Positions 1 through 64,000 of a stretch of 64,000 bases of DNA are shown in pieces (position 1 is the first letter of the stretch; each line of letters opens with the position of its first letter). This DNA comes from Bdellovibrionota bacterium. Lineage in GTDB: Bacteria > Bdellovibrionota_C > UBA2361 > JBGSMV01. The notes under the pieces were generated by a model, which was not told the DNA's origin, ran no database searches, and was given only the letters and a program-made list of their open reading frames with translations. A program made the translations under genes and the position numbers. The DNA is taken from contig JBGSMV010000080.1 in the NCBI GenBank assembly GCA_041739995.1, positions 1 to 64,000 of the forward strand, written 5' to 3'.

Positions 1-257
1 CCGTCGTTTCCTAAGCTCGTCGAGCCACTACTGGCTCGGTAGCGAACCTCCACCATCACACCACACTCGATTCCCCGGTCGAGACGCACGGCGTGTGCCT
101 GCGGTTCGGTGCAGCTGCGCTGATGACGCTGCGCCTTGGGATCTTTATGCTCTGAGGGCGTGTGCTTTTGAGCCTCGGTTTGGGTGGGTTCGGAGAGGAC
201 GGGGCGGTAGCCCCGGTACAGCGGAGCCGGAGCGGCGGAGGGCGAGGATTTACAGCT

Positions 258-1337
258 TTACAGCTTTGGAAATCCCTCCTTGGTCACTCGCTTGAGGGCG
301 GCGGGGAGAGAAAACTTATTCTCACCGACGGCTGAATATGAGCCCATTGCTCCCGTGAAGTCGTGGAGTGTACGAAAAAACTCTGATATTTCTGCACTCG
401 AGCGATTCCCACTATCAAGCGCGCTGTTGATGAGCATCACACAATCGTGGCCGTTTGCCGCTGAGACCAGAGAAGCCCCCGGATATCGCCGACTATATTC
501 CTGCAAGAACCACTCAGCGGGATCGTCATACGACGCGTACCAGGTATCAAGTAGCGCTCCGTTAGAGAGCACCACCGCTTGGGGATCTTCGAACATCTCA
601 TATCCAAAGAACGGCTGTTGGAATCCTAGTTCCCTAGCCTGTCTTGCAAAGGCGGCGGCCGGTTCGGGGAAAAGAATTGGCAAGAAAGCGTCAAACTCCT
701 TGCCCTTTAATTTCGCGAGCATCGAGCGAAAATCAAGATTATCCCCAGTAACGTCTTCATCGAAAATAAGATCGAACCGGTTGGCCGAAAGTTGATCAAA
801 CGACTTCTTCACCGCGAGGGTCCCGTCATGAATCGCACTGACCCTTACCAATCGTTTATACCCTCGTCGTTCTGCCTCAGGAAGTAACGCTGCGGTTTCA
901 GCATCCGGGGTCACCCAAAGACTAAACACATGGGATTTTCCGCTCGACACTCCAGGATCAGAGGAAATCGAAAGGAACACTATGCCTTTCGCCTCTGCAA
1001 GCTTCGCGATTGCATTTGAGGTAGCCGAGCCCCATGCGATTACTACGCTTACCTTATCGATAGATACGAGCTTAGTGAATGCGCTTACGGTGTTCTTAGG
1101 AACAAACGCATCATCCTCGTATACCATGTGGATTCGGGCGCGCTGTTCCGGGGGTAGCCGAGATAACGCCATTTCAATTCCATTCTGGGCTGCTACTCCC
1201 ATGGAGCCAATCGGTCCGCTCAAGGGCAAAATTGCGCCAACGGCGATCGAAGCAGGCGCACCGTGTGGCATTGCCCAAACGTTCTGGGGGTAAAAAAAGA
1301 ACGCAAGTACGAGAACCAAAAGTACTCGGGAATTCAT
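258..1337 (-). CDS. ABC transporter substrate-binding protein, LivJ/LivK-like (periplasmic binding protein type 1)
   Basis: Signal peptide, then VGAILPLSG..G, YEDDAF.P and GDNLDFRSML.K motifs typical of Peripla_BP_6; start taken at MNSRV. Confidence 0.85.
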   Translation of the reverse strand: MNSRVLLVLVLAFFFYPQNVWAMPHGAPASIAVGAILPLSGPIGSMGVAAQNGIEMALSRLPPEQRARIHMVYEDDAFVPKNTVSAFTKLVSIDKVSVVIAWGSATSNAIAKLAEAKGIVFLSISSDPGVSSGKSHVFSLWVTPDAETAALLPEAERRGYKRLVRVSAIHDGTLAVKKSFDQLSANRFDLIFDEDVTGDNLDFRSMLAKLKGKEFDAFLPILFPEPAAAFARQARELGFQQPFFGYEMFEDPQAVVLSNGALLDTWYASYDDPAEWFLQEYSRRYPGASLVSAANGHDCVMLINSALDSGNRSSAEISEFFRTLHDFTGAMGSYSAVGENKFSLPAALKRVTKEGFPKL

Positions 1338-1396
1338 AACAAGCCTACCGTCACACATTTTCCAAAAGCTCCAAAGCCGTACCTCTCATGCCTCTC

Positions 1397-1873
1397 CTAC
1401 ATATCCATATAGGGCATCGGTGCAACTTTATTACAAAGTCGCGCATACACGGTCAGCGCTCCACGATGATGCGCCGTGTGCTCTACAATTGAACCGAATG
1501 CGCAGCACTTTGGCTCACCGCCCATTACCGGCCCGGCAGGAAGAGGTTCTTGCAGAGCGGCGTCAGTGATCTCCTCTAATGTAGCGTAAGCCCGATCATA
1601 CGCCGCGGTTAACAACTGGCGTGCACTCTTGAGAGAAGTCTCTTCCTCGATTGCAGCCTTGTGGAGCTCAAAATCCATACTGAACCCCTTAGGTTCCAGC
1701 GCGCCATCAATTAACCAATGAATCGTATGAGCAACATGAGCTACTTGCTGGCAGACTGACATCGCTTCAGGAGTCGGGCGAAAAGCAGAGTCCTTCTCCT
1801 CTAGAGATCTTGTACTTCTATCGAAAAATTCTTGAGAACTATGAATCTCGCGAATAAGTTCAGCTTTGTTCAT
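1397..1873 (-). CDS. DinB/YfiT-like four-helix metal-binding protein
   Basis: FRPT..AMSV.QQVAHV and EHTAHHRGAL.VY.R motifs. Confidence 0.85.
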   Translation of the reverse strand: MNKAELIREIHSSQEFFDRSTRSLEEKDSAFRPTPEAMSVCQQVAHVAHTIHWLIDGALEPKGFSMDFELHKAAIEEETSLKSARQLLTAAYDRAYATLEEITDAALQEPLPAGPVMGGEPKCCAFGSIVEHTAHHRGALTVYARLCNKVAPMPYMDM

Positions 1874-2081
1874 ATATATTACCTCTAGATAATCGGTGCC
1901 GCATGCCTGGCCTCAGAGGGTAACATATCCGGACTATTCCCCCAAAAGCTGAAGATGCCCCAAGAAGCCTCGCCCCCGAGCCCTTCGGTGTCGAAATAGG
2001 CATCTACCTTTGGGTTTCTAATTAGCAGCAGTGCTATCTCTGTTAGAGCTTGTAGTCAGTCGGTGAACCGCGTTCGAGCGA

Positions 2082-2882
2082 TCAGCGCACCATCTTTACA
2101 TCTTGAAGAATAGTGAGAACCACTCCTTCGATTGTGCGAACGTGCTGGTCGATCAAGGTCATGAGCTCAGGCATCATGAGCACCGAAAGAGCGAGTCCAA
2201 TTCCAATCAAGAGCGGAAAGCTAACAATAAATATGTTCACGGTTGGCACCGCTTTCGAAATGAGCCCCATTACGAAATTCGTAAATAGCAATGCGACGAT
2301 TACAGGCGCCGCAACGGTCGCTCCAAGTTTCCACATGAGAGTCGTTTGAGCCGCAAGCGCCGCCCAAGCATTCTCTCCTACAATGAAAGTTCCCGGAACA
2401 ATCGCACCCCCAAGCCCTGCCGCAGCATACACAATCACATGATGTCCATTTATCATGAGAAACAGGATCGTGGCCAAATCCGACCATATACGCGACACAT
2501 CGGGTAACGGGACTTGAGAGGTTGGGTCAATCAGCTGAGAAGGTTGCAACCCCATGCTTGTACTTGCCAAGTTACCGGCAAGCTGGACACCCGCCACGAT
2601 CAATAGGGGAACAAATGCGAGACAAAGTCCAAGGGTAAGCTCACTCACCACCTGGGCCATGCAGAGCACCAGGTCCTTCGGCAGCTCAGCCCACTGTCCT
2701 CCTACACAAGAAACTGACGCCAAGACGATAATGCCTGGCATGCGCACCGGTAGACCTCTGGCACCTCCGCCAAGTCCAGGAAGGCTCATCAGCACTGCAG
2801 TAAAGCGCACGACGAGAAGAAAAAACGTCCACAGTACCTCTAGGTTACCGAGAGCGTAGCTTGGTATTTGGAGCAGCTCCAT
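2082..2882 (-). CDS. fliR: flagellar biosynthesis protein FliR
   Basis: Hydrophobic 266 aa; MGL...IDP, INGHH and KAVPTVNIFIVSFP motifs; follows fliQ. Confidence 0.93.
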   Translation of the reverse strand: MELLQIPSYALGNLEVLWTFFLLVVRFTAVLMSLPGLGGGARGLPVRMPGIIVLASVSCVGGQWAELPKDLVLCMAQVVSELTLGLCLAFVPLLIVAGVQLAGNLASTSMGLQPSQLIDPTSQVPLPDVSRIWSDLATILFLMINGHHVIVYAAAGLGGAIVPGTFIVGENAWAALAAQTTLMWKLGATVAAPVIVALLFTNFVMGLISKAVPTVNIFIVSFPLLIGIGLALSVLMMPELMTLIDQHVRTIEGVVLTILQDVKMVR

Positions 2883-2941
2883 TACCGTAACCTCGACTGA
2901 CCGAGCTGCCTGCGATCTTCATCACAATCAGCGCTCATTTA

Positions 2942-3211
2942 CTAAGGAGTAACATTAGGAATCTGCCCGTAGATCCATTCAGTGAATCCAGCGATGCGAT
3001 TAACCATAAAGTGACCAAAGATCATCAAGCCAGCAACCGCCGCACCAATCTTTGGAATGAATGCCAGCGCCGCATCGTTAATTTGCGTCGCTGCTTGGAA
3101 AATACTGACCGTCAATCCGGCGAGTAGTCCCAGCACCAATATCGGAGCTGCGACTAACATCGCTGTTTCAATTCCGACCTGTCCAAAACGCAAAAACTCG
3201 TCAATTACCAT
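2942..3211 (-). CDS. fliQ: flagellar biosynthesis protein FliQ
   Basis: 89 aa; VSIFQAATQIND..L.FIPK signature. Confidence 0.96.
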   Translation of the reverse strand: MVIDEFLRFGQVGIETAMLVAAPILVLGLLAGLTVSIFQAATQINDAALAFIPKIGAAVAGLMIFGHFMVNRIAGFTEWIYGQIPNVTP

Positions 3212-3259
3212 AAGTCCCTCACTGCTTTACTTGCGTGCGCGTCAACTTTGTTCCGCTCC

Positions 3260-4027
3260 TCAGCCGGTATTATAAGTCTGTACCAGCGAAGCCACGATCA
3301 AATGCCAACCATCAACCACCACAAACAACATGAGCTTCAGCGGCATTGAAATAACCACCGGCGGCAATGTGATCATACTCATTGAGGTGAGCACTGATGA
3401 CACCACCATATCGAGCACGAGAAATGGGAGCATGATAAGAAAGCCTATTTGGAAAGCCACTTTCAGCTCACTCATCACAAAGGCAGGCACGGCAACATGG
3501 AATGGCACATCCATCTCATCTTCAGGCACCGGGGATTTTGTAATTTCAAGGAATAACGCGAGATCTTTGTCCCTCGAATGCCGTATGAGAAATAGTTTCA
3601 ATGGGGCAATCGTTTTCTCAAGCGCTTCATCCTCCCCCATTTGGCCCTCCATGTAAGGCTGAATGCCTTCATTATACATCTGCGTATACACAGGCTGCAT
3701 AATCGATATGGTAAGAAACAGCGCGAGGCCGGTGATGACGGTGTTAGGAGGTAGAGTGGATGTTCCTAGAGCTGTACGTACCATTCCAAGGACTACCGCC
3801 ATTCTAGTGAAACAAGTCATGGTGAGCATTGCTGCGGGAGCAAACGAAATCGCGGTTAACAGCAGCGTTATTTTAAGAGCCGCCGTCAGCGTTCCATCTG
3901 AACGCATCTCATCACCACCAATATTTATTGAGATGTCCGGTAACACCGGCGTATCGGCGGCAAAGGCAATGCCTGGCACAATCACCGCAGCCAATGCGAG
4001 AAGTGACGAAAGCTTAAGCGCCTTCAT
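3260..4027 (-). CDS. fliP: flagellar export apparatus protein FliP
   Basis: MTCFTR, PPN, PAFVMSELKVAFQIGF, PLKLMLFVVVDGW. Confidence 0.97.
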   Translation of the reverse strand: MKALKLSSLLALAAVIVPGIAFAADTPVLPDISINIGGDEMRSDGTLTAALKITLLLTAISFAPAAMLTMTCFTRMAVVLGMVRTALGTSTLPPNTVITGLALFLTISIMQPVYTQMYNEGIQPYMEGQMGEDEALEKTIAPLKLFLIRHSRDKDLALFLEITKSPVPEDEMDVPFHVAVPAFVMSELKVAFQIGFLIMLPFLVLDMVVSSVLTSMSMITLPPVVISMPLKLMLFVVVDGWHLIVASLVQTYNTG

Positions 4028-4662
4028 TTAGCTCCCCCCTCTGCTTGTGTGCTCAGACTAAGAATCTCTTCAAACCGCGTGGGAACTTGCTGTTCTTGGT
4101 TGTTCGAATTTGGCGTAATCCTCGCAGGACGCATGGTCGAGCGGGTACCTAGATCGGTGATAGTCTCTGCTCCTACACCTACCAGCCTAGTTATTCCATC
4201 AACCTCGACCAGCAGCAGAGCGCTCTTAGGACTCACCGCAAGCTTTTCGAGAACGCGCAAGCGACGCCCGCCGCTCGGCTGAATCCCTCGATTGAGCTTT
4301 TTAAGTAAGAATACCACTACACAAAAGGCTGCAAGACAAAGCGCCAGGCCCCGCACCATTGGCCAGGCATCAAAATCCGGTTGCGGAGCTGGGGTAAGTC
4401 TCAGTGCCGCTACGGCTGCATGAAGATCTCGCTTTACCGCACCCTCCGTTTCGGAGTCGCTACTGGATTGCACGACCTCACTCGCTGAAGATGTTATCGA
4501 GGATTCTGCCGGGGCATCAGCTTCGCTCTGCTGACTGCTGTTCGCTTCTTCGACGAGCCCTTCCTCCACGCGTGCTTGATCGGCACCTTCAATGGCATAC
4601 GATGCACCCACCCATTGAGTAGCAACGACCACTAAGGCCAATGCAATTGTTCTCTTCAGCAT
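4024..4662 (-). CDS. fliO: flagellar biosynthesis protein FliO with N-terminal periplasmic extension
   Basis: Lies between fliN and fliP; TM helix followed by LRVLEK..VSPKS.LLLVEV.G...LVGV. Confidence 0.85.
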   Translation of the reverse strand: MLKRTIALALVVVATQWVGASYAIEGADQARVEEGLVEEANSSQQSEADAPAESSITSSASEVVQSSSDSETEGAVKRDLHAAVAALRLTPAPQPDFDAWPMVRGLALCLAAFCVVVFLLKKLNRGIQPSGGRRLRVLEKLAVSPKSALLLVEVDGITRLVGVGAETITDLGTRSTMRPARITPNSNNQEQQVPTRFEEILSLSTQAEGGAK

Positions 4663-4690
4663 ATAGGTCCCGTCCTTGGGAGCTCTCAAT

Positions 4691-5047
4691 TTAGACGAGC
4701 GAATCTACTCGATCATCAGGAGAGACAATGTCAGTCAGTCGAACACCAAACTTTTCATTCACGATAACGGCTTCACCACGAGCAACCTGCTTTCCATTCA
4801 CGTAGATGTCGAGCGGCTCTCCAGCCAACTTCTCGAGCTCCACTACAGATCCTTGGCCAAGTTGCAAAAGATCTTGAATGGTCATGCGTGCTCGACCAAC
4901 TTCGACGGTAACTTGCAAAGTCACGTCGAGAATGAAATCAAGCGTTCGTGGCTGTTTTGGAGCAGCCGAACCCGCCGCAGCCTTAGCGACTTTGTCAGCC
5001 GCTTGAGCTACGCCCTCTAATCCCTCGGAGACATCATTATCCGCCAT
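4691..5047 (-). CDS. fliN: flagellar motor switch protein FliN
   Basis: LDFILDV...VEVGR..GSVVELEKLAGEP..RGEAVIVNEKFGVR. Confidence 0.97.
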   Translation of the reverse strand: MADNDVSEGLEGVAQAADKVAKAAAGSAAPKQPRTLDFILDVTLQVTVEVGRARMTIQDLLQLGQGSVVELEKLAGEPLDIYVNGKQVARGEAVIVNEKFGVRLTDIVSPDDRVDSLV

Positions 5048-6065
5048 GTTTCAGAAGCTCCTGCTTGTTCTTCCAATTAATTAAATCTCGCTGCGGGATA
5101 GGCCGCGTAATTCGCGCCGCCCGATTTCCGCGAAAGGATCCACAGTATGAGTAGAACTTAGGACTACCCTCAATCATCACCAGCGCTTCGTCCGATGGAT
5201 TGGTATCAAGGGTAATCACGTCTCCCGCTTTGAGCGCGAGAAGCTCCTTGGCCTGAATCGATCCCTCAGCGAGCTGCACACTCATGCCTGCCGTGGTTTG
5301 GCGCAGGGTATTTTCCATACGCTTGGACAATGAAGAGTCGACCTCAAGACGTGTGCTTTGAAAGCCAGTAACAAGCTTTCCGCGTAGCGGCTCAATAGTG
5401 GAATACGGAGTACAAAGCGTCAGGAGTGTGCTCTCCTGCTCTAGCTCAACTTCAATGTTAACCGTAATAACCACATCAGTTGGTGGCACGATTGCAATGG
5501 CGAGCGGATTGAATTCTGATCGTACGTACACGAAGTCGACTGGGTGAATTGGAGCCCAGGCATCTTTGAGGATGTCGAGCGCCATCATGACCACTTTACC
5601 GACAAGTCGATTCTCTATCGGAGTGTACTCACGTCCTTCTATCTTGACGCGTCCTTGTCCACTTCCACCGAAAACTGCGTCGATGATTCCGAAGACCAAT
5701 GGGGATGAACACACCATAAGGGCGTATCCAGGTAAGGGCGGCATACGGAAGATATGAAGAGACGAGGGAAGCGGGAGCTTCTTCATGAAGAGCCCAAACT
5801 TGATCATCTCGATTCCGCCTACGTTGGCGAAACAGGTTCGGCCTAGAAACTTTGCCAATACGGTACGAAAGCTTCTCGCAAACCGATCATGGATAAGCTC
5901 CATGGTCGGCATACGACCACGAATAATGCGTTCTTGGTTCGCAAGGTCGAACTTCTTCGCATTGACCGTGGTATCAGCTGCTTCAACACTGTCCTGCTCA
6001 ATGTCTGAGTCGGATAGCCCGCGGAGCAGGGAGTTGATTTCGTCTTGTGTGAGAACTTGATTCAT
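5037..6065 (-). CDS. fliM: flagellar motor switch protein FliM
   Basis: N-terminal CheY-binding VLTQDEINSLL; RGRMPT; EGREYT.IE; C-terminal SpoA domain. Confidence 0.97.
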   Translation of the reverse strand: MNQVLTQDEINSLLRGLSDSDIEQDSVEAADTTVNAKKFDLANQERIIRGRMPTMELIHDRFARSFRTVLAKFLGRTCFANVGGIEMIKFGLFMKKLPLPSSLHIFRMPPLPGYALMVCSSPLVFGIIDAVFGGSGQGRVKIEGREYTPIENRLVGKVVMMALDILKDAWAPIHPVDFVYVRSEFNPLAIAIVPPTDVVITVNIEVELEQESTLLTLCTPYSTIEPLRGKLVTGFQSTRLEVDSSLSKRMENTLRQTTAGMSVQLAEGSIQAKELLALKAGDVITLDTNPSDEALVMIEGSPKFYSYCGSFRGNRAARITRPIPQRDLINWKNKQELLKHGG

Positions 6066-6136
6066 ACTGCAAGCCGTCTCTCAAAAACTTTCTTAAAACT
6101 TCTACGAACTAAAATCTTTTTTACTAATTCGCTACG

Positions 6137-6694
6137 CTACTGAACTACGAACTGCGAAAAATACACGTTCTTAATGTCTTCCCGGCGTAGCAGCTCATTC
6201 ACCTTGTCCTTAATCTCGCCCTTCAATCCTTCCTTACCTTGAGATGTAAGAAGGTCCTCTGCTCGTTTCACCGAGAGCAGCTGAATAATGAGATCTCTTA
6301 CGGGAACAATTCTTGGAAAAAATCGCTTTGGAACCTCTCTTCCCTCGAACTCAAGTCGTAGCTGCGCCCGTAAGTACCTTCCACCACTGAGGTTTAGAAC
6401 AAAGCTCTCAAGCGGGTAGATAGCTCCGAGTGCCTCTTCGCCCTCATCTAGCTCATCCTCCTCAGTCACCGCGTACAGCTCGTCCTCCTCAGCGTGTGCA
6501 GCATCAGAGGCAACCCCACTTACAGTGATGGGCTCCTCAACTGGCTTTTGGTTCATAAACATAAAACCAGCGGCACCAAAACCTGCGAGCCCGAATAGAA
6601 TCGAAACAGCCAAGCCGATAACCAAGAGCATATTCCCCGAACTCGCGGGCTCAGCCTCTACGGGTTGCTCTGCATTTTCCTTTTCATCTGCCAT
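6137..6694 (-). CDS. fliL: flagellar basal body-associated protein FliL
   Basis: Single TM; F.LNL..GRYL, RD.II.LL, VYFSQFVVQ C-terminus; upstream of fliM. Confidence 0.93.
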   Translation of the reverse strand: MADEKENAEQPVEAEPASSGNMLLVIGLAVSILFGLAGFGAAGFMFMNQKPVEEPITVSGVASDAAHAEEDELYAVTEEDELDEGEEALGAIYPLESFVLNLSGGRYLRAQLRLEFEGREVPKRFFPRIVPVRDLIIQLLSVKRAEDLLTSQGKEGLKGEIKDKVNELLRREDIKNVYFSQFVVQ

Positions 6695-7292
6695 ATTCGC
6701 TACTTCGTACTCGAATAGCCGCTACCACTTCTTCACTCGCCTCAAAGCCAAATCGCTTTTGAAGCTCTTCACACGAAATTCCAAGCTCTGTGAAGCGAAC
6801 GTGCTGTGCCACTCCAAAAGCCAACTCAATTCCGGCCTGAAGCTGCATCAGCGAAGCAGCACTTGCAGCCTTGCCGCAGCCAACCACATCAACCACTGAG
6901 TTCGCCGATGTTTCGTATCCCGCAAACCATTTGATCAGACCCCCGAAGGACTCCTGCTCAAACGTGTCGCGACTCAGAAGAAAGAAGTCCCCCTTCTGCA
7001 ACCCTGGCCCTTCGCCACTAAAAGCAATCGCGGTGCCAGGTGGAGTCGAAGGTGTCTGAAACGCAGTTTGGCGTCGCAACTCTCCGTTTTGATTGATTTT
7101 ACCCTCGCGAGTAAGTGAGAGTACGGCAATAAAGAAGCACAAGAGGAGTGTCAAAAGATCGCCAAAGCTAGTCAGCCAGCGCGCATTGATTTGACGCCTG
7201 GGCTCCCCTCTCTTACCCATGTCAAAAGTACCACAGCCCCCCACGGCACCTGGTGGAGTCAAAGAGGGATATGGCTGCTGAGAAGTTTCCAT
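6684..7292 (-). CDS. motB: MotB-like stator subunit; intact TM with catalytic Asp, degenerate periplasmic domain
   Basis: WLTSFGDLLTLLLCFF matches the MotB WxxT(F/Y)xD TM motif; no GHTD or N..LS..RA OmpA-like motif; only 202 aa. Confidence 0.75.
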   Translation of the reverse strand: METSQQPYPSLTPPGAVGGCGTFDMGKRGEPRRQINARWLTSFGDLLTLLLCFFIAVLSLTREGKINQNGELRRQTAFQTPSTPPGTAIAFSGEGPGLQKGDFFLLSRDTFEQESFGGLIKWFAGYETSANSVVDVVGCGKAASAASLMQLQAGIELAFGVAQHVRFTELGISCEELQKRFGFEASEEVVAAIRVRSSEYGR

Positions 7293-7331
7293 GATGAATA
7301 TAGCGCGCCTCGTAGGTCTGGGCGTTGCCGC

Positions 7332-7793
7332 CTACGCCAATCTCCCCTTTTCAAGCATGTACCACCGTTCTCTCAGCTCCCTGCCGACATCCTCATCATC
7401 AACCACGATAGACACTCGCAAGAATTCAGTGCGTTCTGATTCAGGATCCAACAGCAGTCTAATCTCTCGTTCCTGCATTAATCCTTCAGACAAAGAAGGC
7501 GAGGTAATCTCAATTTCTAGGACGACATCATGCGCTCGCAGCACCTCTTGGCGCGCCTGAACAACTTCAGGGGTAAAATCCAACATTCCCCCTGGAAGCA
7601 CGTTCCACTTGGATGCGCGGTCAAGTACTTCAAATTTCTTACCGCTCTCCGCATCAGCTTGGTTAGTCGGCACTCGCGGCCGAGTGAGAGTTCCAGAAAT
7701 AATGGTGAGAATTATCAGCATCAAGCTAACGAATTGGAGAAAGAAGCCTTTCGTTGCAGGGTTCGCGCATGCGGTGGTCAGCTGCGGGGCCAT
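7332..7793 (-). CDS. single-TM protein, probable degenerate MotB paralog
   Basis: Between motA and motB; TM FFLQFVSLMLIILTII aligns to the MotB TM with Ser in place of Asp. Confidence 0.55.
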   Translation of the reverse strand: MAPQLTTACANPATKGFFLQFVSLMLIILTIISGTLTRPRVPTNQADAESGKKFEVLDRASKWNVLPGGMLDFTPEVVQARQEVLRAHDVVLEIEITSPSLSEGLMQEREIRLLLDPESERTEFLRVSIVVDDEDVGRELRERWYMLEKGRLA

Positions 7794-7813
7794 TGCTTGG
7801 TTGTCCTCAAAAT

Positions 7814-8605
7814 CTAGTGTTTTCCGGGGAGAAAACTGTGAAGTCGCTGTTCCATCACGATGGTATTTTCCTGTCGGGCCATGCTGATAGCGCCTTCAAG
7901 CGCGATGCACTTCAATGTCCACTCTTCCTCGCTACGATTACGAAGCTTTCCCGAAACCGGCAGAAAAAATAGATTTGCGAGCAAGGCGCCGTAGAGCGTG
8001 GTGAGGAGTGCCAGTGCCATTGCTGGACCTACGGTTGACGGGTCACTCAGCGCGCCGAGCATCTGCACAAGCCCAACCAGGGTACCAATCAACCCCAGAG
8101 CGGGGGCGTAGGTACCAAGGGTCTCAAACACCTGTACTGCACGCGAGTATTTATCGTGAGTGGCGCGCATGTCAGTTTCAAGAATGCGACGAATGTCCTC
8201 CACTGGGGTGCCATCTACCACCAACTCGTATGCCTTGCGGAGAAATGGATCCCGCTCTTGAGAGCTGGCGCGCTCTAGTACCAACAGCCCTTCCGCCCGA
8301 ATAGCTTGATTTACGCGTGCAAGCGTACGAATTCTAGCGATTGGCTCTCTTACCGGGTATTGAATCACCCGCAAAAAGGAGGTCCAGGCGAACCCCATCT
8401 CTCTTACGGAGAAATTGGCCAGTGTCGCTCCGAGGGTCCCCCCAACGACCAGCAGGAAGCCTGGAACGTCGATATAGTTGCCCACGTGCCCGCTTAGGAT
8501 CACTGCGAGCCCCACAATCAGGACCGATATCCCCACACCCCAAAGAATACTGCGGTCGCCTTCGGCGTGCAGAAGGAAGTTAAGTTGTCCAACTCTCGTA
8601 TTCAT
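7814..8605 (-). CDS. motA: flagellar stator MotA/PomA
   Basis: VGGT.GA, R.EGLL.LE, APALGLIGTLVGLVQML, ALLTTLYG; start uncertain. Confidence 0.93.
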   Translation of the reverse strand: MNTRVGQLNFLLHAEGDRSILWGVGISVLIVGLAVILSGHVGNYIDVPGFLLVVGGTLGATLANFSVREMGFAWTSFLRVIQYPVREPIARIRTLARVNQAIRAEGLLVLERASSQERDPFLRKAYELVVDGTPVEDIRRILETDMRATHDKYSRAVQVFETLGTYAPALGLIGTLVGLVQMLGALSDPSTVGPAMALALLTTLYGALLANLFFLPVSGKLRNRSEEEWTLKCIALEGAISMARQENTIVMEQRLHSFLPGKH

Positions 8606-8801
8606 AGCCCGAAGTAACAGCAACCAGCGTGCCGAAGCTAAGTCACTGAATCGCATCACGACTTGGGTTTAGCGATGTCAAGAGATTGGCGCTCTCTAGC
8701 GTTGGTAGAAGACACCATCGGGACTGCTGCTCTCCGTTGTTGCTCTGGGCGTCAGGCGCGCCCTCTTCGGTGGGATTCTTGGGGAAGCGATTTTTGAGGC
8801 T

Positions 8802-9860
8802 TTGCGATCCAAAACTTTCTCTGCTACCTCCCATGTGGTGACACATACATCCATTGGCTGGCTCAACACCCTTAACCCCTTTCTTATTCAGTTCACCGAT
8901 GAGTTCGGAATTCGTTGGTATGGCCTAGCCTATCTCCTTGGGTTCCTTCTCACCTATTTGATTGCACGAGCCGTTGCTCGCAAGCACGCTTGGCCGAACG
9001 GCGCATTGTTGGCAGGAGACTTCGTTTTCGCTGCGGCCTCTGGGACGATAATTGGTGGTCGCCTAGGCTATTGCCTGCTCTACGACCCCTCACTGTTCAT
9101 GCGCTTCACTGGAGAATTCCCTTTTTGGGGTCTCTTCATGATCCACAAAGGGGGAATGGCAAGTCATGGCGGCATGCTCGGTATTTTCGTCGCCTGCCTG
9201 TGGTTCGCCAAGAAGCATGGTCTGAGCCGATGGTCATTGCTCGATATCGTCGGTCTGGCGGGCTGCGTTGGAATTTTTTTTGGAAGAATTGCCAATTTCA
9301 TTAACGGGGAGCTTGTGGGGAGACCTGCACCCGAGGGGCTTCGTTGGGCAGTTCGCTTCCCGCAAGAATTAGCAGCCTTCCCTTCCGCAGGCATCGAAAA
9401 GCTCAAAACCTTAGAGCCGGTTGTGGAGCAACTTGGAGTTTCAGCCTCTCAGTGGGACCACATGATCTATCAACGCGGCATGCCCGGTGTCCTACAGGCT
9501 CTCGACAGGATTAGTGTTCGCTTGCAGGAAGGGGATCCAGTCCTCGCAGAAAAAGTAGCTACCGTTCTCACTGCCCGACACCCTTCCCAACTGTATGAAG
9601 CGCTTCTCGAAGGACTACTTCTCGGACTGTGTTGCCTTGCTACTTGGACACGCTCAACCCGTCCCGGTGCCGTTGCATTAACCTTTCTACTGCTCTATCC
9701 ACTGGCCAGAATTCTTGGTGAACAGTTTCGCATGCCCGATCCACAGATTGGATTTGAATGGTTGGGGTTGACCCGTGGGCAGTGGTTAAGTGCAGTGATG
9801 TTTCTATTGGCGATTTTCTTTTGGAAAGCTCGTAGTCGCTTTCTTTCTCGCAGCCAATAG
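8802..9860 (+). CDS. lgt: prolipoprotein diacylglyceryl transferase
   Basis: IRWYGLAY, GGRLGY, GGMASHGG, GRIANFINGEL.GR, RHPSQLYE; start uncertain. Confidence 0.97.
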   Translation: MRSKTFSATSHVVTHTSIGWLNTLNPFLIQFTDEFGIRWYGLAYLLGFLLTYLIARAVARKHAWPNGALLAGDFVFAAASGTIIGGRLGYCLLYDPSLFMRFTGEFPFWGLFMIHKGGMASHGGMLGIFVACLWFAKKHGLSRWSLLDIVGLAGCVGIFFGRIANFINGELVGRPAPEGLRWAVRFPQELAAFPSAGIEKLKTLEPVVEQLGVSASQWDHMIYQRGMPGVLQALDRISVRLQEGDPVLAEKVATVLTARHPSQLYEALLEGLLLGLCCLATWTRSTRPGAVALTFLLLYPLARILGEQFRMPDPQIGFEWLGLTRGQWLSAVMFLLAIFFWKARSRFLSRSQ

Positions 9861-9886
9861 TCCCCCCCCGTCGTTAGGGCCCGATT

Positions 9887-10585
9887 CTACAGATTGTCGA
9901 TACCGAAGCTGAACTCCACCAGCCGCCCGCGACGAAAGTGATATCGACCATAATACGAGAGTGCGTCGAAATATTTGAGGAAAGTAGAACTTAAATTACT
10001 TTCAATCGAGTAAGTTAGTATCGTCAGCTCACCTTGAGTGCTGACTCGAAAACGCTCGCCAAAGTTTGAAGTCAGCTTGCTTAAGGACATCCCTAAGTAC
10101 ACTCCTCTGACACTTTCAAAGCGCTCCACATCCAAAATGCACTTACTACTCTGCGCGTCTTCAGTCTGCGGTGCGGTCGCTTGTGCTTCAGCCTCGCTCC
10201 CATCACTTGCACTCTCTACCGCAACCTGTGGAGCAACCTCTCCGTCACTCTGACTTAAAGGGCGGACCTGGAACTCCTGGAATGTGTGCGGGGCGCGCCC
10301 CTCATGATGCAATAGCGTCAGTTGTTCGGTGCCTACCTTATTCTGACACACGACTTCTAAAATTCTCGAATCCCGTTCGCGGAGTTTGAACTGACCGCCC
10401 AGCACTTCCTCCGCATTTTGTCGAAAATTCAGAGTGATACCCGCTACACCAATATCAACATCTCGCGGGTAGGTTACTGGAGGGGATTGTGCTTCAAGAT
10501 TGAGTGCTACTACGAGTCCACTGATGAGCGAACCACAAAGACACTTCATCAATCTACTTTTCAAAACATTACTCGCTACTCTCAT
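9887..10585 (-). CDS. hypothetical exported protein
   Basis: Long ORF with N-terminal hydrophobic segment, downstream of and co-oriented with the HD gene. Confidence 0.55.
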   Translation of the reverse strand: MRVASNVLKSRLMKCLCGSLISGLVVALNLEAQSPPVTYPRDVDIGVAGITLNFRQNAEEVLGGQFKLRERDSRILEVVCQNKVGTEQLTLLHHEGRAPHTFQEFQVRPLSQSDGEVAPQVAVESASDGSEAEAQATAPQTEDAQSSKCILDVERFESVRGVYLGMSLSKLTSNFGERFRVSTQGELTILTYSIESNLSSTFLKYFDALSYYGRYHFRRGRLVEFSFGIDNL

Positions 10586-10654
10586 GAAAAACCTTCTCTT
10601 CATCCAACGGCGCAATTCTGCACGGTTGCTTCAAGTGTACCCGGAGTGACGATC

Positions 10655-11281
10655 TTATGCATTCACTAATTCATGCAGGGACTGAAGATTACTCTTAGTT
10701 CGTTCGCCCCACATGCTACTGGCGGTATGAGTCAACCAACGGTGGCCTTCAAAGAGGGAGATTGTCCTACGTGCCAGCACCTTAGGTTCAACATCAAGCT
10801 CTCGTACAAGCAACTCAAACTGTGCCCAGAACGAAGCTCTCCCTAAGTTCGCCACATCGGCGTCAAGAAGGTAGGGACTAAGAAGATGTCGCGCGATATG
10901 AACAATTCCCGCTGATGATTGCTCAATCGTGGTGTCAAGAATCATTCGCTCGACTGCGCAGATATCAGCAGTTGAGTATCTTGCTTCTTCCATCGCGGTA
11001 CGTGCTCGCCGTGCCCCGAAGGGCTCGTTCTGCTCCGACTGATCGAGGAATCCAGCATCGTGGTATGCCGCAGCAATCGCCACCAAAGTCTGCTCCGAAC
11101 GACTGCAGCCTTCGGCCTGAGCGAGCATCAGCGCATCAGAGAGAACGGTGTCTGTATGTTCAGCCGAGTGGTAGGTAAGATGAGGATCGAGTTCGCGTTG
11201 AAGTTGCAGTAGAATCGCGGCGATGATTGGGATCTGCCTGGCGTCCTCGTTAGACAGTTTTTCCTCTACAGATTCGCTCAC
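10655..11281 (-). CDS. HD-domain metal-dependent phosphohydrolase
   Basis: LTYHSAEHT...AAAYHDAGF...LLDAD motifs. Confidence 0.85.
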   Translation of the reverse strand: MSESVEEKLSNEDARQIPIIAAILLQLQRELDPHLTYHSAEHTDTVLSDALMLAQAEGCSRSEQTLVAIAAAYHDAGFLDQSEQNEPFGARRARTAMEEARYSTADICAVERMILDTTIEQSSAGIVHIARHLLSPYLLDADVANLGRASFWAQFELLVRELDVEPKVLARRTISLFEGHRWLTHTASSMWGERTKSNLQSLHELVNA

Positions 11282-11325
11282 AAATACACTCCAAGCCTTC
11301 GCTCACTCGTCCCAAAAAAGAGGCT

Positions 11326-13473
11326 TCATTTCTCGGTAAGATTCCACTGCGGACTCCACTGGGAACGCCACTCCGAACTTGCCGGGTCCCCACCTTTGGT
11401 CTGTTCGAGTTCAATACGGGCACAATACTTTCGTGCCACTGGATCTTCGCTGAGCTTCCCAAAAAGGACTCTCGCCTGTTCCAGCTCGCCACGCGCAAAT
11501 AAATCTAAGGCCGCACTATAAGTAGCCAACATTGACGGATCGCGCATCGGGTGGGCACTACTGAGAGGTTCGAACACTTCCACCCCTTCGGTTTTCCCCA
11601 CTACTTTCAACTCTCCGATTTTGCGGCAGGCCGTCTGCGGCCCTAACAGACTTCTGGTCCTATCAGCGATCATCATCAGCGTCCCAAAGGCCTTGTTTGC
11701 CCCCTCCAGTCGAGAGGCCAAGTTCGCCGCATCTCCAATTACGGTATAATTGAAGCGCGCCGCAGAACCAAAGTTCCCGACACTGACCGCTCCTGAGTTT
11801 AGCCCTATTCGGGTCTTCACCACGACTCCATATTCTTTCTCGAACTTTGGCTGCAAACGTAACAACGCCTCTTGAATCTCAAGCGCCGCATCAACTCCGC
11901 GCTGCGCGTGATCAGGAACTGAAAGTGGCGCGTTCCAAAAGGCGACCACCGCATCTCCCACATACTTATCGACAGTACCGCCGTAGCTAAGAATGATATC
12001 GGTGACGGCCGTCAGATACTCATTGAGTAGAGCAACTAAGCGCTTGGCATCCAAGGACTCTGAAATGGTGGTAAATCCGGCAATATCGCTGAAGAAAATT
12101 GTAAGTTCTCGCTTTTCCCCGCCGAGCTGTAGTTGCCCAGGGTCTTCCACAATTCTATCGATGATCGCAGGACTCACATAGTGCCGGAAGGCATCCCGAA
12201 TAAAGCGGTGCTGCTGGCCTTCAATCAAATACTGCATCGCGAGAGATGCCATTAGGCTCATCGCCATTCCAAGCAGAGGAACAGCCATCGGTACCCATAT
12301 GCCCGCGTCAGCAGCAAGAAACGCTGCTCCAATGTAGCCGCCTACCAGCAACACAATGGCACCACTCTGCCACTTCCCCGACAAGAAGAGCGAAGCACAC
12401 GCGATCATGGCAACAATAAGCAGCGCGATAATGCTATCCCACGGACCTTCGACTCTCCTTATGAAGATGCCATCCAGCACATTTTGCAGAACTGTGGCAT
12501 TTAGCTCCACTCCGGGAAAACTAGGCGATAACGGAGTGGGACGCAGATCAAGTAGCGCCGGCGCATCGGTACCAATGAAGACAATTGAATCTTTATACTT
12601 CTCTAGAGGGATGAGAGGGGAAAGTCCCGCTTCAATGTTCTGCCAGCTAATAAATATATTGGCGAGAGATTCGGTAGGGATCGTGCCCTTTGGGCCATAG
12701 AAGCGCACCGGTAATTTACCGGAGGAATCAACATAGGGAGTAAAGTCGATGGTGGCGGCCGGTCGCGCAAGAGCGAGCAATGCAAGCGGAAGCTTCAGCG
12801 TTTGAATCTCTCCTCCGACTAAGTTCTTGCCGGCAATTTTAAACCTTCGATAGATGCCGTCGCTGTCTGGCGCACCTTCAACGTCACCAAATGCATGCGA
12901 CTTTTCGAGCAGAGGGGCAACGGGAAGGCTCAACCCTTTGAAAAACTCTACCGCGGATGATGGGATCTGATATTTCTTTAAGAGCGGGGCATTTTGTCTC
13001 TGTCGCTTCACAAACGCTGCCACATCGTCAGCGCTCTCGGCGGTTTCATCGCGCCGAAGCACTACTGCCGTCACCACCGGAAGCTCCGGGGTAATGGTGT
13101 CCGCCAACGACCTATCGTCGTCTACCCCATAGGAAGACGGCTCAAGAAATACCATATCGAAACCCACGGCCGTAGCACCCGCCGCTTTCAGATAGTTCAA
13201 TATGGGAATGTAGATTCCGCGCGGCCACGGGTAGACCAGGGATTCATTGGTCGCAAGATAATCAATTGATGCCTGATCGATGTTCAAAATTCGAAGAGGG
13301 GTATCAACCGGCGGAGTCGCAATCGCGCGCAACCGCCAGTCCCAGGTACGATACTCAAACTCTTCGGTAATGGAGGGGCGCCCCATCACTAGCGCCACAC
13401 AAAAGGAACCGACAAAAATTAGAATTCCGGCAAGTGCCTTCCATCGGAAAACATGCGCCTCGGCTGACGCCAC
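11326..13473 (-). CDS. CHASE2-domain class III adenylate cyclase
   Basis: CHASE2 (WPR, GFD..F.EPS, D.DG..RR, PGVE.NA) plus 3 TM; cyclase motifs FSDIAGFT, DKYVGD, YTVIGDAANLASRLEG (Lys/Thr specificity residues suggest ATP). Confidence 0.93.
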   Translation of the reverse strand: MASAEAHVFRWKALAGILIFVGSFCVALVMGRPSITEEFEYRTWDWRLRAIATPPVDTPLRILNIDQASIDYLATNESLVYPWPRGIYIPILNYLKAAGATAVGFDMVFLEPSSYGVDDDRSLADTITPELPVVTAVVLRRDETAESADDVAAFVKRQRQNAPLLKKYQIPSSAVEFFKGLSLPVAPLLEKSHAFGDVEGAPDSDGIYRRFKIAGKNLVGGEIQTLKLPLALLALARPAATIDFTPYVDSSGKLPVRFYGPKGTIPTESLANIFISWQNIEAGLSPLIPLEKYKDSIVFIGTDAPALLDLRPTPLSPSFPGVELNATVLQNVLDGIFIRRVEGPWDSIIALLIVAMIACASLFLSGKWQSGAIVLLVGGYIGAAFLAADAGIWVPMAVPLLGMAMSLMASLAMQYLIEGQQHRFIRDAFRHYVSPAIIDRIVEDPGQLQLGGEKRELTIFFSDIAGFTTISESLDAKRLVALLNEYLTAVTDIILSYGGTVDKYVGDAVVAFWNAPLSVPDHAQRGVDAALEIQEALLRLQPKFEKEYGVVVKTRIGLNSGAVSVGNFGSAARFNYTVIGDAANLASRLEGANKAFGTLMMIADRTRSLLGPQTACRKIGELKVVGKTEGVEVFEPLSSAHPMRDPSMLATYSAALDLFARGELEQARVLFGKLSEDPVARKYCARIELEQTKGGDPASSEWRSQWSPQWNLTEK

Positions 13474-13476
13474 CTG

Positions 13477-14430
13477 CTAATGAACTCCTCGAATTGCACC
13501 ATTGAATCGCGCAGTCCGCACGGACAATCCCTTCGATACGGAGGCCTGTGTTTGAGCATCTTCAAGCTCATCTATGCGATCATCGGGGTCTGGGTGGGTC
13601 TCGAACCATCCCCCGCTTTGAGATGAGGAAGCCCTGAGTTGTTCCAACTTCTCAAGCACTCGCCGTAGCGCCTTACGATCATAGCCCGCCCGCCCTAAGA
13701 GCTCGACGGCGTACTCATCCGCTGAATACTCCTGGGAGCGTGAATATCCGCTAGTCATCAATGTCTCTGTCACTTGTGACACGCTCTCACTGAAGAGATC
13801 CGTTACTTCATTCAACGCGCCGCCAGGGTATTCATTCGCAGCTTCAGCTCCCACAATGCTGACCGCTTTGGTGAGCTTACTTTGAGAAACAGCATTCACC
13901 CCATGGTTGTACACCACATGCGCCACCTCGTGGGCGAGCACAGCGGCAAGTTCGTCTTCGCTGTTTAGCTGCTTGAGCAAGCCACGTGAAACAAAAATGA
14001 AACCAGAAGGCGCCGCCATCGCATTGAGCTCAACGGAATCGAGTACGAGAAAGTGATATCCCCGAAAGGTATCTGGACGGTCCGAAACCCCCGCCATGAC
14101 ATTCCCCACCAAATTTACATATCTTTGCAGAGCTGCGTTTCTGTAAGGGCGATAGCGCTCTAGGATCGTGGCCGATACACCGCGTCCCAGAAAGTACTCC
14201 TGCTCGTCGTTCAGCGGTGTAGCCGCACTAATCACATGTTCGCCAGCCTGGAAGAATGCATCAGCTTGAGAGGATGACACTAAACCAGTACTCCCCAAGA
14301 CTTCCGATGCAACTGAGCGAAAACTTTGGCCCGCGCAACCACACAAAGTGCTGGATGAAACTCCAGCGAAGAGGGCAATTTGAATAAGACGGAAAGCGAT
14401 CCCGGTAGAACTCATGCCTGTAGAACTCAT
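13477..14430 (-). CDS. M48-family zinc metalloprotease, probable lipoprotein
   Basis: ELAAVLAHEVAH, NAMAAP.G, YSRSQEY.AD, THP motifs; LCGC lipobox. Confidence 0.9.
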   Translation of the reverse strand: MSSTGMSSTGIAFRLIQIALFAGVSSSTLCGCAGQSFRSVASEVLGSTGLVSSSQADAFFQAGEHVISAATPLNDEQEYFLGRGVSATILERYRPYRNAALQRYVNLVGNVMAGVSDRPDTFRGYHFLVLDSVELNAMAAPSGFIFVSRGLLKQLNSEDELAAVLAHEVAHVVYNHGVNAVSQSKLTKAVSIVGAEAANEYPGGALNEVTDLFSESVSQVTETLMTSGYSRSQEYSADEYAVELLGRAGYDRKALRRVLEKLEQLRASSSQSGGWFETHPDPDDRIDELEDAQTQASVSKGLSVRTARFNGAIRGVH

Positions 14431-14936
14431 GGTCGCCCACCTCCAAGCTTTCCAGAGGAAACGAAGCCTCGTATTTCTTGATCGCTCACCTGAACACGCA
14501 TCATTTCATTGACCGCCGCAAAATTGGCGCCACCATCTCGCGCTGCATAGGTACTTTCAACCTTTGAGTTAAAACCTTTACCGGCGAGCACCACATCTTC
14601 AGAATTCGTCTCTTGTACCGAGCCTCCGCGCTTGCCCTCAATCACTACCTGGCGATTGGAAACGGCGGAACGATGGATAAAGCCCTCTCGCGCTCCAGAC
14701 TTAACCTTGAGCCACCCGGGAGCGCCCTCTTTGTTCTCTGGGACCGAAGAGAGAAGCGCGAGCTTATCGCCATAACGCAAAGAGGCGACCGTGCTGGCCC
14801 AATGCTGCGGAGCACTTCTCACCGCAGCGGTTGCAATCTGCACAAAAATCTCCTCAGCATTCGCCAAGCGTCCTGAAATAGGACTCCCTGGAATGAGCTG
14901 AGCAAGCAATCCCAGCACCAGAAGCGTTCTAAGCAT
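14427..14936 (-). CDS. secreted SH3b-domain protein
   Basis: Signal peptide; VRSAP...VASLRYGD..GWLKV...EGFIH; C-terminal LAGKGFN..VE. Confidence 0.75.
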   Translation of the reverse strand: MLRTLLVLGLLAQLIPGSPISGRLANAEEIFVQIATAAVRSAPQHWASTVASLRYGDKLALLSSVPENKEGAPGWLKVKSGAREGFIHRSAVSNRQVVIEGKRGGSVQETNSEDVVLAGKGFNSKVESTYAARDGGANFAAVNEMMRVQVSDQEIRGFVSSGKLGGGRP

Positions 14937-15423
14937 AGGCAGTTCCTTACGACCAAGAGCCAACGACCAAGAGCGATCGAACAGCTACCATTAAATAGGT
15001 GCCAAAGCGTTCTTTCTATTAGCACGAGTTCGCAAAATCTTGGTACTAGTGTTCCGCTTCATAAATAGCCGTACAATCGCAAGCGTGGTGCATCGGAACA
15101 CTAGCCGATATTGATGGTCAGTGTGCAGGCCATGGAGGGCCAGCACTGACGAGCTCCAAGCTCAGCGTGGGGCCCTGCAAGCCCTCGCTTCGCGTCGCTC
15201 CAGCCCGCTGCGCTGGCTGCCCGGCCATCCTTGGCCGGCTAGTGTGGTGCGCTTTACTTTTGCAAGAATTCATTGACTCACCACACGAGCTTCCAACACA
15301 AATGTGAAGCACCACCGCTGCTCTCCTCGACCATCAAGGGTGCCCAGAGGGTAATATCAACCCTAGCGGCGCATCGATCCGTCCCCTTTTACCGTTGCCA
15401 CTGTTCACGATAGAACTGAGCCC

Positions 15424-17250
15424 ATGAGCAGTCCTTCTGAGCCTCCGTCGTCCACTTTAAGGCATCCCCCGAAGGCCGCTTCCGCTTCGCTGTTACAGTC
15501 TCTTCGCCTGATGTGGTCGCTGCTTAGCCCTCATTTTACAAAATTCTGTTTTGCTCTGTTCGCCCTCCTGGTGGGAAGCGGTATCAACTTACTCTTCCCG
15601 CAACTGGCTCGAGTCGCAGTCAACGACAAGATGCTGCACTCGATCGTCGCCAACCCGTTGCCCGTGTTGTTGATAGTCGGCTCACTCTTTGCAGTTCAAG
15701 GGCTTGCATTTTACGTCAGGGCGCTCTGGTTCGGAACAATTGGACATGACGTGGTATTTGCTTTGAGAAGTCGTCTGTTCGCCTCGCTGCTGTCCATGCC
15801 GATCGAGTTCTTCGACCAGCAGAAGAGTTCAGACCTAGTGTCGCGCCTCACGGTCGACTGCGCTCAGATTCAAGATGCAGTCAGCATTAAGCTTTCAGTA
15901 CTGGTGCGCTACACTCTCCAGGTTCTGGTAGGCGTACTACTGATGGCATTACTCACACCGACGCTAACAGTCCTTCTGGTGGTCGGCCTGCCAGTTCTAA
16001 TTGGACTCACCGCTGTACTCAGTAGAGTACTTAAAAAAGTGTCTCGCCAGTTACAGACAGAACTCGGTGCAACCTCGGCAATTGCGGACGAAGTTTTCTC
16101 TGGACAGAGAGTAATAAGAGCTTTTGGAGCCGAGCGCAGAGAATCTAACCGATTTGGATCGGCAAATGCGCGAGTACGGGACCTTGGCGTTCGTCGTTCC
16201 AGAATCTCTGCATTCTTCTCCTCCTTCGTTAATTTTCTAATGAACGGTTTTTTGATTTTTGTCGTGCTGTATGGGATCATATTGGTGGATGGTGGCACAC
16301 TACTACCAGGAGATCTCACCGCATTCCTACTATACGCCGCCATTGTAGGAGTCTCTTTTGCCTTCCTAGTAGGCTCGTATGCTGAGTTCATTCAATCGAT
16401 GGGTGGTGCAGAACGCGTCTTTGAGCTTCTTCGAGGCAGTACTGATTCCAAACTACCCGAGCTACAAACCGTTAAGCGAGAACCGGCTGCCGTCGAGTTC
16501 CGTGACGTGCAGTTCGCTTACCCCTCCAGACCGTCGGTCGAAGTGTTGCGTGGAATAAGCTTCTCGGTTCTGCCGGGCTCTACCGTTGCCATCGTAGGGG
16601 CATCTGGAGCAGGAAAGAGTTCGGTAGTTGCGTTGCTCCTCGGCCTATACACGCCTAGCGCGGGATCTATCATCGTCGACAACCAGTCGCTTACGCCTGA
16701 GAATGCCACCGAACTCCGCTCACATTTCTCCTACGTGCCGCAAGATCCGGTACTCTTTGGCGTTTCCTTGCGTGAGAATCTTCTCATGGGGGACCCCACT
16801 GCCTCGGAAGCTGAGATGACCAAGCTCTTTGACGAGCTTGGTTTAGGCTCGTTCCTTCGCTCACTCCCCGAAGGCCTAGATACCCTTGTGGGAGATCGTG
16901 GAATTCAATTAAGTGGTGGGCAACGCCAAAGAGTGGCGCTTGCCAGGGCCTTGTTACGGGGCGCTGGAATTTTGATCCTGGACGAAGCTACTTCTGGCGT
17001 TGATAGCGAAACGGAAGATTCGATTCGCCTAGCCCTAAAGGCGCGCCATCGACATAAGACCATTATCGTAATTGCTCACCGTCTTGCGACCGTGAGGGAC
17101 GCCGATGAAATTCTTGTACTCAATCAAGGATTGATTGCGGAGCGAGGGCGCCACGAAGCGCTCTTGGAGGCGGGAGCGCTCTATAGTTCATTAGTGGAAC
17201 GTCAGGATTTACGAGTGGCTTCGCAGAGCTCCCCTGCGAGGAACGCATAG
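15424..17250 (+). CDS. ABC exporter, fused permease/ATPase (MsbA/ABCB-like)
   Basis: Multi-TM domain; Walker A GASGAGKS, LSGGQRQR, ILILDEAT, IAHRL. Confidence 0.93.
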   Translation: MSSPSEPPSSTLRHPPKAASASLLQSLRLMWSLLSPHFTKFCFALFALLVGSGINLLFPQLARVAVNDKMLHSIVANPLPVLLIVGSLFAVQGLAFYVRALWFGTIGHDVVFALRSRLFASLLSMPIEFFDQQKSSDLVSRLTVDCAQIQDAVSIKLSVLVRYTLQVLVGVLLMALLTPTLTVLLVVGLPVLIGLTAVLSRVLKKVSRQLQTELGATSAIADEVFSGQRVIRAFGAERRESNRFGSANARVRDLGVRRSRISAFFSSFVNFLMNGFLIFVVLYGIILVDGGTLLPGDLTAFLLYAAIVGVSFAFLVGSYAEFIQSMGGAERVFELLRGSTDSKLPELQTVKREPAAVEFRDVQFAYPSRPSVEVLRGISFSVLPGSTVAIVGASGAGKSSVVALLLGLYTPSAGSIIVDNQSLTPENATELRSHFSYVPQDPVLFGVSLRENLLMGDPTASEAEMTKLFDELGLGSFLRSLPEGLDTLVGDRGIQLSGGQRQRVALARALLRGAGILILDEATSGVDSETEDSIRLALKARHRHKTIIVIAHRLATVRDADEILVLNQGLIAERGRHEALLEAGALYSSLVERQDLRVASQSSPARNA

Positions 17251-17289
17251 CCCGTGGATCCAAGTCGCAAGTAGGAGTAAGCTTATCTT

Positions 17290-17991
17290 ATGGCTCAGCA
17301 AGTCTTAATTATAGATGACGACTTTTCTTTCAAACGAGTACTCGAAATTCGCCTCAAGAGCTTCATGCCCGATGCTTTGATAACGCACTTTGGAACGCTG
17401 AACGAAGCGCGAACGAATCTTCAGGCTAACAAGGACAGGGGCTCCCCTGCAGCTGATTTTGACTTGGTAATAATAGATCAGCACCTACCCGACGGGCACG
17501 GGAGCGATTTCGTCGGTGAAGGCTGGTTTCAAGACAGGGCGGTTCTTTCTGTAAGCTCCGACGATGCTCCCGAAATTCCCGGTGCTTCTGTGCAAGCCGG
17601 AGCTACGTTTTTTCTTAATAAGCGTAATGTTTCAGAGCCGCTTTTTCGTCCGCTCGTACTTGGCATAATAGATCGCAATCGCATGGTGCGAGCTCTCGAA
17701 GAGTCGAGACTGAGCGCTGCAATAGTTGAGAGTGTCAGGACGCTCGTCAGCACCTTGCGTCATGAGATAAACAACCCTCTCGGTGCAGTGCTTGGAGCAG
17801 CGTATCTCTTGCGCACTGCCCCGAATGCAACTTCTGAGCAAAAGGAAGCGGCCGACCTGGTTGAGTCGAGTGGCCAGCGCATCAAGCACGTACTTGAGCA
17901 GCTTTGTAAGGCGGTTGAACTAGCCCCAGTCGATAAGGCGAATCAGCGCGTATTCCACATTCCGGGCGACAAGCCCTGGGGGCAAAAATAG
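17290..17991 (+). CDS. receiver domain plus HisKA dimerisation/phosphoacceptor domain, no HATPase domain
   Basis: IIDDD, IIDQHLPDG and FFLNK receiver motifs; H-box LRHEINNPL; protein ends about 75 aa after the His. Confidence 0.85.
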   Translation: MAQQVLIIDDDFSFKRVLEIRLKSFMPDALITHFGTLNEARTNLQANKDRGSPAADFDLVIIDQHLPDGHGSDFVGEGWFQDRAVLSVSSDDAPEIPGASVQAGATFFLNKRNVSEPLFRPLVLGIIDRNRMVRALEESRLSAAIVESVRTLVSTLRHEINNPLGAVLGAAYLLRTAPNATSEQKEAADLVESSGQRIKHVLEQLCKAVELAPVDKANQRVFHIPGDKPWGQK

Positions 17992-18097
17992 ACGCCTCCC
18001 CCAGCGGTATTTTCCTGAGATCTTCGGGCTGGGGATCCAAAAGATGAATTAGCGCTCTTAAGTTTTGCGCAGAGATATATACGCGCACTGCTCCATT

Positions 18098-18131
18098 GTC
18101 TGTGCAATCACATGGTCTGTGCAATCACATG
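18098..18131. repeat. perfect 17-bp tandem duplication GTCTGTGCAATCACATG x2
   Basis: Read directly; lies between convergent genes. Confidence 0.9.
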
Positions 18132-18215
18132 CGGGCAGCAGGAGACTCTGCGCGACTGAACACGCACCACATCAAGATTTGAAGAGTAGAATTCTAAGAG
18201 TGGCTCTTTAAAGGC

Positions 18216-18761
18216 TTATGACTTCACGCTCGTGAATGGCATAAGTCCCAGGGTCTGGGCACGCTTAATTGCCTTGCTGACCTTGCGTTGATTGTAAGCG
18301 CTAAGACCAGTCAAGCGACGCGAGAGCATCTTGCCACGCTCGCTGAGGAAACGGACGAGAATTGCAACGTCTTTGTAATCAACGCTCTTGGTCGGATCTT
18401 CCATGAAAGGATCGATCTTCTTACGACGCTTGAAGAGCTGCATACGCTGGATCGGAGGAAGGTACTCACGTTGACGAGGACCTTCACCATCATCCGAGCC
18501 GCCAGATCCCCCGCCCTTACCGCGATCTTCGACAACCTTCATAGGTCGGCCGTTGAGCGCACGATTATTCAGTGTTTCGATAGCTTTTTGAGCATCCTCT
18601 TCGCGCTCCATTTCCACGAAAGCGAAACCTTTAGAGCGCTTGGTCTCACGGTCCGTGGCGATGACCGCACTAATGACACCGCCGAGCTCAGCAAAAAGAT
18701 CGCGGAGGGCACCTTGGTCGACTTCAAAATCGAGGTTACTTACAAAAAGCTTCTTCGGCAT
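18216..18761 (-). CDS. rpsR: RRM RNA-binding domain fused to 30S ribosomal protein bS18 (zinc-free type)
   Basis: RNP2 KLFVSNL and RNP1 SKGFAFVEM; Gly/Ser linker; bS18 motifs VDYKDV..L.RFLSERGK.L.RR.TG...QR....IKRA..LGLMPF. Confidence 0.93.
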   Translation of the reverse strand: MPKKLFVSNLDFEVDQGALRDLFAELGGVISAVIATDRETKRSKGFAFVEMEREEDAQKAIETLNNRALNGRPMKVVEDRGKGGGSGGSDDGEGPRQREYLPPIQRMQLFKRRKKIDPFMEDPTKSVDYKDVAILVRFLSERGKMLSRRLTGLSAYNQRKVSKAIKRAQTLGLMPFTSVKS

Positions 18762-19068
18762 ACACACTCAAAATTCAAGAGAGACTCACTCGAGCAGCCC
18801 GGCATTGTCTGCGAACGTTAGCCCTAACGGACTGCGCTCGAAGCATGGGCCCAAAGAGGTAAACTCCGCTGGAGCTCAACCACCCAAGGTCTTCATCGGT
18901 TACAAATTATCCCAACTAGGAAAATTCCCTTTGGGAGCCGCGAAGTTATGGGGTTTTCGAAATGAAGTCAAACCTCGAGCGTGGCATCAAAGTCAGCGAA
19001 TGATCACAAATTCAGAGTTCAAAACGCTGTTTCGACTTTCCTACAAAAAGATCAGTAAAAAAAACTAG

Positions 19069-19097
19069 TTGACCATTCTACTTTAAGTCGCTAAAAC
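19069..19097 (+). promoter_or_regulatory. candidate sigma70 promoter TTGACC-17-TAAAAC with upstream A-tract
   Basis: Near-consensus boxes, 17-bp spacer, A8 run immediately upstream. Confidence 0.4.
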
Positions 19098-19605
19098 CTA
19101 TCGAATTGCTTTCCTGTAGAGAATTTTCACTAGTTCTTTCAGAGTCATAAGCGTTGCTTCGCTCACCGATCTTTGTCGAATATTTGCCGAAAACGTCTCT
19201 ATTGAGTCTCACCAACTGGGTCAAAATAAAGAGGAAATTCAGGTGGATATAGCAGCACGATCGTTCAAGCCTCCCAGTATAGATAGTACAAACAGCTTGC
19301 ACTTCTAGAGAGCAGACTTTTGAAGATTCCAAGTCGAAGTCTCCAAGGCAAAGTTTTCGAAGCGAAGGACGACGCGAACGGAAGACTTGCGGGTAGACAG
19401 ATGTTTCTCTCGACCACTGATTTTCAGCCAAGACGTAGCGTATTCCAATCGCATGTCTCACCTTTGTCGAAGGCCTTGTCGAAGCCCTTTTCGGTCTCCT
19501 TCCTCTCTAAAAATTGTCGGGCTCCTAGTGCCCCGAGCGATCACCTAAGAACAAAAATTTTGTGCCCGTTTATTTTTGAATTACCTCTTCAGGAGCAACG
19601 TTAAC

Positions 19606-19932
19606 ATGAGCAACTCTTCAGCAATGAGCCGATTTTCGCCAGAGCGCGAAGAAGATCTTGAAGCCTATTCGCCAGTAAAAGCTGAGCGAAATCTTTTGGC
19701 TGCGGTACTTTCTCGTGCAATTTGCGATGCGTTTGGCACCGCTCACTGTGAGCGCCACGTAGTACGCAGTGCTCGTCAGTGGCTTTTTGGTAAACTAACT
19801 CCTAAGAAGCCTTTTAGCTTCGCGTGGGTTGCGCTGCATCTTGATCTCGATCCAGTGGCTCTTCAAGAAACACTGCGCGGCTATGAAAAAATGCCGGAAG
19901 AGTTTCAAGAGCGCCTCACTCTGCTTCGATAA
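19606..19932 (+). CDS. small helical hypothetical protein
   Basis: AGGAG RBS at 19591; pattern ERNLL.AVL.RAI.D...AR.W.F...FSF.W....L.LDP. Confidence 0.7.
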   Translation: MSNSSAMSRFSPEREEDLEAYSPVKAERNLLAAVLSRAICDAFGTAHCERHVVRSARQWLFGKLTPKKPFSFAWVALHLDLDPVALQETLRGYEKMPEEFQERLTLLR

Positions 19933-20369
19933 AGAGACTTCGCTAAGAAGGCTTCGCGCAGCACTGATTTCTTAGCACTACACCCGCTAACCCGGATTCG
20001 CCCTGACCCTGGCTGTGCTAAGGAAGCATACTCATTCAGCGTCTAGTGTTCCGAAGTCGAAGTTCATTGAAGTAACTTTCTCGCTGTTTTCGCTGAACTC
20101 CGTGTGTATCTCATTAAATATATTCACAAAGAGATCAGCGAGCGCGGCGAAAATTTTACCCTCAGCCACTAGAATTACGTCTCAGCTCATTTGACTCTGA
20201 TCAAACGTTTTCCCTCGGTCAGAAGCTCTCCACTTACGCCGCTAATGCAGACGATCATATAAAAACGCTGTGCCCTTGCTGACCAACTCAAAGACTGGTT
20301 TTCTCGAGGTAAATTAATCGACTCTGCGTATAGACCCAGGTCTGCGCGAATAGGAGACTCAAGCTCGGC

Positions 20370-23075
20370 ATGAATGAACAACCCACTGCTCCCGAGCACA
20401 CCAATTCGAGTTCGAACACTCAAGATCCAGAAGCTGCGCGTCTGATCGAGGATGCAGCCCGTACACACAACTGGAAACGCTGGGGCAGCTATCTCTCTGA
20501 TAGGCAGTGGGGCACCGTTCGCGAGGACTATTCGCCGGACGGAAGCTGTTGGGACTATTTCCCGCACGATCACTCCAGGAGCCGAGCGTACCGCTGGGGT
20601 GAGGACGGACTATTAGGCATCACCGATCGCGAATGTCGCCTGTGTTTCTCATTCGCCTTCTGGAATGGAAGCGATCCAATTCTTAAAGAGCGCCTCTTCG
20701 GACTCACTGGCAGCGAAGGCAACCACGGTGAAGACGTAAAGGAATGCTACTACTTTCTCGAAGCTACCCCGACCCATAGCTACATGCGGGCACTCTACAA
20801 ATACCCCCAAACTGAGTTCCCCTACGGCGGCTTAGCTGCAGAGAATCGCGCTCGCTCTCGCAATGATTCCGAGTTCGAGTTGATCAACACGGGGATCTTT
20901 GATGAACAGAAATATTTCGACATCTTTGTCGAGTACGCCAAGGCGGGACCGAATGACGTTCTGATCCGCCTAGTGGTCCACAATCGCGGCCCCACAGTCG
21001 CGCGCCTACATGCCCTTCCTACCCTTTGGTTTAGAAACAACTGGTCGTGGGGACGGGTCGGAGAGGGCTACGTACAGAAAAAACCATGCATCAATCTTCA
21101 TTCTCCAAACTCATTTATCACTACGCATGATTCGCTTGAACCGTTTTACCTCTATGCCGAGGAGCCTTCTGTTTCCTACCACCCAGTACCTCTATTCACC
21201 GAAAACGAGACTAATATACAGCGCCTCTTTGGCAGCCCACTCGCAAGTCCTTATGTAAAAGACTCTTTCCACGATTATGTGGTCCACGATCGAAAGGACG
21301 TGGTCAATCCTGAGCATGAGGGAAGTAAAGCGAGCTTCCATTCAAGCCATGATATTGAGTCCGGCCAAAGCCTCACTTTGCGTTTTCGCCTCTTCAATCA
21401 AGCTGAACAGCCCAGAGAAATATTCGGCTCCGCATTTGACCAGGCCTTTGAATCAAGACGCAAAGAATCAGATATTTTCTATAAAGAGCGCCTTCCCACG
21501 GGAGCGACGGATGAAGAACGGCAAATTGCACGCCAGTCATACGCCGGCCTACTTTGGTCCAAACAATTTTACTTCTATTCGGTGAGTGAGTGGCTTGAGG
21601 GCGATCCTACCCAACCGCCGACTGACCCAAAGCGGAAGAAGGGAAGGAACTCAGACTGGGCTCATCTCTATAACCGCGACGTTATTTCGATGCCCGACAA
21701 GTGGGAGTACCCCTGGTATGCCGCCTGGGATCTCGCCTTTCATATGGTACCGCTGTCTCGCATTGACCCAGAGTATGCCAAGGAGCAGTTACTGCTTTTT
21801 CTGCGCGAATGGTACATGCACCCAACCGGACAGATTCCGGCCTATGAATTCGCCCTTGGAGATGTAAATCCTCCGGTACACGCCTGGGCCTGCTGGCGTG
21901 TCTATAAGATCACAGGGGCCAAGGGAAAGCGTGACCGTGTATTTCTTGCGCGCGCATTTCAAAAGCTGCTGATCAATTTCACCTGGTGGGTGAACCGCAA
22001 GGACGTTGGCGGGAACAACCTGTTCTCCGGCGGATTCCTTGGCCTAGATAATATCGGCGTTTTTGATCGCGGCCAGCCAGTACCAGGCGGCGGAGTGCTT
22101 GAACAAGCTGACGCTACTGCATGGATGGCATTTTTCTGCGGCACGATGCTCTCGATGGCGCTAGAACTTGCATCAGAAGATCCTGCTTATGAAGACGTCG
22201 CTTCGAAGTTTTTCGAACATTTTATTTCAATCACTGATGCCATTAATAACTTCGGTGGTACCGGACTCTGGGACGAGACGGACGGCTTCTATTACGACCA
22301 ACGCCGGGTTGACTCTGAGGCTCATCCGCTGCGAATTCGCTCATTGGTAGGCGTGATTCCGATGTTGGCAGTAGAGGTACTTGAAGATGACGTGATCAAC
22401 AAACTGCCTGGGTTTAAAAAGCGCATGCAATGGTTCGTTGAGCATCGCGGCGATCTTGCGCGCCACATTTCATACCTGGTCTCAAGCGGTGAGCGCGTGC
22501 ACGAGCATCGTTTGCTTGCCATTCCCTCTAAGGAGCGCCTTTCAAGAGTTTTCCACTACCTCTTTAGTGAATCAGAGTTTCTAGCACCCTACGGGTTACG
22601 CTCGCTCTCCAAGATTCATTTGGAAAAACCGTTTGAGTTTCGCACGGATGGGCATGTAGCTTCCGTTGAGTATGTACCAGGAGAATCTCGAACCACTATG
22701 TTCGGTGGAAACTCTAACTGGCGTGGCCCGGTGTGGTTTCCGATCAACTACCTAGTAATCGAGGCACTGGAACGCTACTACCACTTCTACGGAGATAGCT
22801 TCCTTGTTGAGTACCCTACCGGCTCCGGTGTCCACCGTACGCTGCGTGATATTGCGAAAGATCTCTCGGCTCGCCACGTCGGCATTTTTCTTCCGAATGA
22901 TGCTGGATATCGCCCGTGCCACGGAAACGATCCTCGCTATGCGGAAGACCCACTTTGGAAGGACTTAGTGCTCTTCTATGAGTACTTCCATGGTGACAAT
23001 GCACGAGGCTGCGGAGCGAGCCACCAAACAGGTTGGACTTCGCTTGTTACTCGCTGCATAGAACGAAAGTACTGA
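20370..23075 (+). CDS. GH63-like (MGH1/mannosylglycerate hydrolase-like) glucosidase
   Basis: WG.YLS.RQWGTVREDYS, SMPDKWEYPWYAAWDLAFH, NSNWRGP.W.P.N, GASHQTGWT. Confidence 0.9.
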   Translation: MNEQPTAPEHTNSSSNTQDPEAARLIEDAARTHNWKRWGSYLSDRQWGTVREDYSPDGSCWDYFPHDHSRSRAYRWGEDGLLGITDRECRLCFSFAFWNGSDPILKERLFGLTGSEGNHGEDVKECYYFLEATPTHSYMRALYKYPQTEFPYGGLAAENRARSRNDSEFELINTGIFDEQKYFDIFVEYAKAGPNDVLIRLVVHNRGPTVARLHALPTLWFRNNWSWGRVGEGYVQKKPCINLHSPNSFITTHDSLEPFYLYAEEPSVSYHPVPLFTENETNIQRLFGSPLASPYVKDSFHDYVVHDRKDVVNPEHEGSKASFHSSHDIESGQSLTLRFRLFNQAEQPREIFGSAFDQAFESRRKESDIFYKERLPTGATDEERQIARQSYAGLLWSKQFYFYSVSEWLEGDPTQPPTDPKRKKGRNSDWAHLYNRDVISMPDKWEYPWYAAWDLAFHMVPLSRIDPEYAKEQLLLFLREWYMHPTGQIPAYEFALGDVNPPVHAWACWRVYKITGAKGKRDRVFLARAFQKLLINFTWWVNRKDVGGNNLFSGGFLGLDNIGVFDRGQPVPGGGVLEQADATAWMAFFCGTMLSMALELASEDPAYEDVASKFFEHFISITDAINNFGGTGLWDETDGFYYDQRRVDSEAHPLRIRSLVGVIPMLAVEVLEDDVINKLPGFKKRMQWFVEHRGDLARHISYLVSSGERVHEHRLLAIPSKERLSRVFHYLFSESEFLAPYGLRSLSKIHLEKPFEFRTDGHVASVEYVPGESRTTMFGGNSNWRGPVWFPINYLVIEALERYYHFYGDSFLVEYPTGSGVHRTLRDIAKDLSARHVGIFLPNDAGYRPCHGNDPRYAEDPLWKDLVLFYEYFHGDNARGCGASHQTGWTSLVTRCIERKY

Positions 23076-23103
23076 CGGACGTGCGAAGGTCTCGGAACCG
23101 CCC

Positions 23104-24312
23104 TTACGGCTCAAAAACTGAGCGGCGACGTGCGAAGAAATTTGAATGGTTCTTTGGATCGTCAGCAGGATGATGAAATGCGTAGAGGCAGGTTGGCAGC
23201 ACTCTCTTCCAGTTCTCCGGATCGTATCCGCCCTCTAACACGCCGCCATGCCGCGCCTCAGGAAAGAGCAACCGAAGCCCTCGAATGAGGGTATAGAAAG
23301 AGCCCGGGACATGCCCCAAACCGCCGAGCCAGTCACCGGCAGCCGAGTCAATGCCAAGTGACCATAGGATCACGTCAGGCTTAAACTCTTTGATCTTTGG
23401 AAGGACCTTATCTGTGAAGGTATCCACGAGTACCTCAGGTGAGGTTTTGGGAAAGCGCTGTTCGATAATGTTATCAGCCTGCACGATTGGGTAGGCCACT
23501 GCACCAATCGATGCATCATCCCTTCGGTAAGGATACTCTTTACCAGAGTTACTGAGCGCTCCCGTCTTTGGATCAATGTCATGATCTACATATTGCTTGA
23601 GGCGCTCGTCGTAAGCAGCTACGTAATCCAAATCAACTAGAAGAATGTCCCTTTGGTTCGCAAGAGCGGATCTCGTACCGTTGCCGGCATGGTGATCAAT
23701 ATCAATTACCAAAACTCGATTGGACGATTCTGGTCTTACCTGTTGGGGGCGGTCCCGGGCGTACCGAGCAGCCACCGCCACATTATTAAGATAACAAAAC
23801 CCCATAGCTCCATCGGGCTCGGCGTGGTGTCCGGGCGGCCACACCAGAGCAAACCCAGTTTGGTTCGCCTCTTCAAGAATATGATCCACCATCTCAAGAG
23901 ACGCTCCCACGGCACTGCACGCTGCTTCATAGGTTCCAGCCGAAATACCCGCCTCCCGACCGAATTCAATAACTCCCACTTGCGTTCGAGCTACCCGATC
24001 TCGCTCTGCAAATTTATCTAGGTATTCAGACGTGTGTGCGAGCTCAAGCTCCGCACGTGACACGCTCCTCACACTCTCCACCATCACGATGGGGGTGATT
24101 TCAGCACTAGTTCCTGCGGCCAAGAGAGAGGGAGCTATCGATGCAGTCCCTTGGGGCGCTGCCTGTTCTGTGAGAGTGGTAAGTTCTCGGGCCGCCCTTA
24201 GGGTACCCTCTAGCTTAGCTGCACAGTCAAAGGTGTCCTGCGGGTTATCCCGATCAGGATTTCCCTGATGCCTTCGCCCAAGAGTTTCATTGGTGAGAAT
24301 CTTAAGGCCCAT
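23104..24312 (-). CDS. histone deacetylase family (zinc-dependent amidohydrolase)
   Basis: PPGHHA, GFCYLNN, DIDHHAGNG, SLGID, LEGGY. Confidence 0.9.
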   Translation of the reverse strand: MGLKILTNETLGRRHQGNPDRDNPQDTFDCAAKLEGTLRAARELTTLTEQAAPQGTASIAPSLLAAGTSAEITPIVMVESVRSVSRAELELAHTSEYLDKFAERDRVARTQVGVIEFGREAGISAGTYEAACSAVGASLEMVDHILEEANQTGFALVWPPGHHAEPDGAMGFCYLNNVAVAARYARDRPQQVRPESSNRVLVIDIDHHAGNGTRSALANQRDILLVDLDYVAAYDERLKQYVDHDIDPKTGALSNSGKEYPYRRDDASIGAVAYPIVQADNIIEQRFPKTSPEVLVDTFTDKVLPKIKEFKPDVILWSLGIDSAAGDWLGGLGHVPGSFYTLIRGLRLLFPEARHGGVLEGGYDPENWKRVLPTCLYAFHHPADDPKNHSNFFARRRSVFEP

Positions 24313-24525
24313 ACTATCCCTAAGACGCTTTATCCGCTTTCATTGGTGCACAAAGAGTACCAGGTCGAGAATTGCTACTAAACTGGAGACGAGAAAAACG
24401 TGGGGATTCAGAGCCTTGTATACTAAGCCAGAAGCCCGACAGCAGCAGAATCTCCGTATGAGCTCTGCATGACGCGTTCTACGGCACGCGGTAGCAAAAA
24501 AATAAAGCGAGATTCATGCTTGCCA

Positions 24526-24585
24526 CTACTGGGCGGAACTCTACTGGGCAGAGCACTACTGGGCAGAGCACTACTGAGCAGAGCA
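24526..24585. repeat. 15-bp tandem repeat, about 4 copies (CTACTGGGCAGAGCA)
   Basis: Copies start at 24526 (degenerate), 24541, 24556 and 24571; overlaps the stop codon of the Cys-rich gene. Confidence 0.9.
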
Positions 24586-25440
24586 CTGTGGGCATTCCAC
24601 CCTTTGTCGTCCATTAAATGCGAAGAATCCATTTGACGAAAACAACCCGTCACGCAATCCAAAGCCGCAGAACACTCGACACATTTTCGCACCTGCAAGA
24701 GGAGGCTCCATCACCGGGTACTGCGCAAGGCCGGGGAGCACTGCCTCAGTCTTGCCCCTCCGTCTGAACGAGCATAATCCACATTCAGCGGCTACAAGTT
24801 GTGGCTTTCTACATTCACCAGTACTCGTAGTGCAATTTTCAAATGGCTCACAAGAAATTCTCTCAAACTCATCTCGGATCTGGCCGTCGCAGCGCCTCTT
24901 TGCTGGTGGACAATGCGCTGATCCGTGGGTCACTTCGCTCTTTGCCTTTAACTGAAGCTCGGCACACGTCGCGCCTTCGACCCCAAAACATGCCCTCAGC
25001 GCGTTTGAATAGGCAGGAGAGTTCCCAGTGCCACAGCTATTCATCTCTAGGTTACAGCGTGAACCAAATTTTCTTCGAATCTCTATGTCCGACGTAGTAC
25101 ATTCCATTTCCCCTAGTGGTATTGCTCTCGAATCAAAGGAACAATCTATGGCTCCAGGAAACATATCTTTAGGCAAACCCTTCCACGCGGAGCAGTCAGT
25201 CGAAGGTATCCCTTCCCGGTCAAGCACATCCTTTGCGGTGCACCAACCTTCGCCAGAAATCGTCTTGCGGGAGACACAACCCGCTCTTCCTGCAGGACAA
25301 CAATGTAGATTATAGCTCGAATCTCCGACTGCTTCAGCGGTCACTTCTGCGCTGCTCTCCCAGGTCGGTGCGGCATGGGCATAATTAGCAACAATGTGAA
25401 AAAGCAATGCGAAGGTCACCAGACTTCTAGGCGCTCTCAT
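24571..25440 (-). CDS. secreted cysteine-rich hypothetical protein
   Basis: Signal peptide ending AHA; 22 Cys counted in 289 aa. Confidence 0.75.
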   Translation of the reverse strand: MRAPRSLVTFALLFHIVANYAHAAPTWESSAEVTAEAVGDSSYNLHCCPAGRAGCVSRKTISGEGWCTAKDVLDREGIPSTDCSAWKGLPKDMFPGAIDCSFDSRAIPLGEMECTTSDIEIRRKFGSRCNLEMNSCGTGNSPAYSNALRACFGVEGATCAELQLKAKSEVTHGSAHCPPAKRRCDGQIRDEFERISCEPFENCTTSTGECRKPQLVAAECGLCSFRRRGKTEAVLPGLAQYPVMEPPLAGAKMCRVFCGFGLRDGLFSSNGFFAFNGRQRVECPQCSAQ

Positions 25441-25632
25441 GTAGGATTCCTCTCCTTAAGTTTCATGGACAAACGAAGCTATCACACTTCGAGAATCTAC
25501 ACATGCTACGCTATTGAAATGACTACGCTTAGACAATCCAATCCTGGTAGGGCAGCCCGTGAGCCCTTTTTAGTCACCCTACTACTCGTTTCAACGCATA
25601 ACTAAAAAGAATTCTAGCGTTGAGACATCGAG

Positions 25633-26598
25633 ATGAGCCTAGAGCCGGTTCCGTCCAATTTTCAGGAAAAATCGGAGCGATTAGAGCTGCCTACTCCCAA
25701 ACAAAACGGGATGGATGCTGCTTCGCTTTTGCTTCGTCCGATCTCCGAGCTCTTCAGCCTTGCACAGCAGCACGCCACTCGTTCGAACTTCGCAGCAAAA
25801 GAATTCATTTATGAACAAGTCATCCGCCTGCATCCCGAAGCTACTCCGCTCGATATCACTCGGCTGGATATTGCTGCTGCTGACCGTCAGCGACGCTCTG
25901 GGAATAGTGATGTCGCCCTCCTTGCTCTCGAAAAAATAAAGCTCCCTGCTGAACCTAACCAAAAGGACCCTTCAGCGTGGGCAACGGCGAACTGCGATCT
26001 TCTTGCCGCAAAGGCCTGGGCGCTCTTCCACTCATCTTGCCAAGATGGCGATGCGACCAAACTTAGATCGGCGGTATTGGTCGCTGACGAAGCTGCTATT
26101 TTTGCAAAAGAACACCGCTATGTGTTGCCAGCGGAGCGACTTTGCCAAGCACTTGAGGGCGCTATCGGAGTTCGAGTTTCTGGTCGGGTTGAGCTTGATG
26201 CGGTTGCTCCGAGGCTACAAGAGTATCGCGTAGCGCTTATGCTGATAGATGACGCGCATTTAAGGAGCAGGGCTTTAAACCAGTACTTCGCCGTACAGAC
26301 GGAGACGCATCTCATGCAATCCAATCACACCGCGGCAATCGAAACTAGCACTGCCTACCTCAAGGCCGCTGAAGAGGAACTAGGGGGCTATTACAAACTT
26401 GGAGCCGCGATTCAGTATTTAGTGGCCCTACACAGAGCCGCTCACCCAGATCTTCACTCCACCCGCGCTCTGGGACTTGCCGAGTATGTGGCAGAAATGA
26501 CTGCAAGCGAGCCAAATACTCGAGATATCTACTTAGGGTACTTGAGCGAATTGGCGGGCAAGTTCGACTGCATCGCAGTCAGCCTTAAAGCGCATTAA
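25633..26598 (+). CDS. hypothetical alpha-helical (TPR-like) protein
   Basis: 321-aa Ala/Leu-rich ORF with helical-repeat character. Confidence 0.6.
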   Translation: MSLEPVPSNFQEKSERLELPTPKQNGMDAASLLLRPISELFSLAQQHATRSNFAAKEFIYEQVIRLHPEATPLDITRLDIAAADRQRRSGNSDVALLALEKIKLPAEPNQKDPSAWATANCDLLAAKAWALFHSSCQDGDATKLRSAVLVADEAAIFAKEHRYVLPAERLCQALEGAIGVRVSGRVELDAVAPRLQEYRVALMLIDDAHLRSRALNQYFAVQTETHLMQSNHTAAIETSTAYLKAAEEELGGYYKLGAAIQYLVALHRAAHPDLHSTRALGLAEYVAEMTASEPNTRDIYLGYLSELAGKFDCIAVSLKAH

Positions 26599-26603
26599 CC
26601 AGC

Positions 26604-29546
26604 TCAACCCACCTGCAACAGGTAGCTCACGTCGAACTCATCGTTATCCTCGGAGCCGTTGTACTGCACGGCCGTCACCAGTCGAGCCCCCTGGGCATAG
26701 AACAATCCAATCAGCTCGTGCTCCGAAAACCGAAGCTCTACCGTTTCCACTCCGTAAGCCTTCTTCAAAAACTGGTGGGTCGCTCGTTTTCTACAAACGG
26801 GCGTTCGGTGAACCAGAATCAAATCGCTTGAAACACGGACGGTTTCGCGAATATGTGCGTCGTAGTTTGGAACATGCAATAGCACACATCCTGAGATCAC
26901 TATTCGGAATGACTTGTCGGGAAACGGCAGTGCGGCACCATCAGCAACTTCGAAGGTTGCCTTTGGATATAGCTCTTTGGCCATTGCCACCATTCCTGGC
27001 GAATAGTCGACTCCAGTGTAATTGAGCCGACGATTGAGCAGATATTCAAGAGCTTCGTAGTAGTAACCGCTCGAACACCCAATCTCTAGGACACTGTCAA
27101 AGTTGCGAACTCGCCCTTTGAGTAACTCAGTGGCAACTGCAAAGGGGGTTGGCGCCTTACCTTTGTAAAGGGATTCCAGCTCGCTCTCCACTAAAGCGCG
27201 CTGTTTGTCAGGTATGGTTGAATCCTGCCAAGCAGAGGTGTGCTGTTTACTCACTTCGTTCGCAGAAATCGGCTTATAGTCGTAGGAAATAAGCCGTAGA
27301 TCAGGAGCGGCATATGTCCTCACGCCCTGCCGACGGTCAAGGAGTCGAGAGAGCAGCTCTGCAGTTTGTGCGAGCCTATTCGTATACGTATGCTGCGTTA
27401 GAGTTCTTTGCTGCCCTGCAGCAGCGATGCGTGCTGCTTCTTCCGAGTGTGTTGAGTAATAATTCACTAGTTCGACGCACTCTTCTGGCGAGCGATAGGT
27501 AACAATTTCTTTTCCAACTTCAAACAACTCGCCCAGATTGTCCTTGTGGTCTGTAATAAGAAGTGCACCGCATCCGGTTGCCTCGAACAGCCTCATATTA
27601 TTGGCATATCGCGTAGTAATAACTTCCTGTTCGTTCGCCACCATTGGTCCTCTGCACCCTGTGACCTCACCATGCACATTGACCGTGAGTTTCGATCGAG
27701 AAAGAGTGTCGAACATCGAGAGTCCCCAAGCTTCCCCTTGATATCGAGGAACGATTGGAGACTGCGGTGAGATTCCCTGAATACCCATGCCCCAAAATTG
27801 AATGGGAGTATGAGCAGCCAGCGTGTCTAACAGTAGGGCGCGCTCTTTATGAACGCGGGAGGAAAGACTTCCCACAAACGAGCACGTTATCGGTCGGTCC
27901 AGAAAGGGCGGATTGGTAATATGAGAAAGTACGGAAGGGTCAAACGCGAGCGGCTGATAGTATGATATAATTCCGAGCTCCCTAAACCACGCAATAAATT
28001 GTTCAAAGGAACTTACTAGAACATCATAAGCGTCGAACGGAATATTTCCGGCAGAAGAAGCAATCTGACCAGCGATTAGCGAAGTATGGTTTCGCAATTC
28101 CGCAAGCGTCTGCCGATTAAGGCCGTGCATATCCTGGCAGTAGATCACATCAGGAGCGAAACGCCGCACCTGCTCGAGCATAATCGTATTTAGGTCGAGT
28201 GCTCTTCCTGGGGGCATGTTTTCGCCTGCCCATGCGGCTTGCAGTGCGGGTGAATTGACTATCAGGTTCTCTGCTTCCCATCCTGCAGCACGCATTCCGT
28301 CAGAGTAGAAGGAGCTGTCACCAAAGGCTTGCGCTTGAAGATCTGCCAGTTGCTCTTGGTAGCCAAGCGCTGCGACGTGTGGATTCGCAAGGTAATAGCG
28401 CTCAAGAAAGGCATCGTAGTAGGTGTTAATAAATAGGCAGCGATACTTGCCGTGCGACGAAGAATTCGCCCGAGAGGTTGCCCGAGAGTTTGATGGAGAC
28501 TTCTGAGCAGGTATGAAGTCTATTCCTTCAGGATAGAAACACTCCCAGTGCTCGTCAATCGAAAGATGTTTATGTGAAATTCCGGACTCGTTCAGTGCTG
28601 GTATCAGCTCCTTCACCGCCAAAATTACTTGAGCCGGATCAATCGAATAGGAAGCCTTTGACATGCCGTGGTTAAAGCTCGCGTCCACCTTCGTCACCAG
28701 CTGAAACGAAAAATGTAGCTCCCTAAGATATGGCGCGACAGTAAGCTGTACGATATCTAGGCGGGTTCGATATCCAGCGTCAGCGGGGAAAGCCAAAAAT
28801 GGATGGATGAATTGGAAAGAGTGGAAGTGAAAGAAGACTATCGGTTGTCCATTCACTGTGGGGCAAGTGCTGCTTCCCGCAAAGTTATACTGCTCTTGAT
28901 TCCAAGGAGCGGTTCCAACGCCAAGATGCTGAGAGATTGTGATGCCAGAAAAACGTGTCGGCCAGTCGGTGAGATATCCCTGGTCGCCCATTTTGCCGTT
29001 TTCTGAGTGTGCATAGCACCACTCAATGCAACGCTCCCGCCACCAGCGAACCACTTCGAGCCCAGCTTCACTGTTTCGAAAACAGAGCAGTCCTACATTG
29101 AACCTTCCATTCTTCTCGAGATGCGCGTGCCGAGGAGAGAATCGGTGCTCATGAATCAGTACCTGAGAGCTTCCAAGTTCCTGATAGATTGGCTCTGGTG
29201 AGGAGAAGAAAAAGAGATCCGCATCGAGGTACGTGAGCACATCGATCTCAGGATTTCGTTCAAGCACGCGCAGTATGATGGTTGGCGTCGTTGTCCAAAG
29301 ATATTCGACCGCTGTGCGATTAGCCTTGCAACTGACCAGGGCGTCATCCCCAGCCTCAATATCCCGCAGTGCAATCGGGACTACTCCTGGAATCGACAGC
29401 TTTTCAAGCAAGTCGCGGGTGAGGTCATCAAAACACACTATGAAAATAGTAGGTGGAGAAGCGGAGTGCCCAATAAGCGACCGAATCATCGTGAGACCCT
29501 TCACGAAGTAGTTCCGGTCAAAATATGTACAGAAATAGCGTTTCAT
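26604..29546 (-). CDS. three-domain fusion: GT-A glycosyltransferase, CgeB-like GT-B glycosyltransferase, class I SAM methyltransferase
   Basis: YFCTYFD.NY, YLDADL and DQ.YL..WP; NNMRLFEATGCG..L.TD and HTY.NR; VLEIGCSSGYY and GVDYS. Confidence 0.85.
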   Translation of the reverse strand: MKRYFCTYFDRNYFVKGLTMIRSLIGHSASPPTIFIVCFDDLTRDLLEKLSIPGVVPIALRDIEAGDDALVSCKANRTAVEYLWTTTPTIILRVLERNPEIDVLTYLDADLFFFSSPEPIYQELGSSQVLIHEHRFSPRHAHLEKNGRFNVGLLCFRNSEAGLEVVRWWRERCIEWCYAHSENGKMGDQGYLTDWPTRFSGITISQHLGVGTAPWNQEQYNFAGSSTCPTVNGQPIVFFHFHSFQFIHPFLAFPADAGYRTRLDIVQLTVAPYLRELHFSFQLVTKVDASFNHGMSKASYSIDPAQVILAVKELIPALNESGISHKHLSIDEHWECFYPEGIDFIPAQKSPSNSRATSRANSSSHGKYRCLFINTYYDAFLERYYLANPHVAALGYQEQLADLQAQAFGDSSFYSDGMRAAGWEAENLIVNSPALQAAWAGENMPPGRALDLNTIMLEQVRRFAPDVIYCQDMHGLNRQTLAELRNHTSLIAGQIASSAGNIPFDAYDVLVSSFEQFIAWFRELGIISYYQPLAFDPSVLSHITNPPFLDRPITCSFVGSLSSRVHKERALLLDTLAAHTPIQFWGMGIQGISPQSPIVPRYQGEAWGLSMFDTLSRSKLTVNVHGEVTGCRGPMVANEQEVITTRYANNMRLFEATGCGALLITDHKDNLGELFEVGKEIVTYRSPEECVELVNYYSTHSEEAARIAAAGQQRTLTQHTYTNRLAQTAELLSRLLDRRQGVRTYAAPDLRLISYDYKPISANEVSKQHTSAWQDSTIPDKQRALVESELESLYKGKAPTPFAVATELLKGRVRNFDSVLEIGCSSGYYYEALEYLLNRRLNYTGVDYSPGMVAMAKELYPKATFEVADGAALPFPDKSFRIVISGCVLLHVPNYDAHIRETVRVSSDLILVHRTPVCRKRATHQFLKKAYGVETVELRFSEHELIGLFYAQGARLVTAVQYNGSEDNDEFDVSYLLQVG

Positions 29547-29678
29547 TTTCGGGCCCGCGCTCTAGATATGAATTATGACTCTCAATTCCTATAAAAGGTT
29601 ACAGATTTCACTATCGACGGTCGTCGCTTCGACATCTAAATTCGGCAAGGAAGTCGTAGGCCGAATAGAGGGAGTTTT

Positions 29679-30653
29679 GTGCAGGGAAAGAGCGTTCTGA
29701 TAACCGGTGGGCTGGGGTTCATTGGGTCAAACCTGGCAAGGCGCCTGGTCGAAAGTGGCGCTCATGTAACTCTGGTGGACAGTTTAATCCCTGAGTACGG
29801 CGGTAACCTGTGGAACATTCACGGGCTCGAGGACCTCGTTAAGGTCAATATATCTGACGTCCGCGACGACCATGCGATGAAATTTCTCATTCAAGGTCAC
29901 GACTACCTTTTTAACTTGGCAGGCCAAACGAGTCACATTGACTCAATGGAGAATCCCTTTCCTGACCTTGAGATCAATGCTCGCGCACAGCTCTCTATCC
30001 TAGAGGCATGCAGGAAATTCAATCCTAATATTAAGATTGTCTTTGCGAGCACTCGCCAAGTATATGGCAAGCCGCGCCAAAACCCAGTCGATGAAAATCA
30101 CCCAGTGGTTCCGGTTGATGTGAATGGCATCAACAAGGTGGCCGGTGAATGGTATCACCTACTCTACAACAAAGTTCATGGCATTCGAGCAACTGCCCTG
30201 CGATTGACCAATACTTACGGTCCTTGCATGCGCATTAAGGATGCCCGTCAAACATTTCTCGGTATTTGGGTGCGGCGCCTAATTGAAGAAAAACCTTTCG
30301 CTGTCTTTGGAGATGGAAAGCAAGTCCGCGACTTCAACTATGTGGACGATGTGGTGGACGCCTTGATTGTCGCTGCGGAGAACGACGACGCAAATGGTGA
30401 GGTTTTTAACCTCGGTGCAGACGACCCAATTTCACTCATAGACACCGCTAAATTAATGGTAAGCGCCGCAGGTAAAGGTTCTTGGGATATAGTGCCCTTT
30501 CCTTCAGATCGGAAGGCAATCGACATAGGTGACTATTACGGCGATTACCGAAAAATTCGGGCGCGTCTTGGTTGGAAACCAAAGACACCTTTGGAATCCG
30601 GCATTAAAAAAACTATTCAGTACTTTGAAACCAATTTCTCGCACTATTTATAG
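29679..30653 (+). CDS. NAD-dependent nucleotide-sugar epimerase/dehydratase
   Basis: ITGGLGFIGS, NLAGQ, ASTRQVYG, LRLTNTYGP; the usual YxxxK appears as NGINK. Confidence 0.9.
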   Translation: MQGKSVLITGGLGFIGSNLARRLVESGAHVTLVDSLIPEYGGNLWNIHGLEDLVKVNISDVRDDHAMKFLIQGHDYLFNLAGQTSHIDSMENPFPDLEINARAQLSILEACRKFNPNIKIVFASTRQVYGKPRQNPVDENHPVVPVDVNGINKVAGEWYHLLYNKVHGIRATALRLTNTYGPCMRIKDARQTFLGIWVRRLIEEKPFAVFGDGKQVRDFNYVDDVVDALIVAAENDDANGEVFNLGADDPISLIDTAKLMVSAAGKGSWDIVPFPSDRKAIDIGDYYGDYRKIRARLGWKPKTPLESGIKKTIQYFETNFSHYL

Positions 30654-30662
30654 GCTCTCCGT

Positions 30663-31760
30663 ATGATACTTCCCGCAAATCCAGGGGCCCAGTACCAGGC
30701 TCATAGAGAGCAGATCGATCAAGCAATACGGAAGGTGCTCGATAGTGGGTGGTATATCCTCGGAGATTCGGTCAAAGAGTTTGAGAGAGCCTTCGCCCAC
30801 TACATCGGTGTCTCAGAATGTGTCGGGGTGGCGAATGGCACCGACGCTGTGGCCCTCGCCCTTAGAGGCTGCGGGATCGGTCCTGGTGATGAAGTCATTA
30901 CTGTTTCGCACTCAGCCGTGGCTACGGTTGCCGCGATCGAGATGATCGGCGCGGTTCCTGTATTTGTCGACATTGAGCCGAGTACTCGGTGCATGGATCC
31001 CCAAAAGATCGCGGCGCAGATTTCACCAAGAACTCGGGCGATAGTGCCAGTACACATTTACGGGCAGCCGGCACGAATCGAAGAAATTCTGCACATCGCT
31101 CGTACCCATAGTCTTAAGGTAATCGAAGACTGTGCTCAAGCACATGGCGCAATGGTCGGAAGCCGACGAGTTGGGTCTTTTGGTGATGCAGCGGCATTTA
31201 GCTTTTACCCCACTAAGAATCTTGGTGCGATTGGGGACGGTGGAGCCGTCGTGACGAACCTAAAGCCCGTGGCTGAGTCCGTACGCATGCTTCAGCAGTA
31301 TGGGTGGAAGTCTAGATATGTAAGTGACATTGCAGGGGTAAATTCCCGCCTAGACGAACTACAAGCCGCCATCTTATCCGTAAAGCTCCCCTACTTAGAT
31401 CAAGACAATGCTCGTCGTCGCGCGGTAGCGGAGCGATATCGCGCATCAATCGATGGAGAACGTCTTCAAGCTCCACCCGTGGTCGAAGACACCACGCATG
31501 CGATGCATTTATTTGTTGTTGAGTGCCCAGAGCGAGAAGCGTTCCGCGACTTTCTTACCCAGCAAGGGGTTGGAACGTCGATTCAGTACCCCTTCGCAAT
31601 CCATCAGCAACCCGCCTATCAGGGTCGAATCCGATCGGGTGCGCTCGTTGAGACAGAGACGCTGTATGAGAGGGTTGTCAGTCTTCCAATGTTTCCTGAG
31701 CTCGCAGAAGTTGCGGTAGATCAAGTGTGTCAGGCACTCCGTGAATGGCAATCCAAATAG
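30663..31760 (+). CDS. DegT/DnrJ/EryC1/StrS sugar aminotransferase
   Basis: NGTDA, EDCAQAHG, SFYPTKNLGA.GDGG, NSRLDELQA. Confidence 0.93.
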   Translation: MILPANPGAQYQAHREQIDQAIRKVLDSGWYILGDSVKEFERAFAHYIGVSECVGVANGTDAVALALRGCGIGPGDEVITVSHSAVATVAAIEMIGAVPVFVDIEPSTRCMDPQKIAAQISPRTRAIVPVHIYGQPARIEEILHIARTHSLKVIEDCAQAHGAMVGSRRVGSFGDAAAFSFYPTKNLGAIGDGGAVVTNLKPVAESVRMLQQYGWKSRYVSDIAGVNSRLDELQAAILSVKLPYLDQDNARRRAVAERYRASIDGERLQAPPVVEDTTHAMHLFVVECPEREAFRDFLTQQGVGTSIQYPFAIHQQPAYQGRIRSGALVETETLYERVVSLPMFPELAEVAVDQVCQALREWQSK

Positions 31761-31823
31761 CTTGCCTTGAGATCAGAGATTTAGCGGCTAGAAACGCTTA
31801 AAACCTTGGTAGCCACGGCACTC

Positions 31824-32582
31824 ATGACTCAGACCAGACCAATTATTGGAATTACCACTCGCATAAAAGTGCTTGCCGATGGCAACACGATAAATGGCGT
31901 TGATAATGCGTATATTAATGCAATAGACGACAGCGGTGGAGTTCCACTTCTGATCCCTGTAACCCAAGATCCAGAGTCCCTGCGCCCTCTCCTCAATAGC
32001 ATCGATGGAATTGTTTTCACGGGTGGCGAGGACATACACCCTAGGTTCTATGGAGAGTCTGCGCACGAGAAGCTTGGCCATGTAGTCGAGGCGCGCGATA
32101 AGGTGGAGCTACTCTTTGCCCGAGAAGCTTTCGAGCGGACGATGCCGATTCTTGGAATCTGCCGCGGACTGCAACTTTTAAATGTTGCGCGTGGTGGGTC
32201 GCTTTACCAAGATCTCAGCTCACAGCTTCCGGCCAGCCAAAACCACCGCTTGCCGCCTTGCGAAGGAAAACCACTCCTCGAAACCACACATCCAATCAAA
32301 ATTTCATCTCAAAGCCTACTGGCGCGAATTCTTAGCCTGACAGAGGTCGCCGCAAACTCGTCCCACCACCAGGCCGTGAAAGCTCTCGCACCTGATCTGA
32401 TTGCCTCAGCGTGGTCCACTGACGGGGTGATTGAGGCGCTAGAGGCAGCAGACTACGCGGGCTTCTTTATCGCGGTGCAAAGCCACCCCGAGCGCCTCTA
32501 CGAACAACCTGTGCCTGCATGGAAACCGCTCTTTCAGCATTTTATTGACGCTGCCTCTGCCTATTCTGACGTCGGGGCATGA
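31824..32582 (+). CDS. class I glutamine amidotransferase-like hydrolase (peptidase C26); probable Cj1417-type gamma-glutamyl-CDP-amidate hydrolase
   Basis: TGGED, GICRGLQ, NSSHHQA and QSHPE triad; adjacent to the Cj1418 homolog. Confidence 0.8.
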   Translation: MTQTRPIIGITTRIKVLADGNTINGVDNAYINAIDDSGGVPLLIPVTQDPESLRPLLNSIDGIVFTGGEDIHPRFYGESAHEKLGHVVEARDKVELLFAREAFERTMPILGICRGLQLLNVARGGSLYQDLSSQLPASQNHRLPPCEGKPLLETTHPIKISSQSLLARILSLTEVAANSSHHQAVKALAPDLIASAWSTDGVIEALEAADYAGFFIAVQSHPERLYEQPVPAWKPLFQHFIDAASAYSDVGA

Positions 32583-32863
32583 CGCAGAGCTGGTGGCGCC
32601 TTCTGGCTACAGCCTTTCCATTAAGCAACGCGTACCAAAATCATGGTCTAAAGCTCAGGCTTAGCTCGTCCACCGGCGTTAAGTCGAAGCAACTCACGGC
32701 GAGCATGTAACCCATTGAAAGTGCGAGTGAAAATGTCCTCGTTAGTCCGACAAGAATTCTAAGTTTCCATGAAACCCTCGGGGAAATAGCTCTCATCCTA
32801 TCCAAGGGGAGTGGCACGACTTAAATCACCATCGTCTTTCTAGAGCCGCTCCATGTTAGCGCT

Positions 32864-35242
32864 ATGAACAAACGCCTTCAGCTATCCACCAAGGCGCGCA
32901 CCCTTCATGCGTTGCGGCCACTGCTTTCTTTAGCCTCTGTGAAGCCGGTGTATCTATCGACAGTCGGCGACTGGCTACGAGGATCAGAATCTGTCGTTCG
33001 CGATATCTCAAAAACGTTCTCAGGCAAATCAGTCATCGTACGAAGCTCCGTGACAAATGAAGACTCACTCTCATCTTCCTGTGCCGGACGCTACCAATCA
33101 GTGGCTAATGTCGCTGCGGATAGTGCGACCGCACTCCACGAGGCAATCAATAGAGTCGTCGCATCCTACCAGAGTGAGGACCCTGACAATGAGTTCTTCG
33201 TTCAAGAACAGCTTCACGGGGTAAAGTGCGCCGGGGTGGTCTTCACGCGCGACCTCGATACTCTAGCTCCCTACTATGTCGTAAACTACGACGATCATTC
33301 CGGACTGACCGACTCTGTCACTGCTGGATTTAGTAACGGGCTTAAAACCTATGTGCGATTCAAGCAGTCACCCCACCCTCCTGAGACTGAGGACCTCAAG
33401 CAGATTATAGATGCAGCTGCTGAGGTAGAAGCGATCGTTGGCAACGACGCTTTGGATATCGAATTCGCTTTCACGACCAGTCAAGAACTATATGTTCTGC
33501 AGGTTCGTCCAATAGTGCGGGAAGCAAAGCCGCAGCCCGTGCAATCTGAAATCTTCGGCTCATATCTCGAGAAGATGCACCGCAAAATTCAGAAACTAAA
33601 CGGTCCACACCCTGGCTTACATGGCAATCAAGCTATCTACAGTGTCATGACGGACTGGAATCCAGCTGAGATAATTGGAATTAAGCCGCGAAAGCTTGCG
33701 CTCTCACTTTACAAAGAGCTGATAACTGATGCGATCTGGGCATATCAGCGCGACAACTATGGCTACAAGAATCTTCGCAGCTTCCCTTTGCTGGTCAGCT
33801 TTATGGGGCTCCCCTACATTGATGTCCGAGCCAGCCTCAACTCATTCGTTCCTGCCGAGCTCGATCCCACCTTGACGGGAAAACTCGTGGATTACTACAT
33901 CGACCGCCTCGTCGAATCACCGGCAGACCACGACAAAGTCGAATTCAACATTGTTTTCTCATGCTACAATCTAGATCTTGCTTCGCGGTTGAAGCGTCTA
34001 TTGAGTCATGGATTTACAGAGCTTGAACTTGATCGGATAAAATATTCGTTGCTGGATCTGACCAATACAATCATTGCACCAAAAGATGGCCGCTATCGCC
34101 AGGATCTTGCCCGGGTATCTCACCTCGAGCGTCGGTTCACAGAAATCACGTCGAGTTCGTTACCATTGATCGACAAGATTTACTGGTTGATTGAGGACTG
34201 CAAGCGCTATGGCACTCTGCCATTCGCGGGATTGGCACGAGCAGGCTTCATCGCGGTTCAATTCCTCAAATCATTTGTTGATCTTCAGATCATCACGGCG
34301 GAAGAGCTCGATGCATATATGAACTCGCTCAATACTGTGGCGAAACAGCTCTCATCAGATCTCTGCGAATATCGCTGTAACCAGGTTTCTCGGGAAATTA
34401 TGGAGCAACGCTACGGCCATCTCCGTCCAGGAACCTATGACATTCTGTCGCGTCGCTATGATGAGAATTTTGATTCTTATTTCACGAAAACGACTGAACC
34501 ATCGAAGGATCTACCGCGGGCGCGTTTCGAATTTTCAGAAGTTCAGCGCCGAGCTATTCAAGATCGCCTACACGAGAACGGCATTCATGCGAGTTTCGAC
34601 GATCTAATGCTATTCATCAAGGAGGCGATTGAAGGAAGAGAGCACAGCAAGTTCATTTTTACTCGCTCCCTCAGCCACGTATTGGTACTCCTTGAGCATT
34701 TGGGTTCGCGAATAGGATTGTCTCGCGAAGAGATGTCGAGTGTCGATATTAAGACAGTGATTGATCAGTACGGAAGTCTCTCACATCTCGACTTAGGCGA
34801 CATCCTGCGTGGAGACGTCGAACGCAATCGTGACGCCTATGACGTTACTAGGCTGATTCGATTGCCGCAGCTCATCACTTCCGAGTCCCACGTATACGAC
34901 TTTCACCTGAGTCGGACCGAGCCGAATTTTATTACTCAACGTCGCGTCAGCGAACTCGTGGTACTAGAGGACGAGATTCTTAATCAGGATCTCTCAAGGC
35001 GAATCGTGTTTATTCGCAGCGCTGACCCTGGATATGATTGGCTGTTCTCTCGCAACATCGGAGGATTAGTCACCATGTACGGTGGCGCAAATTCCCATAT
35101 GGCGATACGTTGCGCTGAGTTAAGTATTCCGGCTGTTATCGGGTGCGGTGAGAAGAACTTTGAGTCATGGAGCCGCTCACGTATGCTCGAGATTGACTGC
35201 ACGAATCGATTAGTCAAAGTGCCTAGCGATCTTCCATCGTAG
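32864..35242 (+). CDS. L-glutamine kinase (Cj1418-type; ATP-grasp plus C-terminal phosphohistidine domain)
   Basis: VRSS..ED, MTDWNPAEIIG, HDKVEF, YGHLRPGTYDI, ADPGYDW, GGANSHMAIR; 792 aa. Confidence 0.88.
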   Translation: MNKRLQLSTKARTLHALRPLLSLASVKPVYLSTVGDWLRGSESVVRDISKTFSGKSVIVRSSVTNEDSLSSSCAGRYQSVANVAADSATALHEAINRVVASYQSEDPDNEFFVQEQLHGVKCAGVVFTRDLDTLAPYYVVNYDDHSGLTDSVTAGFSNGLKTYVRFKQSPHPPETEDLKQIIDAAAEVEAIVGNDALDIEFAFTTSQELYVLQVRPIVREAKPQPVQSEIFGSYLEKMHRKIQKLNGPHPGLHGNQAIYSVMTDWNPAEIIGIKPRKLALSLYKELITDAIWAYQRDNYGYKNLRSFPLLVSFMGLPYIDVRASLNSFVPAELDPTLTGKLVDYYIDRLVESPADHDKVEFNIVFSCYNLDLASRLKRLLSHGFTELELDRIKYSLLDLTNTIIAPKDGRYRQDLARVSHLERRFTEITSSSLPLIDKIYWLIEDCKRYGTLPFAGLARAGFIAVQFLKSFVDLQIITAEELDAYMNSLNTVAKQLSSDLCEYRCNQVSREIMEQRYGHLRPGTYDILSRRYDENFDSYFTKTTEPSKDLPRARFEFSEVQRRAIQDRLHENGIHASFDDLMLFIKEAIEGREHSKFIFTRSLSHVLVLLEHLGSRIGLSREEMSSVDIKTVIDQYGSLSHLDLGDILRGDVERNRDAYDVTRLIRLPQLITSESHVYDFHLSRTEPNFITQRRVSELVVLEDEILNQDLSRRIVFIRSADPGYDWLFSRNIGGLVTMYGGANSHMAIRCAELSIPAVIGCGEKNFESWSRSRMLEIDCTNRLVKVPSDLPS

Positions 35243-35243
35243 T

Positions 35244-35819
35244 GTGATGATTCCGTATCGTCCGAATTACCTTGCTGATTCCTGTGTTCCAGTAGTCTGG
35301 ATTACTGGCCTTGCGGGTGCGGGCAAGACGACCCTTGCAGACCGCGTATGGGCCGAATTGCGTCCCACACTTCCAAATATTGTGAGACTCGATGGTGATG
35401 CGGTCAGAGAGATCTGGGGGGGAGAACTTGGATACACTCTCGAAGATCGCATTACGAATGCGGAGCGCCTAAGCCGCTTGGCTCTGTGCCTCCATCGGCA
35501 GGGGCTTGTAGTAGTCTGCTCGACCATGTCGCTCTACCCGCAAATTTGGGACTGGAATCGTGAGCATTTTAATTCGTATATTGAAGTGTACCTGCGCGTT
35601 AACATGGAGGTGCTTCAAGCTCGCAACAAGAAGGGGCTTTACTCAACCTCAAATGCTGATGACGGACAAACAGTGGTAGGACGTGGCCAGGAATTTCATG
35701 AGCCCACCGCAGCGCACCTCACACTAGTAAACGAGACAGTGGAAAACCTGGAATCTAATGTTATTCAAATCGTTCAGGCGATTAGGCAGAGCATGAACCT
35801 CAGGGGTCAGATATTATGA
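35244..35819 (+). CDS. APS-kinase-like protein; probable Cj1415-type cytidine diphosphoramidate 3'-kinase
   Basis: WITGLAGAGKTT, LDGD.VR, R..KGLY; operon context. Confidence 0.82.
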   Translation: MMIPYRPNYLADSCVPVVWITGLAGAGKTTLADRVWAELRPTLPNIVRLDGDAVREIWGGELGYTLEDRITNAERLSRLALCLHRQGLVVVCSTMSLYPQIWDWNREHFNSYIEVYLRVNMEVLQARNKKGLYSTSNADDGQTVVGRGQEFHEPTAAHLTLVNETVENLESNVIQIVQAIRQSMNLRGQIL

Positions 35820-36583
35820 AACAGGGCGATTTTACAGACTTGGCGAAGAACTACATCAATCGCCCTGGGTACTCGGCAAATGTATTGCGTGCTCTCGCAG
35901 AATACACTGGTGCGCGGAAATCTTCTCAGTTTCTCGTTGCTGACGTTGGTGCGGGAACCGGAAAGCTAACTGAGAACCTTGTCGAGCAGGAGCTCAAGGT
36001 CGTCGCTATCGAACCGAACGACGCAATGCGCGAAGAGGGCATGCGCTATACGGCTCCGCACCAAATTCCCTGGTCTAAGGGGAGTGGAGAGTCCACCGGT
36101 CTAGCTGCCACCTCGGTAAATTGGGTGTTGATGGGGTCGTCCTTTCACTGGGTCGACTTAAAGCTTGGCCTCGCTGAGTTTCACCGGGTACTAAAGAAAG
36201 GGGGTCATTTCACCGCACTTTGGAATCCGCGAGATTTGGAGCGTAGCGATCTACACCGTCGCATCGAAGAGCGTATTCATTCAATTGCCCCAAATATTTC
36301 CCGGGCCTCCTCCGGAGCCGGCAAATACACCGCCACCCTATTCGACGATCTCGTATCGACTGGACACTTTAAAGAGCCACTTTTTGTCGAGGCACGTCAT
36401 GAAGTCGTGATGACGCCCGAGCGTTATCTCGGCGCATGGCGTTCGGTCAATGATATTCAGTCACAGGCAGGGCCAGAGAAGTTCGCCGAAATTCTCATAG
36501 CGGTTGAGAAGGAAATCGCAAGTCTCAGCGAGATCGTCGTTCCGTATAAAACAAGATCATGGACGGTCCAGCGCGTCGATTGA
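35816..36583 (+). CDS. SAM methyltransferase, Cj1419/Cj1420-like (phosphoramidate O-methyltransferase)
   Basis: N-terminus MKQGDFT.LAK.Y.NRP.YS; DVGAGTGKLT; SSFHW; WNPR; SVNDIQ.QAG. Confidence 0.85.
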   Translation: MKQGDFTDLAKNYINRPGYSANVLRALAEYTGARKSSQFLVADVGAGTGKLTENLVEQELKVVAIEPNDAMREEGMRYTAPHQIPWSKGSGESTGLAATSVNWVLMGSSFHWVDLKLGLAEFHRVLKKGGHFTALWNPRDLERSDLHRRIEERIHSIAPNISRASSGAGKYTATLFDDLVSTGHFKEPLFVEARHEVVMTPERYLGAWRSVNDIQSQAGPEKFAEILIAVEKEIASLSEIVVPYKTRSWTVQRVD

Positions 36584-36600
36584 TCGGGAGTTAGAAGTCA

Positions 36601-37329
36601 ATGAAAGGGATTGTTCTTGCCGCCGGTGAAGGCTCCCGACTCCGTCCACTCACCGACGATCGGCCCAAATGCATGGTGGAATATCGCGGGAAGCCGATAT
36701 TGGACTACACCATCGAAGCCTTTCAACAGGGCGGATTAGCTGAAATTATCGTTGTCGGCGGCTATAAAGCCGAAGCGATTCAACGTTCCAGTGTTCGGAG
36801 TTATCTAAATCCACGATACGCAAGCACCAATATGGTGCACACGCTCTTCTGCGCCGAGGAGGAACTCACAGACGATATTATAGTGTCTTATGGCGACATC
36901 ATTTATCATCCCGACATATTGAAAACGCTTATTGCTGACCCCGGCATTATAGTTGTCGTGGTTGATAATCGCTGGGAGGAGCTGTGGCGACGTCGTATGG
37001 CTGATCCGCTCAGCGATGCAGAAACCATGAAGATCGATCCTTCGGGGAATATCGTTGAGCTTGGGAAGAAACCGAATTCGTATGCGGATATACAGGGGCA
37101 GTACATAGGTCTATTCAAACTCGCGCGAAGCATCCTTCCGCAAATTCGAGATTTTTATCACTCGCTTGATCGCACGGCTCAATATGATGGAAAGAGCTTT
37201 GATCAGATGTATATGACCAGCTTCCTTCAGTTAATTGCCGATCAACTTCATCCAATTCGCGCGCTTCCTATTGAGGGAGGCTGGCTTGAGATCGATTCCG
37301 AGACCGATCTGGAGTGCCAGGCGGTTTAA
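36601..37329 (+). CDS. LicC-like cytidylyltransferase; probable Cj1416-type CTP:phosphoglutamine cytidylyltransferase
   Basis: LAAGEGSRL.P.T.DRPKCMV, TNMV.TL, SYGDI, DPLSDAET, MYMTSFLQ, WLEIDS. Confidence 0.87.
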   Translation: MKGIVLAAGEGSRLRPLTDDRPKCMVEYRGKPILDYTIEAFQQGGLAEIIVVGGYKAEAIQRSSVRSYLNPRYASTNMVHTLFCAEEELTDDIIVSYGDIIYHPDILKTLIADPGIIVVVVDNRWEELWRRRMADPLSDAETMKIDPSGNIVELGKKPNSYADIQGQYIGLFKLARSILPQIRDFYHSLDRTAQYDGKSFDQMYMTSFLQLIADQLHPIRALPIEGGWLEIDSETDLECQAV

Positions 37330-37350
37330 GGTGACCCACGCTTTGTAGCG

Positions 37351-39024
37351 CTATAGTGCTTTTAACACCGCGTCAATCCCTAGCCTATCGTAGTAACCCG
37401 CGATCCGTTCTGAGCCCTGCCTACTTTTTGAACCTTGAACGACTGCGTGAAAATCACTGACTGCTTCATGACCTTCTGCAGAATCTGGCGCAACGCGTAA
37501 TAGCAATCCGCCTGCGGCATAACGAGCAATGCGGCTTCTCGATTGCGCCACACGACGAAGTCGATCAATCGCATATGCTTCATGGGTACGGTGCAGAAGG
37601 AGCTGCAACGCAAGATGACACTCAAGAATCGGGAGTTCGTCAACAAGCATGCAGTATTTCTGGAGCACCTTCTCAAATTCGCCAAATTGAAATTGCGGTT
37701 GCTGAAAATTACGGCGAATAGAAGAAAGCATGCTCTCGATCCAGAGATCGCGCGCCACGGTGAAAACGCTCAGATCCCACGTGAATGCGGGTATGACAGG
37801 TGCTATCGAAAGATCGTATCGAGCTTGGTGTTCTGTTCTCACCACACTTGCCACCAATGCGTAGCGGTTCAGCACACTTTGAGAATTGGCACTTCTCCAC
37901 CGCTCTGCTCTTCCAGAGGTTGCTGCAGAATTTGGGTAGGCAGTCGCCTTTGCGCGTTCCGAGTTGCTCACCGCGGATTGAATAGCTTCGTCGCCTCGTT
38001 CGATCTCAAGAAACGACACTAAGCCACGCACCGCCCGTAGCGCACGATCGGGGTCCGTAAGATCCTCAAAGTAGAGGTGCATCAGATTGTCAGTGGGAAC
38101 GCAGACTTCGAGAAATGTCTCTACCAAGAGCCACTCTTCAATCGTCGCCTGTCCAAAGATTCCTTCGCCGCCGTTCGTGGGAAGGTCAAGAACGTCATCC
38201 ACACAAATCTCAGTCGTGTTTGATTGCAGGTTATTCTGTTTCGAAATACACACGTCACGTGGATCGCGAACGATTCGAACATGCTTCTTTCCGCTAAAGA
38301 TCGCGGGCGAGAGGCTATGGGAAAACTGTGCCCCTACATCAACTTCGAAGGAGAAGTCCCGCCGACCACCCTGACGGACGACTATCGGCAAACAACTCGT
38401 CAGCCATTCGTGATGCTGCTCAAGCAGCCGAAAACTTCCTGCATGGAAGCGGAACATATCGTGAAAGCGTCCAAAATAGGTACATATTCCCAATTCTAGG
38501 AGCAAGTTCCATGTCTTATAAGTGCCACTGCACTCCATGGACGAGAATTGAACCTCGCGAAGAAACGCACCATCGGCTACTCCCTCTGAGACTAAACAGA
38601 TGCCATAAAGCGCCGACGAATTGAGGATAACTTTTGCCGGATGAAAGTCAGGGCGCAGTTCTATGAGTTTCTGGAGCAGAAGAGGTCCAAGATTGGGTTC
38701 GCCCGCGGAGCAAGCAGCCTGCGCCGCGTACCACAGAATGCGCATCCCGGGGAAACCCATCTCGAGCGCCTTTATGAGATGCCCAAGTGCGACGGAAAAT
38801 TCTCTCGCGCGGTAGGCGAGAACTCCAAGCCAGAATGGTCCGAATGGATCAGCGGGGTGTTGAACCGAGAAGAGTTGTGCCGCCGATCGGATCTCGGCAA
38901 GGTCTGCGTTTTCCCCTAGCTGACTATCTTCAACCGCAAAGATGCGTGAGCTTTCAACATTTCGGCTATGACGAAAGTGCTCAAGGTATTGTCCAAAGAT
39001 GTCCAAACCAGACTGGTCTGTCAC
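37351..39024 (-). CDS. TPR plus sulfotransferase-fold protein
   Basis: N-terminal TPRs; degenerate 5'-PSB loop SMECSGT; 3'-PB motif IVRDPRDV.IS; YFEDL. Confidence 0.7.
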   Translation of the reverse strand: MTDQSGLDIFGQYLEHFRHSRNVESSRIFAVEDSQLGENADLAEIRSAAQLFSVQHPADPFGPFWLGVLAYRAREFSVALGHLIKALEMGFPGMRILWYAAQAACSAGEPNLGPLLLQKLIELRPDFHPAKVILNSSALYGICLVSEGVADGAFLREVQFSSMECSGTYKTWNLLLELGICTYFGRFHDMFRFHAGSFRLLEQHHEWLTSCLPIVVRQGGRRDFSFEVDVGAQFSHSLSPAIFSGKKHVRIVRDPRDVCISKQNNLQSNTTEICVDDVLDLPTNGGEGIFGQATIEEWLLVETFLEVCVPTDNLMHLYFEDLTDPDRALRAVRGLVSFLEIERGDEAIQSAVSNSERAKATAYPNSAATSGRAERWRSANSQSVLNRYALVASVVRTEHQARYDLSIAPVIPAFTWDLSVFTVARDLWIESMLSSIRRNFQQPQFQFGEFEKVLQKYCMLVDELPILECHLALQLLLHRTHEAYAIDRLRRVAQSRSRIARYAAGGLLLRVAPDSAEGHEAVSDFHAVVQGSKSRQGSERIAGYYDRLGIDAVLKAL

Positions 39025-39159
39025 GGTATCCGCCTATAGCGAAGTGTAATCACGCAGCAATGCTGAACCCTTCCAATCTATAATGAAGCTTGCAGAATCG
39101 CGCCAGCAAAAGTGATATAGCATCGAGACAGAGGACGAACTCTCAGACCGTCGCTAGAG

Positions 39160-39861
39160 TTAAGATGAAATACTCAATATCTTGATGATTTTAATGTTCC
39201 ACAGCAACTGTAGACCATTCGTATTCATACGAACGCCGTCCACTGCAGCAGTCCAAGAGCGCAGCTTGTTCTCCTTGGCCGGAATATCAAATGGCATCAC
39301 CTGTTCGTCTACGTCGCAGCGCCACCCCAGCTCAGCAAGCCTCGCACAGAAGAGACCGAGAGGATACTGGTTGAACCCCGTGTGCCACTCACTGCTCCCC
39401 ACACGCCGGTATTTGAGGGCGACCTCGAAATCGAAGTCATTAAAAACTCCAGTGATTACTGCGAGACCGCCCGGTCGCACATGGCGCAGGATATTCAAGG
39501 CAACGGGGATGGGGTCAGTCCAATACGAGAGAAGCGATGTCGCGGTGACAAGATCAAATTTCTCGGAAAGACTGAAGCTTTCGGCATCGCCTACTTGAAA
39601 CTCGATTTTCTGCGCTTCAAACCGTTTTTTTGCGCTCGCGATTAGCTCCTCCCCAATATCAACTCCTACTTTTCTCCCCGTAGGGAATACACTCTGGGAG
39701 AGGTGTGCGAGCAGTTCCCCGCTCGCACATCCAACATCGAGACAGGATACCCCTTTGGCCACGTCGAAATGCGCGGTGGCAATCGAACTAATCCGTTTGA
39801 AGAGATCTTTAACTTCGAAGTGCGCGTCGTCTTGAACATGAAAATTGGAGGGGTTTGTCAT
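39160..39861 (-). CDS. class I SAM-dependent methyltransferase
   Basis: LDVGCASGE, GVDI, RPGG. Confidence 0.88.
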   Translation of the reverse strand: MTNPSNFHVQDDAHFEVKDLFKRISSIATAHFDVAKGVSCLDVGCASGELLAHLSQSVFPTGRKVGVDIGEELIASAKKRFEAQKIEFQVGDAESFSLSEKFDLVTATSLLSYWTDPIPVALNILRHVRPGGLAVITGVFNDFDFEVALKYRRVGSSEWHTGFNQYPLGLFCARLAELGWRCDVDEQVMPFDIPAKENKLRSWTAAVDGVRMNTNGLQLLWNIKIIKILSISS

Positions 39862-40062
39862 AGCGGTCCATGAACTAGTTGCTGATCCAGTCAAAGAGAG
39901 AAGACTTGGGCTGTGGGGAGCTAACCGGTTTGTACACAACCCATGGTGCAGCTACCCAAAAATACTCATAATTTCGCGAATCCTTGGTCATTTTCGCAGA
40001 CTCGAAACATAGAGAGTAGTGGTACGTTTAGTGAATAGTATCAATTAGGTACATGGATTCCG

Positions 40063-42270
40063 ATGTCTCAGACTAGAGTACTGTTCTACGTTCCCTATGG
40101 GGGCTGGACTGTCCACAACCAGGTGGAAGCCGCTATCGCTTCCGCGCTCAGGGTTCGGGGCGCCGAAGTTATGGTGGTTGGGTGCGACGGCCTATTCTCG
40201 GAACGTTGTTATATTCTTAGTGGTTCTAAAACACCCGAAGCCGACTGCGCCCATTGCACAAAAACTGGGGTAGATTTTTTTGGAGCATTTCAATTACCGC
40301 TAGTGCAACTACGCTCGGCCCTCCAAAAGGGCGACTACGATGGGATCGATAGCTGGCTGAACGATCAGGATCCTGCGCACTTCCCCGAGCTCACTTTTGA
40401 GGAGATTCCTGTTGGTAAACTGACTTCACCAGCAGTATGTGGGTTTCATACGATAGGTCCCACCCTGCTCCGAGAAGCCGACCCGCAGTACACGCATCGG
40501 CTTTATCTGAAATATTGGCTGCTCACCTATGCCGGACTCAATCGAATATTCGAACAATTCAAACCAACTCACACGGTCATTTTCCACGGAGCTGGTTTCT
40601 CGCATTCAGCAGCACTTTCACTTTCGAAAAAACGTGGGGTACCGATAGTCACGCATGAGAAGGGCTGGGTACCTCGTTCCTTCCTGATGGCGATCGATGA
40701 AACCGTGATAGGACCTTATTCGCGCGCAAAGTCTTCACGAGCCTGGCTTCCGTACCCCTTATCTGCAGAGGAGGTGAAAAAGGCAGGGGAACTCTTTACC
40801 GACTGGGAGGAAGGCAAGAATAGGGTCACCGGACGATTCTTTTCCTATTCAACCGATCCTACTCGCCTGCGGGAGCATCTTGGAATCCCCTCCGATGCCA
40901 GAATTTTCTCCGTCTTTACCACCAGCGAGCATGAGATCCTTTATCTGGATGAATGGGGAATCTTACATGAACAAGTTCTGATGATTGAGCGTCTCGCCGA
41001 GATATTTCGTTCGAGAAAAGAATACTTAGTTATCCGTCACCACCCAAACGTCTGTAACCCTCTTCATCCAGGTCCCGACTCAGATTACCTCGAGAGGCTG
41101 CTCGCACTTTCGCAGCGACTTCCCTCAAATGTGCGAATGATCATGCCGTATGAGTCGGTAAATTCTTACAGCCTCCTCTGGCATAGCGACGCCACTTTCT
41201 CGACAATCTCCACCATTGGTCTTGAAGCCGTCGCTCGCGGCATTCCGAGCGCTTCGCTTTCATGTTCAAGTTTCAGCGCTTCGATGCAAATGACTCTCGA
41301 ATCGCTCGAACCTTCCGACCTCGAAAGAATGGTCAACGATCTCCTATCGACACCTCTGAGCGCCTCTCTCGAGCAAATAGCGAAGGCCTATCGCGTCCTT
41401 TTCACGCAGATGTTTAGGTTTCCCCTTACCTTTAAAACCATTGGTGTCGACGAGAACCGGAGGCCTGAGATTAAGATTGAATCTGTAGAGCAACTTCTAC
41501 CTGGTGCAGATCCGGTGATGGATCGAGTATGCGACTATTTCCTGAGGGGAACTTCTCTGCATGAGATTCCAGGTGACAACGCGCAAAATCGTAACGAGCA
41601 TGATGAACGAAACGCTCTCGCCGAGGAGCGCGAGCGCTTCGTGCAGGCACGCGCGTTAGCTCGCGGGTCAGCACAAACTCAGGCGCCGCTCCCACTTTCA
41701 ATGGCCGTGGTACTCGCTCGATACACCGATGGAGAGGCTCAGCAGCCGTGGTGGCTGGGCCGCCAAAGGACTAAACAATACCGCTTCTATCCCGCACAAG
41801 TACCCTCTCACGCTGACTGGCGAGAGCAGCTGATCTCGTTACAAAGAGTTATTATGGAACGCGAGGAAGCGCTTGTACTACCGGCACACCCGTCTTGCGA
41901 GTATGATGAATGCTTGATGCAATCGTCAAGCGAAGCCATAAGCTGCTCCGAGCGTCACATTGACGCGGTGCTTTGGGGAGCATGGCTGTATGATAAGAAT
42001 TCAAAGTTGATTAGCGGGGCCTATACTCCCTACCACAAAGTGAGTTCGTGGGAGGAACTCCTTAAGCATATGCCACAACTTGGAACGGTTACTGGGCAGC
42101 TAGGCCTGGGAGTATTCAGACGTGATTTTTTAGTGAGACTCCTCTCTGAGATGGGCGCTGCGAAGAACGAGCAGGTTGCTGCCTTTGAACTATTTAGACT
42201 GCTCTCGGGAGATGCTGTACTTCGGCTCGAACAACCAATGGTGTTTTATAAACAGGATCTCCAGGGATGA
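40063..42270 (+). CDS. capsule-synthesis (KpsS/LipB-like) GT-B protein with extra C-terminal domain; candidate nonulosonate transferase
   Basis: HEKG, LVIRHHP, VNSYSL and STIGLEA motifs; N-terminal CxxC. Confidence 0.6.
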   Translation: MSQTRVLFYVPYGGWTVHNQVEAAIASALRVRGAEVMVVGCDGLFSERCYILSGSKTPEADCAHCTKTGVDFFGAFQLPLVQLRSALQKGDYDGIDSWLNDQDPAHFPELTFEEIPVGKLTSPAVCGFHTIGPTLLREADPQYTHRLYLKYWLLTYAGLNRIFEQFKPTHTVIFHGAGFSHSAALSLSKKRGVPIVTHEKGWVPRSFLMAIDETVIGPYSRAKSSRAWLPYPLSAEEVKKAGELFTDWEEGKNRVTGRFFSYSTDPTRLREHLGIPSDARIFSVFTTSEHEILYLDEWGILHEQVLMIERLAEIFRSRKEYLVIRHHPNVCNPLHPGPDSDYLERLLALSQRLPSNVRMIMPYESVNSYSLLWHSDATFSTISTIGLEAVARGIPSASLSCSSFSASMQMTLESLEPSDLERMVNDLLSTPLSASLEQIAKAYRVLFTQMFRFPLTFKTIGVDENRRPEIKIESVEQLLPGADPVMDRVCDYFLRGTSLHEIPGDNAQNRNEHDERNALAEERERFVQARALARGSAQTQAPLPLSMAVVLARYTDGEAQQPWWLGRQRTKQYRFYPAQVPSHADWREQLISLQRVIMEREEALVLPAHPSCEYDECLMQSSSEAISCSERHIDAVLWGAWLYDKNSKLISGAYTPYHKVSSWEELLKHMPQLGTVTGQLGLGVFRRDFLVRLLSEMGAAKNEQVAAFELFRLLSGDAVLRLEQPMVFYKQDLQG

Positions 42271-43094
42271 AAACCGGTAGCGCCACCGCAATGTTTGATC
42301 TGACCGGAAAGGTGATCGTGGTCACCGGTGCTGCAGGTATCCTCGGCGGTCATTTTAGTCGTGCACTTGCGGGCAGTGGCGGCACCCTCGCACTTCTTGA
42401 TCAACAACGACTCGAAGTCGAGGAACTCGCAAAATCGATTGCCCTTGAGTTCGGTGTTGATGCGATTGGACTCCATTGTGACGTGACTGATCCGAAGTCT
42501 GTCATACAAGCCGTAGATCAGGTCGAAGACCGATTTGGTCACATCGATGTCTTACATAACAATGCCGCAACAAAGGGGAAGGATCCCCGTGCCTTCTTTG
42601 ATCCTTTTGAGGACTTCTCTCTCCGTACTTGGCGCGAGATTATGTCGGTCAACATCGATGGGATGTTTTTAATGGCTCAGGCCGTCGGTCGAAAAATGAA
42701 AGCGAGAGGCAACGGTGGAAGTATAATTCAAACCGCGTCAATATATGGAGTCGTTGCGCCAGACCAGAGAATCTACGAAGGCTCGAACTACCTCGGAGGC
42801 ACCATTAATACTCCTGCGGTATATTCAACATCAAAGGCAGCGGTCATTGGCCTTTCGCAACATCTTTCAACCTACTGGGGCCCACTTGGAATTCGAGTGA
42901 ACACTCTCACCCCTGGCGGCGTGCAAAGCGGCCAAAATGGTGAATTTGTGCGCAAGTATAGCGAACGAGTCCCGCTCGGACGCATGGCAACACCCGATGA
43001 CCTTAGTGGCGCACTGGTATACCTCGCATCCGACGCTTCTCGCTATGTAACGGGGCAGAATTTGGTGGTCGATGGAGGCTTCACCGTTTGGTGA
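42267..43094 (+). CDS. short-chain dehydrogenase, PtmA-like (legionaminic acid pathway)
   Basis: TGAAGILG, NNA, ASIYGVVAPD.RIY, YSTSK. Confidence 0.85.
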   Translation: MKTGSATAMFDLTGKVIVVTGAAGILGGHFSRALAGSGGTLALLDQQRLEVEELAKSIALEFGVDAIGLHCDVTDPKSVIQAVDQVEDRFGHIDVLHNNAATKGKDPRAFFDPFEDFSLRTWREIMSVNIDGMFLMAQAVGRKMKARGNGGSIIQTASIYGVVAPDQRIYEGSNYLGGTINTPAVYSTSKAAVIGLSQHLSTYWGPLGIRVNTLTPGGVQSGQNGEFVRKYSERVPLGRMATPDDLSGALVYLASDASRYVTGQNLVVDGGFTVW

Positions 43095-43109
43095 CCAGCA
43101 GGAGTTAGT

Positions 43110-44033
43110 ATGGGGTGCTGCACCCGCGTAATCGCCCGCTTGGACATTAAAGGTCCAAATGTAATTAAGGGACTCCAGTTCGAGGGGCACCGCGTTTTGG
43201 GCACTGCGGATGCATTAGCAACTGCATACTACCGAGCCGGGATCGACGAGATAATTTATCAGGACACTGTCGCCAGCCTCTATCAACGCTCCAACATTGC
43301 GGAACTCATCAAGCGCGCTGCTACCGGTATCTTTGTCCCCATAGCGGTTGGAGGCGGGCTACGAAGCATAGAAGATATGCGAAACGTACTTCGCGCCGGG
43401 GCGGATAAAGTTATCTTGAATACCGGTGCAGTAAAATCTCCGTCGCTAATAGACGCAGGTGCCCGCGAGTTCGGATCTCAGTGCATTGTTTGCTCAATCG
43501 AAACCGCTCGAATCAATGGTGAATATAAGGTTTGGGTTGACTATGGACGTGAGGTCTCCTCTCTAGACCCCGTCAGCTGGGCTCAAGAAGTAGTGAATCG
43601 TGGCGCTGGCGAGATTATCATCAACTCACTTATGCATGACGGCATGGGTGAAGGGTTCGATTTGGATATAATCAGCCAAATTGCAGAAAAAGTCTCGGTG
43701 CCGGTGGTAGCCTCGGGTGGTGCTGGCAAGAGGGAGCACTGTCTCGACGTGCTGCGCTCAACCTCCGCGAATGCCGTAGTAGTAGGCTCGATGTTTCACT
43801 ACCACTATCTGCAAAACTCCACTCAGGCATTACCACAGCAACCTTCTCACCTACTCGGCGGAGAAATCGATCAGGGAAACTTCGATTTTATAAAAGATGG
43901 TTATGGAGGTGATCGCGCCATTATGGTGCAGCCAACCTCGGTGCAAGAGGTCAAAACGTTCTTGAGTGAAAATGGGATTGTCGTTCGCACCGCAATTTCG
44001 TCACCTCTGCCTGACCATAGGGTGTCAGAATGA
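43110..44033 (+). CDS. HisF-like cyclase subunit of glycan acetamidino modification (WbuZ-like)
   Basis: RVIARLDIKG..VIKG, VASLY, VGGG, ASGGAG; next to the amidotransferase. Confidence 0.85.
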   Translation: MGCCTRVIARLDIKGPNVIKGLQFEGHRVLGTADALATAYYRAGIDEIIYQDTVASLYQRSNIAELIKRAATGIFVPIAVGGGLRSIEDMRNVLRAGADKVILNTGAVKSPSLIDAGAREFGSQCIVCSIETARINGEYKVWVDYGREVSSLDPVSWAQEVVNRGAGEIIINSLMHDGMGEGFDLDIISQIAEKVSVPVVASGGAGKREHCLDVLRSTSANAVVVGSMFHYHYLQNSTQALPQQPSHLLGGEIDQGNFDFIKDGYGGDRAIMVQPTSVQEVKTFLSENGIVVRTAISSPLPDHRVSE

Positions 44034-44707
44034 AAACTCAATCAATTGTAGTGATTGACTATGGTGTAGGAAACCTCTTCAACGTTGAGTCCGCTTGCAA
44101 AGCGCTCGATCTTGATTTTCTCACCACCACCGATCCTCAGGTAGTTAGTAATGCTGCTCGCATCCTATTGCCTGGAGTCGGCGCTTTTAGACCAGCGATG
44201 CAACGCCTCCATGACGGTGGACTGATAGAACCACTGCGTAACTTCGTTACATCTGGACGGCCACTTCTCGGTATATGCCTTGGCATGCAGTTACTTTTCT
44301 CTACCTCTGAGGAGCACGGCTCCTGGAACGGCCTTAATTTTATTCCTGGAAAGGTCGTACGTCTCCACGAGGGTGCAGCCGCTTCCAATTCACAGGTCAA
44401 AATCCCCCATATTGGGTGGAATATGGTCAACCGTAGCCCCGATCACCCCTCTCAATCAGTTCTCGATGGTCTACCTGCTCCAATATCGGTGTACTTTAAC
44501 CACTCTTTCATGGCGGTACCGGTCGACCCAAATGTCGTGCTCGGACATTGTTCGTATGGCGAGAACTCTGTCGCATCTGTGATTCGACATAACAACATTC
44601 ATGGATGCCAGTTTCATCCAGAACGAAGCGCGGATGCGGGACTACGAATTTTGTATAATTTTGCTCACCTAGATGGTCTAGGATCAACCCACACGGGAGG
44701 ATATTAA
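44030..44707 (+). CDS. HisH-like glutaminase subunit (WbuY-like)
   Basis: IDYGVGN, PGVGAF, GICLGMQ, PHIGWN, QFHPE. Confidence 0.9.
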   Translation: MKTQSIVVIDYGVGNLFNVESACKALDLDFLTTTDPQVVSNAARILLPGVGAFRPAMQRLHDGGLIEPLRNFVTSGRPLLGICLGMQLLFSTSEEHGSWNGLNFIPGKVVRLHEGAAASNSQVKIPHIGWNMVNRSPDHPSQSVLDGLPAPISVYFNHSFMAVPVDPNVVLGHCSYGENSVASVIRHNNIHGCQFHPERSADAGLRILYNFAHLDGLGSTHTGGY

Positions 44708-44708
44708 G

Positions 44709-45908
44709 ATGAGCAACCATCACCACTCCCAGCTCGACCGCCAGTTTGATTCTCTTCCGAAGGAAGTAGCCTTCTGCAAAAACTGTGTGGTTTCCAATCA
44801 GCGTCCTCGCACAAGATTCAACGCAGAAGGGGTCTGCTCGGCCTGCCAGTGGGCTCACGAGAAGGACCATCTCGTTGACTGGATAGAAAGGGAGCGTGAG
44901 CTGAAGGATTTATGCGACCGCTTTCGAAGTCCCACTGGTGGCTTTGATGTGGTGGTTCCCGGTAGCGGCGGAAAGGACAGCGCATACGTTGCGCACCAAC
45001 TAAAGCATCGATACGGCATGCACCCTCTGTGCGTAACCTGGGCACCCTTCGAGTGGACCCCAATCGGCTTTGCTAACCTGCAAGCATTTAATCGCGCCGG
45101 ATTTACAAATTTGATTACACAACCCGACGGGAAATTGCATCGAGCTCTCTCTCGTCTCGCATTCGAGCTCAAAGGCGATGCATGGGAACCATTTGCCTAC
45201 GGCCAGAAATCGCTTGCGTTTCACCTTGCCTGTCGCTTCGGTATTAAACTTATTTTTTATGGCGAGAATGGAGAGCTAGAGTACGGGGGTTCGGAACGGC
45301 ACAAGAATCTCCCCAAGGAAGGGCCTGAGGAGTGGAAAGACGCATATTTCAAAGGAGCGTCCCTCGATGAGGTTATTGAAACTGGGTTGTCTCGGGGAGT
45401 GATAGAGAAATTCGATCTCTGCAACGCTTCGCTTGAACTTTACAAAGCGCCACCTCTACAGGAAATCCAAGAGCATGGCGCTGAAATGCACTGGTTTTCT
45501 TATTATCGAAAGTGGACCCCTCAGGAGAATTTCTACTATGCCGCACGCCATACTGGATTCTTAACCAACCCCGAGGGCCGCTCAGAAGGTACTTATACCA
45601 GGTACGCGAGCTTGGATGATAAGGCAGATGGATTCCATTGGTACCTGAGCTACATGAAGTTTGGCATGGGTCGAGCCTCACGTGATGCGCAAGGCGACAT
45701 TCGCAGACATCACCTCACAAGAGAAGAGGGCGTTGCGCTCGTACGAAGATATGACGGAGAGTTCCCTGCTCGATATTTTGATTGGTTTTTGAAGTATCTC
45801 GAAATTACCCGAGAGCGTTTTTGGGAGGTAATGGACATGTACAGGTCTCTGTCTAACGTGTGGCGCAAAGACGGGAAGGAGTGGGTCATGACTCATCCAG
45901 TGAAATAA
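44709..45908 (+). CDS. N-acetyl sugar amidotransferase (WbuX/PseA/PtmG-like)
   Basis: FCKNC...RPR, CSAC, PP-loop SGGKDS, GENGE.EYGG, KFG.GRA. Confidence 0.92.
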   Translation: MSNHHHSQLDRQFDSLPKEVAFCKNCVVSNQRPRTRFNAEGVCSACQWAHEKDHLVDWIERERELKDLCDRFRSPTGGFDVVVPGSGGKDSAYVAHQLKHRYGMHPLCVTWAPFEWTPIGFANLQAFNRAGFTNLITQPDGKLHRALSRLAFELKGDAWEPFAYGQKSLAFHLACRFGIKLIFYGENGELEYGGSERHKNLPKEGPEEWKDAYFKGASLDEVIETGLSRGVIEKFDLCNASLELYKAPPLQEIQEHGAEMHWFSYYRKWTPQENFYYAARHTGFLTNPEGRSEGTYTRYASLDDKADGFHWYLSYMKFGMGRASRDAQGDIRRHHLTREEGVALVRRYDGEFPARYFDWFLKYLEITRERFWEVMDMYRSLSNVWRKDGKEWVMTHPVK

Positions 45909-47062
45909 TGACTATTCGAGTATGTGTGGTAACGGGAACAAGGGCAGATTACGGACATCTTGCAAGTCTGCTAAAGTTGCTACGCGACGATCAAGAGATC
46001 GAACTCCAACTGATTGTTGCAGCGATGCACCTCTCGGCAGAGCATGGCAATACCATTATCGAGATTCAGCAGGACGGTTTTGAGATTGCCGCTAAAGTTG
46101 AATCTGTAGTCGAGGGGAATGATGGCTCAGCCGTTGCACGATCTACCGCGCTCGCCCTAGTCGGCTTCTCGAATGCTTTTGCCAATCTTAGACCAGACGT
46201 GGTTCTCCTTCTCGGGGATCGCTATGAGATGGGGGCAGCAGCTCAGGCCGCACTTTTCTCGAAACACCCTATCGTGCACATCAATGGTGGCGATAACACC
46301 GCCGGAAGCTACGACGATGCGATTCGCCATTTCATCACCAAATGCGCTCAGCTTCACTTCGTAACCAGCACAACCGCTGCACGACGAGTTGCTCAGCTTG
46401 GGGAAGCTCCCGACAGCATATTCAACGTCGGAAGCCTCTCGCTCGACAACATTAAACAAACCGCCCTTCTCTCACGAGAAGAGCTAGAGAGCTCCCTGGA
46501 CTTTCGCTTTAAGCAGAGAAACATTTTAGTCACTTACCACCCAGCCACTGCAGACGAAGTAGACGCTACAGAAGAACTTAACGAACTATTGGCCGCACTT
46601 GATTGTTTCGGCTCAGAAGTCGGCATAATTTTTACAAAACCTAACCACGACACAGGCGGAGCTGCAATTATTGAAGTCTTGAAGCACTATGTTTCATCTC
46701 GACCACATACCGCGTTAAGAGCAAGCCTCGGTCGGCAACGCTACTATAGCGCGGTGAACATAGTGGACGTGGTCTTGGGAAACTCTTCGAGTGGGATTCA
46801 TGAAGCTCCCGTACTCAAAACACCCACCGTTAACGTGGGAAATCGCCAACGCGGACGCTTCATGCCTAGCTCGGTACTCTCAGTCGACGGGAAGAGAGAT
46901 CAGATTCACCAAGCACTCCTTAAAGCTTTTGCTACCGCGGTTACTGACACCTCCACTGAATACGGGGACGGAACTGCAGGTCCGAAGATATTGGCGACTC
47001 TTAAAGAGCAATGGAAACTGGGAAAAATGAGGAGTGTCTTAAAAGACTTTCATGACTTGTAG
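45908..47062 (+). CDS. neuC: hydrolysing NDP-sugar 2-epimerase (NeuC/LegG)
   Basis: VTGTRADYG, LGDRYE, TYHP, GNSSSG..EAP, RQ.GR; TAATG coupling to the upstream gene. Confidence 0.92.
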   Translation: MTIRVCVVTGTRADYGHLASLLKLLRDDQEIELQLIVAAMHLSAEHGNTIIEIQQDGFEIAAKVESVVEGNDGSAVARSTALALVGFSNAFANLRPDVVLLLGDRYEMGAAAQAALFSKHPIVHINGGDNTAGSYDDAIRHFITKCAQLHFVTSTTAARRVAQLGEAPDSIFNVGSLSLDNIKQTALLSREELESSLDFRFKQRNILVTYHPATADEVDATEELNELLAALDCFGSEVGIIFTKPNHDTGGAAIIEVLKHYVSSRPHTALRASLGRQRYYSAVNIVDVVLGNSSSGIHEAPVLKTPTVNVGNRQRGRFMPSSVLSVDGKRDQIHQALLKAFATAVTDTSTEYGDGTAGPKILATLKEQWKLGKMRSVLKDFHDL

Positions 47063-47762
47063 CACAGAGAAATCTGCCCTTTTAGTGGGGAAAGCCGGTC
47101 ACCCCTTTCTTCCACAAGCGATAGCTCTTGCCAAAGAAGTCTTTGCATCCGTCGAAGTTGTGGAAGGAAAACGAGGTGACCCGCTACCTCAACAGTTTGC
47201 TACCTGGAGAGGCGACTATCTCATCTCTTATCTTTCTCAATGGGTGATTCCTGCCGAGACACTCCAACACGCTCGCGTAGAGGCGATCAATTTTCATCCT
47301 GGGCCACCAGCATATCCTGGCATCGGGTGCACCAACTTCGCGCTCTACAATCAAGAGCTGTCCTTTGGAGCAACGTGCCATCGAATGGTAGCTAAAGTTG
47401 ATACAGGTGATATTCTTTTTGTTGCGCGATGCCCAGTGCTGGTCTCCGACAGTGTTCTTAGTCTAACCGAGCGCTGTTATGCCCTCATCTGGGAGCTCTA
47501 CGCTGAGACTTTGGGGAAAATTCGTGATGGCGTTCCATTCATACCTTGTGGTGAGACGTGGAGCAGACAGCCCTACACACGAAAGGAACTAGATGCCCTT
47601 TGCCAAATCACCCCAGACATGTCCGTTAACGAAGTAGCTCGGAGAGTGAGAGCTACAAACTACCCAAACATGCCAGGCCCCTTCGTCGAGATCGGGGGAT
47701 TTAAATTCAACCTCGACCTGCACGCGATGTCTTTGCCTAAAGGTTCTTCCTGTAAGAAGTAA
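47052..47762 (+). CDS. sugar N-formyltransferase
   Basis: INFHPG, GATCHRM..VDTGDI. Confidence 0.85.
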   Translation: MTCSTEKSALLVGKAGHPFLPQAIALAKEVFASVEVVEGKRGDPLPQQFATWRGDYLISYLSQWVIPAETLQHARVEAINFHPGPPAYPGIGCTNFALYNQELSFGATCHRMVAKVDTGDILFVARCPVLVSDSVLSLTERCYALIWELYAETLGKIRDGVPFIPCGETWSRQPYTRKELDALCQITPDMSVNEVARRVRATNYPNMPGPFVEIGGFKFNLDLHAMSLPKGSSCKK

Positions 47763-47988
47763 TGCTGTCTTTGTCGCCGCACAAAACGCCCGCACTGCGC
47801 TGGCGCAAGACCAGCGTGATACTTGGCTCCGCTACGGCATCCGACAAGGCTTGCTCCCACACTCAAAATATCTTTATATTTCAGCTCGTTACAGAGCGGC
47901 GCTGACCCAAATGGAGGGGAAAGGCCTGAATCCCTAGGGACCGCCAGCTCATCAAAATTTATTGGAACAGTTCCAAGCGCAGTGTCTT

Positions 47989-48339
47989 ATGTCTAATGCA
48001 CCCGATCATTCATTCGAGCTACTTGGCCACCGATTCTTTTTCGGAGAGCCCCCGCCAACGCACGCCCAAGCTATTCAAGAGTGGCAAAAGCAGTACAGCG
48101 GCATGGCAGAGGCGGAAGCTGCAATAGCTCAGTACAACTCTGGGAACCTGGAAGAAGCACTGCATCAGTTAACTCGCCTTGTAGTCTTTCAGCCAGATTT
48201 TTTTTCCCTCTATATTCTTAAGGCAGTGGTAGAGGTGAATTTGGGGAAAATAGAGGATGCTCGCAAATCGCTAAATTGGGTGCTGGTTAAAGACCCCACC
48301 TCTACTCAAGCCCGTCAGTTATTGGAGCAACTGGGATAA
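47989..48339 (+). CDS. small TPR protein
   Basis: Two TPR-like motifs (G.LEEA..., LGK.EDAR...DP). Confidence 0.65.
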   Translation: MSNAPDHSFELLGHRFFFGEPPPTHAQAIQEWQKQYSGMAEAEAAIAQYNSGNLEEALHQLTRLVVFQPDFFSLYILKAVVEVNLGKIEDARKSLNWVLVKDPTSTQARQLLEQLG

Positions 48340-48368
48340 ACAGAAAACAGATCAGGGATTGATCCAAA

Positions 48369-49337
48369 ATGGAACCCTCAATAAGTCGAACAGAAGAACA
48401 GTCAGGCGTCTTTGCCGGTCAAGGCGGCGGGGATGCTATCGTTTGCTATTGTCACCGCCTCACCCACACCGACCTGGTGGAAGCTCATAAGAAGTGTGGA
48501 AGCCTTGCCCAACTAGAAGAGACCACGAGGGCAGGACGTGGCTGCGGCGGATGTAGAGTCGTACTGCAATCGCTCTTCGGTGGCAGACATAGCGATGTAG
48601 TGGACTTCGACAAGGTCGCTTCCCAAGGAACTCTGTGCGTAAAGCCAGGGCACAAAGTGATGAAGGGGTTCGTGGTCGCCAACGAGCACCTTGAGTCTTC
48701 TGTATTCTCATCCAACTGTGTGGCTCCTCAGCTAGGCACCTGCGACACCACCACTCGCATCGAGTATGGACTCATCGACCACAAAGGCACTCCGGTTCTT
48801 CATCGCCATGAAGTCGTGCCGACGAATGCGACATTTCGTTTTGATACTAAGAACGAAGATATTCCTCGACCATTCTACGGTATGTTCTTTCTCACACTCG
48901 ATCGCGAAAATGTTGGTGCAGCTCGATTCAACATCTACTGGCGCGGACAGAATTCCATTTGCTCCACTCATGAAAATGCGAACACCGGTCGCCCTCGCGT
49001 CTCTGTTCCCATTATCGTAACCGAAGATTTTCTTCGAAGCTGCAATTCCCTTTACGTTGCGCTTATAAATCCACATTCGCGCGCCAATCCCTTCGCGCTC
49101 ACTGTTCATGAGGTAGATACTGGCGAGGTCCTCACCTGGAAAACAGATCTTGGTCCGTTTGGTTCGACCTGGATTAACGCCAGTGAATATCTATTTGGCC
49201 CTGCGGTCTCCAAAAACAGAAAAGGGCGCTTTGCCCTCACTGTAGAAACCGCGACGCTGCACCCTCAAGGCGCTATCACCGTCTACTTTTTTGTACATAA
49301 TCGGCGACACAACACATGGACGTCCAACCACCTCTAG
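48369..49337 (+). CDS. BFD-like [2Fe-2S] domain fused to an unknown beta-rich domain
   Basis: IVCYCH...TRAGRGCGGC is the BFD-type CxC...CxxC motif. Confidence 0.75.
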   Translation: MEPSISRTEEQSGVFAGQGGGDAIVCYCHRLTHTDLVEAHKKCGSLAQLEETTRAGRGCGGCRVVLQSLFGGRHSDVVDFDKVASQGTLCVKPGHKVMKGFVVANEHLESSVFSSNCVAPQLGTCDTTTRIEYGLIDHKGTPVLHRHEVVPTNATFRFDTKNEDIPRPFYGMFFLTLDRENVGAARFNIYWRGQNSICSTHENANTGRPRVSVPIIVTEDFLRSCNSLYVALINPHSRANPFALTVHEVDTGEVLTWKTDLGPFGSTWINASEYLFGPAVSKNRKGRFALTVETATLHPQGAITVYFFVHNRRHNTWTSNHL

Positions 49338-50095
49338 CATACGACCCGGAAACGGTTCGGCAGGAATACTGTTGCGGAGTGCTTCTTCCGACCGACGAGT
49401 ATACTACGTCGATCACCAATTTCCCTGGGGGAAATTGCTTTCCCTACTGGGACACAAAAGGCGATTTCTTTTTGTCCTGCTCTATTTTTTCTGACGGCAA
49501 GCGTCATGCAGTCGTACATTCAAAGCACTGCAACGAGAAGGGTTATCTAGAGGTCCACATCGACCATGCCACACAGTTCTCCGAAAAGCCGTTGAGTGGA
49601 TTGGTGCTTATTGAACTTACTCTCCCGAAGAAGGTTCCCGTCGACCTCTACACCGCGCATGTACATAAAAAAACGGGCATCTACGTTTCGTACCCTTCTG
49701 GTCATTTCGTCGGAGATACGCTCTACACTGCCACACGCGCCCGCGAGCTATTCAATACCGGCTTTTGGCCTGGATTAGTGAGCAGCGATACCGCTGAGAC
49801 TTCTGTTATCTTAATGAACCCCTACAAAATTCCGTTCTCGTATCAACTGTCGCTCTTTCTCCCTGATGGTCGAAAACTTCAAACGGACGTAATGAAAGTA
49901 CTCCCCTTTCGCTTCCAGATACATGCGATTGAAGAAACATTCCCTGAAGTCAAAAACTTGAGTGTAGAAGATAGGGAATGCTGCTCTATATGCATTTCTT
50001 CACAGTATAATCTTGTCGGATACGTCATGATTAAAGACAGAGGCACCGGCGCATTCACGTCGATTGACCACCTCCACCCTTATGTTTTGATCTAG
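49316..50095 (+). CDS. hypothetical beta-rich protein, apparent paralog of the upstream gene's C-terminal region
   Basis: Overlaps the upstream ORF; shares the L.NP...L and terminal TS..HL patterns. Confidence 0.65.
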   Translation: MDVQPPLAYDPETVRQEYCCGVLLPTDEYTTSITNFPGGNCFPYWDTKGDFFLSCSIFSDGKRHAVVHSKHCNEKGYLEVHIDHATQFSEKPLSGLVLIELTLPKKVPVDLYTAHVHKKTGIYVSYPSGHFVGDTLYTATRARELFNTGFWPGLVSSDTAETSVILMNPYKIPFSYQLSLFLPDGRKLQTDVMKVLPFRFQIHAIEETFPEVKNLSVEDRECCSICISSQYNLVGYVMIKDRGTGAFTSIDHLHPYVLI

Positions 50096-50097
50096 CC

Positions 50098-50544
50098 ATG
50101 AGTAGCTTTAGGACAACCCAACATCAAACATCTCTCCCCAGCGGCGCCAGAATCGCCGTCGATGTAATCGAGGTGCTGAGCGATGAGAACTGCCGCACCC
50201 CCTCTTTTGGTCAGGTGCTCAACAGCGAATTAGCGCTTAATCAAGGTGAGGTGGTGATACTTACCACTTCTTGGGATTCGGTCAGGGCCGAGGCAGAGAA
50301 GTCCCTACCACTACTTACCACCTCACCGTCCGTGCGTGCTGTTCTTAAATATCAAGCGCCATGGTTTGCGACATTTACTCGCCAGGCCCTTCAAAGCTCA
50401 GGAAACTTTCCGAACGAGATAACTCTGGAAGATGCGCTGTCGCTTTTCGTACAGCGTGCAAAGTTACGTCGAGAATTCTCATTTATTGAGCTGACCGATC
50501 CCATCAAATTCTCAAAAAGCGAGATGAAGATGGGAGGACCCTGA
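50098..50544 (+). CDS. hypothetical protein
   Basis: ATG 2 nt after the previous stop; 148 aa. Confidence 0.55.
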   Translation: MSSFRTTQHQTSLPSGARIAVDVIEVLSDENCRTPSFGQVLNSELALNQGEVVILTTSWDSVRAEAEKSLPLLTTSPSVRAVLKYQAPWFATFTRQALQSSGNFPNEITLEDALSLFVQRAKLRREFSFIELTDPIKFSKSEMKMGGP

Positions 50545-50607
50545 TAGAGAGGACAGGATGTCCGACCGCGGACTGGAGCAAAGCGTAAGTACGCGAAGTG
50601 ACGTGGA

Positions 50608-50631
50608 TTTCGCGCCGCTCGTCGCGCGAAA
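50608..50631. terminator. inverted repeat TTTCGCGC-N8-GCGCGAAA between convergent genes
   Basis: Perfect 8-bp stem, weak U-tract. Confidence 0.35.
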
Positions 50632-50714
50632 GGAGCTTGGAGCGAGTGAAAAAGTGCCAAGGAGGGCATTTTTTCACCAGCCTGCTAGTGGGTTTCGCTG
50701 TCGCACTTCCTATT

Positions 50715-50727
50715 TAACAACTTGATT
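50715..50727 (-). promoter_or_regulatory. IHF-consensus site AATCAAGTTGTTA
   Basis: Exact match to WATCAANNNNTTR in an intergenic gap. Confidence 0.35.
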
Positions 50728-50788
50728 CTGAATCGCGGCACGAAACTCGAGCAAACGTTGGGCCTTCAAGCCTTTCCCATGTTGACCA

Positions 50789-51520
50789 CTAGGACGAGCA
50801 CTGCCTCTTGCTTTTATTTACCAAGAACTCCGCGAACTCAAAATCAAGCGGAGAATCAATATCTAGTGCCCTTTCACGGGGAACCACTACGGCCTTCGTT
50901 TTCCCTGCGAACAGTCCAGCATTCTGCAACACAAATTCTGGCCTCGTCGCATAGGCCACCGTCGTTATATCAAATACTTCGGGAGCCTCCTGCCGCCTAC
51001 TATGACGGCCTTCAGAGGGTATCACTACGCGCGCATATCCTTCGGAATCAAGTGCCACCATATTGTAGTACGGATTTCTCGCTGCGGGGGTAACCGTTAA
51101 CACCAGGTCGGCATCGCTTGTGCTAAGAAGTCGAAGACATGCCTCGATATCCACAAGAGATCGTAGCGGCGAGGTAGTTGGAATGGTCAGCAGCGTATCG
51201 AATTGGTCACCACCACGGGTAAGCTCCTCAATTGCGTGCCGCCACACCAACCACTCAGGAGAATCATCTTGAGCAAGACGTGAGGGGCGCATGAAAGGGA
51301 CTTCGGCACCAAAGCTTTGAGCAATTTGTGCAATCTCTTGATCCTCCGTACTCACTACCACTCGCGAAACAAGATCACTTTTCAATGCAAGTTCTATGGC
51401 ATAACCAATGAGCGGACGGCCTGCCAGGAGCTTTATATTCTTTCGCGGCACTCCCTTAGAACCACCACGCGCACAGATTAGAGCTATAGTTCGTGGCTTA
51501 GCGATATTTTGGTCGACCAT
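50789..51520 (-). CDS. neuA: CMP-nonulosonic acid synthetase (NeuA/LegF/PtmB)
   Basis: ARGGSKGVPRKN, VSTED, PTTSPLR, DIDSP.DF. Confidence 0.93.
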   Translation of the reverse strand: MVDQNIAKPRTIALICARGGSKGVPRKNIKLLAGRPLIGYAIELALKSDLVSRVVVSTEDQEIAQIAQSFGAEVPFMRPSRLAQDDSPEWLVWRHAIEELTRGGDQFDTLLTIPTTSPLRSLVDIEACLRLLSTSDADLVLTVTPAARNPYYNMVALDSEGYARVVIPSEGRHSRRQEAPEVFDITTVAYATRPEFVLQNAGLFAGKTKAVVVPRERALDIDSPLDFEFAEFLVNKSKRQCSS

Positions 51521-51694
51521 AGCTGCACTACACAAACAGTTGGAATCTCCGTGGCGGGGTCAGTTCCTCTACGATGGAACATGCGAGCCGCGAGACCCGC
51601 GTTTCGTCTCAACGGACCGACAACAATAAAATACTTGGTTGGCTCTGGCCCGGATCCTACAACAACACTCAATCTCTGCACCACAGGCAGTGTG

Positions 51695-52735
51695 TTAGGG
51701 TTCTTGAGCTCGGGCATAGTTTTCAGGGAGACCTACATCAAGCCATCGTTCATGGATAGGAAAGGCACCCACCCGCTTATTCAAACTGACGAGGCAATCG
51801 ATGAACTCAGTCATACCGCACGGTCGTGCCTTCGGAACCAAAGGAAGCATGTTCGGATCAACCACGTACAATCCCGCATTGATCGAATAGTAGAGGGTTG
51901 GCTTTTCCTGTACTCCGGTAACCTGATTCTCCGCATCGAGCGACACCACTCCGTAGGGAATCTTCACCTCATAGGAACTGACAGTAAGTGTGAGGTCTGC
52001 ACGATTCGCATAATGGAAATCCACGCACGCACCAAAGTCAACCTCGGTTACCAAATCTCCATTCACTACCAGCAGCGGAGCACTAATTGATCCGTTAAGG
52101 AGGCGCAACGGGCCCGCCGTTCCAAGCTCTGCTTCCTCGCGAATATAGGAGATTGAACATCCAAATTGCTCACCACTTCCGAAATGCTCTTCAAACTTAG
52201 ATCCAAGATAATTGATCGAAATCGCTATGTCGGTGAAGCCTTGCAGCACGAGACGTCGAACCAAATGCTCGATCATAGGTCGCCCACGTACAGGCAGAAG
52301 GGGTTTCGGCGTAAGATCGGTGAGGGGTCGCAACCGCTGCCCTCTCCCACCTGCGAGGATAAGTACTGGATTCTTTCGTGGCTCTTTGCGCGGAACAAGT
52401 TCAGGAGAGGTTATGATATCAACCAGCATCCTTTTGTCGTCCACCACTGGAATTTGTCTGATCTGATTCGCACGCATCAGGCTGTAGATCTGCGGAAGGC
52501 GGAACGATCTATCTACCACCACAAAGCTCTTGTTCATTATCTCTGCGGCGGTGATGGTGAGATTCTTGCGATTGATCAGCGCACGACGGCAGTCACCGTC
52601 CGTTACGGTACCCAGCACCTGCTTATCATTCCCAACGACGATACAGATCCCAAAGGGACTCTCTTGCAGAGTCTCCAAAACCGTCTCGAGATCGGCGTCG
52701 GTGCCCACACATATTTTGTCGATTGCATTCGACAT
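51695..52735 (-). CDS. CBS-pair plus nucleotidyltransferase (PtmE-like GlcN-1-P guanylyltransferase)
   Basis: GTVTDGD.RR, LAGG.G.RLRPLT..PKP, LGTAG, NGD, WLDVG; GAGGAG RBS. Confidence 0.9.
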   Translation of the reverse strand: MSNAIDKICVGTDADLETVLETLQESPFGICIVVGNDKQVLGTVTDGDCRRALINRKNLTITAAEIMNKSFVVVDRSFRLPQIYSLMRANQIRQIPVVDDKRMLVDIITSPELVPRKEPRKNPVLILAGGRGQRLRPLTDLTPKPLLPVRGRPMIEHLVRRLVLQGFTDIAISINYLGSKFEEHFGSGEQFGCSISYIREEAELGTAGPLRLLNGSISAPLLVVNGDLVTEVDFGACVDFHYANRADLTLTVSSYEVKIPYGVVSLDAENQVTGVQEKPTLYYSINAGLYVVDPNMLPLVPKARPCGMTEFIDCLVSLNKRVGAFPIHERWLDVGLPENYARAQEP

Positions 52736-52827
52736 AGAAACACTACTCCTCGCCACTTTTAGATGCGGCGCGAGGCAGTATCGCCGCAAGGCGTTGTTGG
52801 CCCTAACTAGCTATAATATCTATATGT

Positions 52828-53760
52828 TTAGGTGAACGCGCAGCCTATTCCTGCTCCTGGATACCAGTGAGATTCTGGGCGCTCAGGAAAGAAGAGGAAC
52901 TTCCTGCCCGTGCGGGAGGCGAACTGATAGAGACTCTCTGATGAGTGGGCGTTGTCACCAAGGACAATGGCGTGGTCAGTGAGCATAGATCTGATGGTGT
53001 CATATTCTCGTGCCTCGTACTCGGCCGAGTGATCGCTATCATTGATAAACAGGTCGATTCGCTGATTTAGAGACTTGAGCGATTCGATAGAATCCCCGTA
53101 CACGATCTTCCCTACCTCACTGTATTTGCCCTGAAGGAGGTATCCTGCCTGAGGATTGATATCGGTCCCAATGTAGACTCCCGGCGCACCTTCAGCCGCG
53201 TTTCGAAGCAGGGCAGAAGCCAAGACGACGGATCCTAATCCTTGCTCGACTCCTGTTTCGACGATTACTCTGGGCTTCATGGCGCGCGCAATCGCGTACC
53301 ATCCCAGGCGACGTCCAAAATCGAACTGTGGATCAATCCCCATGTACACACCGGGTTGATTGACGAGCGTTGAGATATGCTTTCGAATCTCAGAATCTTG
53401 ATCGAGCTCGGCAATGTACTGATGGACTCTCTCTGGGGAGGTCCGCGCAATAACTGCCACAAAGGCAGCTAAATAGTTCTTGTTTGTCTGATTAATCGCG
53501 TAGGTAAAGTTTGAGCCTTCTTGCGAACGAAACAGCCAAGAAAAGATATCTTTCAGCGAAGGCTCGAAATAGGTCATGGCGACATGGAGGCGCGCTTCGA
53601 ACTCTTGTGCCTGGCGGTCGGAGCACGTCAGCCCTTTATTGGTGGCCTCCGAAGCACAATGCACCAGGATCTTCTCGAACGCCTTTTGAAAAAGGCCTAA
53701 AGCGTGCCCAGCCGTCGGTGAGACTGAGAACTCTGTAGATTGAGCGGCTTGATTGGTCAT
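52828..53760 (-). CDS. class I SAM methyltransferase (Methyltransf_24-like)
   Basis: KP..IVETGV..G, IDLFINDSDHS..YE..E. Confidence 0.85.
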   Translation of the reverse strand: MTNQAAQSTEFSVSPTAGHALGLFQKAFEKILVHCASEATNKGLTCSDRQAQEFEARLHVAMTYFEPSLKDIFSWLFRSQEGSNFTYAINQTNKNYLAAFVAVIARTSPERVHQYIAELDQDSEIRKHISTLVNQPGVYMGIDPQFDFGRRLGWYAIARAMKPRVIVETGVEQGLGSVVLASALLRNAAEGAPGVYIGTDINPQAGYLLQGKYSEVGKIVYGDSIESLKSLNQRIDLFINDSDHSAEYEAREYDTIRSMLTDHAIVLGDNAHSSESLYQFASRTGRKFLFFPERPESHWYPGAGIGCAFT

Positions 53761-53809
53761 AGCAATTTCCTAGGGGTCCTCGATAGGGTCAAAAGGTTTA
53801 GATGACTCA

Positions 53810-54979
53810 TCAAGATGAGAGTTTCACCGAACTAGGAAGGTTAATAATTCTGCCCACCGCCTGCTCAGTGGTAGAGAGGTCCATTCGAGGGCAGGCCGCG
53901 TACATGGGTAGCGTATGCAGAGGCTCCCACGCAGGTCGAACAAAGATATTCTGGGCAACAGCCTCGTTTATAAGGGAATCACGGAGACCTATATTTGGCT
54001 CATCAAGAAGCGCCGTATTCAACCAGTAGTTGCTTTTGGCGTACGAGGGCTCTTGAAAAATTGTGAGGCCCGAGACACCCCGAAACAACTCCAGGTAGCG
54101 TTGAGCGAGCGTCCGCTTACGACCGAGAAAGCCAGGAAGCTGCTCCAATTGAGCCACTCCTAGCGCGGCGTTGATGTTGGGCAAGCGGTAATTGTATCCA
54201 ACTTCATCATGGGCATACCGCCAGGCATGCGGAACTCGAGCCGTTGTCGTGATATGCTTAAGGCGTGTGGCCAGCCGCTCGTCATTTGTCAGTATTGCTC
54301 CGCCGCCACCCGTCGTAATGGTTTTATTCCCATTGAAGCTCAATGCCGTCATTACTCCGTGGCTTCCGCTATGCCGCCCTCTATAGAGTGAACCAAGAGA
54401 CTCAGCAGCATCCTCTATCAACGGAATTCTATATTTTTCGCTCACGGCTTTTAGGGCGTCCAGATCGACGGGGTGGCCGAAGCAGTGCATCACTATCAAC
54501 GCTGCAATTCGTCGCCCAGACTGGCGATTACGAAATCCTTCCTTCTCGAGCGTCCCAACGCGATCGAGGTATGCGTCAAGTTTCTGTGCATCGATACCCA
54601 AGGATCCCATTTCAATATCTGCGAAATGACACTGAGCGCCGCAGTACGCAACGCTGTTAGCTGTCGCGATAAAGGTCAACGAGGGAAGCAGTACTTCGTC
54701 GAGGGAGGTAACCCCAAGCACTCTTAGGATCGCGTGCAGTGCCGACGTCCCGTTTGCCACTGCAACTCCAAACTTGGTTCCCGCATATGAGGCGAGCTCC
54801 CTCTCATAACGGTCAACGAACGGCCCCACCGAGGAAACCCACCCAGTATCTAGACACTCTTTCACGTAGCGCCATTCATTTCCCTCAAAACACGGCTCGT
54901 GAAGCGCATATAAAGTTTGTGGATCGGGACAAACCTCACGCAAGGCTTCGACAAATCTTTGAGGCAGGCTGTCACTCAT
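53810..54979 (-). CDS. legC: LegC-family aminotransferase
   Basis: LHEP.F.GNE, GWVSSVG, EDAAESLGS, SFNGNKTITTGGGG, GYNYR.PNINAALG. Confidence 0.92.
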   Translation of the reverse strand: MSDSLPQRFVEALREVCPDPQTLYALHEPCFEGNEWRYVKECLDTGWVSSVGPFVDRYERELASYAGTKFGVAVANGTSALHAILRVLGVTSLDEVLLPSLTFIATANSVAYCGAQCHFADIEMGSLGIDAQKLDAYLDRVGTLEKEGFRNRQSGRRIAALIVMHCFGHPVDLDALKAVSEKYRIPLIEDAAESLGSLYRGRHSGSHGVMTALSFNGNKTITTGGGGAILTNDERLATRLKHITTTARVPHAWRYAHDEVGYNYRLPNINAALGVAQLEQLPGFLGRKRTLAQRYLELFRGVSGLTIFQEPSYAKSNYWLNTALLDEPNIGLRDSLINEAVAQNIFVRPAWEPLHTLPMYAACPRMDLSTTEQAVGRIINLPSSVKLSS

Positions 54980-55077
54980 GTGCTAAGTTTATATTGTGTC
55001 CCATCAATCCCGAAAGTAATCTTTGCAGGCTTTGGTTCCGAAGCGCCCCTATCAGCCGTTAGAAAAGATTGGTTTCT

Positions 55078-56088
55078 ATGAGTTTGAAAAATAAAAAGGT
55101 CCTTGTCACCGGTGCAGGCGGCTTCATTGGTAGCCACTTAACTGAGGCCTTAGTCGCTCAAGGAGCCTCAGTGAAAGCCTTTGTTCACTATAACGCTCTT
55201 GATTCAAGAGGATGGCTCGACTCCATCGACTCCAAGATTGCGCCACACATCGAGGTAATCTCAAGTGACATTCGTGACCCTACGGCTGTACGCAACGCCG
55301 CAAAAGGCATGAATGTGGTGTTTCACCTCGCGGCACTAATCGGCATTCCCTTTTCATACGAGGCGCCGGATCTCTACGTGGATACAAATGTGCGCGGAAC
55401 GCTCAATGTGCTGCAAGCAGGTCGAGAACTGGGTACCGAGCGCCTAGTGGTCACCTCAACAAGCGAGGTATACGGCTCAGCTCAATCGGTGCCTATGACC
55501 GAAGCGCACCCGCTGCACCCACAATCGCCCTACGCGGCAAGCAAGGTCGGCGCGGATCAACTAGCGCTTTCATTCCATCGCTCCTTCGCTACACCAGTGA
55601 CTGTCGTTCGCCCATTCAACACTTACGGGCCACGCCAATCTTCGAGAGCCGTTCTGCCCACCGTCATTAGCCAAATCGTAAAGGGAGCAAAGACGCTAAA
55701 ACTTGGCGCCCTTGCTCCCACGAGGGATTTCTCCTTTGTAAGTGACACCACCAGCGCCTTTATCACCGCAGCCACCAACGAACGCGCCATCGGAGAGGTG
55801 ATTCATTTTGGGAGCGGATTTGAAATTTCCGTGGGCGATGCGGCGCGTCTTATCGCTCGCCTCATGGACTGTGAAGTTCAGATTGAGGAAGAAAATGTCA
55901 GAGTGCGCCCTTCTACCAGTGAAGTTGACAGACTTTTCGCCGATATCGGTAAGGCTCGCGAACTTTTGGGATGGCAACCAGCTTTTTCTGGGCTCGAAGG
56001 CTTCGGACGTGGCCTTAAAGAGACCATCACTTGGTTTAGCAATCCAGCGAACACTCAACGATACAGAGCTAATCACTACGCGATATAG
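55078..56088 (+). CDS. legB: NAD-dependent 4,6-dehydratase LegB
   Basis: TGAGGFIGSHL, HLAALI.IP.SY, STSEVYG, QSPYAASK, RPFNTYGPRQS.RA, RP..SEV.RL. Confidence 0.9.
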   Translation: MSLKNKKVLVTGAGGFIGSHLTEALVAQGASVKAFVHYNALDSRGWLDSIDSKIAPHIEVISSDIRDPTAVRNAAKGMNVVFHLAALIGIPFSYEAPDLYVDTNVRGTLNVLQAGRELGTERLVVTSTSEVYGSAQSVPMTEAHPLHPQSPYAASKVGADQLALSFHRSFATPVTVVRPFNTYGPRQSSRAVLPTVISQIVKGAKTLKLGALAPTRDFSFVSDTTSAFITAATNERAIGEVIHFGSGFEISVGDAARLIARLMDCEVQIEEENVRVRPSTSEVDRLFADIGKARELLGWQPAFSGLEGFGRGLKETITWFSNPANTQRYRANHYAI

Positions 56089-56099
56089 AAAAACGCTCA

Positions 56100-57080
56100 C
56101 TAGGAGAAATGGGGGTGCCCCTGCCTCGCTTTTGCCTCGTAGGCTTGAGACATTTCGTCAAGAACGTTCAATGTTTTCTTACTCAATCCCTTCGCAAGCG
56201 CTTCTCGTCGATCGGTACGGCCCGAGGAAGGCTCTTTGCCCGGTAATTTTTCCCTCTTCTTAATCATCTCCATCGAAGGGAGGACAGGCTGCTGTAAGAA
56301 CTTGGCCAAACGATCAACCTCAGCATCAGGAGAAACAACCAAATCTTCGTATCGCAATTGAAAGACTTTCTCCTTCTCTGATGCCGCAAGCCGGGTCCAT
56401 CGATCTTCCGAACGCTGAGCAATGGTGGCGATCGACCGAACAACTCGCTCCTCGGCCGAAACATCTGCATAGTCCTCAGCCCAATCTAAGGCGAACCAAG
56501 GCACCAACCCCTTCCCCTTTTTGAACGGAATGACGAAGCCCTTAGGGTCCGTTCCCCAGCGCCCACCCCAACCACGCTGCAACCAAGAAAAACAAAGATC
56601 CAAGGGGTGCCGATCTAAACGCACGACTCGAAGCTCCGGAAGGAAAGAGAAGAACAGATCGATGAAGGGGAGAACTTCGTGCATCACATAGGGGAGATAA
56701 GGAGGGTCCGATTGAAGCTTTGCCATGACCTCGGTGTCGTCCGAGCTTAAGCAGCGCTGGAGGTAGTCAGCAAAACGAGGCGACTGAACAACCGAAGATT
56801 TGTCCGATAGTCTGAAGTTCAGACCTCGACCAACCATTAAATCATACGCGGTGTTGTCGAACTGAACTTGCAACAGAGAAGTCGCCGTTTCCCTTGAAAT
56901 TTTTCCGAACGACTCAAGGAACGGGACATGCTCAAAAATACTGTGGTATTGAAAGTGCTCAACATTCGAGATACCTGACAGCACGTTGGACACGAGAAAC
57001 TTTCCGGAGCGAGTAACTCCTTCTACGAATAATATGCGCTCCACCAACCGAGCGCGATCTCCTAGCGGATAAGATTTCAT
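56100..57080 (-). CDS. sulfotransferase-fold protein
   Basis: FVEGVTRSGK (5'-PSB-like), RHPLD..FSW (3'-PB-like), LRYEDLV..P. Confidence 0.72.
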   Translation of the reverse strand: MKSYPLGDRARLVERILFVEGVTRSGKFLVSNVLSGISNVEHFQYHSIFEHVPFLESFGKISRETATSLLQVQFDNTAYDLMVGRGLNFRLSDKSSVVQSPRFADYLQRCLSSDDTEVMAKLQSDPPYLPYVMHEVLPFIDLFFSFLPELRVVRLDRHPLDLCFSWLQRGWGGRWGTDPKGFVIPFKKGKGLVPWFALDWAEDYADVSAEERVVRSIATIAQRSEDRWTRLAASEKEKVFQLRYEDLVVSPDAEVDRLAKFLQQPVLPSMEMIKKREKLPGKEPSSGRTDRREALAKGLSKKTLNVLDEMSQAYEAKARQGHPHFS

Positions 57081-57089
57081 AGATTCTAA

Positions 57090-59357
57090 CTATTCAGTAA
57101 AGACTTTGCGGCCAATAGCTATTTCGGAAAGCAAATAATTGGAAATTTCAGGCCTCACCAACCATTCAGGCGGTCGCTCTCCTTTCAAGAGACTGGAACG
57201 CAGCTCGGTGCCACTAAGCGCCATAAACGATTCCTCGGCAGAGGTTCGTTCGCCATAAGCACCTTTCGCTGCCAAATACCCCACTTCGTCAAAAAATATT
57301 GGCTTAATGTCAAGATCAGGAAACTCTTCGAATATGCGCCGTGCTGCGTCCTTTGCGTAGAACGACCCCACTCCCGCATGGTCCCTTCCCACAATGAAGT
57401 GAGAACACCCAAAATTCTGCCGACAGAGCGCCGTGAATACTGCCTCTCTTGGTCCTGCAAATCGCGAATATGAAGCAAAAGTGGAGAATAAGACCTTGTT
57501 CTCTGGGTAGTGCGCCCGCAAAAGAATCGAGTACGCACGAATAATTGCCTCTGCTTCAAAGTCGCCCGCCTTTCGTTGGCCCACCACTGGATGGATAAAT
57601 AGGCCATCACACTCCCCACGTATCATCGCCTCGTGATGAAGATACTCATGGGAGCGATGAGGTACGTTGCGCGAATGAAATCCTACTACTCGAGTCCAAC
57701 CGCGACTCTCGAAAATCTTGCGGACTTGAAGCGGTGTAAGTTCGAAATTCTTTTGCTTCGCAGGAGGTCTACTAAAAAGTGATACTCTGCCGGCCACCGA
57801 AAAGCTTCCCCCGCCGAGTATTCGAGCAACCCCCGGGTGTTTAGAATCAACGGTGCCAAACCAATCACGACAGAGGTCCTCTACCTTAAGTGGGAAGACC
57901 TCTGAAACATGCAACAGCCCAAACGGGACTTGATCTCCCTCCGATACCAACTTAATCACTGGGGCGCTGCCAAAACTCCGTGCCCGCGCTTCCTCTACCT
58001 GAAGAAGGATCGGCATCGGCCAAATCTTCCCACCCGGAAGACGCTTATTTGCCAGAACCGAAGCGAGCTCTTCGGGCCCCATGAACCCTTGAAGTGGACT
58101 ATAGGTGCCGATAGCGAGCTGCTCAGCGTCCATCGCTTGCTCGATACGAAGCTCCAACGCCGGAAGTGACGCCAAATAATCCTGGGGAGGAGGTCTCTGT
58201 AAAAGTCTATCGACGAGCTGTCCTCCGTGTGGACGAATAAGGCTGGCACCTACCGTGGGGCTAGTTAAAAATTTCGAGCGCTCGAGAACTTGTATCAGTT
58301 CTTGAGTGCCTCCTCTCATTTCATCAGTCGAACCAAGGAAGAACAGAGTCTGCTTCCCTACGGTTTGAATTAAATTGATAGCCTCAATCGGGTGCTTCCC
58401 GACCGCTGTCTCAGCTGCCAAGACCAAGCCATCTGCGCCGTCGACAAGCGTATTAACGATATCATTGATCTCGGCCCGACTGGGCTTGAGACTGGCCATC
58501 ATAGTGTCTAAGAAATTGGTGGCAACAAATACGGGTATGCGCTTACCGTTTGCTCGATGGATGATAATCTTTTGCGCAAACGCTACCCTTTCAAGAGGGA
58601 CTTCTCGGCTAAGATCTCCTCGATCAATCAGGATGCCATCGGAGCAATCAAGTATTGAATCTAGGTTCTCTACCGCTCGCTTGGTCTCAATTTTACTGAT
58701 TACAGTTGCCTCAGGGTAGAGCTCTCGCACTTCCTGAACGTCTTCACGAGAGTTGACAAAGGAAAGGTTGAGAAGCGTAATTCCGTGTCTACGAGAAATT
58801 TCTATCGCTGCTCTATCCTTCTCACTCAGCGCCGGCAGTTGAAACTGCTGGTTCTCTACAGAGACCGCTTTATTGTTACCAACGTCTCCTCCCGTAATTA
58901 CAGTGCACTCCACGTAACCAGCACCACTCAGGTCCGTGAGGCTGTCGACTCGTAGAATAGCAGTGTCAAAGTCAACGAATATAAGGTCACCAACTCTCAG
59001 ACTTGCGACCGCTTCCGCCGGCCTCAGAAACAACTGACTTGAGCTGCACTTGACGGCCTTACGGTATAGGCGCAGCGAATCTCCAGTGCGAAGAGCTACC
59101 TTGGCGACCCCTAGGTCCCCGGTACGAATCTGGCACCCTTCGGTGTCAACAATGATAGGTGTAGAGATCTCGTTTCTTATCGCGCGGATCGTTGTTTCGA
59201 GATCTTCGATCTTGGTATGTGACAAATTGATACGCACATAATCCACATCCCTAGCCGCGATTTTGCGAAGCATTTCCGCTGAAGACGTAGAGGGTCCCAA
59301 AGTGACGATGAGCTGCATTGCTCCGCCCTTCTCGCTCCGAACCGGTAACTTCGCCAT
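57090..59357 (-). CDS. fusion of divergent pyruvate kinase (A/B domains) and ATP sulfurylase (Sat)
   Basis: PK: IVTLGPS, RINLSH, DTEG.QIRT, SKIET, RGDL, PSRAE..D, ETAVG.HP. Sat: PHGG.LVDR, YSPL.GFM, FHSRNVPHRSHE, AGPREA, HFIVGRDHAGVG. AAGGAG RBS precedes MAKLP. Confidence 0.9.
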   Translation of the reverse strand: MAKLPVRSEKGGAMQLIVTLGPSTSSAEMLRKIAARDVDYVRINLSHTKIEDLETTIRAIRNEISTPIIVDTEGCQIRTGDLGVAKVALRTGDSLRLYRKAVKCSSSQLFLRPAEAVASLRVGDLIFVDFDTAILRVDSLTDLSGAGYVECTVITGGDVGNNKAVSVENQQFQLPALSEKDRAAIEISRRHGITLLNLSFVNSREDVQEVRELYPEATVISKIETKRAVENLDSILDCSDGILIDRGDLSREVPLERVAFAQKIIIHRANGKRIPVFVATNFLDTMMASLKPSRAEINDIVNTLVDGADGLVLAAETAVGKHPIEAINLIQTVGKQTLFFLGSTDEMRGGTQELIQVLERSKFLTSPTVGASLIRPHGGQLVDRLLQRPPPQDYLASLPALELRIEQAMDAEQLAIGTYSPLQGFMGPEELASVLANKRLPGGKIWPMPILLQVEEARARSFGSAPVIKLVSEGDQVPFGLLHVSEVFPLKVEDLCRDWFGTVDSKHPGVARILGGGSFSVAGRVSLFSRPPAKQKNFELTPLQVRKIFESRGWTRVVGFHSRNVPHRSHEYLHHEAMIRGECDGLFIHPVVGQRKAGDFEAEAIIRAYSILLRAHYPENKVLFSTFASYSRFAGPREAVFTALCRQNFGCSHFIVGRDHAGVGSFYAKDAARRIFEEFPDLDIKPIFFDEVGYLAAKGAYGERTSAEESFMALSGTELRSSLLKGERPPEWLVRPEISNYLLSEIAIGRKVFTE

Positions 59358-59453
59358 ATCTCTCCTTCTCTCGCCTACCGCATGGAAACATGCCACGCCC
59401 GAACAAGAGAGCGCCTTAACATGATGCCTCAATGAAAGTGTGTTTGAAAGTGG

Positions 59454-60731
59454 CTATGGAGCAGGTGTTAGTGTCAGCAAGGGCTCCCGCTGACGAGCGA
59501 CTCCAAGCCAAAGCGCGGCAAGCACCGAAGTAACCACAGCGCTCAGAATCAAAGTGCAGGCGAACTCAGATGAAATAGCCCCTGCGGCAAGCGCCGTGGT
59601 CGCAAGCACAATCCCGGGCCCCCCACGTGCATTCATGCACACTCCGAAAGTAATGGCAGTAGAGGTACTCAACCCGTTAAAACGGGCACTCACAAATGCA
59701 CCAATTATCTTTAGGGCGCTGGTCGCAAAGAGGAACAGAACAAACTGTGACAGTATGAAGTTCTCGCCAAGATGAAGGTTGAGCCCAACAAGAAAGAAGT
59801 AGACTGGCGCAAAATAAGCCATCACTATTTCTCGAAAGTGCTCGTGGGCCCGTTGCACACTTGCTTGGTCACAGGCTCGCGCTCCGATGCCGCCAAAAAA
59901 TGCTCCGATGGATGGGTCAATACCTCCAAGGCGGGCGGCGGCTGCACACACCAGGCAAGCGATAATCAGAATGCTTAGAGGCGCAGGCTCAGGGGCATCT
60001 TGTTGAGTTGCCGATGAAATAGCACGATGAATACGGGAGCGCAGTTTGAGCACTTGGGCCAACAGCCTGGGCACCAAAAAAGGAAAGAGAAATACGAACA
60101 CCAAGAAGGGCGCTCGAAATAGCATATCCATCCAGGTTGTCTCTGCTGCACCTGCTTGAATGGAGAAAGCCACGGCCAGCACTGCCTAAAGTAGGAGATC
60201 CTCTAACGTCGCGGTCGCAAGCACAATTCGTGCAAACCGCGTCTGAAGGATTCCAAGATCCATAAAGATTCTGGTGATGACAGGGATTGATGTCACGGAG
60301 GCGGCTATAGCAATCATCAATAGCAACGAGACAGGGTCGCACTTCACTCCGCATAGAGTCTGATAATCAAGCGCGGGGACGATGAGCAATGCGGCCATAA
60401 AGGGAAGCACCGCGCTTCCGATCGCGAGTCCAAAGATCGTCTTACCCTCCTTTCCAATCGATTTTCGACCTATTTCAAATCCGGCAACAAACATCAAAAG
60501 CACTGTACCGAGAGCACTCAGCAGAATAAAAACTGGGTTGGACTGAGCATTCTCCCCCCACAATATGCGGTGAGCTCCTGGAATCAATCGACCTAAGATA
60601 TCTGTCCCAAGCAAAACGCCGGCGAAGATCTCACCAACCACTCTTGGAATGCGCACCAGCTGGCACAACTGCCCAAGCCCTAACGCCACCGCAATCGCCA
60701 CAGCCAGGGTGATGAACACGTCACCTACCAT
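59454..60731 (-). pseudogene. CPA2 cation:proton antiporter interrupted by in-frame TAG (60186-60188)
   Basis: P.VVGEI.AG..LG, TSIPVITRIF.DLG and MNARG motifs; both halves are in one frame, reading DLLL*AVLA where Trp is expected. Confidence 0.8.
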
Positions 60732-61728
60732 CCGCCCCCCTGAGTGAAGACAGAATAACTTTTTCTCCGCTCTCACTTGCTTGCCTGCACGCAGCGATAA
60801 GGCGCAGTGTTTGAACTCCTTCGGCAAACGTGACCAGCGGATTCTCAGCGCCCTGAGCGCATTGAAGAAAGTGTCTCATTTCTTCTAGATACATCTGATT
60901 TTTATCAAGTAACGCGGGCGAATAGACTTGTTTTGTTGCTCCGTTAGCGAGCACCGTTACTATGTGCGAGATCCCATCCCACACAAGCGTCCCTTCCGAC
61001 CCCACCACTCGACAGACTCGCGTTGGGTGACGCTGAATCATATCAAGGTGGACTTGCACTCGCAGGCCACTTCCAAACTCGGCAATCAAGTTGACACAGT
61101 CCTCTACATCAATATCGAAGGTGCCTGATTTCCACGCGATCCCTTGAACCGCATGGACGTCTCCGAATAACCATTGAATATAGTCAAGCTCGTGACTGAG
61201 CTCCAGTAGTGCCCCTCCCCCAAGCTTGGCTATGGCACTTGCTGATTTTGTATAGTCCTTACCGGGCCTCCAATCGGGAAGATATTGGCCAACTTCGGCC
61301 GAAGCGCAGACAAGCTTTCCAACAATGCCCTGCTCAAGAGATCGCTTGAATGCTCGCAATGAACTTGAGAATCGAAGGTGATACCCAACTAAGCAGATAG
61401 CCTCGCAACGCTCCAGGATTTTCGAAACTTCTGATATCCCTTCATCGGAATGCGAAAGCGGTTTCTCCACTAAGGTGTGAATGCCGGCAGACAGTAATTC
61501 CTTTAAATAGGCAAGATGGGTACTGGAAGGCGAAGCGATGATTGCGCCATGCAAGGGGGCGGTCAGCGCTTCAGCGATTGAGCTAACTGACTGGTCAGCA
61601 AACTCGATACTACCAACACTTCGCACCGAGGGCAGTACAAGTATATGAGCCGCTGGAACCAAGGCCCTAAGATTATTCGCGTGACGTCGCGCGATGTTTC
61701 CGGCGCCCACTATCAGAAACCGAGACAA
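60721..61728 (-). CDS. Gfo/Idh/MocA oxidoreductase (PtmF-like)
   Basis: VGAGNIA.RH, VEKPL, GQYLPDWRP..DY, GGG.LLELSHELDY. Confidence 0.9.
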   Translation of the reverse strand: MSRFLIVGAGNIARRHANNLRALVPAAHILVLPSVRSVGSIEFADQSVSSIAEALTAPLHGAIIASPSSTHLAYLKELLSAGIHTLVEKPLSHSDEGISEVSKILERCEAICLVGYHLRFSSSLRAFKRSLEQGIVGKLVCASAEVGQYLPDWRPGKDYTKSASAIAKLGGGALLELSHELDYIQWLFGDVHAVQGIAWKSGTFDIDVEDCVNLIAEFGSGLRVQVHLDMIQRHPTRVCRVVGSEGTLVWDGISHIVTVLANGATKQVYSPALLDKNQMYLEEMRHFLQCAQGAENPLVTFAEGVQTLRLIAACRQASESGEKVILSSLRGADGR

Positions 61729-61746
61729 ACGAACCTCTCTGTAACT

Positions 61747-62658
61747 TCATGAGTTAAACGACATCGCACAGTGCATCTGCGGCTCTTGGGCTGTGACCAC
61801 AGCCCCGCGAGCGAGCATTGAGTAGAACTCCCTTATGGTTTCCTCGATCGAACAAAAGAAGTGGTTCTTCTTTGGTGAACGAACTGCCGTGACACAAAGC
61901 TCCCAGTCCCCGCCACGACCATAATGTTGATACAGGTAAGATGTCATGAACAACCCGTACTTGTTTAGCCAGGAAGCCATTGCGATATGGTCCCACACCG
62001 ACATGTCATCGGCTCCAAATGCGCCTAGCGAATGCGGTCGACTGCCGTAGCGCCATGCGGGGACAGCCACTATCAGCGAGCCAGAGCTCTTTAATGATCG
62101 ACCTGCGAACGAGAAGAAATCATTTGGGTCATAAATATGCTCAATCGCGTGGTTGGCGAAAATGAGATCATACTGAACATCTCGCGGCAAATCTTCAACC
62201 GTCGGCACAATGCGCGTATGAAAATGTTCGTTTCCAAACGCAGCTCGACTTCGATCGATTTCGACGCCCCAGAGCGAGTTATGCTGGTTGGCAAGAAATT
62301 CAAATGAGCCTCCGATTCCGCATCCGAAATCCAGACAAGTTCCATTCGTGATGAGACGCGGATCATGCGCATTCATGACCAACCAGGGGAGGAATCGAAT
62401 AAGTTGATGCGGCGCAAAGTCGATGTAGCCCGGTGAAATCGAAGCACCCGAGTTCGCTGCAGAATCTGCGTATGCGCTCTCGAGCTCCGCTCTAGTTGGT
62501 CGAGGGCTTTGAAATACATATCCGCAAGATCCGCATAGCTTCCATGAAGGGCTATTAGAAATGGCCTTTCCCGCTTCTGAATGAGACCCCGAGGGAAGTT
62601 GAAGTCCTATGAGAGAAGCTGAGGCACAGCACGGGCACTCTTGCAGAGTCAGCGTCAT
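61747..62658 (-). CDS. class I SAM methyltransferase with N-terminal Zn-ribbon
   Basis: CPCC...CGSCG..FQSPRP; LDFGCGIG; H.IEH..DP. Confidence 0.85.
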   Translation of the reverse strand: MTLTLQECPCCASASLIGLQLPSGSHSEAGKAISNSPSWKLCGSCGYVFQSPRPTRAELESAYADSAANSGASISPGYIDFAPHQLIRFLPWLVMNAHDPRLITNGTCLDFGCGIGGSFEFLANQHNSLWGVEIDRSRAAFGNEHFHTRIVPTVEDLPRDVQYDLIFANHAIEHIYDPNDFFSFAGRSLKSSGSLIVAVPAWRYGSRPHSLGAFGADDMSVWDHIAMASWLNKYGLFMTSYLYQHYGRGGDWELCVTAVRSPKKNHFFCSIEETIREFYSMLARGAVVTAQEPQMHCAMSFNS

Positions 62659-63108
62659 AAAGTCCCTAGAAAATGTTCCGTTCAGAATAAGGCTAAGCTA
62701 CTAAGATGAGGAAAAACGAGCAACAGATTCAACCGGTTGAGAGTACATGCGCGGCCTAGAGGAACCTCACGACGCACCCTAGAGCCACCTGCCCACTCAA
62801 AGCTATCCTGGCAATCGACGGCGCGCTTAAAGGTTCTGAGTGGAACTACAGTTTTTACCCTTCCTATTCACTAGACGAACGCTCAGGTCCCGACGGCGCA
62901 ATACGCAAAGCGCACTCGATGAGCCTGAGAAGTGTGGAGCGCATCGAAAGGCACTTTGGTCAGCAGTAGCATTCCCGTAGGATTGCCCTCTCCAATAGCA
63001 TCGAGGCCCTACACCCGGAGAACTCTATGTTACAAGGTGAGTAAGGCGACTACCCCCTATGAAGTTGACCCCTCAAATGAACTTCGTTTTTTGGGACAAG
63101 CGAGAGTT

Positions 63109-64000
63109 ATGAATATTCCTACTGGCCTTACCGCGATTCCTTTCGGTTCGAAGCTCATTTCTGAAGCAACCCCAACCTTCATTATTGCCGAGATAGGCGT
63201 AAACCATAACGGAGATGTTGATCTTGCCCATAGGATGATCGACGAAGCGGCGGCTACTGGAGTTGATGCCGTCAAGTTTCAAACTTTCCGTGCTGAGACA
63301 CTAGTGTCTCGTGATGCCGCAATGGCTGAGTATCAGAAGAAGAATCTAGGGCACACGGGTACCCAGTTCGAGATGTTGAAAGGACTTGAGCTGCCGCTTG
63401 AATCGTATAGCGCGCTCAAGGAGCACGCTGAACGACTAGGGGTAGTCTTTCTTTCAACTCCATTCGACAAGGGCACTGCTGATTTTTTGAATACACTGGG
63501 TGTAGTTGCATTTAAAATCGGCTCCTCGGATACGGACAACATCCCTCTACTTAGGCACATTGCTCGGTTCCATAAGCCCATGATTTTATCATCTGGCATG
63601 TCCGACATCGAGGAGCTTAGCGCAGCAGTTTCGGAGGTTTTAGCGTTGAATCAAGCTGTCGTCACACTTCAATGCACCACTGATTATCCTTGCGCTGCTA
63701 AGTATGCGCATCTCTCAGCACTTTCAACGATTCGAGATCGCTGCAGAACTTTGGTTGGATTTTCCGACCATACTGAGGGCCTCTCTGCTGGGATTGCCGC
63801 GGTGGCTCTCGGAGCGGTGGTGATCGAGAAACATTTCACCACCGATCGTTCATTGCCTGGGCCAGATCAAGTCGCCTCAAGCGAACCAGCAGAGTTCTCA
63901 GCGCTCGTTCAGGGCATCCGCAAGCTAGAAATCGAGGCTCCTAAGAGACGCCTCGCGCGAGTGAAGGCCTTTCCCGAGTTCGCCGAGTTGCTCGGAGATT
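63109..64000 (+). CDS. neuB: nonulosonic acid synthase NeuB/LegI (runs off the window end; absent from the ORF track)
   Basis: My translation: MNIPTG...FIIAEIGVNHNGD...DAVKFQTF...FLSTPFD...FKIGS...LSSGM...QCTTDYP...GFSDHT...IEKHFT. Confidence 0.93.
   Translation, partial: MNIPTGLTAIPFGSKLISEATPTFIIAEIGVNHNGDVDLAHRMIDEAAATGVDAVKFQTFRAETLVSRDAAMAEYQKKNLGHTGTQFEMLKGLELPLESYSALKEHAERLGVVFLSTPFDKGTADFLNTLGVVAFKIGSSDTDNIPLLRHIARFHKPMILSSGMSDIEELSAAVSEVLALNQAVVTLQCTTDYPCAAKYAHLSALSTIRDRCRTLVGFSDHTEGLSAGIAAVALGAVVIEKHFTTDRSLPGPDQVASSEPAEFSALVQGIRKLEIEAPKRRLARVKAFPEFAELLGD

Follow-up and report, generated by a model that had tools for sequence, protein, structure and literature searches.

We found that the single gene for ribosomal protein bS18 (rpsR) in the genome of a Bdellovibrionota bacterium encodes a fused protein, RRM-bS18, in which an RRM domain is joined through a linker to the N-terminus of a complete bS18. 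The design is lineage-wide within the GTDB phylum of this organism, and we consider the structural conclusion well supported, namely that a functional RRM is tethered to a constitutive ribosomal protein, bS18. A literature search at the level of titles and the openings of abstracts returned no description of an RRM-S18 fusion, in keeping with the original prediction, made from the DNA of this region, in which the architecture was not recognised as a characterised one. Bacterial ribosomal proteins are usually treated as near-invariant, and cases in which they gain a whole domain come mostly from organelles. In this lineage an RNA-binding domain has been fixed, throughout a phylum-level lineage, on a core platform protein at the place where mRNA, the anti-Shine-Dalgarno (anti-SD) tail, bS1 and bS21 meet.

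Domain layout of the RRM-bS18 protein

The gene lies on the minus strand at positions 18216-18761 of the window (the whole 64,000-nucleotide stretch of DNA that was analysed), with its ATG at 18761 and its TAA stop at 18216-18218, and its 181 codons specify a protein of 181 aa and 20.4 kDa with a pI of 9.9. The arrangement that had been read from the open reading frame, an RRM followed by a linker and a full bS18, was borne out by Pfam and NCBIfam matches, and in the Pfam scan that had been proposed as a check both domains scored far over their cut-offs: RRM_1 (PF00076) at residues 5-74 (E 7e-23, 80.7 bits relative to a cut-off of 20.7) and Ribosomal_S18 (PF01084) at residues 125-174 (E 1e-22, 79.9 bits relative to 21). 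The NCBIfam S18 equivalog TIGR00165 matched residues 110-178 over 69 of its 70 profile positions (78.6 bits, cut-off 38.75). All of the motifs quoted in the original prediction (KLFVSNL, SKGFAFVEM, GKGGGSGGSDD, KKIDPF and GLSAYNQ) were found in the protein.

The RRM occupies residues 1-80 (18522-18761, minus strand) and is acidic (pI 5.1). Its RNP2 motif is L5-F6-V7-S8-N9-L10 and its RNP1 motif K44-G45-F46-A47-F48-V49-E50-M51; G45 and F46 are kept in all 39 fused sequences that we aligned, and F6 and F48 in 38 of the 39. An AlphaFold2 (AF2) model made from a 37-sequence alignment has the beta-alpha-beta-beta-alpha-beta order of an RRM with a pLDDT of ~90, and the top Foldseek matches of the domain were all RRMs, the best being the bacterial RRM protein 7jly (45% identity, rmsd 0.8 over 78 columns). 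The domain is therefore an RRM by profile, by its RNP1 and RNP2 aromatic residues and by fold order, and its conserved RNP residues suggest that it binds single-stranded RNA. Its nearest bacterial likeness is to the free-standing RRM proteins of the cyanobacterial and Bacteroidota Rbp type (NF058537; 7jly), which consist of a single RRM of ~80 residues with the same RNP motifs. These proteins are soluble and usually have a Gly-rich tail, whereas the RRM of RRM-bS18 is covalently joined to a ribosomal protein, and RRM-bS18 scored 90.7 bits against the Rbp_regulator family NF058537, below the family cut-off of 100. Free paralogues of the Rbp type in the same genomes share ~40-50% identity with the RRM of RRM-bS18; in the source genome, a second RRM is a separate small protein.

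The linker, residues 81-100 (GKGGGSGGSDDGEGPRQREY; 18462-18521, minus strand), is of low complexity and predicted to be disordered. Among 39 fused homologues its length ranges from 14 to 51 aa, with a median of 23, and its composition is 26% G, 14% S and 11% R. In the AF2 model both domains are confident, the pLDDT is below 50 at residues 83-95 and the pTM is 0.42, values that imply no fixed arrangement of the two domains relative to each other.

The remaining residues, ~101-181 (18219-18461, minus strand), form the bS18 part, which has a pI of 11.1 and begins with a basic tail, QRMQLFKRRKK, the counterpart of the opening residues of canonical bS18. In PDB sequence searches E. coli S18 residues 4-72 aligned to residues 110-178 of RRM-bS18, and L. 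lactis S18 residues 4-77 to residues 105-178, from which we conclude that the bS18 part is complete, its basic N-terminal tail included. Relative to canonical bS18 (rpsR; PF01084, TIGR00165), then, the C-terminal ~80 residues can be aligned over their whole length with solved chains, and the additions are the RRM (1-80) and the linker (81-100), ~100 extra residues at the N-terminus.

Copy number, neighbourhood and distribution

The source genome (G000; 81 contigs, 91% complete) has one S18 match, which is the RRM-bS18 gene itself, and one match to the partner protein bS6. The second, canonical rpsR that the original prediction had suggested looking for was not found in this assembly, whose 91% completeness leaves a slight chance of a missed copy, and RRM-bS18 serves as the sole rpsR found in the genome, a single copy alongside bS6 as in most bacteria. 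The gene does lie outside the usual rpsF-(ssb)-rpsR-rplI order, as had been noticed: neither rpsF nor rplI is nearby; the two adjoin each other on a different contig, as pth-rpsF-rplI, and no gene separates them. Across the class, rplI directly follows rpsF, with no S18 domain, in 30 of 30 rpsF loci, and pth is upstream of rpsF in 22 of the 30. An unrelated Omnitrophota MAG (L072) retains the usual rpsF-ssb-rpsR-rplI order.

That the bS18 part lacks the zinc cysteines was also correct, since the whole protein is free of cysteine, and one suggestion had been that RRM-bS18 equips a specialised ribosome, i.e., that it is a paralogue for stress or low zinc placed on a subset of ribosomes. Alternative Cys-free paralogues of ribosomal proteins are known in other bacteria. 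However, S18 is single-copy in the source genome and in every one of the 116 lineage genomes in which it was found, so there is no canonical copy with which the fused form could alternate, and no Cys-bearing S18 paralogue of the kind that makes up a zinc-switch (C-/C+) pair was detected in any of them. In addition, a bS18 without zinc cysteines is ordinary; in E. coli, too, bS18 is not a zinc protein. We therefore consider a specialised-ribosome role exceedingly improbable.

How widespread is the fusion? The lineage, taken as the GTDB phylum of the source genome, comprises 124 species genomes in one class. We detected S18 in 116 of them, and in 113 of these 116 it lies within an open frame of 170-268 aa. 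The original prediction had named conservation in relatives as a check on the fusion, and a colinear full-length RRM-to-S18 protein is present in 39 of 40 same-order relatives, which represent 21 families; no S18 match was found in the remaining genome, G032, which is 85% complete. Similarly, in a set of 40 aligned loci (the 20 best same-order matches, the window's own included, and 20 picked from other orders with odd cases included) a single colinear RRM-to-S18 alignment was obtained for 39. Of the three exceptions among the 116 genomes, one is G114, in which the RRM and S18 pieces adjoin on one contig with a stop between them, and another is G049, in which the S18 frame is 48 aa long. The recurrence of the colinear protein in these two sets confirms that the fusion is not an assembly accident. 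As to reads across the linker, a contig from another sequencing run bridges it (18457-18610) with zero differences, which is weak support given that the runs containing this stretch all come from a single study, in which the source sample may itself be included. The study's four DNA runs yielded only short contigs of low depth, with no piece covering the whole gene, and there were no RNA runs among the sequencing runs listed with this stretch.

The third exception is G048 (92% complete), whose S18 gene starts at a GTG just past the expected end of the RRM. Its S18 keeps the linker and the conserved tail and still adjoins the same small neighbour gene as in its relatives, and the sole RRM found in this genome is a separate glycine-rich protein. 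The family mates of G048, G050 and G051, carry the fusion. It follows that the RRM can be lost and has been dispensable at least once, and G048 thereby provides a built-in natural control in which the RRM is deleted and the tether and bS18 are kept. We also observed that G096, a single 2.3-Mb contig that is 82% complete, has no S18 with either PF01084 or the fusion profile; rpsF-rplI is present, and its only RRM is a free glycine-rich protein. Either the assembly has a gap or errors, or this is a member of its order without rpsR.

In public databases the fusion is hidden by annotation: the name given is plain "S18", and in some entries the protein has been cut back to an internal Met. A word-indexed protein search returned 563 relatives; the best 120 of these 563 all have both Pfam domains, and their source name is "ribosomal protein S18". 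Public records with the gene are titled as Bdellovibrionota, Oligoflexia, Deltaproteobacteria or Proteobacteria MAGs, and the members of the RRM-bS18 cluster add no taxa beyond the label "Oligoflexia bacterium". With phmmer against proteins clustered at 50%, four of the best 150 matches were of the fused type and the rest were dominated by eukaryotic multi-RRM proteins, and the ESM Atlas returned only the cluster of RRM-bS18's own kind.

The immediate neighbours of RRM-bS18 encode an ABC transporter, a receiver/HisKA protein, a GH63-like hydrolase and a protein of 118 aa that belongs to no known family. The 118-aa gene (window 19576-19932, plus strand, with a likely start at 19603) is divergent from RRM-bS18 at a distance of ~800 bp; it has no Pfam or NCBIfam family, and its Atlas matches are to "hypothetical" clusters only. 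A member of this neighbour family, of 109-118 aa, adjoins the S18 gene in 26-29 of the 40 loci lineage-wide, the RRM-less G048 included. The receiver/HisKA gene (17290-17991, plus strand) is convergent with the S18 gene, and its 233-aa product has a HisKA domain and, scoring under the Pfam cut-off, a receiver domain, but no ATPase domain; the gene is a neighbour in 18 of the 40 loci. On the strand opposite RRM-bS18 is a 177-aa ORF (18288-18821, plus strand) that recurs in 17 related loci; the simplest interpretation is that it merely shadows the conserved gene and is not a separate gene. A promoter and terminator scan gave one promoter-like site, where 1.3 were expected, and no terminators.

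Selection on the RRM and the start of the protein

Within the order, mean pairwise identity is 73% for the RRM (1-80), 42% for the linker (81-100), 87% for residues 101-112, which are the best-conserved stretch of the protein, and 76% for the rest of S18 (113-181). Across the nine pairs that we compared, the RRM and S18 have similar dN values, and in most of these pairs dN of the linker is several-fold greater than that of the domains. Synonymous sites are mostly saturated, and where dS was computable omega was 0.04-0.075 for the RRM and 0.043-0.051 for S18. Purifying selection on the RRM is thus as strong as on the ribosomal core, and this, along with the retention of the RNP aromatics, implies that the RRM should act as a binder of single-stranded RNA. 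A tree of 82 columns separates the fused RRMs from seven free-standing paralogues, with one long outgroup branch falling, at weak support, among the fused RRMs; such a topology would be compatible with a single origin of the fused domain.

Could the real product nevertheless be an ordinary bS18 of 75 aa that starts within this frame at Met107, with the upstream RRM being a separate or decaying frame or an artefact? The internal ATG (18441-18443, minus strand) is the start of the 72-75-aa "S18" in some public gene calls, there are 14 public proteins of 40-75 aa that cover the S18 part only, six of the seven short entries that we fetched begin MQLF at the equivalent of Met107, and in the alignment residue 1 of E. 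coli S18 falls on Met107. Several observations weigh against it. In the 40-sequence alignment several same-order sequences have Thr or Val in the Met107 column, no sequence of another order has Met there, and the bases just upstream of Met107 are CCTCC, which is not an SD. The frame is open through the linker in the 113 genomes noted above, the omega values of the RRM are not those of decay, and the short entry P0273, compared by eye, seems to correspond to the last 75 residues of the fused ORF at locus L012. Met107 is probably not a real start, we read the short entries as truncated gene calls, and we regard the possibility that RRM-bS18 is in truth an ordinary bS18 as very slight.

Translation initiation and the possible roles of the RRM

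The 16S rRNA of the source genome ends in the canonical GGATCACCTCCTTT (CCUCC anti-SD), and 33% of 531 unambiguous starts have an SD core (GGAG, GAGG or AGGA, between -17 and -4) ahead of them, compared with 10% in a control window, with SD motifs peaking at normal spacing 5-6 fold over background. We had considered that this might be a no-SD lineage and rejected the idea on account of the canonical anti-SD and the normal spacing of that peak. In the ribosomal protein cluster, 8 of 19 genes have an SD core (some of these starts are uncertain), whereas by the same rule 14 of 20 do in E. coli. Taken together, the SD counts indicate that many leaders are without a strong SD. A six-domain bS1, in a 578-aa frame, and bS21 are also present in the source genome.

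We propose the following mechanism. The C-terminal 80 residues would, as judged from family membership, behave as an ordinary bS18 that pairs with bS6 and binds the 30S platform, and because there is a single S18 gene the fused form would be on every ribosome. The review PMC4611024 describes the N-terminal tail of S18 as contacting the SD-aSD duplex and lining the SD chamber in solved ribosomes, so the RRM would be leashed to the part of bS18 that is closest to this chamber. The flexible Gly/Ser-rich tether of 14-51 residues that joins the bS18 tail to the canonical RRM would confine the latter to within ~50-70 Å of the mRNA exit and anti-SD region, an estimate made for ~20 linker residues. 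There its most likely target would be the part of the mRNA 5' leader that precedes the start site, which leader it could hold or unfold at a standby site alongside bS1, leading to more initiation on leaders with a weak SD or none. That RRM-bS18 enters the 30S subunit, where its RRM sits and which RNA the RRM binds are all points that we infer. The original proposal that a single-strand RNA binder is tethered near the anti-SD and the mRNA exit thus holds up as plausible. If the RRM does touch mRNA, the lineage would be a natural system for studying message choice without, or beyond, SD pairing.

The likeness to bS1 (rpsA) that had also been suggested is one of proposed principle only, that of a flexible RNA-binding module on the platform and mRNA-exit side catching leaders. 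bS1 is built of OB-fold S1 domains and docks non-covalently. As the six-domain bS1 has been retained, the RRM would add to bS1, and the suggestion fails insofar as it implied a replacement.

We favour capture of mRNA leaders by the RRM over binding to rRNA or the anti-SD and over a role off the ribosome or in assembly, and would give it roughly an even chance of being correct. It is favoured because the variable and fast-evolving tether suits a roaming domain and because so many leaders have no strong SD. Against it, bS1, bS21 and a canonical anti-SD are all in place and leave no obvious gap in recruitment, the RRM has been lost in G048, the domain is acidic and no conserved leader element was found.

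The data are equally consistent with binding of the RRM to rRNA instead, either to the single-stranded 3' tail of 16S rRNA, thereby regulating how accessible the anti-SD is, a role played in Bacteroidia by bS21, bS18 and bS6, or to the loop of a nearby helix as a structural addition. There is a known case of an RRM-bearing ribosomal protein, the closest to RRM-bS18 that we can point to, in cS22 (PSRP2) of the chloroplast, a component of a bacterial-type small subunit that is built of RRMs. It resembles our RRM both in sequence (E 7e-20) and in fold (5mmj_v, TM 0.91 to the target, ranking 12th in Foldseek), and according to PMC5737520 it is an rRNA-binding protein of the chloroplast small subunit, free-standing and nucleus-encoded, with two RRMs, and sits at h6/h10 in the foot of the subunit. 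RRM-bS18, by contrast, has one RRM fused to bS18 and is not of the tandem, free-standing type, and cS22 does not lie at the platform. In the F. johnsoniae ribosome, as described in PMC7797042, bS6 and bS18 form a groove that accommodates the 16S 3' tail; the same source states that bS18, bS6 and bS21 are able to hold this tail. The lower SD use in the matched ribosomal protein genes would fit binding of the RRM to rRNA, as would the apparent N-terminal extension of the neighbouring bS21 in the window's order. However, a linker that evolves fast and varies from 14 to 51 residues is better suited to a roaming domain than to a fixed rRNA contact, the AF2 model shows no docked arrangement, and the enrichment of SD motifs at normal spacing implies that the anti-SD is in use. 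Taken as a specific proposal, rRNA binding seems to us rather unlikely.

Does the RRM instead work off the ribosome, or in its assembly, for instance by binding its own mRNA or that of rpsF, so as to keep bS18 in step with bS6 despite the separation of their genes, or by chaperoning the folding of the 16S central domain ahead of bS18 docking? In other bacteria the S6:S18 complex autoregulates the rpsF operon. With rpsR unlinked from rpsF in all 30 loci, operon-based co-regulation of S6 and S18 is gone, and in many relatives the RRM-bS18 gene looks monocistronic, with a hairpin and then a T-run 3' of the stop (by eye). Conversely, there was no common block in an alignment of 21 upstream regions that might be a conserved leader, Rfam at gathering thresholds gave no matches in the window or the rpsF locus, and a regulator needs no covalent fusion, free RRM paralogues being already at hand. 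We consider a role of this kind improbable.

Capture of leaders, the reading that we prefer, can be extended to bS21. In the source genome bS21 (contig C36, 69361-69510, minus strand; ORF 1456-1911 of locus L080, minus strand) lies in a 151-aa frame with an Arg/Gly/Asp-rich stretch of 83 residues before the canonical start. The bS21 frames are 88-176 aa in 19 of 19 same-order genomes with a match (G000 included), and most of those in other orders measure 66-103 aa. A shared motif (ERPKAQP, DRPKPQA or ERAKAGA) lies just ahead of the canonical start, and in G012 and G043, which have Leu in place of the canonical Met, translation has to begin further upstream. The N-terminal extension of bS21 is, from these sequence features, probably real. 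It is tentatively conceivable, although we lean against it, that the RRM and, in the window's order, the Arg/Gly/Asp-rich extension of bS21 make up a built-in leader receptor that reads single-stranded leader sequence so as to select or unfold mRNAs alongside SD pairing and bS1. If so, start sites would be recruited in a third way, one built into a bacterial ribosome and present throughout a phylum-level lineage.

Two other ribosomal proteins of the source genome have unusual termini. The bL9 ORF (positions 651-1343 of locus L002, minus strand; contig C39) is 230 aa from a TTG start, with the conserved bL9 sequence beginning ~28 residues in and a long Ala/Glu/Ser/Gly-rich tail following the L9 domains, and bS6, at the same locus, ends in an acidic DDFGFDSDSD tail.
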